Source: Phoronis australis
Taxonomy: Eukaryota; Animalia; Phoronida
Direction: 5' to 3'
Assembly: GCA_002633005.1 (NCBI GenBank)
Contig: NMRA01000341.1
Span: 203,474 to 267,473, forward strand
DNA length: 64,000 bases
Shown here: positions 1-64,000 of the stretch, piece by piece
Position numbering within the stretch: the stretch's first letter is position 1
How the letters are laid out: each line of letters opens with the position of its first letter
Made by a program: the position numbers and the translations under genes
Notes under the pieces: model-generated
The model's input: only the letters and a program-made list of their open reading frames with translations
What the model was told of the DNA's origin: nothing
Database searches by the model: none

Positions 1-186
1 TTTGTTTATAAACTAGTCTGAAGTGGTCATATTTGAGCTTGTGCAATTTGTTATGTAATGATTTAATTATTATTAGGTGACTGAGTAAGCCCATTGAGGC
101 TGGGGGGTGTGGTGAATGATCTGTCTTTGATATTGTATTTACTGGTACCCTTATGTCACTATAATAAATAAATACATACATACATA
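1..186 (+). mobile_element. 3' end (UTR and AATA/CATA tail) of an L2/CR1-like LINE; second copy of the element at 2550-2950
   Basis: Aligns by eye with 2767-2950 (AAACTAGTCTGAAGTGGTCATATTTGAG...GTCACT.TAATAAATAAATA). Confidence 0.65.
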
Positions 187-939
187 CTAAGTTGTATAAT
201 GAAACTTGCGTAATGTATTCAGGTTTTAACTTGCTTAATGTAAATTTGTCAGTTGAACAAACTTTTATCCCTTGCATGCAGATGACCACTGAAATAACTA
301 GACTGCTTTCCATCATCAGTTTGGTACAAGGCTATGGTTCATTCATTGTCTATTTTGTGCAATATGATTCATTGTTGTACAGACTCTTTAAATTTGTAAC
401 GTGAACACAATAAAATGAAAAAAAGTTACTGTTTTACCCCAAAACTCATCAGTATTGCATGGAGCTTTGCCTTTTTTAAAAACTAGTTTCAAGGTCGTTG
501 CCTGGTCCCTAACTGTACCGCTATGTCTTGTCGAATAATCCGGCAGTACCGAATGTCGGTCATCAAGCAAACGTGTGGAAAGAAAGGGGATAAATGAGGG
601 GGAAATTCCATATCCGATATTAGATTATTGTTTATCTCTTTCTATCCACAAACATCGACAGTAGCCGTGTACCTTTAATCATTTTTACTGGCGATTTTTG
701 TATGGTGGTAAAATTTTACATCAGAATTAGGTGTGTGGCGGTCAGTTTGGGGACGATTATGAGTGGCAAGGCCAAAAAAGAGCATGGTGGGTCACCCAGA
801 GTTTTACATGCATAACAACACTGAATAGCATTCGGACATTCCAGTTCATGGAATGTGAAAATGCATGTAATTAATATGTTATTTTTTCGGTTGGAAAATG
901 CAGCTGCTGCAACAATGAGAACAGTCTAAATCAATTTAT

Positions 940-2170
940 TCTTGGCGAACTTTTATGGAATTTTTTGTGAAACTAACCTCGATAGAGTTTGGAATGGGCT
1001 TTCAAAAATAGTTTCCATTTTTCGCTAAGACGTCTATTTTTTTAATTGTTTGACATTTTCTGATGGGGTTGTTCCTTCATTGACTGATTTTGATGCACTT
1101 TTGTTGGTTTGCCTAATATTGAACAAGACTATAGCCTTTTACTTGCTCATTATTGATATTTGTCAAGTTCGTCTAGTGTCAGACAATTTCTCAAGACACA
1201 AAACATAACAATTTAACAATAAAATATATATATTACCTCTCAAACACACACACACAAAGCACACAAACTCATAATAATGATTGCCGATACTAGAATTGCT
1301 GTAGTTCCAATTAGGGTCTCAGTGTCTCTTTACGGTACTACTCATGCCACAACTTAGGCTTCTCAGCATCAGAGATTTTCACTGCTTGACAAATATTACG
1401 CCACCCAGCTTGACCAGCCTCCTGTTTGTTCGCATGCTACAGGTCGCATAGTTCGTCCGATCCACGTGAAATTTACACACAACCTGTAGTTCCAGAAGAG
1501 TTGGGAGTCCCTGTTGTTTTTCGTCACTATCAGATTCAAGATGGCAGGCATGGTGGCCATTTTGTATTCAAATTCAGATTCAAATGCTCATAAAAGCCAC
1601 AATTTTTGACGTACACAGCTAAAAACCAGTACGATTATTGTGCCAGACAAATGTGCGGTAAATCATTTACTTCTGGTTAAAAATGGCGGAAATATCGGCA
1701 ATTACACATTATTACGCAACTTGATTTTGCGATGAAAACGTTTTGTGCTGTAGAGGGTGAATTGTAGGACTAATTGCTTCGAAATGTTTCATGATTGTGT
1801 TGGTTTCCTGTAGCTGGTTATAATCAAGTGCTGCTAAACCGGAAGTTGTTTTCAAAATGGCGAATCTAATGCATTATCCTCAATTTTCAATCGTGCTGAT
1901 GTGCCATTTTGGTCGGAAAAAGGAAATGGTGTGAATTTTGCTTGTGGATTCTGTGAGGTATACTCTTTCAATCTTTCTCTGATTTACCGTTTTTGAGTTA
2001 TTTGACTTTCAATTTCAAAAAAATGCAAAATTAGATTTTTTTCAAAAAGTTTATGGAATTTTTTTAAACTACCCTGTCGGAGTTTTGAACGGGCTTTCAG
2101 AAGATACTTTTCATTTTTGAATTATTTGAGATTTTCTGATAACGCTATTCCTTTTTTGACGAATGTGATA
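940..2170. repeat. Dispersed repeat, two local copies (about 940-1140 and 1830-2170) and a third at about 32290-32780
   Basis: Shared blocks such as GAGTTTTGAACGGGCTTTCAGAAGATA, TTACCGTTTT.GAGTTATTTGACTTT and CCGGAAGT...TTTCAA.ATGGCG. Confidence 0.6.
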
Positions 2171-2232
2171 AACTTGCTTTTGAGTTTAAAAAGTAATGCT
2201 TCAAATTAGCAAGTGTCAAAGTATGCTAGACC

Positions 2233-2397
2233 CTCTTTTAGCCTGTGAACAGATAGTTGCTCTTTTAGCCTGTGAACAGATAGTTGCTCTTTTAGCCTGT
2301 GAACAGATAGTTGCTCTTTTAGCCTGTGAACAGATAGTTGCTCTTTTAGCCTGTGAACAGATAGTTGCTCTTTTAGCCTGTGAACAGATAGTTGCTC
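2233..2397. repeat. 27-bp minisatellite x6
   Basis: (CTCTTTTAGCCTGTGAACAGATAGTTG)6, perfect copies. Confidence 0.97.
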
Positions 2398-2549
2398 AAA
2401 TCTCTGAAACAAAATACTGCTTTGGTACTCTCATAATTGCTGTAGACTTCACACACTGCTGCAGTCTGCTAACATGACAAGCGTGTCAGGTTTCAAAAGG
2501 TTTTACTTAGTGTAGCAACGCCATTTCACAGGCATGCATTCACAGTGTT

Positions 2550-2950
2550 TACAACTTCCGTTGTAGCTCAATTGAGAGCAGGTATTCTACCATAGAGGTT
2601 GCGGTGGAGTGGTACTTTGGAATTCCTGTGAATGAACAGATTTGTCGTGTTTGTAGAAACGGAATTGAAGATGAAGATTATTTCATCTTTGAGATATATT
2701 CGACCAAAATAACTTGAAAGCTCTAGCGAAATTCATTCAAGTTGCTTTGCAGGTTAGGAGTAATTATTTGTTGATAAACTAGTCTGAAGTGGTCATATTT
2801 GAGTGTGTGCAATATGTTAGGTCATGGTTTAATTGTTATTATGTGACTGAGTTAGCCCATTGAGGCTGGGTGGTGTGGTGCATATTCTGTCTTTGGGACT
2901 GTGTTTACTGGCACCCTTTTGTCACTGTAATAAATAAATAAATAAATAAT
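2550..2950 (+). mobile_element. 5'-truncated L2/CR1-group LINE relic (ORF2 C-terminus, 3' UTR, AATA tail)
   Basis: Frameshifted translation SVVAQLRAGILP..EV...FGIPVNEQICRVCRNGIEDEDYFIFE resembles the ORF2 C-terminal Cys-rich motif; ends in (AATA)n. Confidence 0.7.
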
Positions 2951-2959
2951 AATAATTCA

Positions 2960-3790
2960 GCTTCCATGTGGAGAACAGATTTGGAATTAGTTTACCAGAA
3001 GTGGAGGGAGGGTTGGTCGCATAGTATTGTGCAAAGAAACAATTCATGGGATTCCAGAGCTCACTATCTAACACCCCTGCTACTTACTAGCTGACTAATC
3101 CATTTCCAAAAACATTCCAATTGTCTGCCTTAGGAAAGTATAAGGTGATGAAGTGAGCGCAAAACTGAACACTCTCTCTGCAGATGCCAAATCTGCACCT
3201 TCCTTGATAACCTTTAAAAGAATGATAAGAAATCGATTTAACTTCATGTAGATGTGTTCTGTTTAGCAAACTTACATTCAGTATCCCCATATCGGGCTAT
3301 TTCTTATTTATGTGCATATAATTATGTGCATATGTGTGTATGTAGTTGCGTATTCATATGAATGTTAACTTTGTATTTATGTATGTACGTATGTATGTGT
3401 GTTGTTTATGTATATGTATTTATGTATTTGTACGGATAAGAGTGCATATGTATACAATGTATATATATGACAATGTTATGTCTTACTTTTATTAATTATT
3501 TATTGTCTGTTTTTTAATTATTTATGTTTATTTTAGTTAATCATCTTGTCTTACTTTCTTTATCTTCTATTTATCATTTTTATATTTTTTATTTTTTATT
3601 TTGTTTCATCGTTTTTTCCATGTTAATTTCTAGTTCTTTACTGATTATTTAAATATTGTCTTTCATTTTGTAATTCTGTTAGATTGTCTTATTGTCTGTA
3701 TGTTTTTACCGAGGGCCCCCATGGAAAGCAGTGTGAACTGATGGGACTACCCTCGTTGTAAATATTACATTATAATGAATAAATAAAAAA
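2960..3790 (+). mobile_element. Second LINE 3' relic; its tail recurs at about 16267-16330 and 54304-54380
   Basis: ADAKSAPSLITFKRMIRN is typical of L2-like ORF2 ends; tail CCCCATGGAAAGCAGTGTGAACTGATGGG.CTACCCTC..TGTAAATATTACA + AATAAA occurs three times. Confidence 0.55.
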
Positions 3791-3954
3791 CATGATATTG
3801 TCCACATAGGTTTCATTATTAGATTTATGGGACAGTGTACAAATATTTATACGTATGAAATTATTTAATATTTTATCCTTGGTAATGAAGTTATTTAAGG
3901 TCAGATTTCAAAATCGGTGTAGCCATTCTGTTCACCAGATTTGTTCATTTGCAG

Positions 3955-4041
3955 TAAAGCCAAGTTAGAAGGTTCCAAGTACTTTACTGTACTTGTCAAG
4001 AACAGCATATTGTTCCCTAAGCATACAGTCAACAATAAGAG
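3955..4041 (+). CDS. P2RX: P2X purinoceptor exon (ectodomain)
   Basis: ttgcag|...|gtaacg; KAKLEGSKYFTVLVKNSILFPKHTVNNK(R) matches the P2X FTxxxKN.I.FPK motif; phase 2-2. Confidence 0.93.
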
Positions 4042-4459
4042 GTAACGATTTGGCAGATATTGTTTGTATCAATCTGTGATTTTGTAGACACTTTACATAC
4101 AATTAGTACACTGTCATTGGCATAATTAAAAATATCAAAGCCCCTATTTCTCTATCGCCAGTTCAAATGACCCAGTAGTTAAGTGAAAACAAATCTCTCT
4201 GGAATCAGAACCATGGAAGTGGCTGATCATTACTTTCATTGTTAGACTAATGTCTGAAGATTTGCGTGATATAGCATTGGCTGAGACATGTATTCTTATT
4301 GAGCACTAGCATCATTTGCCCAAGGGAAAAGCTGAAGTGATATTCCCTCAATTCTGTTACCTCAAGCAGCATGTCTAAAATTCCAACAGCCCTCATTGCT
4401 GTTTAATTGTGAAGCAGTGAGCTTGTGTTAAGTGTCAGTGTAATGCTGGATTTAACTTG

Positions 4460-4850
4460 GGCCCGGTCTCCAATCTTTTTACTCGAAATGGAACTCGAAG
4501 TTAGGTTTGGCATTTTCTACTCTACTTTTGGGAGAACTCAAGATAAGTGTCTATCACTCTATGCTCGAGTACACAATAACTTATGTAGATAATTTATTAC
4601 CCTTAGTTCACAGTTTGTAAACCCAATATTCAAGCAATGATTTCGAGTTTGAACTTGAAATTTTGAGTATTTACTCGAGTTTGTAGCACGAATATAAGTG
4701 TCTTCAAGGGAAAACTTGAACTAGAAACTCCTATGCATAAACTATAATGTATTCGAGCACAGTCTGATAACCAATTATCTTAAGTTCGCACATAAGAGCA
4801 GAGAAGTTGCCAAAAATAGTTTCGAGTTCGTTTCGATTAGAGACCAGGCC
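4460..4850. mobile_element. PIF/Harbinger-like MITE
   Basis: TIRs GGCCCGGTCTCCAATC / GATTAGAGACCAGGCC; 3-bp TTG on both flanks. Confidence 0.6.
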
Positions 4851-4907
4851 TTGGTGTATCCAGGGTGAGTGGAGAAAGTGTTGATTTAACTGAATATTAA
4901 TTTCCAG

Positions 4908-5049
4908 GGTAAACATTTTGAAAACCAGTAACTCCACCTATCTGAAGAACTGCAATTATGATGATGTTGATAATGAATACTGTCCCATCTTTGAACTTAA
5001 TTACATTGTGAACAAGTCAGGAGCTGATTACAACGAGGTGGCCAAGAAG
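4908..5049 (+). CDS. P2RX: P2X purinoceptor exon
   Basis: tttccag|...|gtaaat; (R)VNILKTSNSTYLKNCNYDDVDNEYCPIFELNYIVNKSGADYNEVAKK contains the CPIF signature. Confidence 0.96.
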
Positions 5050-5685
5050 GTAAATTTAATAAGAGAACCTGCATGTATCAATTAGGCAAATGGTCTTAAA
5101 GGTGTATTTGCATGCTCCTAACTATGGTAATACGTAGAATGAACTAAACAACAATGTTATTTCAACATAGTGTAGGCTAAGCAAAGTGCATTTGTATGCT
5201 TTGACAACTTGTAAATTCTACAAATAGGTGACCTTTGCATTAATGACATATCTCGCGGGCTCACATAGCTCCCAGTGTTATTGCTCAGCACCATGTCACT
5301 ATACTTACTGAACAGTGTTCAGTCATTTGCGACAGATAATTTTTACCCCAAAACTCCTTCTTAAAAACATTCGGCAATTGTCAACCTGTTTAATATTCAC
5401 GTTGCCGCCAAATGTTGTGTTTTTAACTAATTTGGTCTAGCAATTACAGAGATTAGGACTTAAGCCTGCAAGTTCCACTTAAGCTGGGGACATGACTTGT
5501 CACAAATTTTAAAATTGGTGTCATATTGATATTTCTTTGGTTGACCTAACTCCAAAAAATGAAATTTAATTGCGTCAAAGTCTCTTTATAACAAAAAGTC
5601 GAGCAATCTGACACACCTCTGTCGCCAAGCTTGCTCAGAAACTTACCCACGTTCCAGGTATAATAAAAGCCTTCAAGGGTCTAGT

Positions 5686-5760
5686 AGTGTGACCCAGCGA
5701 GACTCGAACCCACAACCTCTAGTAAAGAAAGCAGGCACCAATCACTCTAGGCCATACTGC
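5686..5760 (-). mobile_element. tRNA-derived SINE head (body extends toward about 5240)
   Basis: Minus strand AGCAGTATGGCCTAGAGTG (A box)...GGGTTCGAGTCTC (B box); no intact cloverleaf. Confidence 0.65.
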
Positions 5761-5960
5761 TTCCTAAAAATCCAGTCTGTTATCATTCACATTTGGTTCA
5801 AACATCTTGTGCTTTGGAAAGGCTGTTCTAAACTCGTTGTTTGAATAACCTTGAAGTTGTTGTTACCAGCTCCTGCGATACTGTGGCCATTACTTCCAGT
5901 AGTTCACATTTAATCCCTTCTTTATATTTTGGTCATATATTAACTCATTTCTCAATCCAG

Positions 5961-6088
5961 GGTGCTGTGTTCTCCATCCGTATACACTGGGAGTGTAATC
6001 TGGACTATGACATCAGTGCATGTAAGCCACAGTATTCATTTTCACGTTTAGACCTCAACGATACCATTGCACCAGGTTATAACTTCAG
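5961..6088 (+). CDS. P2RX: P2X purinoceptor exon (W.CNLD and NFR motifs)
   Basis: atccag|...|gtgagt; GAVFSIRIHWECNLDYDISACKPQYSFSRLDLNDTIAPGYNF(R). Confidence 0.97.
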
Positions 6089-6523
6089 GTGAGTGCATAC
6101 ATGATGCCGTGACATTTTTGGTAGTTTGACCATATATCGAAGATGTGACTAGTAGAATTCGAGTCTGTGAGGTTTCTTCACACCTTACGATATCACTGAT
6201 CAACAGCAATCCTTAGACATATATCACAAATATGGCATACAATGGAAAAGTTGCGAAATATACAAACAATATACAAATTAAAAGCACTATGTACGTGGAA
6301 ACGGGGAAATGTCTCATGCTTATATATGCTTTTCTAAACAAAAATTTGAATAGCCATTTGTTAGAGATGTTGGAAATATAACTCATCATTTATTAGATGG
6401 TTAAGAACTATTAATATCCCTTACAAAGTCACTGAAACAACTAAAATGCTGGTAAAAACATTAAATTTTTATCGGGGACAACACCTGAAACAGTTAATGA
6501 TTTCTGAAACTGTTTATTTCCAG

Positions 6524-6680
6524 GTATGCCAACTACTACAAAGAGGACGGCGTTGATTACAGAACCTTGTATAAAGCGTACGGTCTTCGGTTTTATGTGC
6601 AGGTCACAGGTCGGGGTGGCAAGTTCAATTTTGTTCCATTCCTCATCAATGTTGGCAGTGGTCTCGCCCTCCTGTCCATT
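6524..6680 (+). CDS. P2RX: P2X purinoceptor exon (KAYG motif, start of TM2)
   Basis: ttccag|...|gtaagt; (R)[52 protein letters not shown]. Confidence 0.97.
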
Positions 6681-7170
6681 GTAAGTCTGTCCGCGTGTTT
6701 GTAAGTCTGTATGCCATTTTGTTAATACACTTGACTGTAAGTCTGTCTTCCAGGTTGTTAGTCAGTCTACCTGTTTGTAAGTTTGCCTGACTGTTTTGCA
6801 ACAGTGTCTGCCTGTTTGTAAGTCTGTCTGCCTGTTTGTAAGTCTGTCTAGTGTTCTTATGTCTATCTCTTTCTCTGGCAGTGAATCCATTTACTCAATG
6901 TTCAGCGTACATTTTTGTCTGAACCATGTATTTCTATTGTCTAGTCTGTTTCTGTCTTTACATGACTGTATGTTTGTCTGTCTGCCTTAATTTTGTTTCA
7001 GTTCTTACTTTATTTTATCTACAAGCAATAAGTATTTAGAGATACTTTGTGTGTTGTTATATCTTATTTGTGAAGATTTTTTTATGGGAACATTGCTTGA
7101 GATTTCAACGCTCTGTAAATTGATTTTAAAGTTTATACGCTATTCACTTGATTTAGTTATTTTATTGTAG

Positions 7171-7269
7171 GCTACAGTGATTTCCGATGTTGTGATGCTG
7201 TATATATTCAAGAGGCGACAGTTTTATAAACAGAAAAAGTATAAATACGTGGAGGAAAGTCAGTTTGAG
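7171..7269 (+). CDS. P2RX: P2X purinoceptor exon (end of TM2, YxxxK motif)
   Basis: ttgtag|...|gtatgt; ATVISDVVMLYIFKRRQFYKQKKYKYVEESQFE. Confidence 0.95.
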
Positions 7270-8078
7270 GTATGTTGGTTAAGTCATCAGCAGGGATTGA
7301 CTGATCAAGTGGCACTTCAAAATTTTGTCAATTTATGGTCACAGTGATGATGTTTGGAAATCTATGCAAGCTGTGAAAGCAATGGATTCTTTTTGCTCTA
7401 GTCTTATATCAATCAATTGAGGTATTATCACTGTCGATAACCTTACTATCTCTATTTAGTTATTAACTCCATCAACACAGTTGATATCTTTATCAATAGA
7501 CATAGTGTCCCTGTTAATTGTAGAGTTGTTAACTAAAGTCTATAGCAGAGTATTAATAACTCTTATAGAGATAGTAAGTCCATCTAGATACTATCTTGAG
7601 CAATATAAGTCCATATGAGTCACCCTTGCTGCCAGGGTAACATTTTCTAAGCTTAAATAAGTTACTCTCTGGTGCTGGGGAGTGACTTTTTTGGCACACA
7701 ATAAGCCCAACTAAATTACCCTGTATAAGTGACTATTAAGCTGCTATGACTTAGATCAAATCCCATTCAAAAACTTCGAATCAGATAGCTTAAAAGTGAC
7801 TTGCCGTAGGCATTGTGAATAGTATGATGCAAGTCGCTTTTAGTTATGGTGTCCTGTGAATCGTTCCCCTATGACTTTTCATTAGCTTAAATTTGGCTTG
7901 TGTGGTGGCATGAAAGTGACTTACTTGAGACTTAAATGAGGCTTACGTTATAGTTGGATGGTAGATGCTTGTCTCCTGCTTAGGCTTTGCATCCCTTATT
8001 GAACTCTCAAACCCTGCTTCATCCTATAACTCTGTATGTAACTCTAAAGTTGGGTCTGACTTACAACCGTCACAATCA

Positions 8079-9049
8079 TTTTATGCTTCCACATATTTAT
8101 GTGTGGATGCATTAAGGTGTTGTCTCTGTTTGTCCGCCTGTTTCGGCGTGCGGCATACGTTTCTTTATCAACAAAACCCAACGAAAATCTCGAGATGGGC
8201 CGAAAGCTAGTGATATAGTAACTTTACATGATTATTCATTGTGTTTATGTCATATTCATCAAGATAGGTTCGTTTCTGTACTGACTGCCGGTGTGCCCCT
8301 AAGTGGCAGTTTTATTTTTTGTTTGCCTCCGTTACTTCAGAGCTCTCTGATGGATTCTCATGAAACTTAGGAGATAGGCATAGCGTCGACACTTGCTCTC
8401 TTTTGGATGGAGTGACTTCTGACAACTACGATTACCATATACTTTTTTCGTTTTCCTTTGTATATTCAGAGTTCCTTCGCTGATTTTCATGTAACATGAT
8501 GGCAAATTGCCGTCAGAATCTTCCCATTTTTGTGCGCACTCTTTACTGTATATGACCTAGTGGCCATTTTTGTTATTTAATTTTGAGTTTGGTTGTTGGT
8601 GTTTGCCTCTCTTTTGGCTAAATCAAACTGAGAGTCATTAATGTCCCAAGTGGAAAGAGCATGGCTGACGAGGATTTTTGAACACATTCAACTGCTGTGG
8701 CACCCCCTTGTGGTAGTTTGATTTTTTTACCAGGCCAAATTTCATAGAGGTCCATCAAGGCTCAATGCAAGTTCCTTGATGTATCTTCAAGAAATTTGAT
8801 GTGACTACAGCTGACATGGATACCGAGACAAACCCGACTATGCCAGAGTCACCTAGTGGCAATTTATGTTTTTGTTTGCATTTTCCTTGATGTCTGCCAA
8901 GTTCCTTCATGGATGTCTATGAAATTTTGTAAATAAATTACTATTACTATAAATACTACTGCTATTATTAAATTTACTATTCACGGGAATGAGTAAAATA
9001 ATGATTATGTCTTGTATCTGCTCTGTATGTGATGCACATGGTGGGTGCA
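8079..9049 (+). mobile_element. Helentron-associated (HINE/DINE-like) non-autonomous element, interrupted at its 3' hairpin by the Gypsy element (resumes about 13715-13725)
   Basis: 5' end TTTTATGCTTCCACAT...GTGGATGCAT followed by TGTCCG-like microsatellite; internal CCTAGTGG-type monomers; 3' GCACATGGTGGGTGC. Same architecture at 34230-35935 and 30290-31515. Confidence 0.55.
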
Positions 9050-9792
9050 CTACCGGACCGATATCCACGGCTCGCGCTACTCGATTGCTTTCTGCGATTC
9101 GCTGTACCGGGCTGCTTCAGGTTTTCGGGGCAGTCGCGAATAAAATGTCCGGTCTGGTTACAGCGATAACATCGTCGATTGTCCTTAAACGCAGGCTGCC
9201 TCGGCTCGGCGACAAAATTCACACTTCCTGATTTCATAACCAAAGCATCCTTATCATGATACGACCTCACTATCTGGACAAGTTTTTCTAGAGTCAAGTC
9301 TGTTTCATTATACAGCTTGCTCTTCAAGTGTTTGTTCGTAATGTATGTGAGTACTTTGTCCCTTACTTGATTATTTGTCTCTGTATAATCTGTCACTCCG
9401 TCAACCGTTCGCTCATACGAGCAGTCCTTCACTAAAATCTTCAACCGTGTGATGTATTGATCGATCGTCTCTCCAGTCTGGGGCTCACACAACATGAACT
9501 TTTGTCGTGCCATTGGTATGTTCTTTTTACATTTAAAATGCTTATTGAGCGCCGCAACGGCAGACTCGTAAGTGTTTCCCGTATCTTCGAGTGTTCTAAA
9601 AACGTCCCTGACATCCGGTCCGCCCAAGTGTAGCAACAGAGCTCGCTTCTGATTTCCGTCCGATACCCCAGACGCCGCGGTGAACAAGCCGAACTCGTCG
9701 ATCCAGCGCTTCCATTTTTGCTCGATATTCTCGGGCTCGCCCTCCACACTAAACTGTCCAACTGCCGGTAAACCTCCGAGACAAACAGCCAT
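9050..9792 (-). CDS. gag: Gag (truncated after the CCHC zinc knuckle)
   Basis: WKRWIDEF...RALLLHLGG...QTGETIDQYITRLK...CYRCNQTGHFIRDC; the ORF runs into host DNA below 9050. Confidence 0.9.
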
Positions 9793-9814
9793 CACTTATA
9801 TATGTTCGGAGTTT

Positions 9815-9827
9815 ATCCTCGTCGCCA
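9815..9827 (-). other. Primer-binding site complementary to the tRNA-Ser(GCU) 3' end
   Basis: Minus strand TGGCGACGAGGAT, 6 nt from the LTR; tRNA-Ser(GCT) ends ...ATCCTCGTCG-CCA. Confidence 0.8.
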
Positions 9828-9833
9828 AAATGG

Positions 9834-9959
9834 TGTCGTATTCTCTAATAAAACAAGTCTCTGATAAAGTGAACTTTCTATTCAGCCATCTTGCCACGTA
9901 GTATTCTCTACTCAAAAACGAGGATTCACAATAACCCGGATGTAGTCACAAACACTACA
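9834..9959 (-). repeat. 5' LTR (126 bp)
   Basis: TGTCGTA...CACTACA, identical to 10004-10129; adjacent to the PBS. Confidence 0.9.
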
Positions 9960-10003
9960 TATGTGATGCACATGGTGGGTGCATATAAACATGCGCTGTA
10001 TGT

Positions 10004-10129
10004 TGTCGTATTCTCTAATAAAACAAGTCTCTGATAAAGTGAACTTTCTATTCAGCCATCTTGCCACGTAGTATTCTCTACTCAAAAACGAGGATTCACA
10101 ATAACCCGGATGTAGTCACAAACACTACA
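10004..10129 (-). repeat. 3' LTR (126 bp)
   Basis: Identical to 9834-9959; follows integrase and a weak PPT (AAGTTGGTGGCAGA). Confidence 0.9.
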
Positions 10130-10494
10130 TCTGCCACCAACTTATTTAAGAAAAAACACTTCATACTTTAAAGCAGAAACTTATCAAACAACAAAACATT
10201 AACATGGACTTTTTAAACAAACTTTATGACTATAAAGTCAAGTTGGAAAGAGATGGAAATATTTCAGAAATTAAAATCATTTGTAAAATAGATGCAGTAG
10301 TTAACAATTAGTTTTTTTTTTACTGACTAATCGACTGGAACTATAACGTGAAACATTTTTAGTTTTAACTAGGAAAACACATAGTCACTAAGGTGTTTTG
10401 GCATCGAAGGGACACGGGATGACCTACGAAGTGTAGGAGTGTCAGAGGACACTTGCTCAGAAGAAGGTTCTGACTGAGACGGGGCACGGGAGGG

Positions 10495-13400
10495 TCAACG
10501 AAGTGTCGGAGTGTCAGAGGACACCTGCTCAGAAGACGATTCTGATTGAGACGGGGAAACGGAGGTCTTTTCAGGTACCACAGCATCCTCGATAATAGGC
10601 AAGTTCTCATTGGAAGCAACCTCAGGAACTTTGGATTCCACTGAATCAGGAACATACTTCTTCAAATGGGCAGAGTTTCTCATCTTCTGGACACCATCTT
10701 CCCCCTCAATAATGACAGAGTTACCAGTCTTTTGAGTCACTTTGTATGGAGTCGATTCGAAACTTGGTGACAGTTTGTCTTGACGCCTGTGCTGCTTTAA
10801 CAATACGAAATCGCCTTCAACTATGTCAGAGGCCTCAGCATGTCTTTTGGAGTCAGCGTACTCCTTCTGCATCAGCTTTGCCTTAGCATCCCGGTCATAC
10901 AGTAATGATCTCCATTCGGCCTCTACAAGGGGGTGGTCTGATACAGGGTATAGCAAGGGCAACTTATCACGTAACTTTCGGTTCATAAGGAGTTCTGCTG
11001 GACTCATGCCTGTCACTGTGTGGGGTGTCACCCTATACTGGAAAAGGAAATTGGAGAGTTCTGTTTTCCAGCACTTCTTTTCAATATGCGATGTTCGGAT
11101 GACTTTCAAAATAGTCTCATTGCACCGTTCCACGGAACCATTAGAGCAAGGCCAGTATGGGATTCCCGTCAGATGCTCTATTGCTGCATTCTCCAAAAAA
11201 TCATCGAACTCTTTTGAAGCAAATGGTGGGCCATTGTCACCTCTTATTCTCCATGGTAGACCATGTGTCTGGAATATAGCCGTAAGAGCGTTGGTCACGT
11301 GTCTAGCATCTGTCTTAGGGAGTTGGATCACTTCCGGCCATCTGGAAAAATAATCTACAACAACTAGCAAGTGGTGTCCCGTAGGTATCTCCAACAGGTC
11401 GACAGCTAGGTCTATCCATGGCCCTTCGGGAAGTTCTGTTGAACGGATTGGTTCAGGATGGGAGGTTTTACCAAGCAACTGGCACGGGTGACAACTCTTA
11501 ATGAGAGATTCAACATGTTTGTCTATATCTGGCCACCAAACCTTGCTGCGGAGCCTGGATTTCGTTCGAACAATCCCCTGATGTCCATCATGCGCCAAGT
11601 TCAAAACCCTACGCTGCAATACCTTAGGCACAGCTATACGACTGCCTCGCATAACAACATGTCCCATAAGCCATAGCTCATCTTTTACAGCTCTGAAAAT
11701 AGGCTGTTTTACAGAAGAAAAATCACCAGAAGTAATGGCTGGTGACAGCTCATTGAGAATAGCATCTTCTGCTGAACATCGCTCCATTTCCTTCGCAGTT
11801 ATCGCACCTGGTGAAGCGTCAAGGACAGCACTATAAGCAAATAAATCATCATCTCTACGTGCAGTCTGCGAATCAGTTATTGGGAGTCTGCTCAAAGCAT
11901 CAGCTTTGTTCAATCTGCCACTGATGTGCATGACAGTAAACCTGAACTGCTGAAGGTACAACAGCCATCTCTCAATTCTAGCAGATGGTGGTTTTGAAGA
12001 TCGAGAACCCAAAACGACTATCAATGGCTTGTGGTCGGTGCACACCTCAAATTCAATGCCGCTTAGGTACAGTAAGAACTTCTCACATGCCCATCTGACT
12101 CCCAGTGCTTCGCGTTCAAACTGTGAGTATCGCTGTTCAGTTGGAGTCAGCTTGCGGCTAGCATAATAGACAGGTTGATACTGACCATCAGCCTGTTCCT
12201 GTTCCAGGATAGCACCTAAACCAACCGGTGAAGCGTCTGTTACCACTCTTGTATTGGCACCTTGTTGAAAAAATGCCATAGTTGGGGCTTCAGTGAGCAT
12301 TTTTTTAGGGTAAGGAATGCCTTCGTATGCTTCGAAGTCCAACACCACTCAGTGTCCTGCTTGGTCAAGTCGTACAGACAACTAGTTACTGAGGCAAACC
12401 CTTTTACGAACCTTGCAGAAAACTGTGCCGTTCCAAGAAAACTTCTGGGTTCTGACTTGTTGGAAGGCACTGGTGCACCTTGGATGGCCTTCTTATCGTC
12501 GTCCAGTTCCATGCCCTTTCCTGTTAGGACTATACCCATGAACTTCATCTGCTCGACGCCAACTTCACACTTTGCCTTGTTGAGAGTAAGACCATGGTCG
12601 GCAAATCTACGGACTACATTTTCCACCCTCACTGCAAGTTGCTCGTGATCACTGGCCACCACCCTAATGTCATCGTGAAGGTTGTGGACACCGTCGAGAC
12701 CACTGAGAATCTGACTGATAATGTGCTGAAATTTTTCTGTAGCCATGTTTACCCCAAACAGGAGACGCTTATACCTATAAAGACCAGAGGGTGCTGCAAA
12801 AGTTGTGATATCCCTAGAGGCAGGATGCAACTCAATCTGGTGGAACGCCATGTTAAGATCAAGTTTTGCAAAAACACGTGCATCTGAAATCTCTTGAAGT
12901 GTCTCTTCGACAGTAGGGACAGGGTGTCGCTCCCTCACTATAGCCTCATTCGCCCTGCGCATATCCACGCAAATTCTCACATCGCCATTCGGCTTCTCTA
13001 CAACAACCAGAGGATTTACCTAAGAAGTGGGAGTATTGACCTTCTCAATGATTCCAAGCTCCTCTAGTTCTTTCAACTTAGCAGTGACTTTCTCACGTCG
13101 GCTGAAGGGCACTCGTCTCAAGGGCTGGATTACTGGCTGAACACTTTCATCAATGTGGAATTTAAGTTGGTAGTCATTTAACCTACCAATACCATTGAAA
13201 ACCATGGGATACTTCATACACAACTGACCAAGTAAGTCGTTGACCTGACAGGCCACACCTATTCGCAACAGGTCAAGAGCTTCACTTGTGGATTTACTGA
13301 GCAGGGTTGGTGCATCCCCATCTACTATGAAAAATAGAGCATCACAACATTTGTTATTCTCAGGGACAATCAATTTTAGATTACATTTGCCAATGAGTGG

Positions 13401-13714
13401 CAAAGATTTGGTCGAGGCGTAGGGGAATACTCTACTACTACCATGTGGTTTAACAGTAACATCTTTGCAATACATTTCAAATGACGTTTTAGAAATTAGA
13501 TTGCAAGTAGAACATGAGTCAATAAGCACTGGCATAGTTACATAATTATTAACAGAAATATCTACAGGCTCAATGTCAATATTGGCGTTGACACCATATG
13601 CGTAGTAGTTGTTCTCAGGCTCCTCATCAGCTTCAGCCTCTTCTCCAGTTGTCTGATTGACATGGTAATGTCCCTTGCGATTGTTAGCACCACCAAATCT
13701 GTGTCCACTGAGCA
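10495..13714 (-). pseudogene. pol: pol (protease, RT, RNase H, integrase), disrupted
   Basis: PR VLIDSCST; RT RICVDMR...LDLNMAFHQ...LHDD; RH VTDASPVGLG...YSQFEREAL; IN HDGH...CHPC, D,D-E. In-frame TAG (likely TGG) at 13020-13022 and a frameshift in the T-run near 12300. Confidence 0.93.
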
Positions 13715-13792
13715 TTGTTCTTGTATTTGAGGCTGCAATGCACTAATTCGAATTATAATGATAGATTGTGTTTATGTCGACTTTGTTTTCAG

Positions 13793-13843
13793 GCATCACA
13801 GCCTCCTCGTGTCAAAGATGATGAGCCGTTATTGACTGACTAG
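13793..13843 (+). CDS. P2RX: P2X last coding exon
   Basis: ctttgttttcag|GCA TCA CAG...ACT GAC TAG = ASQPPRVKDDEPLLTD*; phase 0 matches the previous exon; donor gtaagt at 13859. Confidence 0.78.
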   Translation, partial: ASQPPRVKDDEPLLTD

Positions 13844-14290
13844 AGGATAAAATGCTGTGTAAGTGTGACACACAATTTCCCTCTATTTTCAAGTATTAAT
13901 AAAGTAGATATGGGAAAGTGCACAACTTTGAACAGCTGAGTACTTCTTGCCATCCTACTCTCTTTAAACCTGCTGCATACTAGAACTACCCAGTCACTGA
14001 CTTTAGCTTCATACGTGGCTCACAGCAAATATCCCTGATTAAAGTGATGAAAGTGTTTATGTAATAAGGCTAATTGGCAAAGTGTAAATTAAATCTTTCA
14101 TTCAGAATTTCAGTATACCGTGATTTAAAGGGGAACGCGTGAATAATTTTGCTTTTGTCCATATAACATGATGATACACTTAGTGAATGGAATGTATTCA
14201 TTGATCATTGAAGCAGCCTATCCTGTTCTATTCTCATCATAGTTGCTAACAATGAGACCATGACCTCACCATACACCTTGAGTTGTGCCA

Positions 14291-14538
14291 GAGATCTGTT
14301 TCATGAAAGTGAGTTAATACTTAAGACAGAAATGTGGTCTTAGTATGGTCCTGCTTCACCATTTCTGCAAGAAAGATTTAGCGAAGTTCTGATGAGCGGT
14401 CATAAAAACATGCCTCAGTCAGTAGTAATTAGTTTATATTCTCTGAGATTTTGCTGTGCTAAAGTGTGACTTGGTTATTTTTCAGAAATAACTGCATGTA
14501 GGGTAAGACCAAATTTCTGACTTTTCATGAAGCAGCTA
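14291..14538. mobile_element. Small MITE
   Basis: Imperfect TIRs CTGTTTCATGAAAG / CTTTTCATGAAGCAG. Confidence 0.4.
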
Positions 14539-14704
14539 CAAAAGGTGTCCAGATTGCTCTGTTAACAGGCTCATATGACTGTTAGCTGAGCAGTGTACAC
14601 TGATAGCATGCCTGAGTCTACTTTGCCGTGTGAACAACACGTGTCCTCTACATCTCCTGACTCCACACTGCAGTTTGTCTTTACTGTCTTAATTTTTTTT
14701 ACAG

Positions 14705-14985
14705 TTGGCACTTTCCGAGAAGAGTCCACTCTTTAACCTTTGACCTCACGTTCTTCGTTTGTCTGAGGCACTGACAAGGGAAGTGTAAATTGGACTCCTT
14801 ACTTGTGCTAGCGTAATCAGGTGTGGGCTGTCAATGGGATGCACTGTTGTAATGAATAGCTCTTGCATATTGAATTGTTTGTTGACTATTTTGTCATGAT
14901 GTGATTTATTTGTGCTCTTTACTTGTTACCCACTTACCTATCCAGTGGTACTTGATAAATAAAATGTGCTTAACTTTTAACAATT
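14705..14985 (+). other. Probable non-coding 3' UTR exon of P2X with polyA signal
   Basis: Acceptor tttttttttacag ending at 14704; AATAAA at 14958 (another at 15981). Confidence 0.45.
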
Positions 14986-16329
14986 GATTATTTAGAGTTT
15001 AAGGTGAATGCAACATTCCATGTTTTTCATGAGAGCTGTGGTCTGCAGATGAACTCATTCCACTGTGTACATTTTAGAATAGTCACGTGTCGTGTGCCGT
15101 TGCATTATTCTAGAGTTAAATTGCTGTTTTGTAATTGCTATATCTTGACCAATGCTCATTTTTGGCTGTCCCAGATTTTGAGAACCTGTCGATTGCTGAA
15201 CAGCGCTCGTTATTCTGTGGATGATATTTGTATTCGAAATCAGGTACAGCTAATAGGAACTAGTGCTATCTTCATGTATGGAAAATATGTGGATAAAACA
15301 AAGCAATGTTGTACATTTAGAATATGATATATAGGTAGTCCCAAGAACATTTTTAACAAAAATGTTATAAAATAGGAATACTTGGAATTTCCTAGCAAGA
15401 AATCCATTAACTGAGAACTACTGGTGATTGCTGTATTCCAGAAATCACAAACTTTTTTTGCAAAATGCAGGAGCTAGGGAAGATGTTGCAGTTGACTCTT
15501 ATTGAAAAGGAACATGGATGGATATTTTCAGACTCTGCACAACTGACTCCATCAAGAGTCTTTGCATGCTCCACAAAATAATAACTTGTCATTCAACTGC
15601 TGCATCTCGGCTTACGTGTGTGCTCATTTCATTGTTTTTCACCTTGGTGCATGACTTTTGTTGGCTAATCCCGGTTTGATGGTCAAACTTGAAAATGTCT
15701 ACAATAAGAGTCACAAGTGACAATTCTTACAACTCACATGCAGTGCAGAACTAACTTTTGGAAAATCCCAGTAGTTCACTGCAAAACCATATTCTGATAC
15801 TCATGTTTTATAATAATTTTGTTGACATATTTTAGGGATACCTTGCAAGTTTATGAATTTCTGAACATGTACCTTTTTCTTGTGTATTGTTTTGAAAAAA
15901 TATATGAAAATGACTTGATTGGAAGAGATAACTTATTCAAACCTCATGCTAATAATTCTGATTGTTTTTGTATGTTGTTAAATAAATGATTATGTTACAA
16001 TTTCTTCTCATTTACATTAAACTAAAAGTGGTTATAAACCCGACTTTCTCTAAAAAAACTGATTTCGAGTTAGACCAATACTTATTGTTAGAAAATTGGT
16101 CTTTCTTGTTCCATACTTAGAAGTGATTTATGAGATTAGAAAAAAATGCTACATGTAGTCACTTCTCGAAGTTACTGCTTGAGACCAGGCTTCACAAACT
16201 GGCTTGGAATGGGACATTTTATGTGAAATCAAATTTTAGTTTCATTAACCGCCAACACTGGCTTACAGCAGTGTGAACTGATGAGGCTAACCTCATTGTA
16301 AATATTACATTAATAAATAGTAAATAATA

Positions 16330-18150
16330 AATCATTCCTGGTTACAATGTAGCCTATCACGGTAACAGTGGTTGTGGCATCATCCTGCTCAATAAATACA
16401 CATTTTGTCTTGCCTTAACTTGCCCACAGTTATGCAACTGTTTGATTGAAATTTATTTCGGTCTCAGAAAAATTCAATATGGGTTGTTTTACCGATCACC
16501 TCAGTCACCAACTGAAAGAAAACACTACTTCAAAGCTCTAGCCCATCAGTTAGCGAAATTTAACGCAATAGCGTTAGTATAGTCACCAATGGTGACTTTA
16601 ATGCCTGAAACTCCACCTGTTTTGATGATGATCATGACAATACAGCCGGACTACAATTGTTTGATATCTTGCTTTCTAATGACTGCGTACGGCCAATTAA
16701 TGAGCATACGCGCATGGCTAACATTTATCAATCATGTATTGATCTCTTCATAACAAGCAATTTGAGTAGGCCTATCATTGAATCATGTTCTGTACTACCT
16801 CCTGTTGGCATTCTGATCACCACACTGTTGAAACCACTCTAATATTTAAGAAACTGGCCAAAGAACAAGACACCACACGAACCATATAGAAATATGATCA
16901 AGTCGACATCTATGAACTACGTCAGGATCCACTGATTGGGATTCCGACACCGGCGACATTGATGATACTGCTTAACTCTTCACTACTACTATTTATGACA
17001 TTTTAAAAACAACGTTCCTTCAACTAAAAAGTAATTAATCACAACAGCCAACTATGGTCCAACAATAATATTAAATGGCAATCCGCACAAGAAGCAGACT
17101 TAAAAAACAGCTCGTTTAGAAGATCTAAGAACACTGCAATCTACAACAGATACAAGGAACAGTCTCGCCTGACAGAGACTTAAGTAAATCTAGCTGATCA
17201 CCACCAAAAGCTTTTTTTCACTTATCAACAGTGTACACGTAAGCAGGAACTCCAACGAATATTGGAATATTATCTATTACATACGCGGCAGTCAACAACA
17301 ATTCTCTTCAGTTACTCCGTCATCAACCACAATTGAAACCTGGCTTCAAATAGCAGTGACAAGCGTGACCCACTTCTGAAATTTTTCGTAAACAGAAGCC
17401 ACATTACACCAACTGATGCGGGTAATTTTCCCTTTCTTCATGAACGTTGTCTCAATCAAGTGTCTGATATCCTGGTTAATCAAACAGACGTCCGCAAGTA
17501 TCTCAATGGAATTGATCCCAATATAAGAATGATGGCACAGCTTTTATCACAAGGATGATGATCATAGTGATAACCAACGAAATTGCAATGCCTTTAACCA
17601 ACCTATTTAACAAACGTCTTTAGCTAGATATGTATCCGTCTTCTTGGAAACATGGAATTATGGTCCCTATACATAAAAAAGTCTTCAAAACTGAAATTTA
17701 TAATTATTACCCAATAACTTCATTTAACACCTCGGCTATCCAAAATCTTCGAGATCATTGCTCAAAATATTCTTACATTTCTTAAACAAAGCAACTTGAC
17801 TTATCATCGTCAATTTGGATTTTTCCCTGGAAACAGCACCGTTGCACAATTTGTTGAAACAGTACATGAGATTCAAAGGGCGCAAATGTCAGGTCCATCT
17901 TTCAATATATAACCCCTGCTTTCGACAGTATCCCTCATGACCTTCTACTCCACAAACTTCGATCCTAAGGCATTACTGGGAATCTTATAAGTATGGTCAC
18001 CTCATACGCCCTCCTGGCTTTATAAACGCAGGTGTACCGCATGGTAGCACATCTGACCCTCTTCTCTTCTTGGTTCATATCAATGACCTTCCTGATAACC
18101 TGTCACGTAGAACATACCTTAATGCAGATGACACGGCGCTTATTTACCCC
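16330..18150 (+). mobile_element. Degraded CR1-like LINE ORF2 (APE endonuclease and RT)
   Basis: Ordered broken motifs GDFNA, CIDLFIT, SDH, PIHKK, QFGF..GNST, AFDSIPHDLLLHKL, AGVP.GS, INDLP, ADDT. Confidence 0.85.
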
Positions 18151-18737
18151 TTTGCAGGAGGCAGCCCTTGGAATTTTTGCAGCTGCAACACGACTTGAGG
18201 ACTGTGTTGAAGCAGAATTAAGTGAAAAGCAACAAGACTGAATTGTATATGAACAGTTTAATTTTATAATTTGACTGTTCACTAGAGATGAGAGCGCACA
18301 ATTGTCACCTATGAAATTTTCTTGAATGTTTCCTGCCCAATCACTTTAACTCATACTTCTTTAATTACAATAGAGATTCTCGTCTCTTTTAGCGCGAAAC
18401 CTGTGGCGCCTTCTTACATGTAATTCCTACTTGGCAAGACATCGAAACGATTTTTATTTTGATAGGGTTCTTAACCTGTCTTCTTTGCTTCCGTATCAAA
18501 TGAACACGATTCTTTTGTTTTTAGATGCTCTTAAAGTCTAGCTGCCGGCCGGTTCGTTGGATATCATCGAACTAGAGTGGATTTTAACAGATATGGCTTT
18601 TGCGTTGTCAAACTTAATGCTTAATTTGCTTTAATCTATTTAAACTGCAAATAAATTTCGCATTCTAAGAGTTGATAATTTTTCGCAGAAACGACTTCTT
18701 TCACATTCAACATACATGTATATTTCTTTCTTGCATA

Positions 18738-18965
18738 TCTAACCCAAACCCTAATTCTTCGAACAAAAAAACTTGTCCCTGATCCTAACGATAACGAAAA
18801 CACTAACCCGAACGATAACCCCAACCTTAACCTTAACGCTAACACTAACCCTAATCTGACCCTAACCGTAACCCTAACCCTGACTCAAGGAAAACTCTAA
18901 CCAAAACCAGAAACCCCAAACAGTAACCCTATCCGTAACCCTAATGGAAGCCCCAAACCCAACTT
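18738..18965. repeat. Degenerate (CCCTAA)n telomere-like tract
   Basis: AACCCTAA, ACCCTAACCGTAACCCTAACCCTGA and variants with 6-bp periodicity. Confidence 0.75.
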
Positions 18966-18989
18966 GAAACCCCCAATAGAAATAAAGAA

Positions 18990-19880
18990 ACTCATCGACC
19001 CCGTGCACCTCCCATGGTTAGCAAGTTGAAAGAAACTTCAAGGGTTAGTTTTCGGCAATAGGCGCAGGAAAGCCTGCAATTTTGGCCGCAGCTACCCCAA
19101 AGAGCGCAAAATTGCGCAAGTCTCTTCTCCGCTCTCTGGTAAAACGTCTACTGATGACAATTAAACTAAACCTTGAAACTCGTTTTTTTTTCTACTCCGC
19201 GACCCCTTGCGCCTCCCGTTGTTCGCAAGTTGAAAGAAACTGGACATTCAACGTTCAGTGTTTCGGCAATCGGCGCACGAAATCGGTTTATTGCTGACAA
19301 ACTAACAGCTGAAAGTCGGATTTTTCCACTAGCCGACCCCGTGACCCTCCCTTGGTTCGCACAAAAGAAAGAAACTGAACTTTCAACTTACAGTTTTTTG
19401 ACAATCGCCGCAGGAAGTCGTGCGCGTTTGATCTACCCTCTGGTACTAAAAGGTCTATTGCTGACAAACTAACCGTTGAAAGTCGGGTTTTTTAGAACTC
19501 CCCGACACCATGCACAATCCTTGGTTCGCAAGTAGAAAGGAACTGTACTTTACCGGTTAGTTTTTCGGAAATCGGCGCACGACTTCGTTCAATTTTGGCC
19601 TGCCCTAACGAGCGCGAAAATGCTCGAGTTTCTCTGCCCTCTGGTGAAAGGTCTGTTGCTGACAAACTACCCGATGACCAAAGTCGGTTTTTTTCCACAC
19701 ATCGACCCCGTGCACCTTCCTTGGTTCGCAAGTTAAAAGAAATTGGACTTTCAAAGGTTAGTTTTTTGGCAATCGGCGCACAAATGTCTGGCCTACCTCA
19801 ACCAGCGCGAAAATGCTGTCGCGAGTTTTTTCGCCCTCTGGTAAAAGGTGCATTGCTGACACACTACCGTTGTCACCCAG
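18990..19880. repeat. Diverged satellite, about 5 monomers of 135-205 bp
   Basis: CGACCCCGTGCACC...TGGTTCGCAAGTTGAAAGAAACT...GGCAATCGGCGCA recurs at about 18995, 19199, 19333, 19502 and 19702. Confidence 0.85.
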
Positions 19881-21462
19881 AATAGTAAAACGGAACTGCC
19901 AAAAATAATTTCGACTTCAGAGTAGAAAGGTTATATTCTGGCCCCTGAATGCTTGGGTGCGGCATGAGGCATTCCTCCAGTTCTACGGTTAATATAATGT
20001 CTATAATGGATAAAACACTGGTCAAAGGTTTTATTTCACCTTCTTAAACATAAGGAACTCAAGATCATGTGCAATACATCGAATCTGATTTTCAACACTC
20101 AACATACGTACATGTGGACCTACAAAAAGAGAACATAGGAGTTTGTGAGTTTCTAATAATGTTAAGTGAGTATAGTTTGAAAATAAGACCTTATTTTCGT
20201 CTATTATAATTTGCATTTGACAAGTAATATGCAAGGCATGCAATGAAGTAACAGTGTTTACAGCACCTGACAAGAACATCACTCAATCAACATACAAATG
20301 TGGATCAATGACCCGACCACTCATGATTGTTTCCTCTGATTTTTAAATTTTCATTCTTCTTCTTATCTGCTCGCCCTCATGTCAGGGTTTGATGGTTTCC
20401 TCGGTGTGTGCTCCGTTAAATGATTGCCAATATCGCAAGTTATCATACTGGTTTCAGCCAATCAAAAGGTAGAAGTAGCGGAAGTCACGTAACAACAAAG
20501 GTTGGTGCCCAACCTAAATATAAGTAATAAACAGTATGATCTCTGCAATTATTGTCAATTAATGGAAACTTGAGAGAGTGAAGATATTGACATGAATCAC
20601 TTTTTACAAAAACCTGACATCGCAATAGCAGAGGGTTTATTAGACCCAGACCATCCAACCACCACAACACTGCTAAATCTAAGATGAACACAAATTCAGC
20701 TTATGGAATGCATTTGTATCATGTGGTTTCACTGTTTGGACCGCAAAACCGCCTTTCTCTCAATTCTTTGTTGATTGTCTCAAGCTCTTCATCTGTGTCA
20801 TCCGACTCGTACACACTGTCGTCTGACTCGGATGAAATGTCGTTTATTTCATGCTCAATCTGTAGTAAAATGAAATACATCATATACAGTGGCAAGCCTT
20901 TCTCCCTCACCAAATGCAACAGAATTCTCGCTGACAACGTTACTTTGCTATGAAAATACTCTTCTCACAGTTCAAGAAGAACCATTAGCCAGGACACAAT
21001 GTGATAAAAAATGTATTCACCAAAACTAAAAAGAAAAAAAGTTGAGCTGCTGAAATCAGAACTAAATTACAATTAAATCCAGATATTGCGAGTACAGTAA
21101 AATTTCACTCAATTCCGTATGTGAGAAATTATTTTTTCCAATTCTTAAGCTTGTCCAATTTTGAAGAAACCTCGATCAATCCCGATCATATGTCTGAATA
21201 TAATGAAACTCTCCCTCAAGAAATTGCTTGCATACGCATAAGAAAATTTCCACCCCAACCAATCCCTATTTGATATTGTTTATGTCATTTCACAGTTTCA
21301 GATGACATCACTTAAAGAAAATTTTTGTTTTCCCATTAGCCGCGGACAACGCCAGCTTCGCTTGTGAATGAACTTCGAATCTAATCCCGCCGACACGTGA
21401 CTGAACAATTATCGAAGTTCTAAATTCTTGTACCAACCATGCTCCCAACCATCACAGATTAT

Positions 21463-21749
21463 CAGGGGCGGATCTAGGATTTTGAGTAACCAGAATTTCG
21501 GCAGATGTACACGCCCAGCCTAAAATGTAGCGACGCAGGGGTCTCATTTGGGTTTGCGGACCTTTTGACTTAAAAAAAAAAGGTAAATGGGGGGTTTGTT
21601 CAGGGCCTATGCATTGTTTATTCACCCCCGAGCCCCCTTAGTTGCGTGCATGTGTTAGTCAGCAATTCGAAACCAAACTGCCAATGGCACCTGCTAGAAT
21701 TTTAGGGGGGGCATGGTCCCCTTGGCCCCCCCCCCTAAATCCGCCACTG
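21463..21749. mobile_element. CAGGGGCGGAT-type MITE (relatives at about 31656-31810 and 50606-50759)
   Basis: TIR CAGGGGCGGAT / ATCCGCCACTG; flanks ATTAT / ATTAC (near-perfect 5-bp TSD). Confidence 0.7.
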
Positions 21750-23178
21750 ATTACAGACAAGAGATTCGCAACTCCGATATTGTCTTCAGTACTATCCAAG
21801 AGGCAGCCATTCTCCTCAATTATATGGTTCATTTTCTGGTTAGTATATTGTGACGGGAAATTCTTGCATTTATTTTGCTGTCCAGTACAATGAAAACGAA
21901 ATAATAATTTCGGCATTGAAAGGCTGTTCAAAATCTTAAAATAGTAGATCTGTTGGTATCGTGAGTACTTTTAGCAACGCTACTACCACCCGACAACACA
22001 ACAGCCGACCAAGATTAGCAGACAACATGCTTGCCGGAAATAATGCCAGATAATTGGGCCAGTTGTCGCTAGTGAATAATGACCTAACATGCGGAAGAGC
22101 ACAGATTTCGTCCATTGAAAGTATACGGAGTTGGCGGTCCATGAACTATAGTCTATGGTACCATCAAATATTGTAAGGTGTGCAAGAACTTGATGCTCAT
22201 GAAACACGCTTTTGCTTCTCCGTCCATCCTCCCTTATGAAAACTAAGGAGTAAGACTGCGTTCCGTGACATATAACATGCCATTTTGGAATACACACACG
22301 TATCTGTGAAGACTTTGGGAAATTTTGCCAAAACTTGCTAGATTCTTGGCATACAAAAATTACCCTGATGAGTTTACGAGATGGCAATTTAGAGAATGTT
22401 GGCGTTGAAAGTTCCTGTTTGTCAACTTTGCGCTGTGACAAGTGTATGCGGCTGTCTGAAGCTCACAACTATAAAACCAAATAATAAATTCAAAGCTACC
22501 GACTGAATAACCTCCGTTTCTTTTAGAGAACGCCAAAAAAATCCCATATGCTAGCCTTCTTACAATGTGCATAGAAAAACTTTCTGCATCTTGCTTTAGG
22601 AAACAATCTCATCACAGGGCTTCATCTAGGATTTCGAACATAGGGTGTCCAAAATGGGGTTCCCAATATTCCAGGGCGTCCATGATTCCAACGCCGCATT
22701 ACCCCCCCCCCCTCCCCACCCCATTCACCAGTAACCCCCCCCCAATACACACAGTGGGGTTTTTTTACAATTAAAAATGCGTTGAACAAGGCTTTTACAC
22801 CTAAGTTTACAAAAACAGCTCCCTTGTATTGGGCTTTTTTAAGTACTAAAAAACTGTTGATCAAGACTTTTATGTTTAAATTTACGAAAACAGCCAAATA
22901 GCTTACCAAACGGGTATTACAGATATTACAGATATTGGTTGAACGATGAGTGCACTGTTTTTGGTCATCTCAAGTCAAATTCTGTTATAAAGTTTATTAT
23001 ATCAACTTCACTAGCTTTATATTCTGTACAATGAGTCATCAAAGCTGCAGTTACCAACAAAAGAAAAATGCACAGATGATGTGTGGTTTATATTTTGACA
23101 ACAGGTGTCACTGCTGCTCCATTTTAGACGCACATAGAAAAGCATGAAACAGGCGAAAACTCAAACATTTTAAATGGG

Positions 23179-23990
23179 NNNNNNNNNNNNNNNNNNNNNN
23201 NNNNNNNNNNNNNNNNNNNNNNNNNNNNNNNNNNNNNNNNNNNNNNNNNNNNNNNNNNNNNNNNNNNNNNNNNNNNNNNNNNNNNNNNNNNNNNNNNNNN
23301 NNNNNNNNNNNNNNNNNNNNNNNNNNNNNNNNNNNNNNNNNNNNNNNNNNNNNNNNNNNNNNNNNNNNNNNNNNNNNNNNNNNNNNNNNNNNNNNNNNNN
23401 NNNNNNNNNNNNNNNNNNNNNNNNNNNNNNNNNNNNNNNNNNNNNNNNNNNNNNNNNNNNNNNNNNNNNNNNNNNNNNNNNNNNNNNNNNNNNNNNNNNN
23501 NNNNNNNNNNNNNNNNNNNNNNNNNNNNNNNNNNNNNNNNNNNNNNNNNNNNNNNNNNNNNNNNNNNNNNNNNNNNNNNNNNNNNNNNNNNNNNNNNNNN
23601 NNNNNNNNNNNNNNNNNNNNNNNNNNNNNNNNNNNNNNNNNNNNNNNNNNNNNNNNNNNNNNNNNNNNNNNNNNNNNNNNNNNNNNNNNNNNNNNNNNNN
23701 NNNNNNNNNNNNNNNNNNNNNNNNNNNNNNNNNNNNNNNNNNNNNNNNNNNNNNNNNNNNNNNNNNNNNNNNNNNNNNNNNNNNNNNNNNNNNNNNNNNN
23801 NNNNNNNNNNNNNNNNNNNNNNNNNNNNNNNNNNNNNNNNNNNNNNNNNNNNNNNNNNNNNNNNNNNNNNNNNNNNNNNNNNNNNNNNNNNNNNNNNNNN
23901 NNNNNNNNNNNNNNNNNNNNNNNNNNNNNNNNNNNNNNNNNNNNNNNNNNNNNNNNNNNNNNNNNNNNNNNNNNNNNNNNNNNNNNNNNN
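23179..23990. other. Assembly gap (812 N)
   Basis: Run of n. Confidence 1.
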
Positions 23991-24458
23991 AGGGCGTCTA
24001 CATTAGTGCAAGGGCGTCTACATTAGTGCAAGGGCGTCTACATTAGTGCAAGGGCGTCTACATTAGTGCAAGGGCGTCTACATTAGTGCAAGGGCGTCTA
24101 CATTAGTGCAAGGGCGTCTACATTAGTGCAAGGGCGTCTACATTAGTGCAAGGGCGTCTACATTAGTGCAAGGGCGTCTACATTAGTGCAAGGGCGTCTA
24201 CATTAGTGCAAGGGCGTCTACATTAGTGCAAGGGCGTCTACATTAGTGCAAGGGCGTCTACATTAGTGCAAGGGCGTCTACATTAGTGCAAGGGCGTCTA
24301 CATTAGTGCAAGGGCGTCTACATTAGTGCAAGGGCGTCTACATTAGTGCAAGGGCGTCTACATTAGTGCAAGGGCGTCTACATTAGTGCAAGGGCGTCTA
24401 CATTAGTGCAAGGGCGTCTACATTAGTGCAAGGGCGTCTACATTAGTGCAAGGGCGTC
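23991..24458. repeat. Perfect 20-bp tandem array, at least 23 copies
   Basis: (AGGGCGTCTACATTAGTGCA)n with no spacers. Confidence 0.98.
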
Positions 24459-26238
24459 CAAATGGACGCCCAGGACGTACGCTGCATGAAGGCCTGTCTC
24501 ATCATACACAAGCATGTATCATGAAACTATGCAACTGCGCTACATGTCCATGGAAAATTGAGACCCTTGGAAGTAGAACCTGGAGATTTTTTCAAGTTGC
24601 GATTTTCGTGACTGCTTTTTACATGGACATTTTGGGTTTGGAGGGGGTAACTGGCACACATAGTGGCCTAGAATTTTGCATAACCTTGTAAATCATTGGT
24701 GCCATTCACACACTGACACAACAAGCCTTTTGAAGTAGACATGCAAGGGCAGTGAAAATGGGTCTCTGTGAATCCTGCTTTTCCTCACACAACTGTACCA
24801 GTTGGCCTGAGTAAGTAAAGTTAACAGAACTTAACAAAGGGTTTATGGTCCAGGCTGGGGAAATAACCACAGCTTAAATACTCCAAAATCCATCAGAGCT
24901 TTTCCTGTAGCAGACGCTATTGAACGTCCTATAGGCGTTCTGCGCGCATCTTTTGAACAACTGCGGTAAAGTCGTCACGTCGTCTGCAAACATGAATGCT
25001 CATGTACAGTAATGTGCTACAATAAATTGCAGCAATACCCGCAAGTGATTTTACCATAAGTGCTTCCGAAGATGTCGAAATTTTGATTCACTACCGGCTT
25101 TTCACCATTCACTGCATAGATAACTTCACATCGATAAAAGGACTGGTTTACTTAATATCTATCTATGCCAAAACTTCAGTTCAAGATTGATAACATGTGT
25201 GACAAGGTATAATTGTCCACAGCAGAATGTTCACAGCTGACTGTCCTAAGGTATATTGAACAATCCTTTAACCAGAGTCACAGGTTTTCAGGTACCACAG
25301 CTTATTATTTGATCAGGGGTAACCAGATTGTATCACTCTGGGGTAGCTGAAATGAATGGCATCCTGAAAGCACTTTCGCAATGAATGGAGGGAGTATACG
25401 CAAAATTGGAGTGAGTTTTTGACCACAGGAAGGCTTTTTTCCTAATGAAAAGAGACGCCATGGCAACATTGCGCCCACTTCCAGTGGCTACGCCAGCACC
25501 CTCTGGATATCTGCTCGTTTCCTAATTTTTCTTTTCTGGAGTAGAATATGTTGTTTTCAAGTGTTCTACCAGTTGAACAGTCCACTACAAAAATTCTGCG
25601 ATGAGCTTAACAGTTAAGACATCTTTTAAGATGGTCATTAAAACGGTTATGATTCAGATTTAGGTATCTTTATCAAATACAATTTGCATGCACATTTTTA
25701 TTAAGTTATCATACCAGCAGCTTACCGTAAATATATTACTCATCCCCCGAACATACTCCTTGACTCCATTAATGTAACACAAGACATAACGGCCAGCATG
25801 CTGATGCATCTGCTTGTCATGGAAATGCACATGCCGCTCTTGGTTATAATCACAGTAGTATGACCTGTCAGCCTTTGCCCAGGCTACATAGTCTCGGAAG
25901 TTTGTAAAGTCAACCTGAAATTTTGATATAACAACAATAAAAGTTAATTACTGTGAAGTAAGTATAATGTGGACCCTGGTAAATTAATGACTTTTGCTTT
26001 GTACAAAAACATTAAATATACTAATTGTACAAAAATAGCAATGGTGATATCACAATCAATATTAAAAGTTTGAATCATTCAAGACGGATTTGTATGTTAA
26101 AATATATTTGTCAGGAATAGCCTGATGCTCGTTTCAGATCCATATTTTAGTTGGGTGATCGATTGGCACTAGACTGTCACAACATAGTTAAGTCAGAGTC
26201 AGACCACTGATTATGCAATCTTTAAAGCGAAATACTTG

Positions 26239-26535
26239 AGAACATTCTAGTATTTTCTAGCATGCTGGTGATTGATATAGAACCATGTTCTGACACATTC
26301 TAGAAGACTTGCATGTATTTATAGAGTGAATGTGGCGAAAATCCAGAAAGTTCTAGAATGTCTTTTAAGACATATATGACTGTACTTCGGGAGCAAGTGT
26401 CGTGCATTCAACAAATTCTGTGTAAGACATATATAATTAAAATTATTATATTCAATTGGTGAATGTTCCAAAACATTGAGAAAGACTATAAATACTCAGG
26501 CATGAGTACATGAAACAAGTTAGAGAATCAGTAGT
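26239..26535 (+). promoter_or_regulatory. Heat-shock-element cluster plus TATA box (probably TE-borne)
   Basis: AGAAAGTTCTAGAAT (26345), GAACATTCTAG (26240), TTCTAGAA (26298), GAATGTTC (26461); TATAAATA at 26487; TCAGT at 26528. Confidence 0.4.
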
Positions 26536-27192
26536 TACAGTGGAATGTCTCTTAATCTTCTTAAAATGACCCGGTCCACTATCACGTGAGAGGAGCAAAT
26601 TCACATTTGTTTGAATTTGGGCTAAAACGACATTTTGTCATATTTTCAACTGCATTGACCAGGACAATTAAAGTCCATTCAATCTGAACAGGCTTTGACA
26701 AATTGTTTAGCCTGTGTTCATAAAGGTCAAAAATGTCTATTTTATGGAACACCCATTCAAAAGACTAGTGAACTTGGAATATGGCCACTTCACAGAATAC
26801 TTCTCAAGTTCAATGACTGGATTTCAGAGATCATAAACAAAGCATGCTATTGTGAGCATCTGGTGTTAAGTAAGTGATGGTTAAAAAATTTACAATTTTC
26901 ACCTTTGAACAGGGTGTGATAGTGACTTGAGAGTTCAACACACAAGTCAAGGCTTTGCAAACTTGGCTGGTGCATATTAGAACAGACGTTACATCAGATG
27001 TTCTGTTTTAATAGATTTGAGTACACACGATCTAGATTTAACTCGAATTAGTCTTTATCACAGTGAAAGCACTGGTAAGAAATGACTAACCCATGGGGAA
27101 AATGTGACAATACTAATTTTGTACAAGTATATTCTTGTACCGAAATAAAGTGATATCAAAATTCAAAATCAATCCCAATAAAGATATTATAC

Positions 27193-29294
27193 CAGGGCTC
27201 AACACTAACGGTTGCCCGATTGCCCGTGTACATGTAGATTTTGCGTCGGGCAAGTGGNAATCCCAATAGCCTTTGCGCACCCTAATTTCCGGACATGCGC
27301 AATCGTTAAATCGATTCGGTTGCAACTCCGCTATTCAGGGCTCAACACTAACGGTTGCCCGATTGCCCGTGTACATGTAGATTTTGCGTCGGGCAAGTGG
27401 AATTTGAAAAGTACTTGCCCTATGGGCAAGTTAAAAAGCTGGCCATATAGGCAAGCAGATCCTAAGATTGTCTGCTTGACATTTGCTCCGAAGTAACGAA
27501 CCCCGACACAAGCCTAAAAACCATCGAAAAAAGCTCGTGTGGCCGTCAAAGAAACTCCCGTATTCGAATGAGCACTGAAAGGAAAATAGAACGAGTGTGA
27601 TGCAGCATGCACAGATGACACCCGCGGTCAAATCCTTTTGATTCTCTGAACGTGCCCTGCAGTTTCTGAATAAGTTGTCACGTGATACTACTGATCGTCT
27701 GCACTCTGGCAAAACGTCTAAACAAGGAAGCCGCCCAGATGCTAAAAAAACGAGTTCAGGAAGAATCAAAGCAACAATATGAAACGAAAAGAGTGCGGGG
27801 ATGGTTTCCGTCATGGGACGTTAGGTTTCCTGGCCTGCGAGACAGTGAACAAGGGATGACGTATGATTTTTGCCGGCTTTTACCCATGTACCGAGCTGGA
27901 AGCACCGCGTGTTGGCGGATGTAAGTCGTACAGATAAGCGCAAAAGCTAAAAAGTGAATGATTGACCACATATTTTCTACACTACACAGCAGTTTTAAAG
28001 GCCTGGTATTTATTCAGGGGGAATTCCAAAGGAAAATCTTATGAATTCCCGGCTCCCGCTGGTGACTCCCGAAAGAAGNTAATTATTTATTGAAAATAAA
28101 AGTATATGTGGCATTATTATATGTTAAAATTTGATTTTAATTTAATACAAGGTTCTGATGACCAAAACTGTGCAAGATTTTTACGGATAGCAAAAATTCA
28201 AATTCAGGTTAAGCAAAGTTTAATGCATGAGGGCGTATAAACTAATGAATACACAGAAGTGTCTAGAGTTCATGTCCTAGCTCATTTCGGTGCCTGTGAA
28301 CGTGATACAATGGTTTTGATACCATAGTTACTCTTCTAATTTGTCTCTCTAACGTTTTGACACACCTTATAAATAAATGTTCTATAAGAAGAATCGTTAA
28401 AAAATAGCAACTCATAGCATAGACCCTATTCACGCCAACAGGAGACGCGTTCCAAAACGAGGCTCGCTACGATAGCTCTGGTGGCTCATCCGCGTATGTA
28501 CTCCGCGTCGCTCGAACACTAAGCTAGAAAAAATACGGACACTCTGTTTTACAATCCCTAAGGACGTTGGGATTTGGAAGCGTTGGGTCCTTGCCATACG
28601 CCACGACGAAGGAAAATATGTCCGTGTAAAATTTATAACTGTTTTCGAATCATAATTTGTCGCATCTCGGACTGGATGCCGCCAAAGCAACGAGGACCGG
28701 AGAATCTTCGGCCAGCCAGGCTGTGTTTTCATGACTATGGGTTGAAGCGCGATGCATTTTTCTTTACAAAAAGGACTGGGCCCTCAATCCCTCAATTTTG
28801 GGGCCAGATATCGGCCCTATTCCCCTCTCAAAAATATTGAAAAATCACACGAAATTTCCGGCCACGAGGCCTAAAAATCCCCTTTAGTAATTGTGATTGA
28901 AAATTTCTCTCCAACGGTTCAAATCACCTGTGGCCACAGAGGTGACAGTTTGAAAATGTACAAAATCATAGGCGGATTTAGAGGGGGGCAGGGGCCCGCT
29001 CTCCCCCCCTTGACTGCCGCAAGCAAAATAAACCAGCAAAGCGTGAAGTGGGAGGTGACTTCTGAGTTCGAGCTAGGACCGGTAGTGGACAAGGGAGGAA
29101 AACACGCTCCGTTTTATTTTTTTTAGTCCNGGCTCAGCGCAGGCAGCCCTACGGTAACACATTACCTAGGTGTGCACATGCACGGTGCTATTTGGGATTG
29201 TACTTGAGGCAAGTGAATTTGTTGTTCGGGCAAGTAAAAATTTCAACTACTTGCACGAAGGGCAAGTGGCTTAAAAAGTTAATGTTGAGCCCTG
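27193..29294. mobile_element. hAT5-like non-autonomous DNA transposon (5-bp TSD) with nested fragments and single-N joins
   Basis: TIRs CAGGGCTCAACACTAAC / GTTAATGTTGAGCCCTG; TATAC on both flanks; left end duplicated at 27336. Confidence 0.8.
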
Positions 29295-29897
29295 TATACC
29301 TAGGGCAAACTTACTTATTTGTTCTGGACAACACACTTTCCAATATATCATGTATTAAGTATTAATAACAAATGGATGTAATGTCAGACACTGGGACTAC
29401 TAAGCACATGAACACATCATATTGATATCTACTCCTTAAAGTTAGTTACTGAAAGTAACTTACTTTGTACAATCCAATCCAGTCCTTGTCATTCACACTA
29501 GCGCCCTCTTTGAACCGGTAGTAACATTTGACATCTTTCTTAGTAATCCACTGATAGATACTCTTGAATGTAACATCCGGAGGAGAGGGACTACGAAGAA
29601 CCTGCAAGAATTATAAAACACCTTCCTCTTTACCAAGAAACACCTTAATTTTGCTGATGAAGTGCTCAAAAATGTATTGTCCAAATTTCACATTTGGAGA
29701 CTGTACAGATCACTGTCAGTGTCCATCTGTTCATTGGACAAATAAGGGCACAGAGAGAAAAACATGCTAAACTTAAGGAGAAAATGTCCAACTAGCAAAG
29801 AACCATCTTAGGAGATAGAGAACAAATTACTTCAGTCAACAATTCATTGAACTTTTTAGACACACTGAATACACCACAAGAGCAAAGCAGCTGACAT

Positions 29898-30072
29898 GAC
29901 CCCACTGTGAGCATTACATATGACCCACTGTGAGCATTACATATGACCCCACTGTGAGCATTACATATGACCCACTGTGAGCATTACATATGACCCCACT
30001 GTGAGCATTACATATGGCCCAACTGTGAGCATTACATATGACCCCACTGTGAGCATTACATATGACCCCACT
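29898..30072. repeat. 23-24-bp minisatellite, about 7 copies
   Basis: TGACCCCACTGTGAGCATTACATA units. Confidence 0.95.
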
Positions 30073-30289
30073 CCTCAATAGGAACACATGTCACCATTCA
30101 TAATGATTGCTCAACAAGATTGGAGGATACTGGCAGGCAGACAGTAAAAGACACAAAACCAATAGAAAGCAATGTAGGTCAAATCCATCTAGAACAGGGC
30201 CAGTGTTGTCTGCGTTATAGTAATTTGCCAAATTATAAGAACTTGTTCCATCAAGGAACTTGGTAGATACATTGCACATAATTATATAA

Positions 30290-31515
30290 GGCAAACTCAA
30301 AGGAAAACAAAAATTGCCACATGTTCACTTGACTCTGCAGTGGACGTCTTTGGCCCAAAATCCACGTCAGTTGTACTCTGCTCTACAGAAACACATAAAG
30401 CTCCATCAAGGAACTTGTATTGAGCCACTGGCAAAACAATGCCACAAAAAGGCGCTATAGCAGATGGACCTGTTCAAAAATAGTCGGCAGCCACGCACTT
30501 CCCACAAGTACACAAAAATATATATATGCCAATTTTCATAACTATCTACAGTCTGTGTGATTTGGCTGACAGAGGGGCAGATGCCAAAACTGAAAGCCAA
30601 AAAATGATAAATATGGCCACTAGGTGGCATATAATACGTCATATCAATCAGAAAATGGGAAGATGTCATCGTCTATTTAATGGAAACAAATTTGTCAAGT
30701 TTCATAAAAATCTTTGAAGGAGCTCTTTAAGATGCTGTCTCATTAAAAATGTAAATATTTAAATTTGTAGCAAGCACCACCTAGTGACTTCCTGCAGAAC
30801 TGTGTGTACAAGTAAAGCCAGGAAAAGAATCAATTTGTAAATAAATTGTGGTTTTAAAGAAAACGCCGCAACTGATACACCAAAAAACAAGTGAGAACAT
30901 ACATTTACGGTAATTCAAAATCAGTTACCACTTTCATAGAAATACATTATTTGCTAAAAATTTTTAAAAAGTTCCTACAAATTGTTCATGTGATACAGAC
31001 ACAGACACAAAAAACAAAACTGCCACTGGGAGGCACTATAGTAGTTGAAACCCACTAAAAATCATCTTTAATTGCCCTGTTCCCAATAAGAACAAAATCA
31101 CCTAACCATCCTTAAAGTGGTTTAGCCGATGGATAGACAGACACCAGAAACAAGATTAAAAAAATTGTAAAAACTGCCACTAGGTGGCACAGAATAGGTC
31201 AAATACATCTAAAAAATATTGCCATTCCTAACAGATAGTTATTTGCTAAATTTCTCGAAAATTCATTACGGACCTCCAAAGACACAGAGGTCAACATAAA
31301 AAATAGGTAAGCCAATATCAGGCTGACTGGTAGTACTGAGAATCCATCTGGAAATTTGCTTATGCCATGCCACCCCATCCATGAAAGGAGCATGTCTGCA
31401 AAATTTCACAAGCATCCATTTAGGGGCTTTAAGAGATACAGTGGTGGCTGCCGCATGCCATCTAGATGATTACGACGGTATAATGCATCCACATATAAAT
31501 ATATGGGTGCATAAA
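30290..31515 (-). mobile_element. HINE-like element (reverse orientation)
   Basis: End ATGCATCCACATATAAATATATGGGTGCATAAAA is the reverse complement of the 34230 and 8079 5' ends; GCCACTAGGTGGCA motifs at 30616 and 31176. Confidence 0.55.
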
Positions 31516-33495
31516 AGCTTATCAATCTTATACTATTGTTACTTGGTATGCTGGACTGAAATTAAATTCCTAGATCTTCGGAGACGTCTCATCTCCTTCA
31601 AACCAGTGAATGAGCTTTTTATCTGCATAGGGGTAGAGGAGGCTATCTAAGTCCACAGGGGTGGATCCAGGATTTTGAGTTAGGAGGGGGCCAGGGCAGA
31701 GTATTAGTCAGGATTTTGGCCGTCAGACATTCGCACCCCCAAACTGCCAAATGGTATCTGGTAGAATTTTAGGGGGGCCAGGGCCCCCTTGGGCCCTAAA
31801 AGCTCCTCTTAATAAGCTAGGTGGCACCACATTCAAATTGCCAATGCAGCAAGACATTATCCACATGACCGGAGTTCCCGCCACTAGTAGTTGTCAACAT
31901 AATCACATCGAAGGAGATAAGACGTCTCCAGGTAAGTAGGAATTGGGTAAATGCAGTACAGCAGACCAGGTTCAAGTAACAATAGAATGCATTACCTGGA
32001 TGGCTCAAGAACTATATTTCATTATAAATCTTCTAAATGACAAACAAACACTCCTCTCAAATTTTTGCCAAAACATTGATTTCAACTTGATATCTTGCAT
32101 AGTACGTAGGTTATATGTGATTTCTGACCTAATTGAGAAAATGAAGACTATACAATGTAAATTGGCCTTTGAAAGTCCCAACTGTATGCCTCCAAAGCAA
32201 TATAGATATCAGCTAGTTGAGGAATGCATGTAGGTTGGGCTGCATTCCCTTTAGCAAGTACGTTGCAAGTTTGGCAATTTATAAAAAATTATTGAACCGG
32301 AAGTCACTTTCAAGATGGCGGCTGTGCCGCATGTTCGCACAGTTACAATCGCTCTGGTGTCGTATTTTTAACGGGAAGAGCAAATGACTTGAATTTTTGC
32401 ATGTGGATTCCTGGTGTCGCATTTTTAACGGGAAGGGGAAATGACGTGAATTTTTGCATGTGGATTCCTTGAAGTATGGCCTTTCAAAAATTCTGCGAGA
32501 GCGTATTTCTCAGACTTACCGTTTTCGAGTTATTTGACTTTGAATTTCAAAAAAAACGGCAAATTTTCAATTTCTCGAAATTTTTTTGGATTTTTGCCAA
32601 ACTACCACTTTAGATAGAGTTTTGAACGGGCTTTCAGAAGATATTTTCCATTTTGCGCTACGACGTCTACTTTTTGAATTAGGATTCGAGATTTTCGGAT
32701 ACCGTTGTTCCTTTGGTCACCTATGCAAGCACGCAGTTGGCTGGCTTTCAGTTCACTTTGTTTTGGTTATGCCTAGTTGACCCAGACTGACCCAGCCAGC
32801 ACTGTTCTACTGTAGACTGGACCGTCATGTTGCGCCATCTATTGTTCTTTATTGTAGTTGATTGTATGCTCTCCATTTGATTTCTTCGTTAGTCATATGA
32901 ATGTTATCGTGTTATTCATAATTGCCGTCTTGATTGTCATGATTGTCGTCGTCTCCCGCATCGTCGTCTTTTCGATTAATTCTGCCAAGTGTCGCTCCTC
33001 CGAGCGCTCTCGTTTTTATGTCTGTTTCTTTCCATTAATTTACTTATCTTCCAAAACTACACAAAGAATCGTCACAAAATTGGGCAGATAAGTTCCTTGT
33101 GAGGTGTGAGCGGCCAACATAAAATTTCTGAAAATCTACCTGTGACGACTGCTGGAGGCAATTTTAGTTTCCTTTGGATCTGCCTCAATAGCTACCAAAG
33201 ATCTTCATGAAACTTGGGTTATGTGATGTGGATGAGGTGAACATACCTGAGTTTATTTTTAGGCAGATTCGGCTGATGTGGTGCCTCATAGTGGCAATGT
33301 TTTTTGCTTACATCAATATCTCCCATGTTCCTTGATCATTCTAAATAAATGTCTGTGATTGCAGTGCAGTGCTTTTACTAGCTGTTCCACTATTCAATGA
33401 TAATCAAACTTCACATTTCATCTCTAATAGCAATGTTTATCCAAGCTTTTTCTGTTAATCTGTTGTACGTCACTACACATGATTGGTTATTCCAG

Positions 33496-33669
33496 ATTTT
33501 AAACCTGGCACATTGCCAATGTAGCATTTGCAAAGACTGCATGATCCAGTACTTCACTGTAGCTGTGAAAGAAAAGCATGTGAGAGACTTTGTGTGTCCT
33601 GTTTGCCAGATACCTGACATTGACAATGAAGACGTAGCGGAAACTCACCTGCAGTTTTTGGATAACATG
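33496..33669 (+). CDS. RNF31: RNF31/HOIP exon (RING1)
   Basis: ttccag|...|gtaagt; ILNLAHCQCSICKDCMIQYFTVAVKEKHVRDFVCPVCQIPDIDNEDVAETHLQFLDNM resembles human CECTICPDCFRQHFTIALKEKHITDMVCPAC. Confidence 0.95.
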
Positions 33670-34229
33670 GTAAGTATAAAAATCTCACAAATTTCCGACA
33701 AAAATAATTGCAAAATACCATTTCCTCTTTTTCAAAGACTTCTAACATTTTTACAATGTCCACAATTTCTAAAAAGCCTTGTCTGATATCAGCTATGTTA
33801 TTGTGCCTTCTAATTGTCACTACTCCAAGGTCATGACCTTTTGCGCTTGGAACAGTTCAAAATATTTACAAAATAGGGATGCATTCCTCCTCTTAATGAA
33901 TTTCAAATTAGAAAATAATTTCTGTAACCTTAACAGTAACACTGACGATTGAACGGGTGACTTGACAAAGAGTTTTCAATAAAAATTTCTAGAATCGTGC
34001 ATTTTAATTTGACTGTCTGTAATTACTTATTGCTCAATATTATTTTGACTGTTCATGTAATTGGGTAATAAACCTTATATGCTATTTTGTGCATTTTACA
34101 TTGCTATAGCATCTACCTAGGAAATGGAGATTTACCACAGTATAAAAAGTATTCTTGAATGGTCAGATCTTGTCAGTTTCTGCGGTTTATTTATTTCGTA
34201 TTATTTTGTATCACTGTATGATTGTGGTT

Positions 34230-35935
34230 TTTTATTATGCACCCACATATTTTTATGTGGGTGCATATTGCCGTCATCTCTGTCTGGACGACCGGATCTT
34301 ATTAAAATTTAGCAACAGAGGGTGACAAGTTTCGGACTGACCCGAATACCGTTGTGCCCCCTAGTGGCAATTTTAGTTTTTTACGTTACTTTGCTTCTGT
34401 ATCTTCAAATGTCCTCAACCGATTTTCATGAAATTTGGCACATAGACATCTACTAATGAGGTAACTCTATCCTTTCGTTTTTGGATGGATTCGAGGCATT
34501 TTGTGCCATCTAATGGCCATTTTTACTATTTTCGAGTCCATTTTTGGTGTCCGCCCCCCTATCAACCAAACCACTCTAAGGATGATGGCAAAAATTGGCA
34601 TGTATGTTTTTACTATGAAGAAGACAGTTGACGATGATTTTCCGACGACTTCGACTACTGTGGGGCCTCCTAGTGGCAGTTTGGTTTGTTTTTGCGCCCA
34701 TGGCGGTATCTCCTAAATGCTCTACAGGATCTTTATTAAATATAAAAAATGTTTTCATGTGAAGTTGACAACAGACGACGACGACTTTCGGACAGATCGG
34801 ACTACAGGTGTGTCCTCTAATGGCAATTTTATTTTTTTACGTTTACATGTGTATCTTCAAAGGTCCTCAATGGATTTCTATAAATTTTGGCTCATAAGCA
34901 TCTATTATTGAGATGACGCTATCCTCCCATTTTCGGATGGATTCGAGGTATTTTGCGCCACCTAGTGGCCATTTTTACTGTTTTTGAGTCTGTTTTTTTG
35001 GCGTCCGCTCTCCATCAACTGAACCACTCTGAGGATGATTGTTAAAATTGGCATGTATGTTCTTACTATGAAGAGGACGGGTAATGATGATTTGCCGATG
35101 ACTTTGACTACTGTGGCGCCCCCTAGTGGTAGTTATGTTGGTTTTTGCGCCCATGGCTGTATCTCCTAAATACTCTACAGGATTTTTATTAAATGTAGCA
35201 AACGTGTATATATGAAGTTAACAACGGAAGACGATGACTTTCAGATGGGTTCGACTAACATTGCCCCCTAGTGCCAATTAATCATTTTTTCCTCTGTTTC
35301 TCTGAAGTTTCTGGACGAATTTTCATGAAATTTGTTAAATAGCTTTCTTTTCAAGAAACGGTAACATTTTTCAGTTTTCAAATGGATTCGACATATTTTG
35401 CGCCTTCTAGTGACCATTTTTACTGTTTTCCAGTCTGTTTTTGCCGTCCGCCCTCTGTCAACCAAACTCTTAGGATGATTGTGAAAATTGGCTTATATAT
35501 TCAATTTGTTAGTGTGAAGAGGACGGTTGACAATGATTTTCCGGCTTCAATTACTGTGGTGCCTCCTAGTGGTAGTATTTTGTGCCCTTAGCTGTATCTC
35601 CTAAGCCCTCTGCAGAATGTTTATTAAAGTTAGCATGTGTATTTATCTGACATTGACAACGGAAGACGACAATTTTCTGACAGATCCGATGAACCTTTGT
35701 CTCCTAATGGCAATTTCATTTTTTTCCGTTTTGCTAAATTTTCTTGATGGATTTTCAGGAAATGTGGTAAATAGCTTTCTTTTAAAAAATGGTGACATTT
35801 TTCAGTTTTTTTGATGGATTTGAAATATTTTGCACTATCTAGTGGCCATCTTTATGATACAAATAAACACCCTAGAAGCACACCATTTGTGGTACATTCG
35901 TGGGTGCATTTCAACACTCTGCGTTGCTCTCGTTA
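34230..35935 (+). mobile_element. HINE-like element with an internal ~150-bp monomer and ~450-bp higher-order array
   Basis: 5' TTATGCACCCACAT...GTGGGTGCAT; 11 monomers, each with a GYGCC.CCTAGTGG-like motif; 3' GTGGGTGCATT...CTCTCGTT. Confidence 0.7.
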
Positions 35936-36022
35936 CGTCTTCACGTGATAATGTTTTCAACTGAAGGCTATTATATGTTTTTGTTCCCAACTGTTTTAAT
36001 CTTTGTTTTTTTATTTAATTAG

Positions 36023-36121
36023 TTACACTTTATCATGGATAAGCACACATACAACTTATTCACACAAAAGCTTCGGGACTGGAACCTGATGAAAGACCCT
36101 AACTTCAGGTGGTGTGCTCAT
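36023..36121 (+). CDS. RNF31: RNF31/HOIP exon (RING1-IBR linker)
   Basis: aattag|...|gtatgt; LHFIMDKHTYNLFTQKLRDWNLMKDPNFRWCAH. Confidence 0.95.
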
Positions 36122-37276
36122 GTATGTATCTAAACTCCAACATTTTAACAAAAATAGATTTGTTGTGTGTTTGAAATTACTGAACATTAGGTTAACATTA
36201 GTTTAAAGTGAAGCTTTTCTTTGCACAGGTTGCCATGTGAAAGTTTAATTAGCAGAAGCTGAATTCATTTCCCCTCAGAAAGTCGTGACGTTAAGTATCT
36301 GTATTGAGTAAGAGACTCTGTGTGCAACTGGGATCACACTGAGGCAGTAAAAATGGTGATGGCGACATCCTGTTGCTCCCAACTTGTTCGATTCTATAGC
36401 CCAACAACAAGTTGGGAAGTTTACCCCTGTAGCCAATATCTTACATGACTGCTTAACTCCATTCTGGCACTTATGGTTGGAGAGCCTGCGCTCTTTTGTT
36501 CGATAATTGCTCCAATCTCTGATCAGATCATATCTAGCCGGACTGGACTGGGCTGATAAAAATGAAAGTTAAGTTAAACCAATAGCATTTCTGAATTCCT
36601 TGTCAAATGCTGATCATGTTAAGTTTTTGAATCACCAAAATCGCCCAACTACAACAGAATTTAAGACAATCTATTCTGTCCAAACGGATTACCAACACAC
36701 AGGGTTTGACTGTGTTCATAGGCGTTAGGTAATAGCGTAAAACCACCATAGGTTTCCTTTGAAGCCTGGGAGATAATTGGCCTGCTTGTTGTCATAAGGG
36801 ACAAAAGACTGAGCTGGGCAGTTAACAAAAGAGCCAGATGTTCAGCATCCCTCCCCTCTGAAAAAAGTTACTGAACGACAGAATGCTGTAATGTTATGTC
36901 AACTTTAAGTTGTGACAATATTAATTTTTTTACTCTAGATATTTTTTAAAAAATTGGCAACTGTCTAAAATTAATGTTGTTGTCCGAGATATTAGTACAT
37001 TGTATACTTGCACTGACTATTCAGTGGTTATGTTAAAATTTCATTAATTTCGGAAAAAAGTAATTTCCAGAATTGCCCCTTTTCATTTCTCAAGAGCTCT
37101 TTACATTGAACTCATAGAACACACTTTGTATGAAGAGAACTGCGTATGTTGATCAAGCAATTTGATTAAAAATTTGGTGCTTCTTTTTTTGTTGACTGAA
37201 ATTCATCTTCTTAATTGGTGAGATTTTACCTTAGTGAAGACATTCTGTCATCTTACACTTTTTATTTGTTCTGTAG

Positions 37277-37366
37277 TGTCAGTGTGGCTTTTTATACAAT
37301 GGGAATCGGCTGAAGATGGGCTGCCCACACTGCACAAAGTTCACTTGTTTCAAGTGCAAGCGACCT
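37277..37366 (+). CDS. RNF31: RNF31/HOIP exon (IBR)
   Basis: ctgtag|...|gtgagt; CQCGFLYNGNRLKMGCPHCTKFTCFKCKRP. Confidence 0.95.
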
Positions 37367-37931
37367 GTGAGTATCATGTGTTTGGAGTGACATCTGTTGG
37401 CTGATGTGCTGAACATGGCCTCTAGGCAATTTTTGCCTAAGCAAAGAAATAAATTGTTTGAGTAAAGAACATGTTGGTGGAAGGTAGTGCAATGCCATGT
37501 GTAGAGGGGAGTGAGGATGACGTCTTTACTCCAACATTCTCTTATTACAGGACTGACTAACTACTGTACAACACCACCTTTTTGCAATTCTAGCTAACTG
37601 TGCCATGTAAGGTGTACAAGTCACACTTCATAGAACAGTTTGGCTTGAGTTGTATAATAAACCATTCTAACTAACTGTGCCATGTAAGGTGAAAACACAG
37701 TCAAGCAGATTCCTGGCAGTTTTAATTTTATGTGGTTTAAGTGACAACATTTCCTTTAAATTAAGTGACCATTCCGTGACGTGGAATTATTCACAGATCA
37801 ACTGACCCTGTGCCCATTTTCAACACATCCTGCAAATTCCATCTAAACATGCTATGAACATTCCCACTAAATAAAATTGGTTCTAACCCCGGTGTTTAAG
37901 GTAAACGGCGGGGTATGGAAAATTGAACTAG

Positions 37932-39551
37932 ACCGTATTTATCCACCTTGGCTGAGACCCGCTCGGCTCATGCTCAAAGGGATGCCGCCAAGCTGCTCTA
38001 TTCATCGAGTCACGAGCGAGGATAATTGACTTCGCTCATGCGGATATGATCAGCTGATTACAGTCTAGCCTAACAACTGTACTTTTTATGGAGAGAATTT
38101 TACGTAGTTTTTACTGTAATATTTGAAAAGAGGAGCGAAAACAAATACGAATACAACTTTGAATTTTTCAAATCGGCCCAGGATAAGAGATTTTGCAACA
38201 CAGCAACACTCACGATTACTTTCATTCGGCGCGCACTAATACAAAAATATAGGACCCAAGTTATTTAGATTTTGGAACACATGCATTGCAATATTCAAAA
38301 TACTTTTATTATGAATCTTACAAGCTGTAAAACGACGTTGTTAATTTCATTGTGTTCATTCATTGTCATCCGTCAAATCGGCAATTTCCGAGATGTGATC
38401 TGCGGCGTGCGCGTATGTGTACAAAACACGTGATTGTTATGTTCCTGGAGTACGAAAATTAAGAAGGCTTTAACATGCCGTTATTATTGACAGGGACACG
38501 ATAAAACGAATTTGGATTTTGACTATAGTCTTGATACAGCGATCTGACTGACCACTGCGTCAGTGTCTCCGTTAGACCCAGAAATTGCACACAGCCCGGG
38601 TAGTTCATTTCGTCCCCAACATGTAGATCGAGCCTTGGACTATTAATACTCCACGGCAGAGCTAACGACAGTCGGCCTGTGCACACAAAATCTGTGAGTT
38701 AACCAGCACTCACCTTGCACGTTACAGCCGTTTAAGTGAAAAACAATCTAGTAAACGCCATTTTCTTGCATAATCCTCCGCCTTTTGTAACAAAAAAGTC
38801 TATCGTCGATGACCCGCACACGCACGCTCACTCACTCTCATACACAGACGACCTTCAAAACAAACGTCACGTGACAACAACATGTGTGTTCATCCAGAGA
38901 TTTTTCTCTTGTTGTGGAGTACGATGTAGCGCACATTTGGACTTAATCGCAATTAATCTGGACTCCACATGAACTTTAAAAATTGTAAAACATCAGGAAG
39001 ATTTCAGGTAATTTGTTGAGTCGAAACTATATTTTTATTCAAGAGTACAAGTTTTCCTATTGACGATGGCGATTCAGCGGCGACGCATCAGTCGGCAAGT
39101 TTTCGCCCTGTGATGAGCACAATTTTTTGAAAAATTATCGTAATTTAACAACGGAAGTTCATAGCAATGCACCACAATTTTGTAGAAAGACTGTCATAGG
39201 CTAAAAATTCGTCACAAAGCGTAAATTTTATGAATCCTAGCTTCCGATTTTACCCGTTTGGGAAACCGGCTTTCAACTGCCGTAGGCTACAATAAGAATC
39301 CCCTCCCCGTGAAATGATTTTTTCTAAGCGTTTATTAGAGCCAATACAGTATACAGCTTTCCACCAAGGCTAGGTGATACTACGACATTATTCTTTGTTG
39401 CATTAGTAACTGGTCTTGGCTAATATTATCATTTTATGGCCTGGTCATCCATTCAGCCAAAAGTAGTTCCAGAGGTGGCTTATCAGCCAATTATTCACGC
39501 ATGCTGACTCACAATAGAAGCCTGATAAGAGTGAAGGTGGATAAATGCGGT
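37932..39551. mobile_element. 1.6-kb TIR-bounded non-autonomous element
   Basis: ACCGTATTTATCCACCTT / AAGGTGGATAAATGCGGT; CpG-rich interior; no clear TSD. Confidence 0.5.
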
Positions 39552-40592
39552 GTTCCTACAGTTTCTTGTTTTAGTGGATGTGTTCACGACATGAAGTGAA
39601 CTCACCCATTAAGTCAGTATTTGCTACCACAATCAAAGTAGAAAAGCTCTGACGCAGGCTGGTTTCACCATGATGCATGAATCTGCCTTGGTATATGTTA
39701 ACCCCATTTTTTTGTTTTTCTCTCTAGTGTAAACATACCTGCTTGGGTTTAAGTTCACACATTATACGTCATACTTCACAATTATAGTAATATTTTTTAA
39801 GATATAACAGTGACATTATGAAATACACCTTCTTATCACTTGGCAATGGAATAGTTGGTGAACAACGCTCTTTTATAAATTCTTAGCGACCATCATACTG
39901 TCAAGTTGCCAGTGTTGTGCGATGGGATATTCAATCGTTCTGTATGTCTTGAAGCATCCCCAAAACAAAAAATGGGGACGTCTTGCACACTGAAGGAAGC
40001 CTTACTCTCATGATGCTAAAAAGATGCACAATGAATGTTTCCTATTTCAACTGACTTCTCCTAGTGTTCGTTTTTCCTAGGAAGGTGGAACAAAGCTATG
40101 TGTGAGAACCCAGTTACAAGCGTTGTATATTAATCATGTGTGTAGTGTTTTTAAATTCTAAGTCATCGTGTAGTGTGAAGCCCAATTTATGTATACAATA
40201 CATAATAATATGACTTGTATAGATACGCACAGGCACAGACACAAATGTCTGATACAAGCCCTCCCCTGTTTTTGGAAATTCCCTAATTGGCAGGAAATAG
40301 GCTAATTCCTGGATGGATCTGGCAACATTATTTCCTGAATGATCTGTATGATATAGAAATCATTTACTATTAGTATAGTATGGGCAGACTGTAGAGGAAT
40401 ATTTTGGTTGCTTGCGTAATTGATGTATATTTTAGGCAGTAAAGAAATACCCGTTCTATACATGAACAGCTCTCATTTGTCTAGCAGCTTTTTGTTGTTG
40501 GGGGAAAGCTCAGAAGCTTTTTTTTGCTAATGACTTTCAAATCCAACATATTTAAGTTATTTTAAGTAAGCACGATTGACATTTTTTGTCAG

Positions 40593-40707
40593 TGGGAAGA
40601 TCAGCACGAGGACATCACTTGTGAACAGTTTCAAGAGTGGAAAGAGCAGAATGATCCTGAGCTTCAGGCTGCTGGATTGGCACGCCATCTAGAGGAGAAT
40701 GGAATAG
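40593..40707 (+). CDS. RNF31: RNF31/HOIP exon
   Basis: tgtcag|...|gtaggc; [38 protein letters not shown](D). Confidence 0.96.
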
Positions 40708-41367
40708 GTAGGCGTGGTGGGAGGGGAAATCAAAACTTCAGTTTTTCAGTGAACAATTACGTCCACCTTTTCACTCTTTTGAATGACCAGCCTATTTAAA
40801 TCGTTGACTATTCCGGGTCCCTAAGATTTCATCAGAAACATTGTGTTACGGCCTAGCAACTAAAGGTAATGTTTTGATAAATGCAATTCAAGACAAAAGT
40901 AATCAGACAAAGTAACATTTTCTCATCGTGATTGTAATAAAATTTTAATAACAGAGAATAGCATAACCACCTTTACTAATTTTCCTGTTAAGTGCCGTTC
41001 GTTCTTGGTCATGAGGGAAAACTACTCTGATGAAGAATTCAGCTTTTGCCCAGATGTCATGGCGGGGAATTCTGGGTCATTTTGTTTGAATACTTTTGAA
41101 TTGTGCAGTTGTAGGTTTTGAGAGTTTAGGATAGATGAAATATTAATTGTAGTTTGGTTTATCAAAAATGGAGGAAAATTATGCTTGTGCCATAATACTC
41201 CAAGTTAGTGCTGTAGGGAGAGTAGAAGTGAATAAATTTTGTGCAGTGATGTCTTTCATTGAGGAAACAAAGTCTGTGATAATTTGCATAACAGCGGAAA
41301 GAAAGAAACATTATGTATTTGATTTTTTGTACTTTCAGATAAGAGTTATGTTTATTTTTCTCCTCAG

Positions 41368-41486
41368 ATTGCCCAAAGTGTCAGTTTCGTTATGCTCTCG
41401 CCAGAGGAGGCTGCATGCACTTCAAGTGTACACAATGTCGACACGAGTTCTGTGCTGGCTGCTATCACCCGTTTAAACAAGGAGCG
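41368..41486 (+). CDS. RNF31: RNF31/HOIP exon (RING2, catalytic Cys)
   Basis: cctcag|...|gtaagt; (D)[39 protein letters not shown] with the GGCMH active site intact. Confidence 0.97.
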
Positions 41487-42728
41487 GTAAGTTTAATGAA
41501 ATAATGCAAAGTTTCTTCAAATTAGAACACAATATGACAGAACAGTGATATCCAGTTTTATCCAAATTTCGACATTGATCAAATACATGGTGACAGTTTG
41601 AGCGTAGTTTGCGTTTTCCTTGACTAGAGACGAGTGTTTCCCGACTGTGAGTTGCCTTCCTCCTCAGATGCAGAATCAGTTTCCTGGTCTTTTTCTCGTC
41701 TCGCTTGCTCAAGCTTAAAAGTAGTCATTTTTAGTTTCTTTTTGATGCACTTATCCGATTTCTTCCACTTTGGCATTGCACTTAAAACACAAGGGTACTG
41801 CTTCGCTTTTTTGGCATTTTGCTGTCTTAATAAAATGCTCTGGGTATAGGTGAACATTTCAGATTTTGGTGTGAGCATTCACGTTGAAATACGCTGGATT
41901 TCTTTTCATTTTTGTGATCTTTTGGGAAAGGAGGGGCTTATAGTCTATAGGTAGTTAAAAAATAATAGATCTACACTTTTCCGCCGAATTTTCGTATTCA
42001 CCTTAACAAGAAAAATGTGGCATTTTTGTTCTGGCTGTACAGGCACTTATGACGTTGTCTTTATTCAACCCCCAATTCAAGTCACAAGACATCGCACGTG
42101 CATGTTTGCCAATTTGGTCTATTGGAAAAATGAAAACTTGACAGTTTCGACTGTTATTTTTGGTATAATGATGAGCTTGAGATCTTTTTTCCATATGTCT
42201 TTCTTAATGTTGTATTATGGAGCTTTCTTTAACAAATGTTTAAACTTAACACCTGCCATGTGTTCTTCTGCTTTAGACATTGCACTGGTGAACAAACGTA
42301 CATTACTCAAAATTACGTCGTCACATATATCAAGTTCCTTGATTTGTTCATTTTGTCAAGAGACCACCTTCAAGTTATTTGAAGTAATTTGTTTTTTAAA
42401 CTTTATTTTAATGAAATTGCATTGATTGTCTCTGATAGTTTTGCAAGGTTCATGCTTGTTATGTTCCTCTGATGCTCTTTAACCAACCATCTTCCCAGTG
42501 TGTACCATGCTTACCTGTATATTCACTATTTTTTGATTTTACAACTTTACCTTATTCATGGTCTTAGTAAATGACCTTTTATCACTCACATGCACCTTGT
42601 TTTCCCATCTGGGAACATAGCTTCATGGACCCGCCTGGGCTCCCTGTTTCTCTATCATATGTGTGTCAGTCGAACATGAATTTAATATTATTGCAAACAT
42701 CCACTTCTTTTGCTCTCATTCTCTCTAG

Positions 42729-42842
42729 AACTGCGGACAATTCAAGATGTGTGAGAAAAGTGGTCTTCATTGTCATCATCCAAGAGATTGTCTTTATTAC
42801 ATGAGAGACAACGACGTGCCGCAACTGCAGAAACTGTTGACG
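42729..42842 (+). CDS. RNF31: RNF31/HOIP exon (zinc-finger insert, LDD start)
   Basis: ctctag|...|gtaagt; NCGQFKMCEKSGLHCHHPRDCLYYMRDNDVPQLQKLLT. Confidence 0.96.
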
Positions 42843-42879
42843 GTAAGTCAATGTTATGTGCTTACGCAAGCTGAGCTGC

Positions 42880-43040
42880 TTACATGTACATAGTACTGCA
42901 AGCCAATCTGTTTACATGTACATAGTACTGCAAGCCAATCTGTTTACATGTACATAGTACTGCAAGCCAATCTGTTTATATGTACATAGTACTGCAAACC
43001 GAGCTGCTTACAGGTACATAGTACTGCAAGCCAAGCTGCA
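42880..43040. repeat. 32-bp minisatellite, about 5 copies
   Basis: TTACATGTACATAGTACTGCAAGCCAATCTGT units. Confidence 0.9.
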
Positions 43041-44135
43041 ACCACATTACAAACAAAGTTTGTGAAAGTTCAAGACGAGAGTGGTGTTCAAATGCAGGCA
43101 TTATTACGGTGTTTTGTTGAGCGTTCCTTGCAGCCTTTTTTCCAGCATTACTCACTGATAGGCCAATTGTCTACGAGGCTTCAAAGAGTCGGTGCCTATG
43201 TGAAAATTGCTCTGCTCCACACAAAAGAAACTTTTATAAGCATTTGTAATATTGGTGCCTGTTGATACTAACTTGTATTTCTTGTCCTGATCAACAAAGT
43301 ACATGGTAACATGAAATGAAATGAGTTGATTATGATTATCGTCACGAACAGCATAGGTTCCGAAGATTAGTTTCTTCCCTATTTTTATAATGGCGTATCC
43401 TGTGGAGCTCCTGGTTTGTTATGTTGCAAATTTGTCATCACAAAATATTACGACCCAACACGACACCCTTCTGCTATTGAAATTTGTCCCGATTCTAATG
43501 CGCAAAAATTTTAAAGCTTGTAGACACTTTCATGTCCCATGTTACAACCAAGTATGAAACATTGCTGCAGAAGCTTTAACTCTGTGTTGAATGTTAATGT
43601 AAAGCTGGGATTATCAGATTGATAATTAACTTAGAATATCTTTCAAAATAAAGTGGACAGTGTCAAAATTTGACAAAGTTTCAGGGAACAAAACTGCAAC
43701 TAAATCTCCGTTTTTGACCAGAATCTGTGTCAATTCTGGCTAAATCTCGACAAAATCATGAGTTGTTGCTACATCCATGTTGTCAAAATCACAACAACTT
43801 ACTGCGCAAGTCCGTTATGTAAATAAACAATTGGTTGCTAGGCGCTATAATGTGGCATTAAACTCCGACAGAAGACCGACAAAAACGCTATTGCAACAAA
43901 AACTCAACTGCCAATTAAATAATTCTGTCAACATGGGAATCCAAGTTTGGCAGAGTTTTGTCAAAGTCTGTCAAGTTTATTTTGAAAACTATTAGTACAC
44001 AACAGAGATTTTGTCAATAGTATAAATTCTGTTGGAGGGGAGTTCATGAATATCCTCTAAAATTACTTTATGCTAATTTTGCCTTAGTCAAATATTACTG
44101 AGTTAATAGTGTTCTTCACACCCTTCATGTTTCAG

Positions 44136-44284
44136 GACAATAACGTTGAATTTGGCACTCAGCTAAACGCAGGCGTGGCAGATCATGCCAGGTGTCGAGT
44201 AATGGAACAGAAAGAAACTGTGGATGGACTCAAGGATGAGCGTTGCAGCAAAGACGTACCAGAAGGGTACGCTGGACTATGCGA
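44136..44284 (+). CDS. RNF31: RNF31/HOIP exon (LDD)
   Basis: tttcag|...|gtgagt; DNNVEFGTQLNAGVADHARCRVMEQKETVDGLKDERCSKDVPEGYAGLC(E). Confidence 0.96.
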
Positions 44285-45633
44285 GTGAGTGCTCTTGCTA
44301 GACCTCCAGAGAGAACGAATCATGTTAAATCTTGACCAAAATTTGTGTTAATTAATTCAGAAATGTACGTGGATTTAATTTTGACAATGTTTGTGAAGAG
44401 TGTCTTGTAACTGGAATTACTTTTGGGTGGTTTTATTTATTAGAATTATTTTTCAAATTTTAAACTGAAACTTTGATACAGTTGGACTGAACTGAGCCCA
44501 GCTTATAAAGGCGTCCCTTTTTTGTTTTAATTGCAAATTTGAGAGTTTTTTAGAATCAAATTTTGTTTATCGTTGCACCGACTTTTTGTCAGAAACACTC
44601 AGTCTAGTATAATTGTGACAATCTCTTACTGCATTGAAGTCAGCAGTTAGGTAAGTAGGTGAGAGGGTATGTGTGGCTTTGTACACCGTAAAGTTTAAAT
44701 GAAAGGCATGCCTGCTAACCAGGGAGCACCAACAAAGTGTATCGAGGAGGTCAGAAAAAGGAAAGTTATTATGAAGGCCACTATAGTTGAGTATTAGCCT
44801 CCCAGCCTTGTTTTGTATTTTTGAAGTCTATCCTGGAGGAGTATCAGCCTCCCAGCCTTGTTTTGTATTTTTGAAGTCTATCCTGGAGGTATGATGCACA
44901 GTTACTCCACACAATATGGTAATCAAAGCGTAGTACAATTAGACTCCTGTACATAGTCTGAAGAGTAGCCTGATCCGATACCTCCCAATCCGCTGAGAAA
45001 GTTTTTTACACACATACTCCACATGTTCGTCCCATGATAAATTTTTATCAATTTACACTCAAATATTTAAATTTCTCAGTGCTTTCCAGCTGGGTGCCGT
45101 CGACAGTAATAGCAATGTTGCTTGGAGACAACACAGCTAGCCTCTGTCTGCTACTAATAGTCTGATGGCTGTTTACATGTTGTTATAATGGTAAAATCTC
45201 ACTAATGCAGAACACAATGTGGCTGACAAGTGAACATTCTATCAATTTTTTTCATTTCTCCATGGAAGATATCTATTAACACCAAATTGACGGTTATCCG
45301 TGTTCAAAGTACAGTACCGTAACTATCCTCTATCAAATGAGTGTTTTGAGAAGTTGTGGGCATTCACTACAATGTTATAAGCTCTTGAAAATATAAAAAG
45401 GCAATTTTAGCAATGATTTTTGTTGTGAATTGACAATATTTTACTGTCATTGGGTTTTAAAGACCTACGTGCTTTTGCTGCCCATTCATTCCTGTATGGT
45501 GTTACAAAATAATATACCGGTAAACTACCTTAGTTTTCTTGTTCTCTCGTTCGCTCCCTTTTAATTTTACATTGCTGGTATCATGCCACTTTTTATTCGA
45601 TGTAGTTATTTGCCTCCTTTTGGTCTCCTTCAG

Positions 45634-45802
45634 AGTTCATTACAAGGAGTATTTGGTGAGCCTTATCAACGAACACAAGATCGACCCAGTTGTTATCATG
45701 GACACGGAGACGCTGAAACAGCAGTTTCTCCGAGCGGAGAAACCATGCCCCACGGCGAGGAGAAATGAGAGTCGGAATGCCTATTCACAAAGACTTATTG
45801 AG
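45634..45802 (+). CDS. RNF31: RNF31/HOIP exon (LDD)
   Basis: cttcag|...|gtaaat; (E)VHYKEYLVSLINEHKIDPVVIMDTETLKQQFLRAEKPCPTARRNESRNAYSQRLIE. Confidence 0.96.
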
Positions 45803-47206
45803 GTAAATAGGCTGCTGTTATTGTACTGACAACTGAAGTCTTTCTTTTCTAAAAAGGAAATTTCCAATCATGTAAAATTTCAGACTTTGTACGCGCCCAG
45901 ATTTATATCATTTTTGCTTTATGAGTAACTTACTATACACTGCTTATTGTAGCATCAGGGGCACAAATTTTCTCATTGATTGTGGTTATGAACATTTAAA
46001 GGTAAAACTACAAGAAGTACCTTCTCTAATGCTTGGCAGAATGCACAAAAAGATCTGCATGTCCCTTGCAGAAATTTCTGCACATTCTGTCAGGTATGTG
46101 CAGAAACTACTGCTTATAGTTTATGTTTAAGGATCAAACAGAAATTTCAGCATTTCGAAAGATTGATTTTCAATGGAAAGTATCTACTTTTTAAGCAAAA
46201 ATTATGGAAATTTGGGTGCATAAAAATGATTGTGTAACTTCAGGCACAAAAAGGAAATCAGTAAAAATTACCTTTAGTTTTTGAAATGGAAAGGCTTACA
46301 GATATTTGTCCATTCACAGATGTTGTGATGTATGAGTAGAGCTGGTTTAATAAATTTTCAGTTATTATTATTCAAAAACATAAATATGTGCTCTGAGGGT
46401 CAAAAGGTATGATCGTGCTATTTTTCATTGATAAACCTAGTGACCCAATTTTGGTGGTGAACACCGCGGAAACTTTATACGTTAAGCTCATATCTGTGAT
46501 GCATTTGAAACCCAGAATGAAAACTGACTTATCTCTATTCTCGGTTTTTGGGCAATTGGCATTTTTTAATTGTTTACTTGTCAAAACAATGGATAGTGTA
46601 ATTGGTCATCTGTTTTGTTGAATAGGCGGTAACAAGGTGGCACTCAGATGACGATAAGGCACGGCCAGCTGCCCAGTGAATTGAATTTTACGTCAGCTAT
46701 CTGGAACTGTCCTCCAGTTGACTAGGCATTTCCCTTCTACATAATATTCTTGCAGTGGTTCAATCTGTAAATGGTTATTGGCAGAGGTTATTAACAAAAG
46801 AAACAAGCTGGTCATTTTTGCCTTTAAAGCAGCCCACCAAGAGAATGATATTTGAGTGTCAAGTGTTTTGAGCTTGAATAATGTTGGTATAATTCAGGCT
46901 CTGTTCCATCAAACGTCGTATACCCAGTCATAGCTAAGATCATTTTTTCTCAGATTTTTATTGACACATAGTGCCTCATGAAGTTCTTTGTCAACACACT
47001 GCATGCTCAAATTTATGAACTCAGCGGCAATGTTTGGTGTTCATAAAAACACGTGCCTACGACCACAGGCGTCCTCAACTTCTGACCGTCTCCAACACAC
47101 TGTATAGAATACTACAAGGTATGACACTCCAGACTAGAAATTCCACGGGTGCTTCACTTCAGCCGTCCATAGCAAACAATAACTCTATAATTTTTCACAA
47201 AACATG

Positions 47207-47625
47207 AGTTCTACAAACCATGAGGAATTGTTCTTTCTGCCAATACCATTTACAGTGTCCTGCTCCACCGAGTTCGCAACAAATTCGTGGTCAAAGCACA
47301 AAAACCTTCTCAAAATGTCGCTGCGTACTAGCAATATGCTTCACGCGGTCAAGGTCAAGTAGGGCGGAATAATCCGATGAGTTACAAATCGACAGCAATT
47401 GCCAGTTCATTAAGGAAGGTTATGAAATGGTCTGGCTATTGTGGAGTTATTGATTCCGTGACCTTCCGTGACAAACCGACAATTTCAGTGTAGCATATTG
47501 CTGGTACGCAGCGACTTTTTGGGAAGGTTTTTGTGCTTTGACCGCGAATTTGTTGCAAACTCGGTGGAGCTGGACACTGTAAATGGTATTGGCAGAAAGA
47601 ACAATTCCTCTTGGTTTGTTGAACC
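47207..47625. repeat. Long inverted repeat (~135-bp arms, ~150-bp loop)
   Basis: TTGTTCTTTCTGCCAATACCATTTACAGTGTCC...AGCAATATGCT is mirrored by AGCATATTGCT...GGACACTGTAAATGGTATTGGCAGAAAGAACAA. Confidence 0.9.
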
Positions 47626-47744
47626 TCTGTTTTTTGAAAATTTATTGAGTTTTGTGATCCTAGATTACCAATCAGAAGTTTCCATTTCAATTCAACTTTG
47701 ATGAATTTTTTTCCAATCTATTTCATTTCTACTTTTTCTTTCAG

Positions 47745-47879
47745 GAGATTAAAAGGAAGTTTCCTCTGAAGCCAATGAGAAAGATGACACGCGGTGTATC
47801 CATGTTGAGTCTGAATATGATGGATCTCACGGCAATGCCTGCTGAACCAGCTGTGGAGGAAGTTGAGCTTTATGATTAG
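47745..47879 (+). CDS. RNF31: RNF31/HOIP terminal coding exon
   Basis: Strong acceptor ctactttttctttcag|; EIKRKFPLKPMRKMTRGVSMLSLNMMDLTAMPAEPAVEEVELYD*; start aligns with human KLTEEVPL; AATAAA at 48801. Confidence 0.88.
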   Translation, partial: EIKRKFPLKPMRKMTRGVSMLSLNMMDLTAMPAEPAVEEVELYD

Positions 47880-49295
47880 TTGACGTTTGGGAACATGCAA
47901 AATCTTTGCAGACCAAATGAGCTTTTGACAATCCAGTGTGAAGGAACTAGTCTAGTGTTTTTCTAAAATACAGTCAAACCGCTCTGCCTTGAATCCTTTC
48001 CAGCACTGTCCTTAAATATGTGCTGTAACTAGTGGGAGTTTGTTGTAACAGCTTGTATAGAGTACAATTTGCTGTGGACTTGTGGAATGGAAAGTTGTGC
48101 ACTAATTTGTGAATCTTATAAACCAGATTCGTTGTAACGCGGTTTGACTATAAACTTTTTACATTTGTGGTAGGGACGATGTGTGTAGATTTTTTGTGCA
48201 TATTGTGTGTTGTTAATCCATGAAAAGGAAAGATAAAAAGATTATTGTAAGAACATTTTGTACTGTGTAGTCTAAAACTTGTCTCTATGGTTATTTATTG
48301 TTATAAGCACATCATGAACATGGAGTAGCTTTATGTGTGTACTTTGTTATACTTGTTTAAGGTGCTATTATGTAGAGTGAAACTGCAGACTGGCTGAGGT
48401 AACCAGACCTCATGTTATCAGTATAAGGAGAAGATGAAATGAGCCCTGCAGATATAAGAACTGTATGGTATCGTGGTTTACGAATATATTTATTATTAAT
48501 AATACTACACAAAGACATTGCTTTCATTACCACAGAAGTGTGCAACCAAGAAAAGTACTCACAAAGGAGAGCAAGACCAAATATTATGTCAAAAGTCACA
48601 TGTCTTGTTATAAACTGTATGTCTAAATTTTATGATACACCTTGTGACAAACTGTATGTCAAGGTTGCAGAGTAGTCTACTTTGCTGCACTGGTTTGGTG
48701 AGCGCTGGACATTCCATTAATGCACTTTGTATTCTACAAAAACATCAAGCAAACTAGAATGTAGTTGGATCTGCAATATGTACAAACGCTTGTGATTTGC
48801 AATAAACATGTTTAATATAATTAATAGAACTTGAATGTTTTAATCTCATCAATGCAAACTTCAAAAGCCCTTTATATGGGTACAAACTGAAGTTACAAGT
48901 CTGTTATTTGACTATTACTGTAACAATGGTTAAATCTCACACAAAATAGAAAACAAGTTAATTTTCTTCTCATTTCCTTATAAAAGAAAACTAGCCTGCC
49001 TCACCATTGTCAAATTATGTGCCATAACAATACTGTAACACAATATTTTGCCAAGTTGTTTGCTCCTGCAGCTGCTAAAGTTAGAATCACTTGAAAATGG
49101 AAAACATGACTGTCTGATATTGGCAAGGTATTAATTGTAACATGACTGTCTGATATTGGCAAGGTATTAATTGAATGTACACCAGAAACTGGTGTAAGCA
49201 GTTTAGGTGTCCGAGGATGTATTCTTGTGTCCAGTCAGCTAAAGCCTCAAAGCACAACAGAACACGAACCAGTCATCTTGTGCTTGTGACTAGCT

Positions 49296-49356
49296 TTATA
49301 TGGGTAACCACTCCTGTGTGGGAATGTCTAGAACGACTTCCATATCAGGCGTACAT
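49296..49356 (-). CDS. C20orf96: C20orf96 orthologue, last coding exon
   Basis: ttttccag|(K)CTPDMEVVLDIPTQEWLPI* resembles the human C-terminus KCTPDMDVILNIPVEEPLPF. Confidence 0.92.
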
Positions 49357-50839
49357 CTGGAAAACAATTGTGAACAGTATGCTCGGACGTCATTGGCATC
49401 AATTACTGAAGTAATCTATGTGGCTTTCATTTGAAAGGCTGCTTTGACATTGTAACTTACAGTCTGTTACTATGAAACATGACTTTAAGAGCCTGCACCC
49501 AGCTGCGTGAAACAGTGTCACCCAGGAGCTGAACTAAGTTCCCTAAATCTTTTGTGTGTTTGTGCTTTTGTTTACTCCCAAATGTTATGTTTTTTATCAT
49601 TTTGCCTTTATGATGAGTTCCTCTATAAGTCAATGCCACTTTCGTATAATTTATCTAAAAACTGAACCTTTGTTTCCATGAAAATCTCTAAGGACTTGGT
49701 CCGTTACTTAAAGGCGTTGTATGAAAAGATTCCTGTTGTTTACTTTCAATAATATTGACAATTCAACGTAGAGTTCACTCTTAGTGTGTCTCAAAGCCAA
49801 AAATAAACTTTAATGAAAACAAAATGGCACAAGAAAGGACAATCGCTGTATTCACAAGAGCACAAATGGGGTACTAGTTAAGAAGCATTGATGGGCCCCT
49901 ATTTCAGATCATTTCAACCGACCCTTAGTGCATATTATCATAAGTTGTTGGTTTGGTTGTAGTGAAGACGCCGTTAGCCGTGCTGTTTGCAAACATGAGT
50001 TTGCATTTTTATCTGAGTGAAATGTTGCAACTGACACTAAGTTGGTGATTTTTAATATTTTGACTTAACACCCAGCTTCACAAGGCATGTTAATGAGCTG
50101 TTTGTGTGCTGAAACCAAAGTTACGGCCGTCATAAGCCAAGACCAAACTTATGAACTTTTACATAATGAGCTTCTGACCCAAATTCCTTAAAAAGCCTGA
50201 GTAAAATAAAAAACATTTAGTTTTCTTACTAGGCACTTTGCATTAAGGATTGACACGCACGAATCGGCGTGGAATACTATATCACTCAAGTTTCTAACAC
50301 GCAGCTGTCCGTGATGAAAAATTTCAGCTGTAATGAATGTTTTTTACCTCAACTGGAGATTGAAGCCTGACTCCTCTGCTCACCATGGTGACAGCATGGA
50401 GCAGTGAGCTATGAGGAACATCAATGGAACTCGGTAATGGAGCTGGATGGGCAGATCAAAGGTTGGGATGTCTTTTTTGTTGCTTTCTTATATTAGAGAA
50501 GATTCATGTGCTTGTGAATAACTGACAGTGTGTTATTGCTTGAGATAAGGCTTGATAACTTGTCATTGTATGTTTTATGTGAGGAGCGTGGTCATAGGAA
50601 ATAACCAGGGGCGAATCCAGGATTTTTAGTTAGGAGGGGCCAGGGCAGAGTATTAGCCAGCATTTTGCCCATCAGACATTCACACCCCCAAACTGCCAAA
50701 TGGAATCCGGGAGAGTTTTAGGTGAGGGGGGAGGGGGGGGGGGGCTAAATCTGCCAATGATTACTGACTGTCAGTTGTTCTCCACCCTGGAACTGATTCC
50801 TCATTTAAGCATTTTATTAAGGAACAAATTAAGACTTAC

Positions 50840-50982
50840 TTCTCTTGGGAGGGAAAAAATTCTGGGAAGAGCTGAAGTCTAGTGTTTGTCTTTGGATCTT
50901 TAAGAAGGTTTCTAATGACTTGCTGTAATTCTTTATTTCCATTCTCAAGTTCCCTTATTTGAGCCTGGTGCACTTCCTTTTC
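50840..50982 (-). CDS. C20orf96: C20orf96 orthologue exon
   Basis: ttacag|EKEVHQAQIRELENGNKELQQVIRNLLKDPKTNTRLQLFPEFFPSQE(K)|gtaagt. Confidence 0.9.
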
Positions 50983-51193
50983 CTGTAAAAATGCAACAAA
51001 ATGTACATGATACAGAACTGTTAATGATGAAAAGGAGCCAAAGTGCAAGTTTAATATTAAAACAATCATTTCCAATAGATCGATTTCATGTGAAATACAA
51101 CTGAGATGATGGCTCTTAAAAATCAGTCTACATGTGCAACTGGATTTAAATTTGCAGAAAACAATAATGGAAAATTAATGTAGTTAGGCCTAC

Positions 51194-51259
51194 CTTTAGC
51201 ATGACCATATTTTGTAGTGCCATATCTTTCAAAGTGGGATGCATTTGGCTTATAGCCTC
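51194..51259 (-). CDS. C20orf96: C20orf96 orthologue exon
   Basis: ttttag|EAISQMHPTLKDMALQNMVMLK|gtaggc; phase 0-0. Confidence 0.87.
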
Positions 51260-51804
51260 CTAAAACAAAAGAATCAAAGAATATTAACTTTAAATTTCAC
51301 TTTACGGAAACAGATTTAGCAGCAAGGTCCAGTTTCACTAGAGGGACTGGCAGCAATAGAGACAAATCGTTTCACGATGAACATAATTTACTGTCTTATA
51401 TTTCAAATAAGCACAGAAAAATCTGTAACCCCAATTGGGAATCAAACCACAGGTTGCCGGTCTAGTGCTCTTACCAGCCACTGAGGACCCGATATCTGTA
51501 CAATACACAATTACTGTTTGCGACCAGCTTTTATGTCATTCACCGCATGAGCAACATGCCGCCCTTTTCAGCCGACACACGCATCACGTGGCAAGATTGC
51601 AAATCTCGCCAGAGCAGCAGGTAACCACGTGCATCATGCAGTGGTGAGAGTGCACACCTTGCCAGACTTCCGATGAATCTATGTTCCTGTGTAATGGGAT
51701 ACACAACTGTAACACTTCTTCTTCATTAATGGTGTATAGGAAAACACATTGGAATGAGCTCCCATAGACACAGCCACACAACTGAGCACAGCCACCCAAC
51801 TGAC

Positions 51805-51984
51805 CTCCGTTATTCTCTTGGTAATGTTGTCCGACACGTCTTGCTGTTGCTTCTTGTACTTGGCAAGTTCAGACGTAATGATATAGTCCAGCTCCTCGTG
51901 GTCGTCAGCGTTGGAGATGGTCAGCTGTTGGATTTCCTTCTGTAGTTCAGCTATCTTGATGGCTTTCACTGGATACTCTTTATC
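51805..51984 (-). CDS. C20orf96: C20orf96 orthologue exon
   Basis: ttgcag|DKEYPVKAIKIAELQKEIQQLTISNADDHEELDYII...KRITE|gtcagt resembles human DHEYSIKSVQISTLMRQLQQ. Confidence 0.92.
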
Positions 51985-52624
51985 CTGCAAATGCAAGGTA
52001 TGACAGCGGCACAATGAGAATAACAAAATCCACTAGGTGACGCTAGTGTATGAATGCAAGTAGCCAAGTGATCACATGGGATGCTTAACCCACAATCACT
52101 CTATGAGCTGAAATGTACTAATAATTTTCATCCCATTCACATAATAAACAGAGGAGCCATAATTCTTCCTTAGCTTCAGGTAAAGTATCAGTGTCCAAGC
52201 TCCAGTTATGACAAAAAAGTCACCATGCTCTCAGATCACTTTCCATTTACCACTGACAGTGCAACTCCACACTGACCACATGTAATTGAAAATGACAGAG
52301 TGTTTATACCAACCGAAAAAACAGGGAATCTGGAAAGAATTGAAGACAGGGATGAATAAATCCACTAGGAAAAGTCTTCAGAAATGTGCAGAGTACATCT
52401 TTCACTCATCAATTAATAAAAATTTCCACATATTAACGAAGAATTTCAGTTCCATTCAAAAGCATAAGTATGTTGTAACAGCCGTGTCAACCACTTGCAA
52501 AAGACTGTGTGCAGATGAAACAATGACAAGTCTCCTTATCGACTACACATATCCTGCATAACAGGAGGTAGCACTGTACGTGACAATGTCACAATTATAT
52601 CACACTCTGTTTACAATTACACAC

Positions 52625-52704
52625 CTTATAATTTTGTAAAACATAAAGCTCTTGTTGCACCTCCTTCAACTTTTCATCAACTTCAGCCACGTTTGCTTCC
52701 AGGG
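52625..52704 (-). CDS. C20orf96: C20orf96 orthologue exon
   Basis: tttcag|(A)LEANVAEVDEKLKEVQQELYVLQNYK|gtgtgt. Confidence 0.88.
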
Positions 52705-53605
52705 CTGAAATACAACAGATTTATCAATCTTGTCATCATTCAACACAGAATGACAGCAAATTAAAAGTGCACACAACTACTCTACTGCATTCTGGACTCA
52801 CTGTGGGTGAATGCGTCTGGTCAAGGGAGATCTGATCTTTTCAATTTGATGTCCTTCATAGTTACCATAATCTTGAAATGTATTATGCACTTGATTCAAC
52901 TTGTAAATGAATCAGTGGCGTGCTAGCTTTGGAAATAATGACAGCTCACTCAAGGACGAAATTTTGTTTTCACAATGAGAGGGGGGGATATGTAATTTGC
53001 CCAATAATTTTTCTTCCACCATGGTCATCACACTTTAATTTCACCCTCACACCCCTGGAAATTATTGCCTGCACTCACAATCTAACAACTAAGTATGGTT
53101 GTCAATTGCAGAATAAACGCTGTCATTAAGCACTACCTCCATTTCACAGACGGCAATTATTTTGCTTCTTATTGGTCGAGATTACAATATAGGCACTTAC
53201 CACAGCAACTGGATTTTTGACTGACTTCTTTTGTTTGGGGATTAAGAACAGAGTGACGTGGATCTGTCAGTGAGAACCACTACAGGTTTTTGGCTACATT
53301 CTTTTCTAATCATTTTAGACACTGTGGACCATAAAAACTAGATCTGTCATTGAAAATTCAACTTTTTCTTTGTTTGAGAGGCAAAAATCGGTTAACTAAA
53401 AAGAAGAAAAATAACAAGCATGGTAACTGCTGTTCCTTTGTTGATATGTCCAGCCAGCCTATATTGTGTGACTTGCCTGAGCCTGAACACAATCGGGTGA
53501 CTTATTAAGTACACTAATGCACAATAAAGCACCTATCTGAGGGATTTAAGTATCTCCTCAGTATGCAGCGAAATTTGAAGGGAGGAGCCTGTCGTGGATG
53601 TTTAC

Positions 53606-53705
53606 CTAAAAGATCAAACTGAATACTACGCTCAGTTTCAAGCAATTTCCTCTTTGTTGTTGAAACCTCTTTATACAACTGTTGATTTAAAGTTGCAATT
53701 CCGCC
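53606..53705 (-). CDS. C20orf96: C20orf96 orthologue exon
   Basis: tttcag|GGIATLNQQLYKEVSTTKRKLLETERSIQFDLL|gtaaac; phase 0-1. Confidence 0.87.
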
Positions 53706-54586
53706 CTGAAAAGCACAGAAAATTGAAAATTACTACGCTGTCAGTTCACATACACAGTCTTCACACAATTAGAAAGTAATATCGTCCACATCAACAAAAA
53801 CGTAAATCTAGATGAAAGGTGACCAACACGGAAGCAGTCAAAAATTCAATTAAACCTAATCCATACATCAAGTTTACGACTGCAGAAAATGCAATTTAGT
53901 GAAATTCTCTTGGCCCTTAGTGGAAACGTGAACTCAGGAATACTAACTCACAGAATCAAAAAAATGAGTAAATGTCATAAACTTAACATGCCAGCATCTC
54001 GATTTTTATTGTGCTGAAAAGAGCTTTAATTTGTGGTTTTCTGAAATAAAGAAACGAAAGAGAAATGAAAGAGAAAGAAAAGGAGATGAGAAACACATAC
54101 CAGGATAGTTTCCTGTTCGTTCTGTAAGGAATGGTTCATAAAGGAGAGCCAGGTGAAAGCAGAGAGGAACAGTAACAGCACTACAGACGGACATTAGAAT
54201 TAAACACACACACAAAAGTTTCATTGTCATTTCACAGAAACTAATTACATCATACACAGAAACTGATTACATAATACACAAAAAATGCTACGTATGCATT
54301 ACGTCCCCATGGAAAGCAGTGTGAACTGATGGGGCTACCCTCACTGTAAATATTACAATAATAATAAACAAATGAATAAATTAAGGGCTATGGAAGCCTT
54401 TCCCTCTTTGAAAGGCTTATAATGTTGGTGCTGATACTTGTTCAAGAATTTACTACTAAGTGCTGTGTGATGCCAGTTGTGCAGTGCAGTCCATGTTAAA
54501 CAATTCATTATAATTTACTAATAATCACTAAGAAAAAGTGACAAAGATAATAAAATCATCATAATGATTTCACTTTTCCATTATTG

Positions 54587-54776
54587 AATAGACTCCTAGT
54601 ATTAGACTCCCAGTATTAGACTCCTAGTATTAGACTTCTAGCATTAGACTCCTAGTATTAGACTCGTAGCATTAGACTCCTAGTATTAGACTTCTAGCAT
54701 TAGACTCCTAGTATTAGACTTCTAGCATTAGACTCCTAGCATTAGACTCCTAGTATTAGACTCCTAGTATTAGACT
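54587..54776. repeat. 14-bp minisatellite, about 13 copies
   Basis: TATTAGACTCCTAG variants. Confidence 0.95.
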
Positions 54777-54864
54777 TTGTCTAGTGTTAGTATATCCTAA
54801 ATACAAGAATTTTAATATTACGGAAATCTTTCTTTGACACAAGGTGGATGACTTTGTAACTTAC

Positions 54865-54964
54865 CCGAAACTTCTCATATCTCCGTAGTAACGACTTCAC
54901 GTTACTGGCCACCACAGACTCATCTTGCTCTATGATTTTACGGAGTTCCATGTTTCGCATCAAT
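54865..54964 (-). CDS. C20orf96: C20orf96 orthologue exon (follows the probable U12 intron)
   Basis: ttccttgacatgctaactag|(L)LMRNMELRKIIEQDESVVASNVKSLLRRYEKFR|gtaagt. Confidence 0.87.
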
Positions 54965-55315
54965 CTAGTTAGCATGTCAAGGAATGACAACCCACATTCG
55001 TACAACATTAGAAATTTAGTAGCCTGTATCACGGACATACGTTCTTTATCAATAGATTAGTACAAAGATCACAGTAGACGGTCTATATCAGGAACACTGA
55101 TTTAGCTTCATTTTTGTGGAGTAGGTCAATAACTACATTTATGACTTCAGGGCAACAAAATACTGGCTGAAACTGTGGACAAAAAATGACGATTTTTATC
55201 TGTTTGGCTTCTGAAATTGAATTCCCTATGAAATGTTATGTTGGAATCTATTTTTCTCAAGAAAGACAATAAATATTAGCCAAAAACAATATGTTGTCAT
55301 TTAAGTTTTGTTAAC

Positions 55316-55392
55316 CAAGGGACGTGAACCCAGGGACGTGAACCCAGGGACGTGAACCCAGGGACGTGAACCCAGGGACGTGAACCCAGGGA
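55316..55392. repeat. 14-bp minisatellite x5
   Basis: GGGACGTGAACCCA units. Confidence 0.92.
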
Positions 55393-56124
55393 ACATATTG
55401 GTTTATGACTTGTGAGCTCTTACAAAAGATCGTGAGAACACTTGACATTAGACTAGGCTATTATCGATCTTGGAAACCACTTTCGTCAGAATTGAAACTG
55501 TACGAGCGATATTTGCTAGGTTTTGGAAAGCTGCCAAAAATCTCCCTTCTGAAAAAAGCAAACTTTTGATTCAAATCACTTACAATAAAATCTCACCAAT
55601 TTAGGACACAAAAGGTAAGCAAATTTTTTGTTTTCTTTCAAAAAATATAATTAGCGACAAATAAATGTTTCATCATTTTTTAATACACCTACTTTGAGAC
55701 AATGCTCTGAGAAGTTGTGAACTTGCAATGTTTCAAATCTTAAATTTGCAAAACAAACAAGACCATTTTTTCAAAAATTAGTGAGATATTACCCTACTTT
55801 CCTCAAACTGGTCTCATCTCGCTGTTTGGTCTGATTAAACATTATTTCAGGGTGTGGGAAGAATGGGCTTTTGGTTATTGATTAAGGTCACACTCATTGC
55901 ATAACTGACCTGCTGATCCCCGCCTGGGCTAAAACAATTGACATACTATCAGATCTTTTCAAGCCAATGAGGCACTTGTAATCTGAGTGAGGAACTCGTG
56001 AAAACATCATTTCTAAAGACTATTGGTCTATTTACACCAACTTCCAGCTTATTTACCTTGGCACGTTCCAGTCAGTCACATATCCAGCCATCTTCAGGTG
56101 TTACAGTGTTCATAGAATTAAGAG

Positions 56125-56261
56125 CATGGGTGTATGGTACACTCATGGGCGTATGGTACACTCATGAGCGTATGGTACACTCATGGGCGTATGGTACACT
56201 CATGGGCGTATGGTACACTCATGGGCGTATGGTACACTCATGGGCGTATGGTACACTCATG
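56125..56261. repeat. 19-bp minisatellite, about 7 copies, inside a foldback structure
   Basis: CATGGGCGTATGGTACACT units. Confidence 0.93.
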
Positions 56262-56711
56262 GTGGAGTAGCTTAGTAGCTTACTGGACTGCCAATCTCAA
56301 TGTCCCCAGTTGCCAGCTGGTGCCATGAAAAAATACTCATCATTGACCACCATGAGTATACCACACAGCTGTCCTTTTTCTTCTAAGACCACTGTAACAC
56401 CTGAAGATGGACGGAGAAACCACTGACGTCGTGTCAAAGGAAGTAGGCTAGATGCTGATGTAAAGTAAGCTAAGATTTTAGAAATTTGGATATGATGTTA
56501 CTACATCACCTCCTCAAAGTGGTTTTAGGAAAGCGAACTAATGGAAACAAAGGTTAGCCATTGCATAAAATTGTGAAACTTATCTGCTGTATCAGTTTGA
56601 TTGATGCATGAAATATAAGTTTATAGAACAGGTCCAGATCTGCAACTTTGGGGTTCATAGCACAACAAACACAATCCAGAATTAAAAAAACAGAATAGAG
56701 TGAATAATGGG

Positions 56712-56894
56712 AAGACAAATAAAGGCCAACATTTGTGACACCTCGTAATGAACTTAAGACAAATAAAGGCCAACATTTGTGACACCCCGTAATGAACTTA
56801 AGACAAATAAAGGCCAACATTTGTGACACCCCGTAATGAACTTAAGACAAATAAAGGCCAACATTTGTGACACCCCGTAATGAACTCAAGACAA
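56712..56894. repeat. 44-bp tandem repeat x4
   Basis: AAGACAAATAAAGGCCAACATTTGTGACACCCCGTAATGAACTT units. Confidence 0.95.
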
Positions 56895-57047
56895 AAATTG
56901 TGTAGAATGCAATGTCATGCAATAGCGGTTGTAGAGAAAATGTTCTACAAAATAACTTAACTGTACAACAATAATCAACTAGTTTCATTTCTAAAAATAA
57001 CAAAGAGTTTTGTATCACAGCTAGGATTAAAACTACTGAATGGATAC

Positions 57048-57106
57048 AGTTTCTCGTATCTTTGCTTGTACTCCTCAATTGAATATTTTCTTGCATGGAT
57101 TTTGAG
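57048..57106 (-). CDS. C20orf96: C20orf96 orthologue exon (GTATCC donor)
   Basis: tttcag|LKIHARKYSIEEYKQRYEK(L)|gtatccatt; phase 0-2 bridges its neighbours exactly. Confidence 0.85.
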
Positions 57107-57666
57107 CTGAAATGGATTAAACACAATTCATTAGAATTCACAAATACAGACGGGAACTGTGTAATCATCCAAGCCACTTACAGATGCACTTTTATTAACA
57201 AATTGAAAAAACATCTTATCTTTTTTTTGGTTTCAACGACAAATCCATGCATGCAAGCCTAACAGCAAAACAACACAAACTGCATTTCAAATAAAAAAAG
57301 GAATCATGATATTCTTACAAATTAGACCTTTTACTGTCACAAAATTGTTATTATTCCTTACTGTGACAGGATACTATTTCCATCACCAAAGCTACTCATG
57401 GAAATGCAATGCTTCAGAGTTTGGAAACAGAAATAGAATGCTCTCATGGTAAGGAGTGTTTAGAGACAAATCATTACCCGAGTAAAAGTACAAATTTGGT
57501 TTTCATTTTTAGCCAGCTAAACAGTGAAATGCAGCTTTAAATCAATGATAATGTGAACAATATGGCCCCTTTTCAATCAAATTTCTGTCATTTGAAACAA
57601 AGCAAAATAGAGCAATGATCACCATTCATTGTTTTGCTCTCAAAGTTTACATCCTGTTATAGGCAC

Positions 57667-57821
57667 CTTAAGCATTTTTGTCCGATCATCTGCCATCTGC
57701 TTTTCCACATCAACTTCAGGAGTTTGTTGACGGCCATGTTGGTGGTTGCATTCCACCTCTGACTCCACCTTGGTACGCCGCAGAAATGACGGCGCATGAG
57801 CGACAGTAAAAAATGTTCTCT
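57667..57821 (-). CDS. C20orf96: C20orf96 orthologue exon
   Basis: ttgcag|(E)RTFFTVAHAPSFLRRTKVESEVECNHQHGRQQTPEVDVEKQMADDRTKMLK|gtgcct. Confidence 0.82.
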
Positions 57822-58313
57822 CTGCAACACAGGAAATTGTTACAATAACACTCTCATGGCATCAAATTTGTTAATTCAAGAAAAGGCAGTAAAACATACA
57901 TTTGGGAAATTAATTGATTCCCATAATTTTTAATTTATAAATAGATGAGTAGTTAATATATGATTTCAGAATATAATGACTCTGCATATAAAATAGTAAT
58001 AGTGACTTACAGGGCTTTGCATTTCTAAGAACCAGTTTTCTCCACTGAATAACAAGCATCAAACTGATTCTCAAAATGCGAGACCCCTGAAAGTGACCAC
58101 TGCTCATTAAATGACCAGCTGGTCCACGAAGCTAACTTATAAAGCCTTGTTTCAAGAAATCACGGTAATAATGAATATAAGGCAAAAGATCAGACCAACT
58201 GTGGTAAGTTGTCTTCAGAAATCGAGTTAGTCTTTAGGTACCTGGCGGCGGGTTCATGATAGCTTTATTGCACATGTCAACTTATAAAAATACATGATCC
58301 AAACAGAACAAAC

Positions 58314-58545
58314 CTGCTGGGGGTTTAGGTGTCCACTCAGGAACTTTCCTTGGGACTCGAGTGTTCTTATTAGTTCCAAGCACTTCCTTCTGTTTCTTCT
58401 CTGTTTCCCGTTTCCACTGATCATAGTCCACAGTATAATTCAGCTGCTCATTCAGTTCCTTCAACAGGGCATCATCCTCCAGAGCCCTAGTGTTGTCAGA
58501 AGTAGACAGCCTTCCAGCAGCGCGACGACCCCATCCGACAGGCAT
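58314..58545 (-). CDS. C20orf96: C20orf96 orthologue, first coding exon
   Basis: gctcag|tgactcaccATG; MPVGWGRRAAG...YTVDYDQWKRE...WTPKPPA|gtttgt. Joined CDS is 1176 nt (391 aa). Confidence 0.82.
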
Positions 58546-59476
58546 GGTGAGTCACTGAGCAAAATACAGAGGGTTTGAGTATATTTACAGCATAAATCTA
58601 AATGTTATTCTTATGTCAGTAAAGTCTATTCTTGAAGAATCATTAAAAAAGATATTTGCTTATAGGTGACACTCTAAGTAATAGTGTTAAAAACCAACAC
58701 ATAATATCACTTCAAAAATTTTATAGTAGGCTATTGGAATAATGGCTATCCATTCGGATTCAAAAATGACACAAGCACACATTACTTGTGACTTCAGTAG
58801 CCAGGTCATTCGACAATAACTCATGTTTAGGTGAGCAAAGTAATGTTTTGAAATCCAAAGTGCTTCGGTTAAATATTCAACACTAACATCAAGGCAGATG
58901 CAAAATGCAACCTAACTGGAAGTCATTGAGAAGCAGTTACTTCGAGCTGAATAATGTATATTTCCATATTACAGCGGAGTACCCAAGATAACCACACTCT
59001 CTCTCTCCCTGTCTCTTGGTTGACAAGTTTAAATCTCCTGCCACCAATCCGGGACTACCAAAGCGACAATGTATTCACATGGTAAAAAACAGCCATAGAA
59101 CCATACTATCAAGGTGTCCATAACAGTAAAGTAAAGTAAATTAAAGTTTATCTAAAATCGGGTATTGGATATAAACAAATTAGCGTTAGCACAAGTCCGA
59201 TAGACACTGTGGCCAGTCTGAGTGTGGGATTGGATTAATTTCAATCAATGAAGAAGCACTAGCCTAAGTTAGCCTAAACAAGTCAAAAGTTGACTGTCGG
59301 TCTGTGTCTAAGTTAATCGTGTGTCTTACTCAATCGCCAGTTTCAGATCCCAGGGTTGGAACACAGCGAACTAACACTCTAGGTTCACTAACAACATTGA
59401 CAGTAGTGACACTGAGTGGTACGGTAGTGTCTGGCATCCAAATCACAGCCGAGCTCACAGAATGCACAAAACATAC

Positions 59477-59625
59477 CTGTTAAGACGGAGAAATGATTAG
59501 ATTAGTTCTAAATTCAGTTCTCAAATTCTTAACAGTAGCGAACGGTGTGGACAACTCGTTATCTGCAATCCAAAAAACTCATAATTTATTTTCCATGTCC
59601 GCCATTTTGAAGCGGAAATTAGTAT
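59477..59625 (-). promoter_or_regulatory. Probable 5' UTR exon and core promoter of C20orf96
   Basis: Minus strand TTCCGCTTCAAAATGGCGGAC (ETS- and YY1-like) followed by the donor cag|gtatgt at 59476; contains short uORFs. Confidence 0.5.
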
Positions 59626-61421
59626 CCAAGTAATTTTGTGGTTTTTAAACAGTGAAGAGCAGAAATCGTTCCTCTGACTAAGCCAAGTTGTCTATAAGGC
59701 TTTCAGACTAAATAATACATTCATCTGGAAAATTTTGAAAATGCAACCATCCTAACCACAATTCTATAACCTCATATCTTAATATAACTCCACACGACCA
59801 GTCGTTAATTTTTCTAATGCTAATAAATCACTTAGCCCCTGCCGTTACCGCTCAGCGACTGACGGTTAAAACAGCCTGAATGGGAAAACACAAGTAGCAC
59901 AGGACGTGTTGTAATAACCATGGCATTATAGACACAATCATGCATTTTGTGGAAACATTTAGTGAAACGATCCCGATAAATTAGGCCATGAAAAATATAT
60001 AGGCTAAATACTGGTTTTTGTTCGCCCGGTCATCAGCGTTGTGCGTCAAAATTATCATTACTGGTGGTGCGTGTAGGGGCACTTGTCACAATCACAGTTT
60101 TCAGGTGGTTTTGGGAAATACGATAGGTCATAACAGTTGCCTACAGGCGAAGTCATCACGGTGTGGCCGCTCTTTAGTGGCCGGGTTTCCCGGCCGTGCC
60201 GTCATGCCCCTAAACGCACAACACTAGCTCTTACACTGGCAGAAAACCGTGTTCAATCGATCTAAAAGCACAGGCCAATGATTTCCACCGACCTGCATAG
60301 AAGGACAATCACCTCCGTGACATGAATCCGACAAGTGAGACAAGATTACTTGCCCATGTATCTATACAGACTGAGGTTACTCGGTGCCGAAGGATTCAGT
60401 TGAGGCCGTAACACCAGTGTTATGACTCAATCCCAAAATAGGACAACTCGACGTGGGTAAAAAGTTACCTAAATGGTTGAATCTCATTTTTCAGTCTACT
60501 GAAGCTCGATTGAGGAGTGGTCAAAACTGATGTGGAGTGTAGACTAATACAGCTTTCAAATGACAGCACTTTGTCCCTTACACAAGCTTAAAATGACACG
60601 CTGGTCCTCACAGCGTCTTTGCAAGAAACCGACACAAATAAGCCCTCAACTAAGTATTCTAAATCATTTGCGTATTGTGGATTTGTGGAAACAATGATTG
60701 TCTTTTTAATGCTGTTTTAGTTTTATTACTAGATCAATTTTGGCTTTGAGTATTTTAATACTTAAAATATTATCGAAAATAAATAATAAAATAAGAAAGG
60801 CTTCTTTCATACAACGCTCTCAATTTAAGAACTGATGAAGACCCTATTTATTTTCACTGAAATAAGGCCAGTTTTTACTTGCATTACTAGAAAATGCCAT
60901 TAGTCAACGCAGAGTAGCACAAAATAAACTGTTTTCATTATATTATTGTGGTCAAATAATGCAACATTGAAGAAAGCAATTAATCCAATGGCATTCCTTT
61001 ATATAAAACAGTCTTGTAAATAATTACCACCAAGTAACTTTGTGTAATCTGTTTCCACCCAACTTTCACCGCCTTATATCCGACTCATCGCATACTTTCT
61101 CCCTTTCTGCGAACTGGGCCTATCAATCTTACCAGTTCTTGTCATGGGCGAACCTCCAGCCAACCTTGCAGTTTCCACCGTGACAGAAATAAAGAGGTTT
61201 GGACAAAAACTGAAATAGCACTTTGGGTTGCCGTTGTGCAGACATGCAAAACATTTTGCCATCATTTACGACTTCCATATTGTCCACAATTTTCATTAAA
61301 ATAAGATATCTTGCCTTTAGCAGCTAGGCTTCAGTGGCTGCATGGAAACCCGCTGAAAAATACAATTGATTAAAAATGCCGTCAAAAGCCGATAAAATTC
61401 GGTAGCCAGGAATGGATACTT

Positions 61422-61660
61422 CATGGGCGCACCCAGGGGTCTCGGGAGGCTCGAACGAGCCCCCTATTTGGCGACTTGGACAAAAAGGTCCGCTTCAGTG
61501 AAGCAAAAAGTCCGAGTAAACGAGACAAAAGTCCACAGGAATTCGGCGCGGATGCACTATTCGTAGGTCGGAACATAATCTTCGTTGATTTTTTTCCAGT
61601 AAAAGAACCGCATACCAAAAAGTTGGAGTCGCCCTATATGTTGGGCTGGGTGCGCGCATG
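61422..61660. mobile_element. MITE with 5-bp TSD
   Basis: TIRs CATGGGCGCACCCAG / CTGGGTGCGCGCATG; TACTT on both flanks. Confidence 0.75.
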
Positions 61661-64000
61661 TACTTAGCAATGATAAGTTGTTTCATGTCCAGGTAGCCCC
61701 GCTGAAACATTTTAGCTGGGTTTGTGATCTTGAAAACCACAAGCAAATTTCAATATGTAACTTAAAGCCGCCCTTAGACAAAATTCCATTTTTGGTGACA
61801 ATTTCCTTATTAAGCACTGGAGGTGGACTACTTTAATATTTCCACCCATGCGATTATGTGATGAGCCAACGACGAAGAATATTTCCCCATTTCCGTGACG
61901 ACTTGTTCCCCCCGAGTGTATTTTAAGTGTTGCGTATTTTGTCACGTAAACGTAAATGTACTCGGCTGTACAACTATGCCTATACGTGGGTGTACATTTA
62001 TAAAACCTTCTGAGGTCGAGTAAATGTAAATTTATAGAGGTGCAAATATACACCTGGCACGCGTGAACGATATTTCAATTCACGCAGGGGTGTAAATGCA
62101 TGTTGGGTAGGTCAAAAATGCCATTTCAACATCATTTCTTAGTGTGCAAGCCATCTTGAGTGTATCAATGACAAAATAATCAGTATCAGTATTCACACAC
62201 CAAAGAAAAAAACACGAACATTTGGGGGCTCGATACTAATTGATATGCAATTTCCATTGATACCACTGGCGCAATTGATACATCCCAAGTTATTTTATTA
62301 TTCAAATGATAGCCTCGTGGAATGCAACACGGAATCAAGTAATCAACTGTAACTGCCCAAATTTCAGGTATGCATTTTTGAACAGGAAAACTGTTTTGCT
62401 TTTGCAACTGCAGAAAGTTTACCTATGGTGCGGCTATGAAGTCCTGTACCCATTTCTTTCCATCTTACGACCTGACTCCAACGGTTTTCTGACTGATACA
62501 TGTACATGTATATGAGGACAGATAGATTGGTTTCTTTGTTTGTATGTTCGAACAATATTTCACAAAAGCGAGTTGGTCTACCCATGTAGAATATCATCTG
62601 CTATTTGACAATTCGTCTTCTAAATTTTCATTAACTGTGTACTGCGACAAGTCCATCGATCTTTGGTTATCCGTACTTACCGTTTGCAATACAGTCCCAA
62701 GAGCAGCCCGTGGGTGATACCCGGGTCCCAGATCAAGGAAATTATAATAGAAAACGTTGCTCGTGTCGCTTCTTTGCTTCAAAATTTACAGAGCACTGAA
62801 CACAAATGTCGCCTTTCTTTACCCCTTAGGAACACAATGTCAACTCACAGACACACCTGGGTGTACATTTGCATGTGGGGTATACCAGCTGCACGGGTGT
62901 AAAAGTGCTGTATACAAACGGGAACCTTGTCGACCAACGCTGTCTGTCTGACAACTAGGAAAACGTGAAAATGAAGGTGGTGAACACTTAAAACGAGTTT
63001 ATAAAGCGGCAATGTACCCAGGTCCCGTCTAAGAAACTAAAGTTTGATTGGTCTGAACTTGTTCCTTAGGTGAAAAGTAGTTTTTGTTCTTGCAAATAAC
63101 TGACAGTTCCTTATCCCTTGACGGAGACCATGTACAGCGTATAAAATGACGCAATAACAAGTCCACTCGTAGAGAGCTTTGAACCAATACCAAGCTGTCA
63201 GTTCTTTCGAAGTTCTGAAATCACCTCTAATTTAAGTAAAGAGAAATTTGAAATCATTTCATGACGGTAAGTTGCTTTTTGTGATGGAAGGCAAGTTTAT
63301 AGCCAATTTATACATGCGTTTACTAGGCTTTCGTGTAAGAAGGTCTTTGATTGAGATTTGGACAAAATGAGAAAAAAATATGTACAATAGAAAATATTTC
63401 GAGAGAAAATTTACCATTTACTACCCGAAACAGCAAAACTGAACTGAATGACGTGAACGTCTTCACATTGCATTATTTATCTAAGCACTGAAGGTTTTGG
63501 TTTTGAATTGATTCAATACGTCCTCGATTTGCTCATCACTGTTGTATGCTATTCCTGTTGGCTCAATAATATGCCAATCCATGGTATTCGGCAGACTGTA
63601 ACATCTGTGACACCTTTTGGATAAATATTGCACTACATATTTGTATTTACGCTAATTGGTTGAGCACCTTTACCAAAGAGATTCTGTTTCCGCTTGAGTG
63701 GAGACAGACATAATTAGTTCTGTTCATGCCGAACAGGAGCGAGCTATTTTCCCGAAAAAGTTGTCGAATTATAAATACCTACATTTCAAGCTGATATTGA
63801 CACTGTGTTGTGGCTTGCCATTTTGTGTAAATATTTTATTTCGCATGGGTAATGAAGCATATCAGTAACCAGAGTACAACGAAGAAAAACAAGAAAATCT
63901 GTACTTATAGAGATCTGAGTTTTCCAACAGATCGTATTATCAACATTTCAGCTCCCCGTCTTGTTGTAAATATGAAAAAGTTCATTGCTAAAATTCATAG

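What the first reader, a model, noticed from the sequence alone, without database searches (positions are those of the whole stretch)
9019..13725. Circularly permuted Gypsy element: LTRs in the middle, joined through target-site DNA, next to an apparently empty copy of its own insertion site
Seen in sequence: the element reads PR-RT-RH-IN-LTR-[44 bp]-LTR-PBS-gag. It is opened in the Gly/Arg-rich linker between the zinc knuckle (...RGYRSGS) and the protease (SGHRFGGANNRK...), and the two halves look complementary. The spacer (9960-10003) is TATGT-gatgcacatggtgggtgca-tataaaca-tgcgctg-TATGT, i.e. right flank, filler and left flank with both copies of a 5-bp TSD. The same flank occurs with a single TATGT at 9019-9049 (tgctctg-TATGT-gatgcacatggtgggtgca), just outside the left break. 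GCA is shared at both outer junctions (9047-9049 and 13712-13714). Established: a normal 2-LTR circle has no host DNA or TSD at its junction. Inference: a chromosomal provirus plus ~40 bp of flank was circularised, reopened in gag and inserted about 20 bp from its target (eccDNA re-integration or MMBIR template switching between filled and empty alleles). The spacer break and the insertion point fall on the same GGGTGCA^ position at the base of the 3' hairpin of a Helentron-like element, so a site-specific rolling-circle nick may be involved (speculative).
Basis: partly seen in the sequence, partly recalled or inferred. Interest (0 to 1): 0.78.

Follow-up and report, generated by a model that had tools for sequence, protein, structure and literature searches.

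The report
Retrotransposon flipped inside-out at own site
One dead copy of a jumping gene sits with its two end-repeats in the middle and its coding region split between the outside ends, likely because it popped out of the chromosome as a ring, broke at a new point and was patched back into the same spot, a rare repair accident rather than a new kind of element.

Summary
The permuted layout is real. Two identical 126-bp LTRs (9834-9959, 10004-10129) flank a 44-bp host spacer, and contigs from the likely source study bridge all four junctions. A contig of a second, normally ordered copy joins 13710 to 9046 with only 2 letters between, so the halves are complementary. Corrections: the spacer holds no filler; it is one 39-bp unit of the host Helentron-like (HINE) 3' end plus the TSD, so it does not break at GGGTGCA^ and the rolling-circle nick idea loses its support. 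Read depths (about 24 at each junction, about 49 in flanks) suggest the animal carries both this form and a normal provirus lying between tandem host units. Best reading: pop-out through those units, a break in the gag-protease linker, end-joining back into the vacated site (0.5). Serial template switching (0.2) or another phasing of two alleles (0.2) remain open; no long reads or second assembly were reachable. Circle-mediated permuted insertion is known; return to its own site was not found in 7 literature searches. The scan's earlier permuted-LTR plant families are a different thing.

The parts
8079..9049 (+). Host HINE/Helentron-like non-autonomous repeat, 5' part: 5' subTIR-like ATGCTTCCAC (8083-8092) with nearby inverted repeat, body related to the 453-bp central repeats of other copies, up to the 3' subTIR
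   Evidence: layout compared with PMC4067079 and PMC7492417 passages
9019..9049 (+). Left host unit: TGCTCTG, one TATGT, 19 bp ending in the 3' subTIR; cut at 9049; TGCA 9046-9049 is shared with the element (4-bp microhomology)
   Evidence: intact-order contig re-enters at 9046
9050..9833 (-). 5' half of element: PBS-like TGGCGACGAG (9827-9818), gag ORF from 9792 with zinc knuckle, ending in the Gly/Arg linker; matches residues 1-249 of relative P0001 at 92%
9834..9959 (-). 5' LTR, 126 bp, TG...CA
9960..10003 (+). Spacer: one 39-bp host unit (9960-9998: TATGT, 3' subTIR at 9975-9984, start of terminal stem-loop region) plus the second TATGT (9999-10003); the likely circle-closure point
10004..10129 (-). 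3' LTR, identical to the 5' LTR
10130..13710 (-). 3' half of element: linker remainder, putative protease, RT, RNase H, integrase, 3' UTR, purine-rich tract before the LTR; matches residues 261-1355 of P0001 at about 90%; broken by an in-frame stop near 13020, a frameshift near 12261-12306, and carries a 72-bp duplication at 10395-10538
13711..13724 (+). Right junction (13711 unassigned) and remainder of the host repeat's 3' terminus (13712-13724), homologous to 35922-35933
   Evidence: local score reached by 0.4% of about 20000 random window stretches; family read consensus behind 9990

Best explanation
This is a single dead Gypsy-type LTR retrotransposon whose two halves are swapped around its LTRs, likely because it was looped out as a ring through short host repeats on either side, broken once in the gag-protease linker, and end-joined back into the site it had left. 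Steps: (1) shown in part: the element had inserted normally, with a TATGT duplication, into the 3' end of a HINE-like repeat that likely carried tandem 39-bp units; (2) inferred: recombination or annealing between the units left and right of the provirus closed a ring of provirus + one unit + TSD, which is the spacer; (3) shown: the element is opened at one point, the two halves missing only 2 letters against a normally ordered copy; (4) inferred: microhomology-type end joining (TGCA on the left) put the opened ring into the broken array, deleting at least 12-15 bp of host unit. No integrase or element-specific machinery is needed and the product cannot transpose.
For: All four junctions are bridged by contigs. 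Halves abut within 2 letters; two independent truncations would fall within 2-10 bp of each other with probability 0.001-0.005. Spacer is colinear natural host sequence. X1 depths: four junction-specific contigs 30.0, 19.6, 27.0, 21.1 (mean 24.4); seven shared segments 37-56.9 (mean 49.4), flanks 48.5 and 49.3; LTR start 87.8, about 4 copies, matched by its two entries 37 + 53. So a second element copy also has the host unit before its LTR and a variant unit (2 differences) after the other LTR. Of 12 ways to walk the inferred graph as two alleles, only 1 gives alleles of equal length: the window form plus a textbook provirus. Microhomology of 4 or more arises in 1.9% of random joins. Tandem units at this end recur in the family: a 9049-to-9019 joint in X1 and a 24-bp x 7.5 array at the same end of the copy at 29896-30072. 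Precedent for circle-mediated permutation: PMC7188851, PMC7450558; for double-cut fragments circularising or being re-inserted at breaks: bioRxiv 10.1101/2020.06.23.168138.
Against: Short-read contigs cannot phase across the 126-bp LTR or along the halves; 11 of the 12 graph walks differ from the window. Two edges of that graph (left flank to unit-LTR; variant unit to right flank) are inferred from depth, not seen. X1's right-flank contig 13681 onward is unbroken, whereas an allelic second form should enter it; so the normal copy may lie in a paralogous host repeat, or contig simplification removed the path. The 23 letters that follow the variant unit were not displayed. The intact-order contig differs from the window at 3 listed sites within 9085-9109, more than expected for a very recent derivative. 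Depths are noisy. Nothing shows a free circle existed.
Confidence: 0.5

Rival explanations
1. Serial template switching on the same filled chromosome: synthesis stalls at the first unit, jumps to the linker through TGCA, copies gag half and LTR, slips back through the 39-bp unit, copies the other LTR and pol half, and is forced off where it meets its own entry point. Same product, no free ring.
For: 4-bp microhomology at the left join and a small complex change at the right join; three clustered differences near the left join would fit error-prone synthesis; units fold into small hairpins. PMC7450558 (Discussion read) states junction scars cannot separate end joining from MMBIR/FoSTeS.
Against: Needs three switches, and the return to within 2 bp of the entry point rests on an untested collision argument of mine.
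Confidence: 0.2
2. The junctions are real but the window is a chimeric or collapsed walk through two derived alleles: for example a gag-half allele plus a full-and-pol-half tandem, or a permuted dimer plus a solo-LTR allele.
For: 11 of 12 graph walks are of this kind; the assembly is a short-read scaffold with an 812-bp gap and a 65-bp duplication beside a single N; no contig spans the whole stretch.
Against: Every such walk still needs two complementary breaks at the same linker point plus the LTR-unit-LTR junction, and makes both alleles derived; window-type junction depths (30, 27) group apart from normal-type ones (19.6, 21.1).
Confidence: 0.2
3. A Helentron Rep protein nicked the host repeat's 3' end on both sides of the nested provirus and drove its excision and re-entry.
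For: Both host breakpoints lie in the 3' subterminal signals: the left at the edge of the 3' subTIR, the right in the terminal stem-loop region (layout).
Against: The spacer does not break at GGGTGCA^; the ring lacks the host repeat's 5' end; the provirus itself sits there, so any local event must have breakpoints there; one case only; no autonomous partner examined.
Confidence: 0.06
4. Two independent insertions at TATGT of neighbouring units (double insertion), each later truncated.
For: Double insertion leaves target DNA between tandem copies (bioRxiv 10.1101/158386, passages) and would give exactly this spacer.
Against: The truncations are complementary within 2 letters, probability 0.001-0.013 for windows of 2-27 bp; LTRs are identical.
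Confidence: 0.03
5. Integration of a reverse-transcription 2-LTR circle or an autointegration product.
For: LTR-LTR in the middle is the layout such circles would give.
Against: The junction holds 44 bp of host repeat bounded by both TSD copies; the outer joins are not at LTR ends and show no 5-bp duplication.
Confidence: 0.01

Closest known systems
eccDNA-mediated (circular-intermediate) duplication with permuted order: Takahashi and Innan 2020, PMC7188851 (part 1 of 4 read); Chicote et al. 2020, PMC7450558 (abstract and Discussion read); the cattle and yeast cases only as cited there
   Same: Segment order AB becomes BA in the same orientation; short microhomology and 1-13-bp indels at the opening and insertion points.
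   Different: Those are distant, non-tandem duplications closed without homology; here the cargo is one LTR element, closure likely used a 39-bp direct repeat, and the product sits at its own site with no copy-number gain evident.
Double-cut end joining in the mouse germline, bioRxiv 10.1101/2020.06.23.168138 (passages read)
   Same: Closely spaced breaks release kb-sized fragments that circularise or are re-inserted at breaks with short microhomologies.
   Different: Locally re-inserted pieces in the passages read were 16-709 bp and inverted; no link to meiotic hotspots can be tested here.
Tandem TE dimers by double insertion or LTR recombination, bioRxiv 10.1101/158386 (passages read)
   Same: Head-to-tail LTR junction containing target DNA.
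   Different: Total content is one element, split at a single point, not two.
HINE / DINE-1 non-autonomous Helentrons, PMC4067079 and PMC7492417 (passages read)
   Same: Host repeat has 5' subTIR with nearby inverted repeat, 3' subTIR followed by a palindrome, central tandem repeats in sister copies.
   Different: This is the host of the event; no autonomous partner was identified.

Membership tests
Ty3/Gypsy-type LTR retrotransposon | Paired TG...CA LTRs, 4-6-bp TSD, PBS and purine tract | tested here: met
   126-bp identical LTRs, TATGT beside both outer LTR ends, PBS-like and purine-rich motifs seen; PBS not matched to a tRNA
Ty3/Gypsy-type LTR retrotransposon | Order gag, protease, RT, RNase H, integrase | tested here: met
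   gag/zinc knuckle, RT, RNase H, integrase by Pfam and colinear with P0001; protease assigned by position only, no Pfam hit
Reverse-transcription 2-LTR circle insertion | LTR-LTR junction without host DNA or TSD | tested here: not met
   44 bp of host repeat with both TSD copies
Circular-intermediate (eccDNA) reintegration | Same-direction permuted order with a single opening point | tested here: met
   13710-to-9046 joint with 2 letters between
Circular-intermediate (eccDNA) reintegration | Donor in original order identifiable | tested here: inconclusive
   Junctions of a normally ordered copy seen at depth about 20; allele versus paralog and phase not resolved
Circular-intermediate (eccDNA) reintegration | Free circle existed | not testable with these tools
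   Needs circle-enriched sequencing
HINE (non-autonomous Helentron), host repeat | subTIRs, 5' inverted repeat, 3' palindrome | tested here: met
   ATGCACCCAC / GTGGGTGCAT pair perfect in the copy at 34237-35909, 2 mismatches in the host copy; 3' stem-loop weak in the window copy (-1.2 kcal/mol), clearer in read consensus
HINE (non-autonomous Helentron), host repeat | Autonomous Rep/Helicase partner sharing the subTIRs; TT insertion without TSD | not tested
   No whole genome held; genome index unavailable
Family-wide permuted-LTR Gypsy elements of plants and algae (scan notes) | All copies begin and end inside the LTR at an internal palindrome | tested here: not met
   Here the opening is in the coding region and normally ordered copies exist

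The most novel reading that the evidence does not exclude
The 3' ends of HINE/Helentron repeats are recurrent excision-and-return sites: their tandem subterminal units, cut by the Helentron Rep or a structure-specific nuclease, release nested retrotransposons as rings, precisely emptying the site, and recapture them in permuted form, so that many such inside-out elements exist in this and similar genomes.
Probability: 0.07. Interest if true: 0.8.

Novelty: new variant of a known kind. Interest (0 to 1): 0.4.

Why it matters
It is an unusually clean, base-resolved natural case of a segment being circularly permuted in place, probably with its unrearranged progenitor still present in the same animal, so the circle versus template-switch question could be tested at one 4.7-kb locus. 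It also shows a way in which an LTR element can be precisely removed or killed without leaving a solo LTR, and a structure that LTR finders would miss. It is a one-off mutation in a dead element with no evident function; importance would rise only if the pattern recurs at HINE ends.

Tried and rejected
No whole genome is held. search_genome_index did not complete, so no second assembly, orthologous empty site or paralogous donor could be examined. Metagenome scans found nothing: 0 matches for the host motif; 79 pattern hits, 0 confirmed relatives for gag. Run X6 (raw Hi-C reads, another sample, about 4% read) covered the locus too thinly: no joint listed, no evidence either way. The 9049-to-9019 joint in X1 may belong to this locus or to a paralog; not used in the graph. 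My first orientation of the host repeat (interrupted end as 5') was wrong and was corrected. Misassembly of a simple filled/empty heterozygote was rejected because it cannot create the bridged gag-linker junctions. Literature searches for the same structure found no LTR element permuted at its own site; most subscription papers are not in that library, and no supplements were read. Scan look-ups by place, words and sequence found nothing on this locus.
Full report
Anatomy. The element lies on the minus strand. Two 126-bp LTRs at 9834-9959 and 10004-10129 are identical and read TG...CA; the 44 bp between them begin and end with TATGT. Left of them lie a PBS-like motif and a gag frame (PNMA-like and zinc knuckle) that stops at 9050; right of them lie a purine-rich tract, integrase, RNase H, RT and a putative protease stretch up to 13710 (Pfam found 0 families in that last 229-aa stretch). 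The pol half has an in-frame stop near 13020 and a frameshift near 12261-12306, so the copy is dead. The first 24 nt of the spacer recur at 9026-9049: 2 matches in the window, none in 100 shuffles.

Are the junctions real? Four runs of one study hold 92-96% of the sampled words and are probably the assembly's source. Counting a contig as bridging only with 31 or more letters on both sides: 9049/9050 is bridged by X3 9019-9352 (X2 has 30 letters); LTR-to-spacer by X2 9834-10033; spacer-to-LTR by X4 9960-10049 (X1 and X2 have 30); the right junction by X2 10185-13820 and X3 11465-13820. No contig spans the whole stretch. The one independent sample, X6, was too thin to say anything.

Do the halves abut? 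An X1 contig of depth 19.6 goes from 13710 to 9046 with 2 letters between, so a normally ordered copy exists, the window's halves lack only those 2 letters, and TGCA at 9046-9049 belongs to both host and element. A natural relative, P0001 (1356 aa, 93% identical to the gag half; best of 10 hits among 1161 candidates), matches the gag half at residues 1-249 and the pol half at 261-1355; the gap is largely one more unit of a 9-residue linker repeat in P0001. The break falls at a boundary of that degenerate repeat (16 of 24 nt alike). Two unrelated truncations would fall within 2 bp with probability 0.001, within 27 bp 0.013.

The host. The element interrupts a HINE-like repeat running from about 8079 to 13724 on the plus strand. 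An uninterrupted relative lies at about 34231-35935, with perfect ATGCACCCAC/GTGGGTGCAT subterminal repeats and 453-bp central repeats, and another at about 29876-31516. Spacer positions 9962-9998 align colinearly with 35888-35926, and 13706-13724 with 35915-35933 (the latter score reached by 0.4% of random stretches). Reads of other copies continue the same way. So the 'filler' is host sequence, the spacer is one 39-bp host unit plus a TSD, and it does not break at GGGTGCA^.

A second form. In X1, four junction-specific contigs have depths 30.0, 19.6, 27.0 and 21.1; seven shared segments, flanks included, have 37-56.9 (mean 49.4); the LTR start has 87.8, matching its two entries, 37 from gag and 53 from the host unit. 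The unit-to-LTR contig starts exactly at 9960 at twice the depth of the LTR-to-unit contig, so a second copy of the element also has this unit before its LTR; a further contig, seen in X1 and X3, joins the LTR end to a unit with 2 differences and then 23 letters that were not displayed. The simplest reading is a normal provirus between tandem host units, at the same depth as one haplotype. Against this being the allele: X1's right-flank contig is not broken by a second entry, and the intact-order contig differs at 3 listed sites near 9085-9109. With two edges assumed, the graph has 12 two-allele walks; 1 of 12 is window form plus normal provirus, and it alone gives equal lengths. More diverged family copies are present too (15 differences in 222 nt; an LTR with another flank at depth 59) and add noise.

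Mechanism. Most likely the direct-repeated units closed a ring of provirus, one unit and TSD; the ring, or the fragment it came from, broke in the linker; and end joining put it back between the first unit's subTIR and the repeat's terminus, losing at least 12-15 bp of host. This explains why an apparently empty site lies 20 bp away: it is what excision leaves, or simply the upstream unit. Microhomology of 4 or more occurs in 1.9% of random joins. Ring formation, timing and enzymes are inferred. Serial template switching predicts the same sequence; PMC7450558 (Discussion) notes such scars cannot separate the pathways. A Helentron nick is not excluded but its stated support is gone.

Comparison. 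Same-direction permutation through a circle is described for human duplications (PMC7188851, part 1 of 4 read; PMC7450558), which cite cattle and yeast cases that I did not read. Circularisation and re-insertion of double-cut fragments is shown in mouse germline (bioRxiv 10.1101/2020.06.23.168138, passages). Tandem dimers with target DNA between them are common (bioRxiv 10.1101/158386, passages). Seven searches found no LTR element permuted at its own site. Earlier scan notes on plant Gypsy families opened inside the LTR (5 listed, unchecked) describe a family-wide trait, unlike this single event.

Verdict. Real junctions, a single complementary break, a known class of repair accident in a local variant. 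New variant of a known kind; interest 0.4.

Noticed in passing
window 34231-35935: Apparently complete HINE-like repeat with perfect 10-bp subTIRs and about three 453-bp central repeats; same family as the host of the Gypsy element.
   Followed up: partly
window 29876-31516: Another HINE-like copy on the opposite strand with a 24-bp x 7.5 minisatellite (29896-30072) at the same subterminal position where the host has its 39-bp unit.
   Followed up: partly
window 10395-10538: 72-bp tandem duplication (81-88% alike) in the integrase tail of the element; contigs show further family copies about 7% diverged here.
   Followed up: no
window 9047-9100 and 13687-13710: The gag-protease linker is a degenerate 27-bp repeat; relative P0001 carries one more unit.
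   Followed up: partly
window 23179-24458: 812-N gap followed by a perfect 20-bp x 23.4 array; probably gap-edge or collapsed satellite.
   Followed up: no
window 27193-27400: 65-bp exact duplication beside a single N at 27258, likely a scaffold-overlap artefact; single Ns also at 28079 and 29130.
   Followed up: no
window 18799-18881: Degenerate AACCCT (telomere-like) array of 14 copies next to a region of about 200-bp-period repeats at 18989-19868.
   Followed up: no
window 6679-6849: GTCT-rich 20-bp tandem array, resembling the microsatellites described near HINE 5' ends.
   Followed up: no
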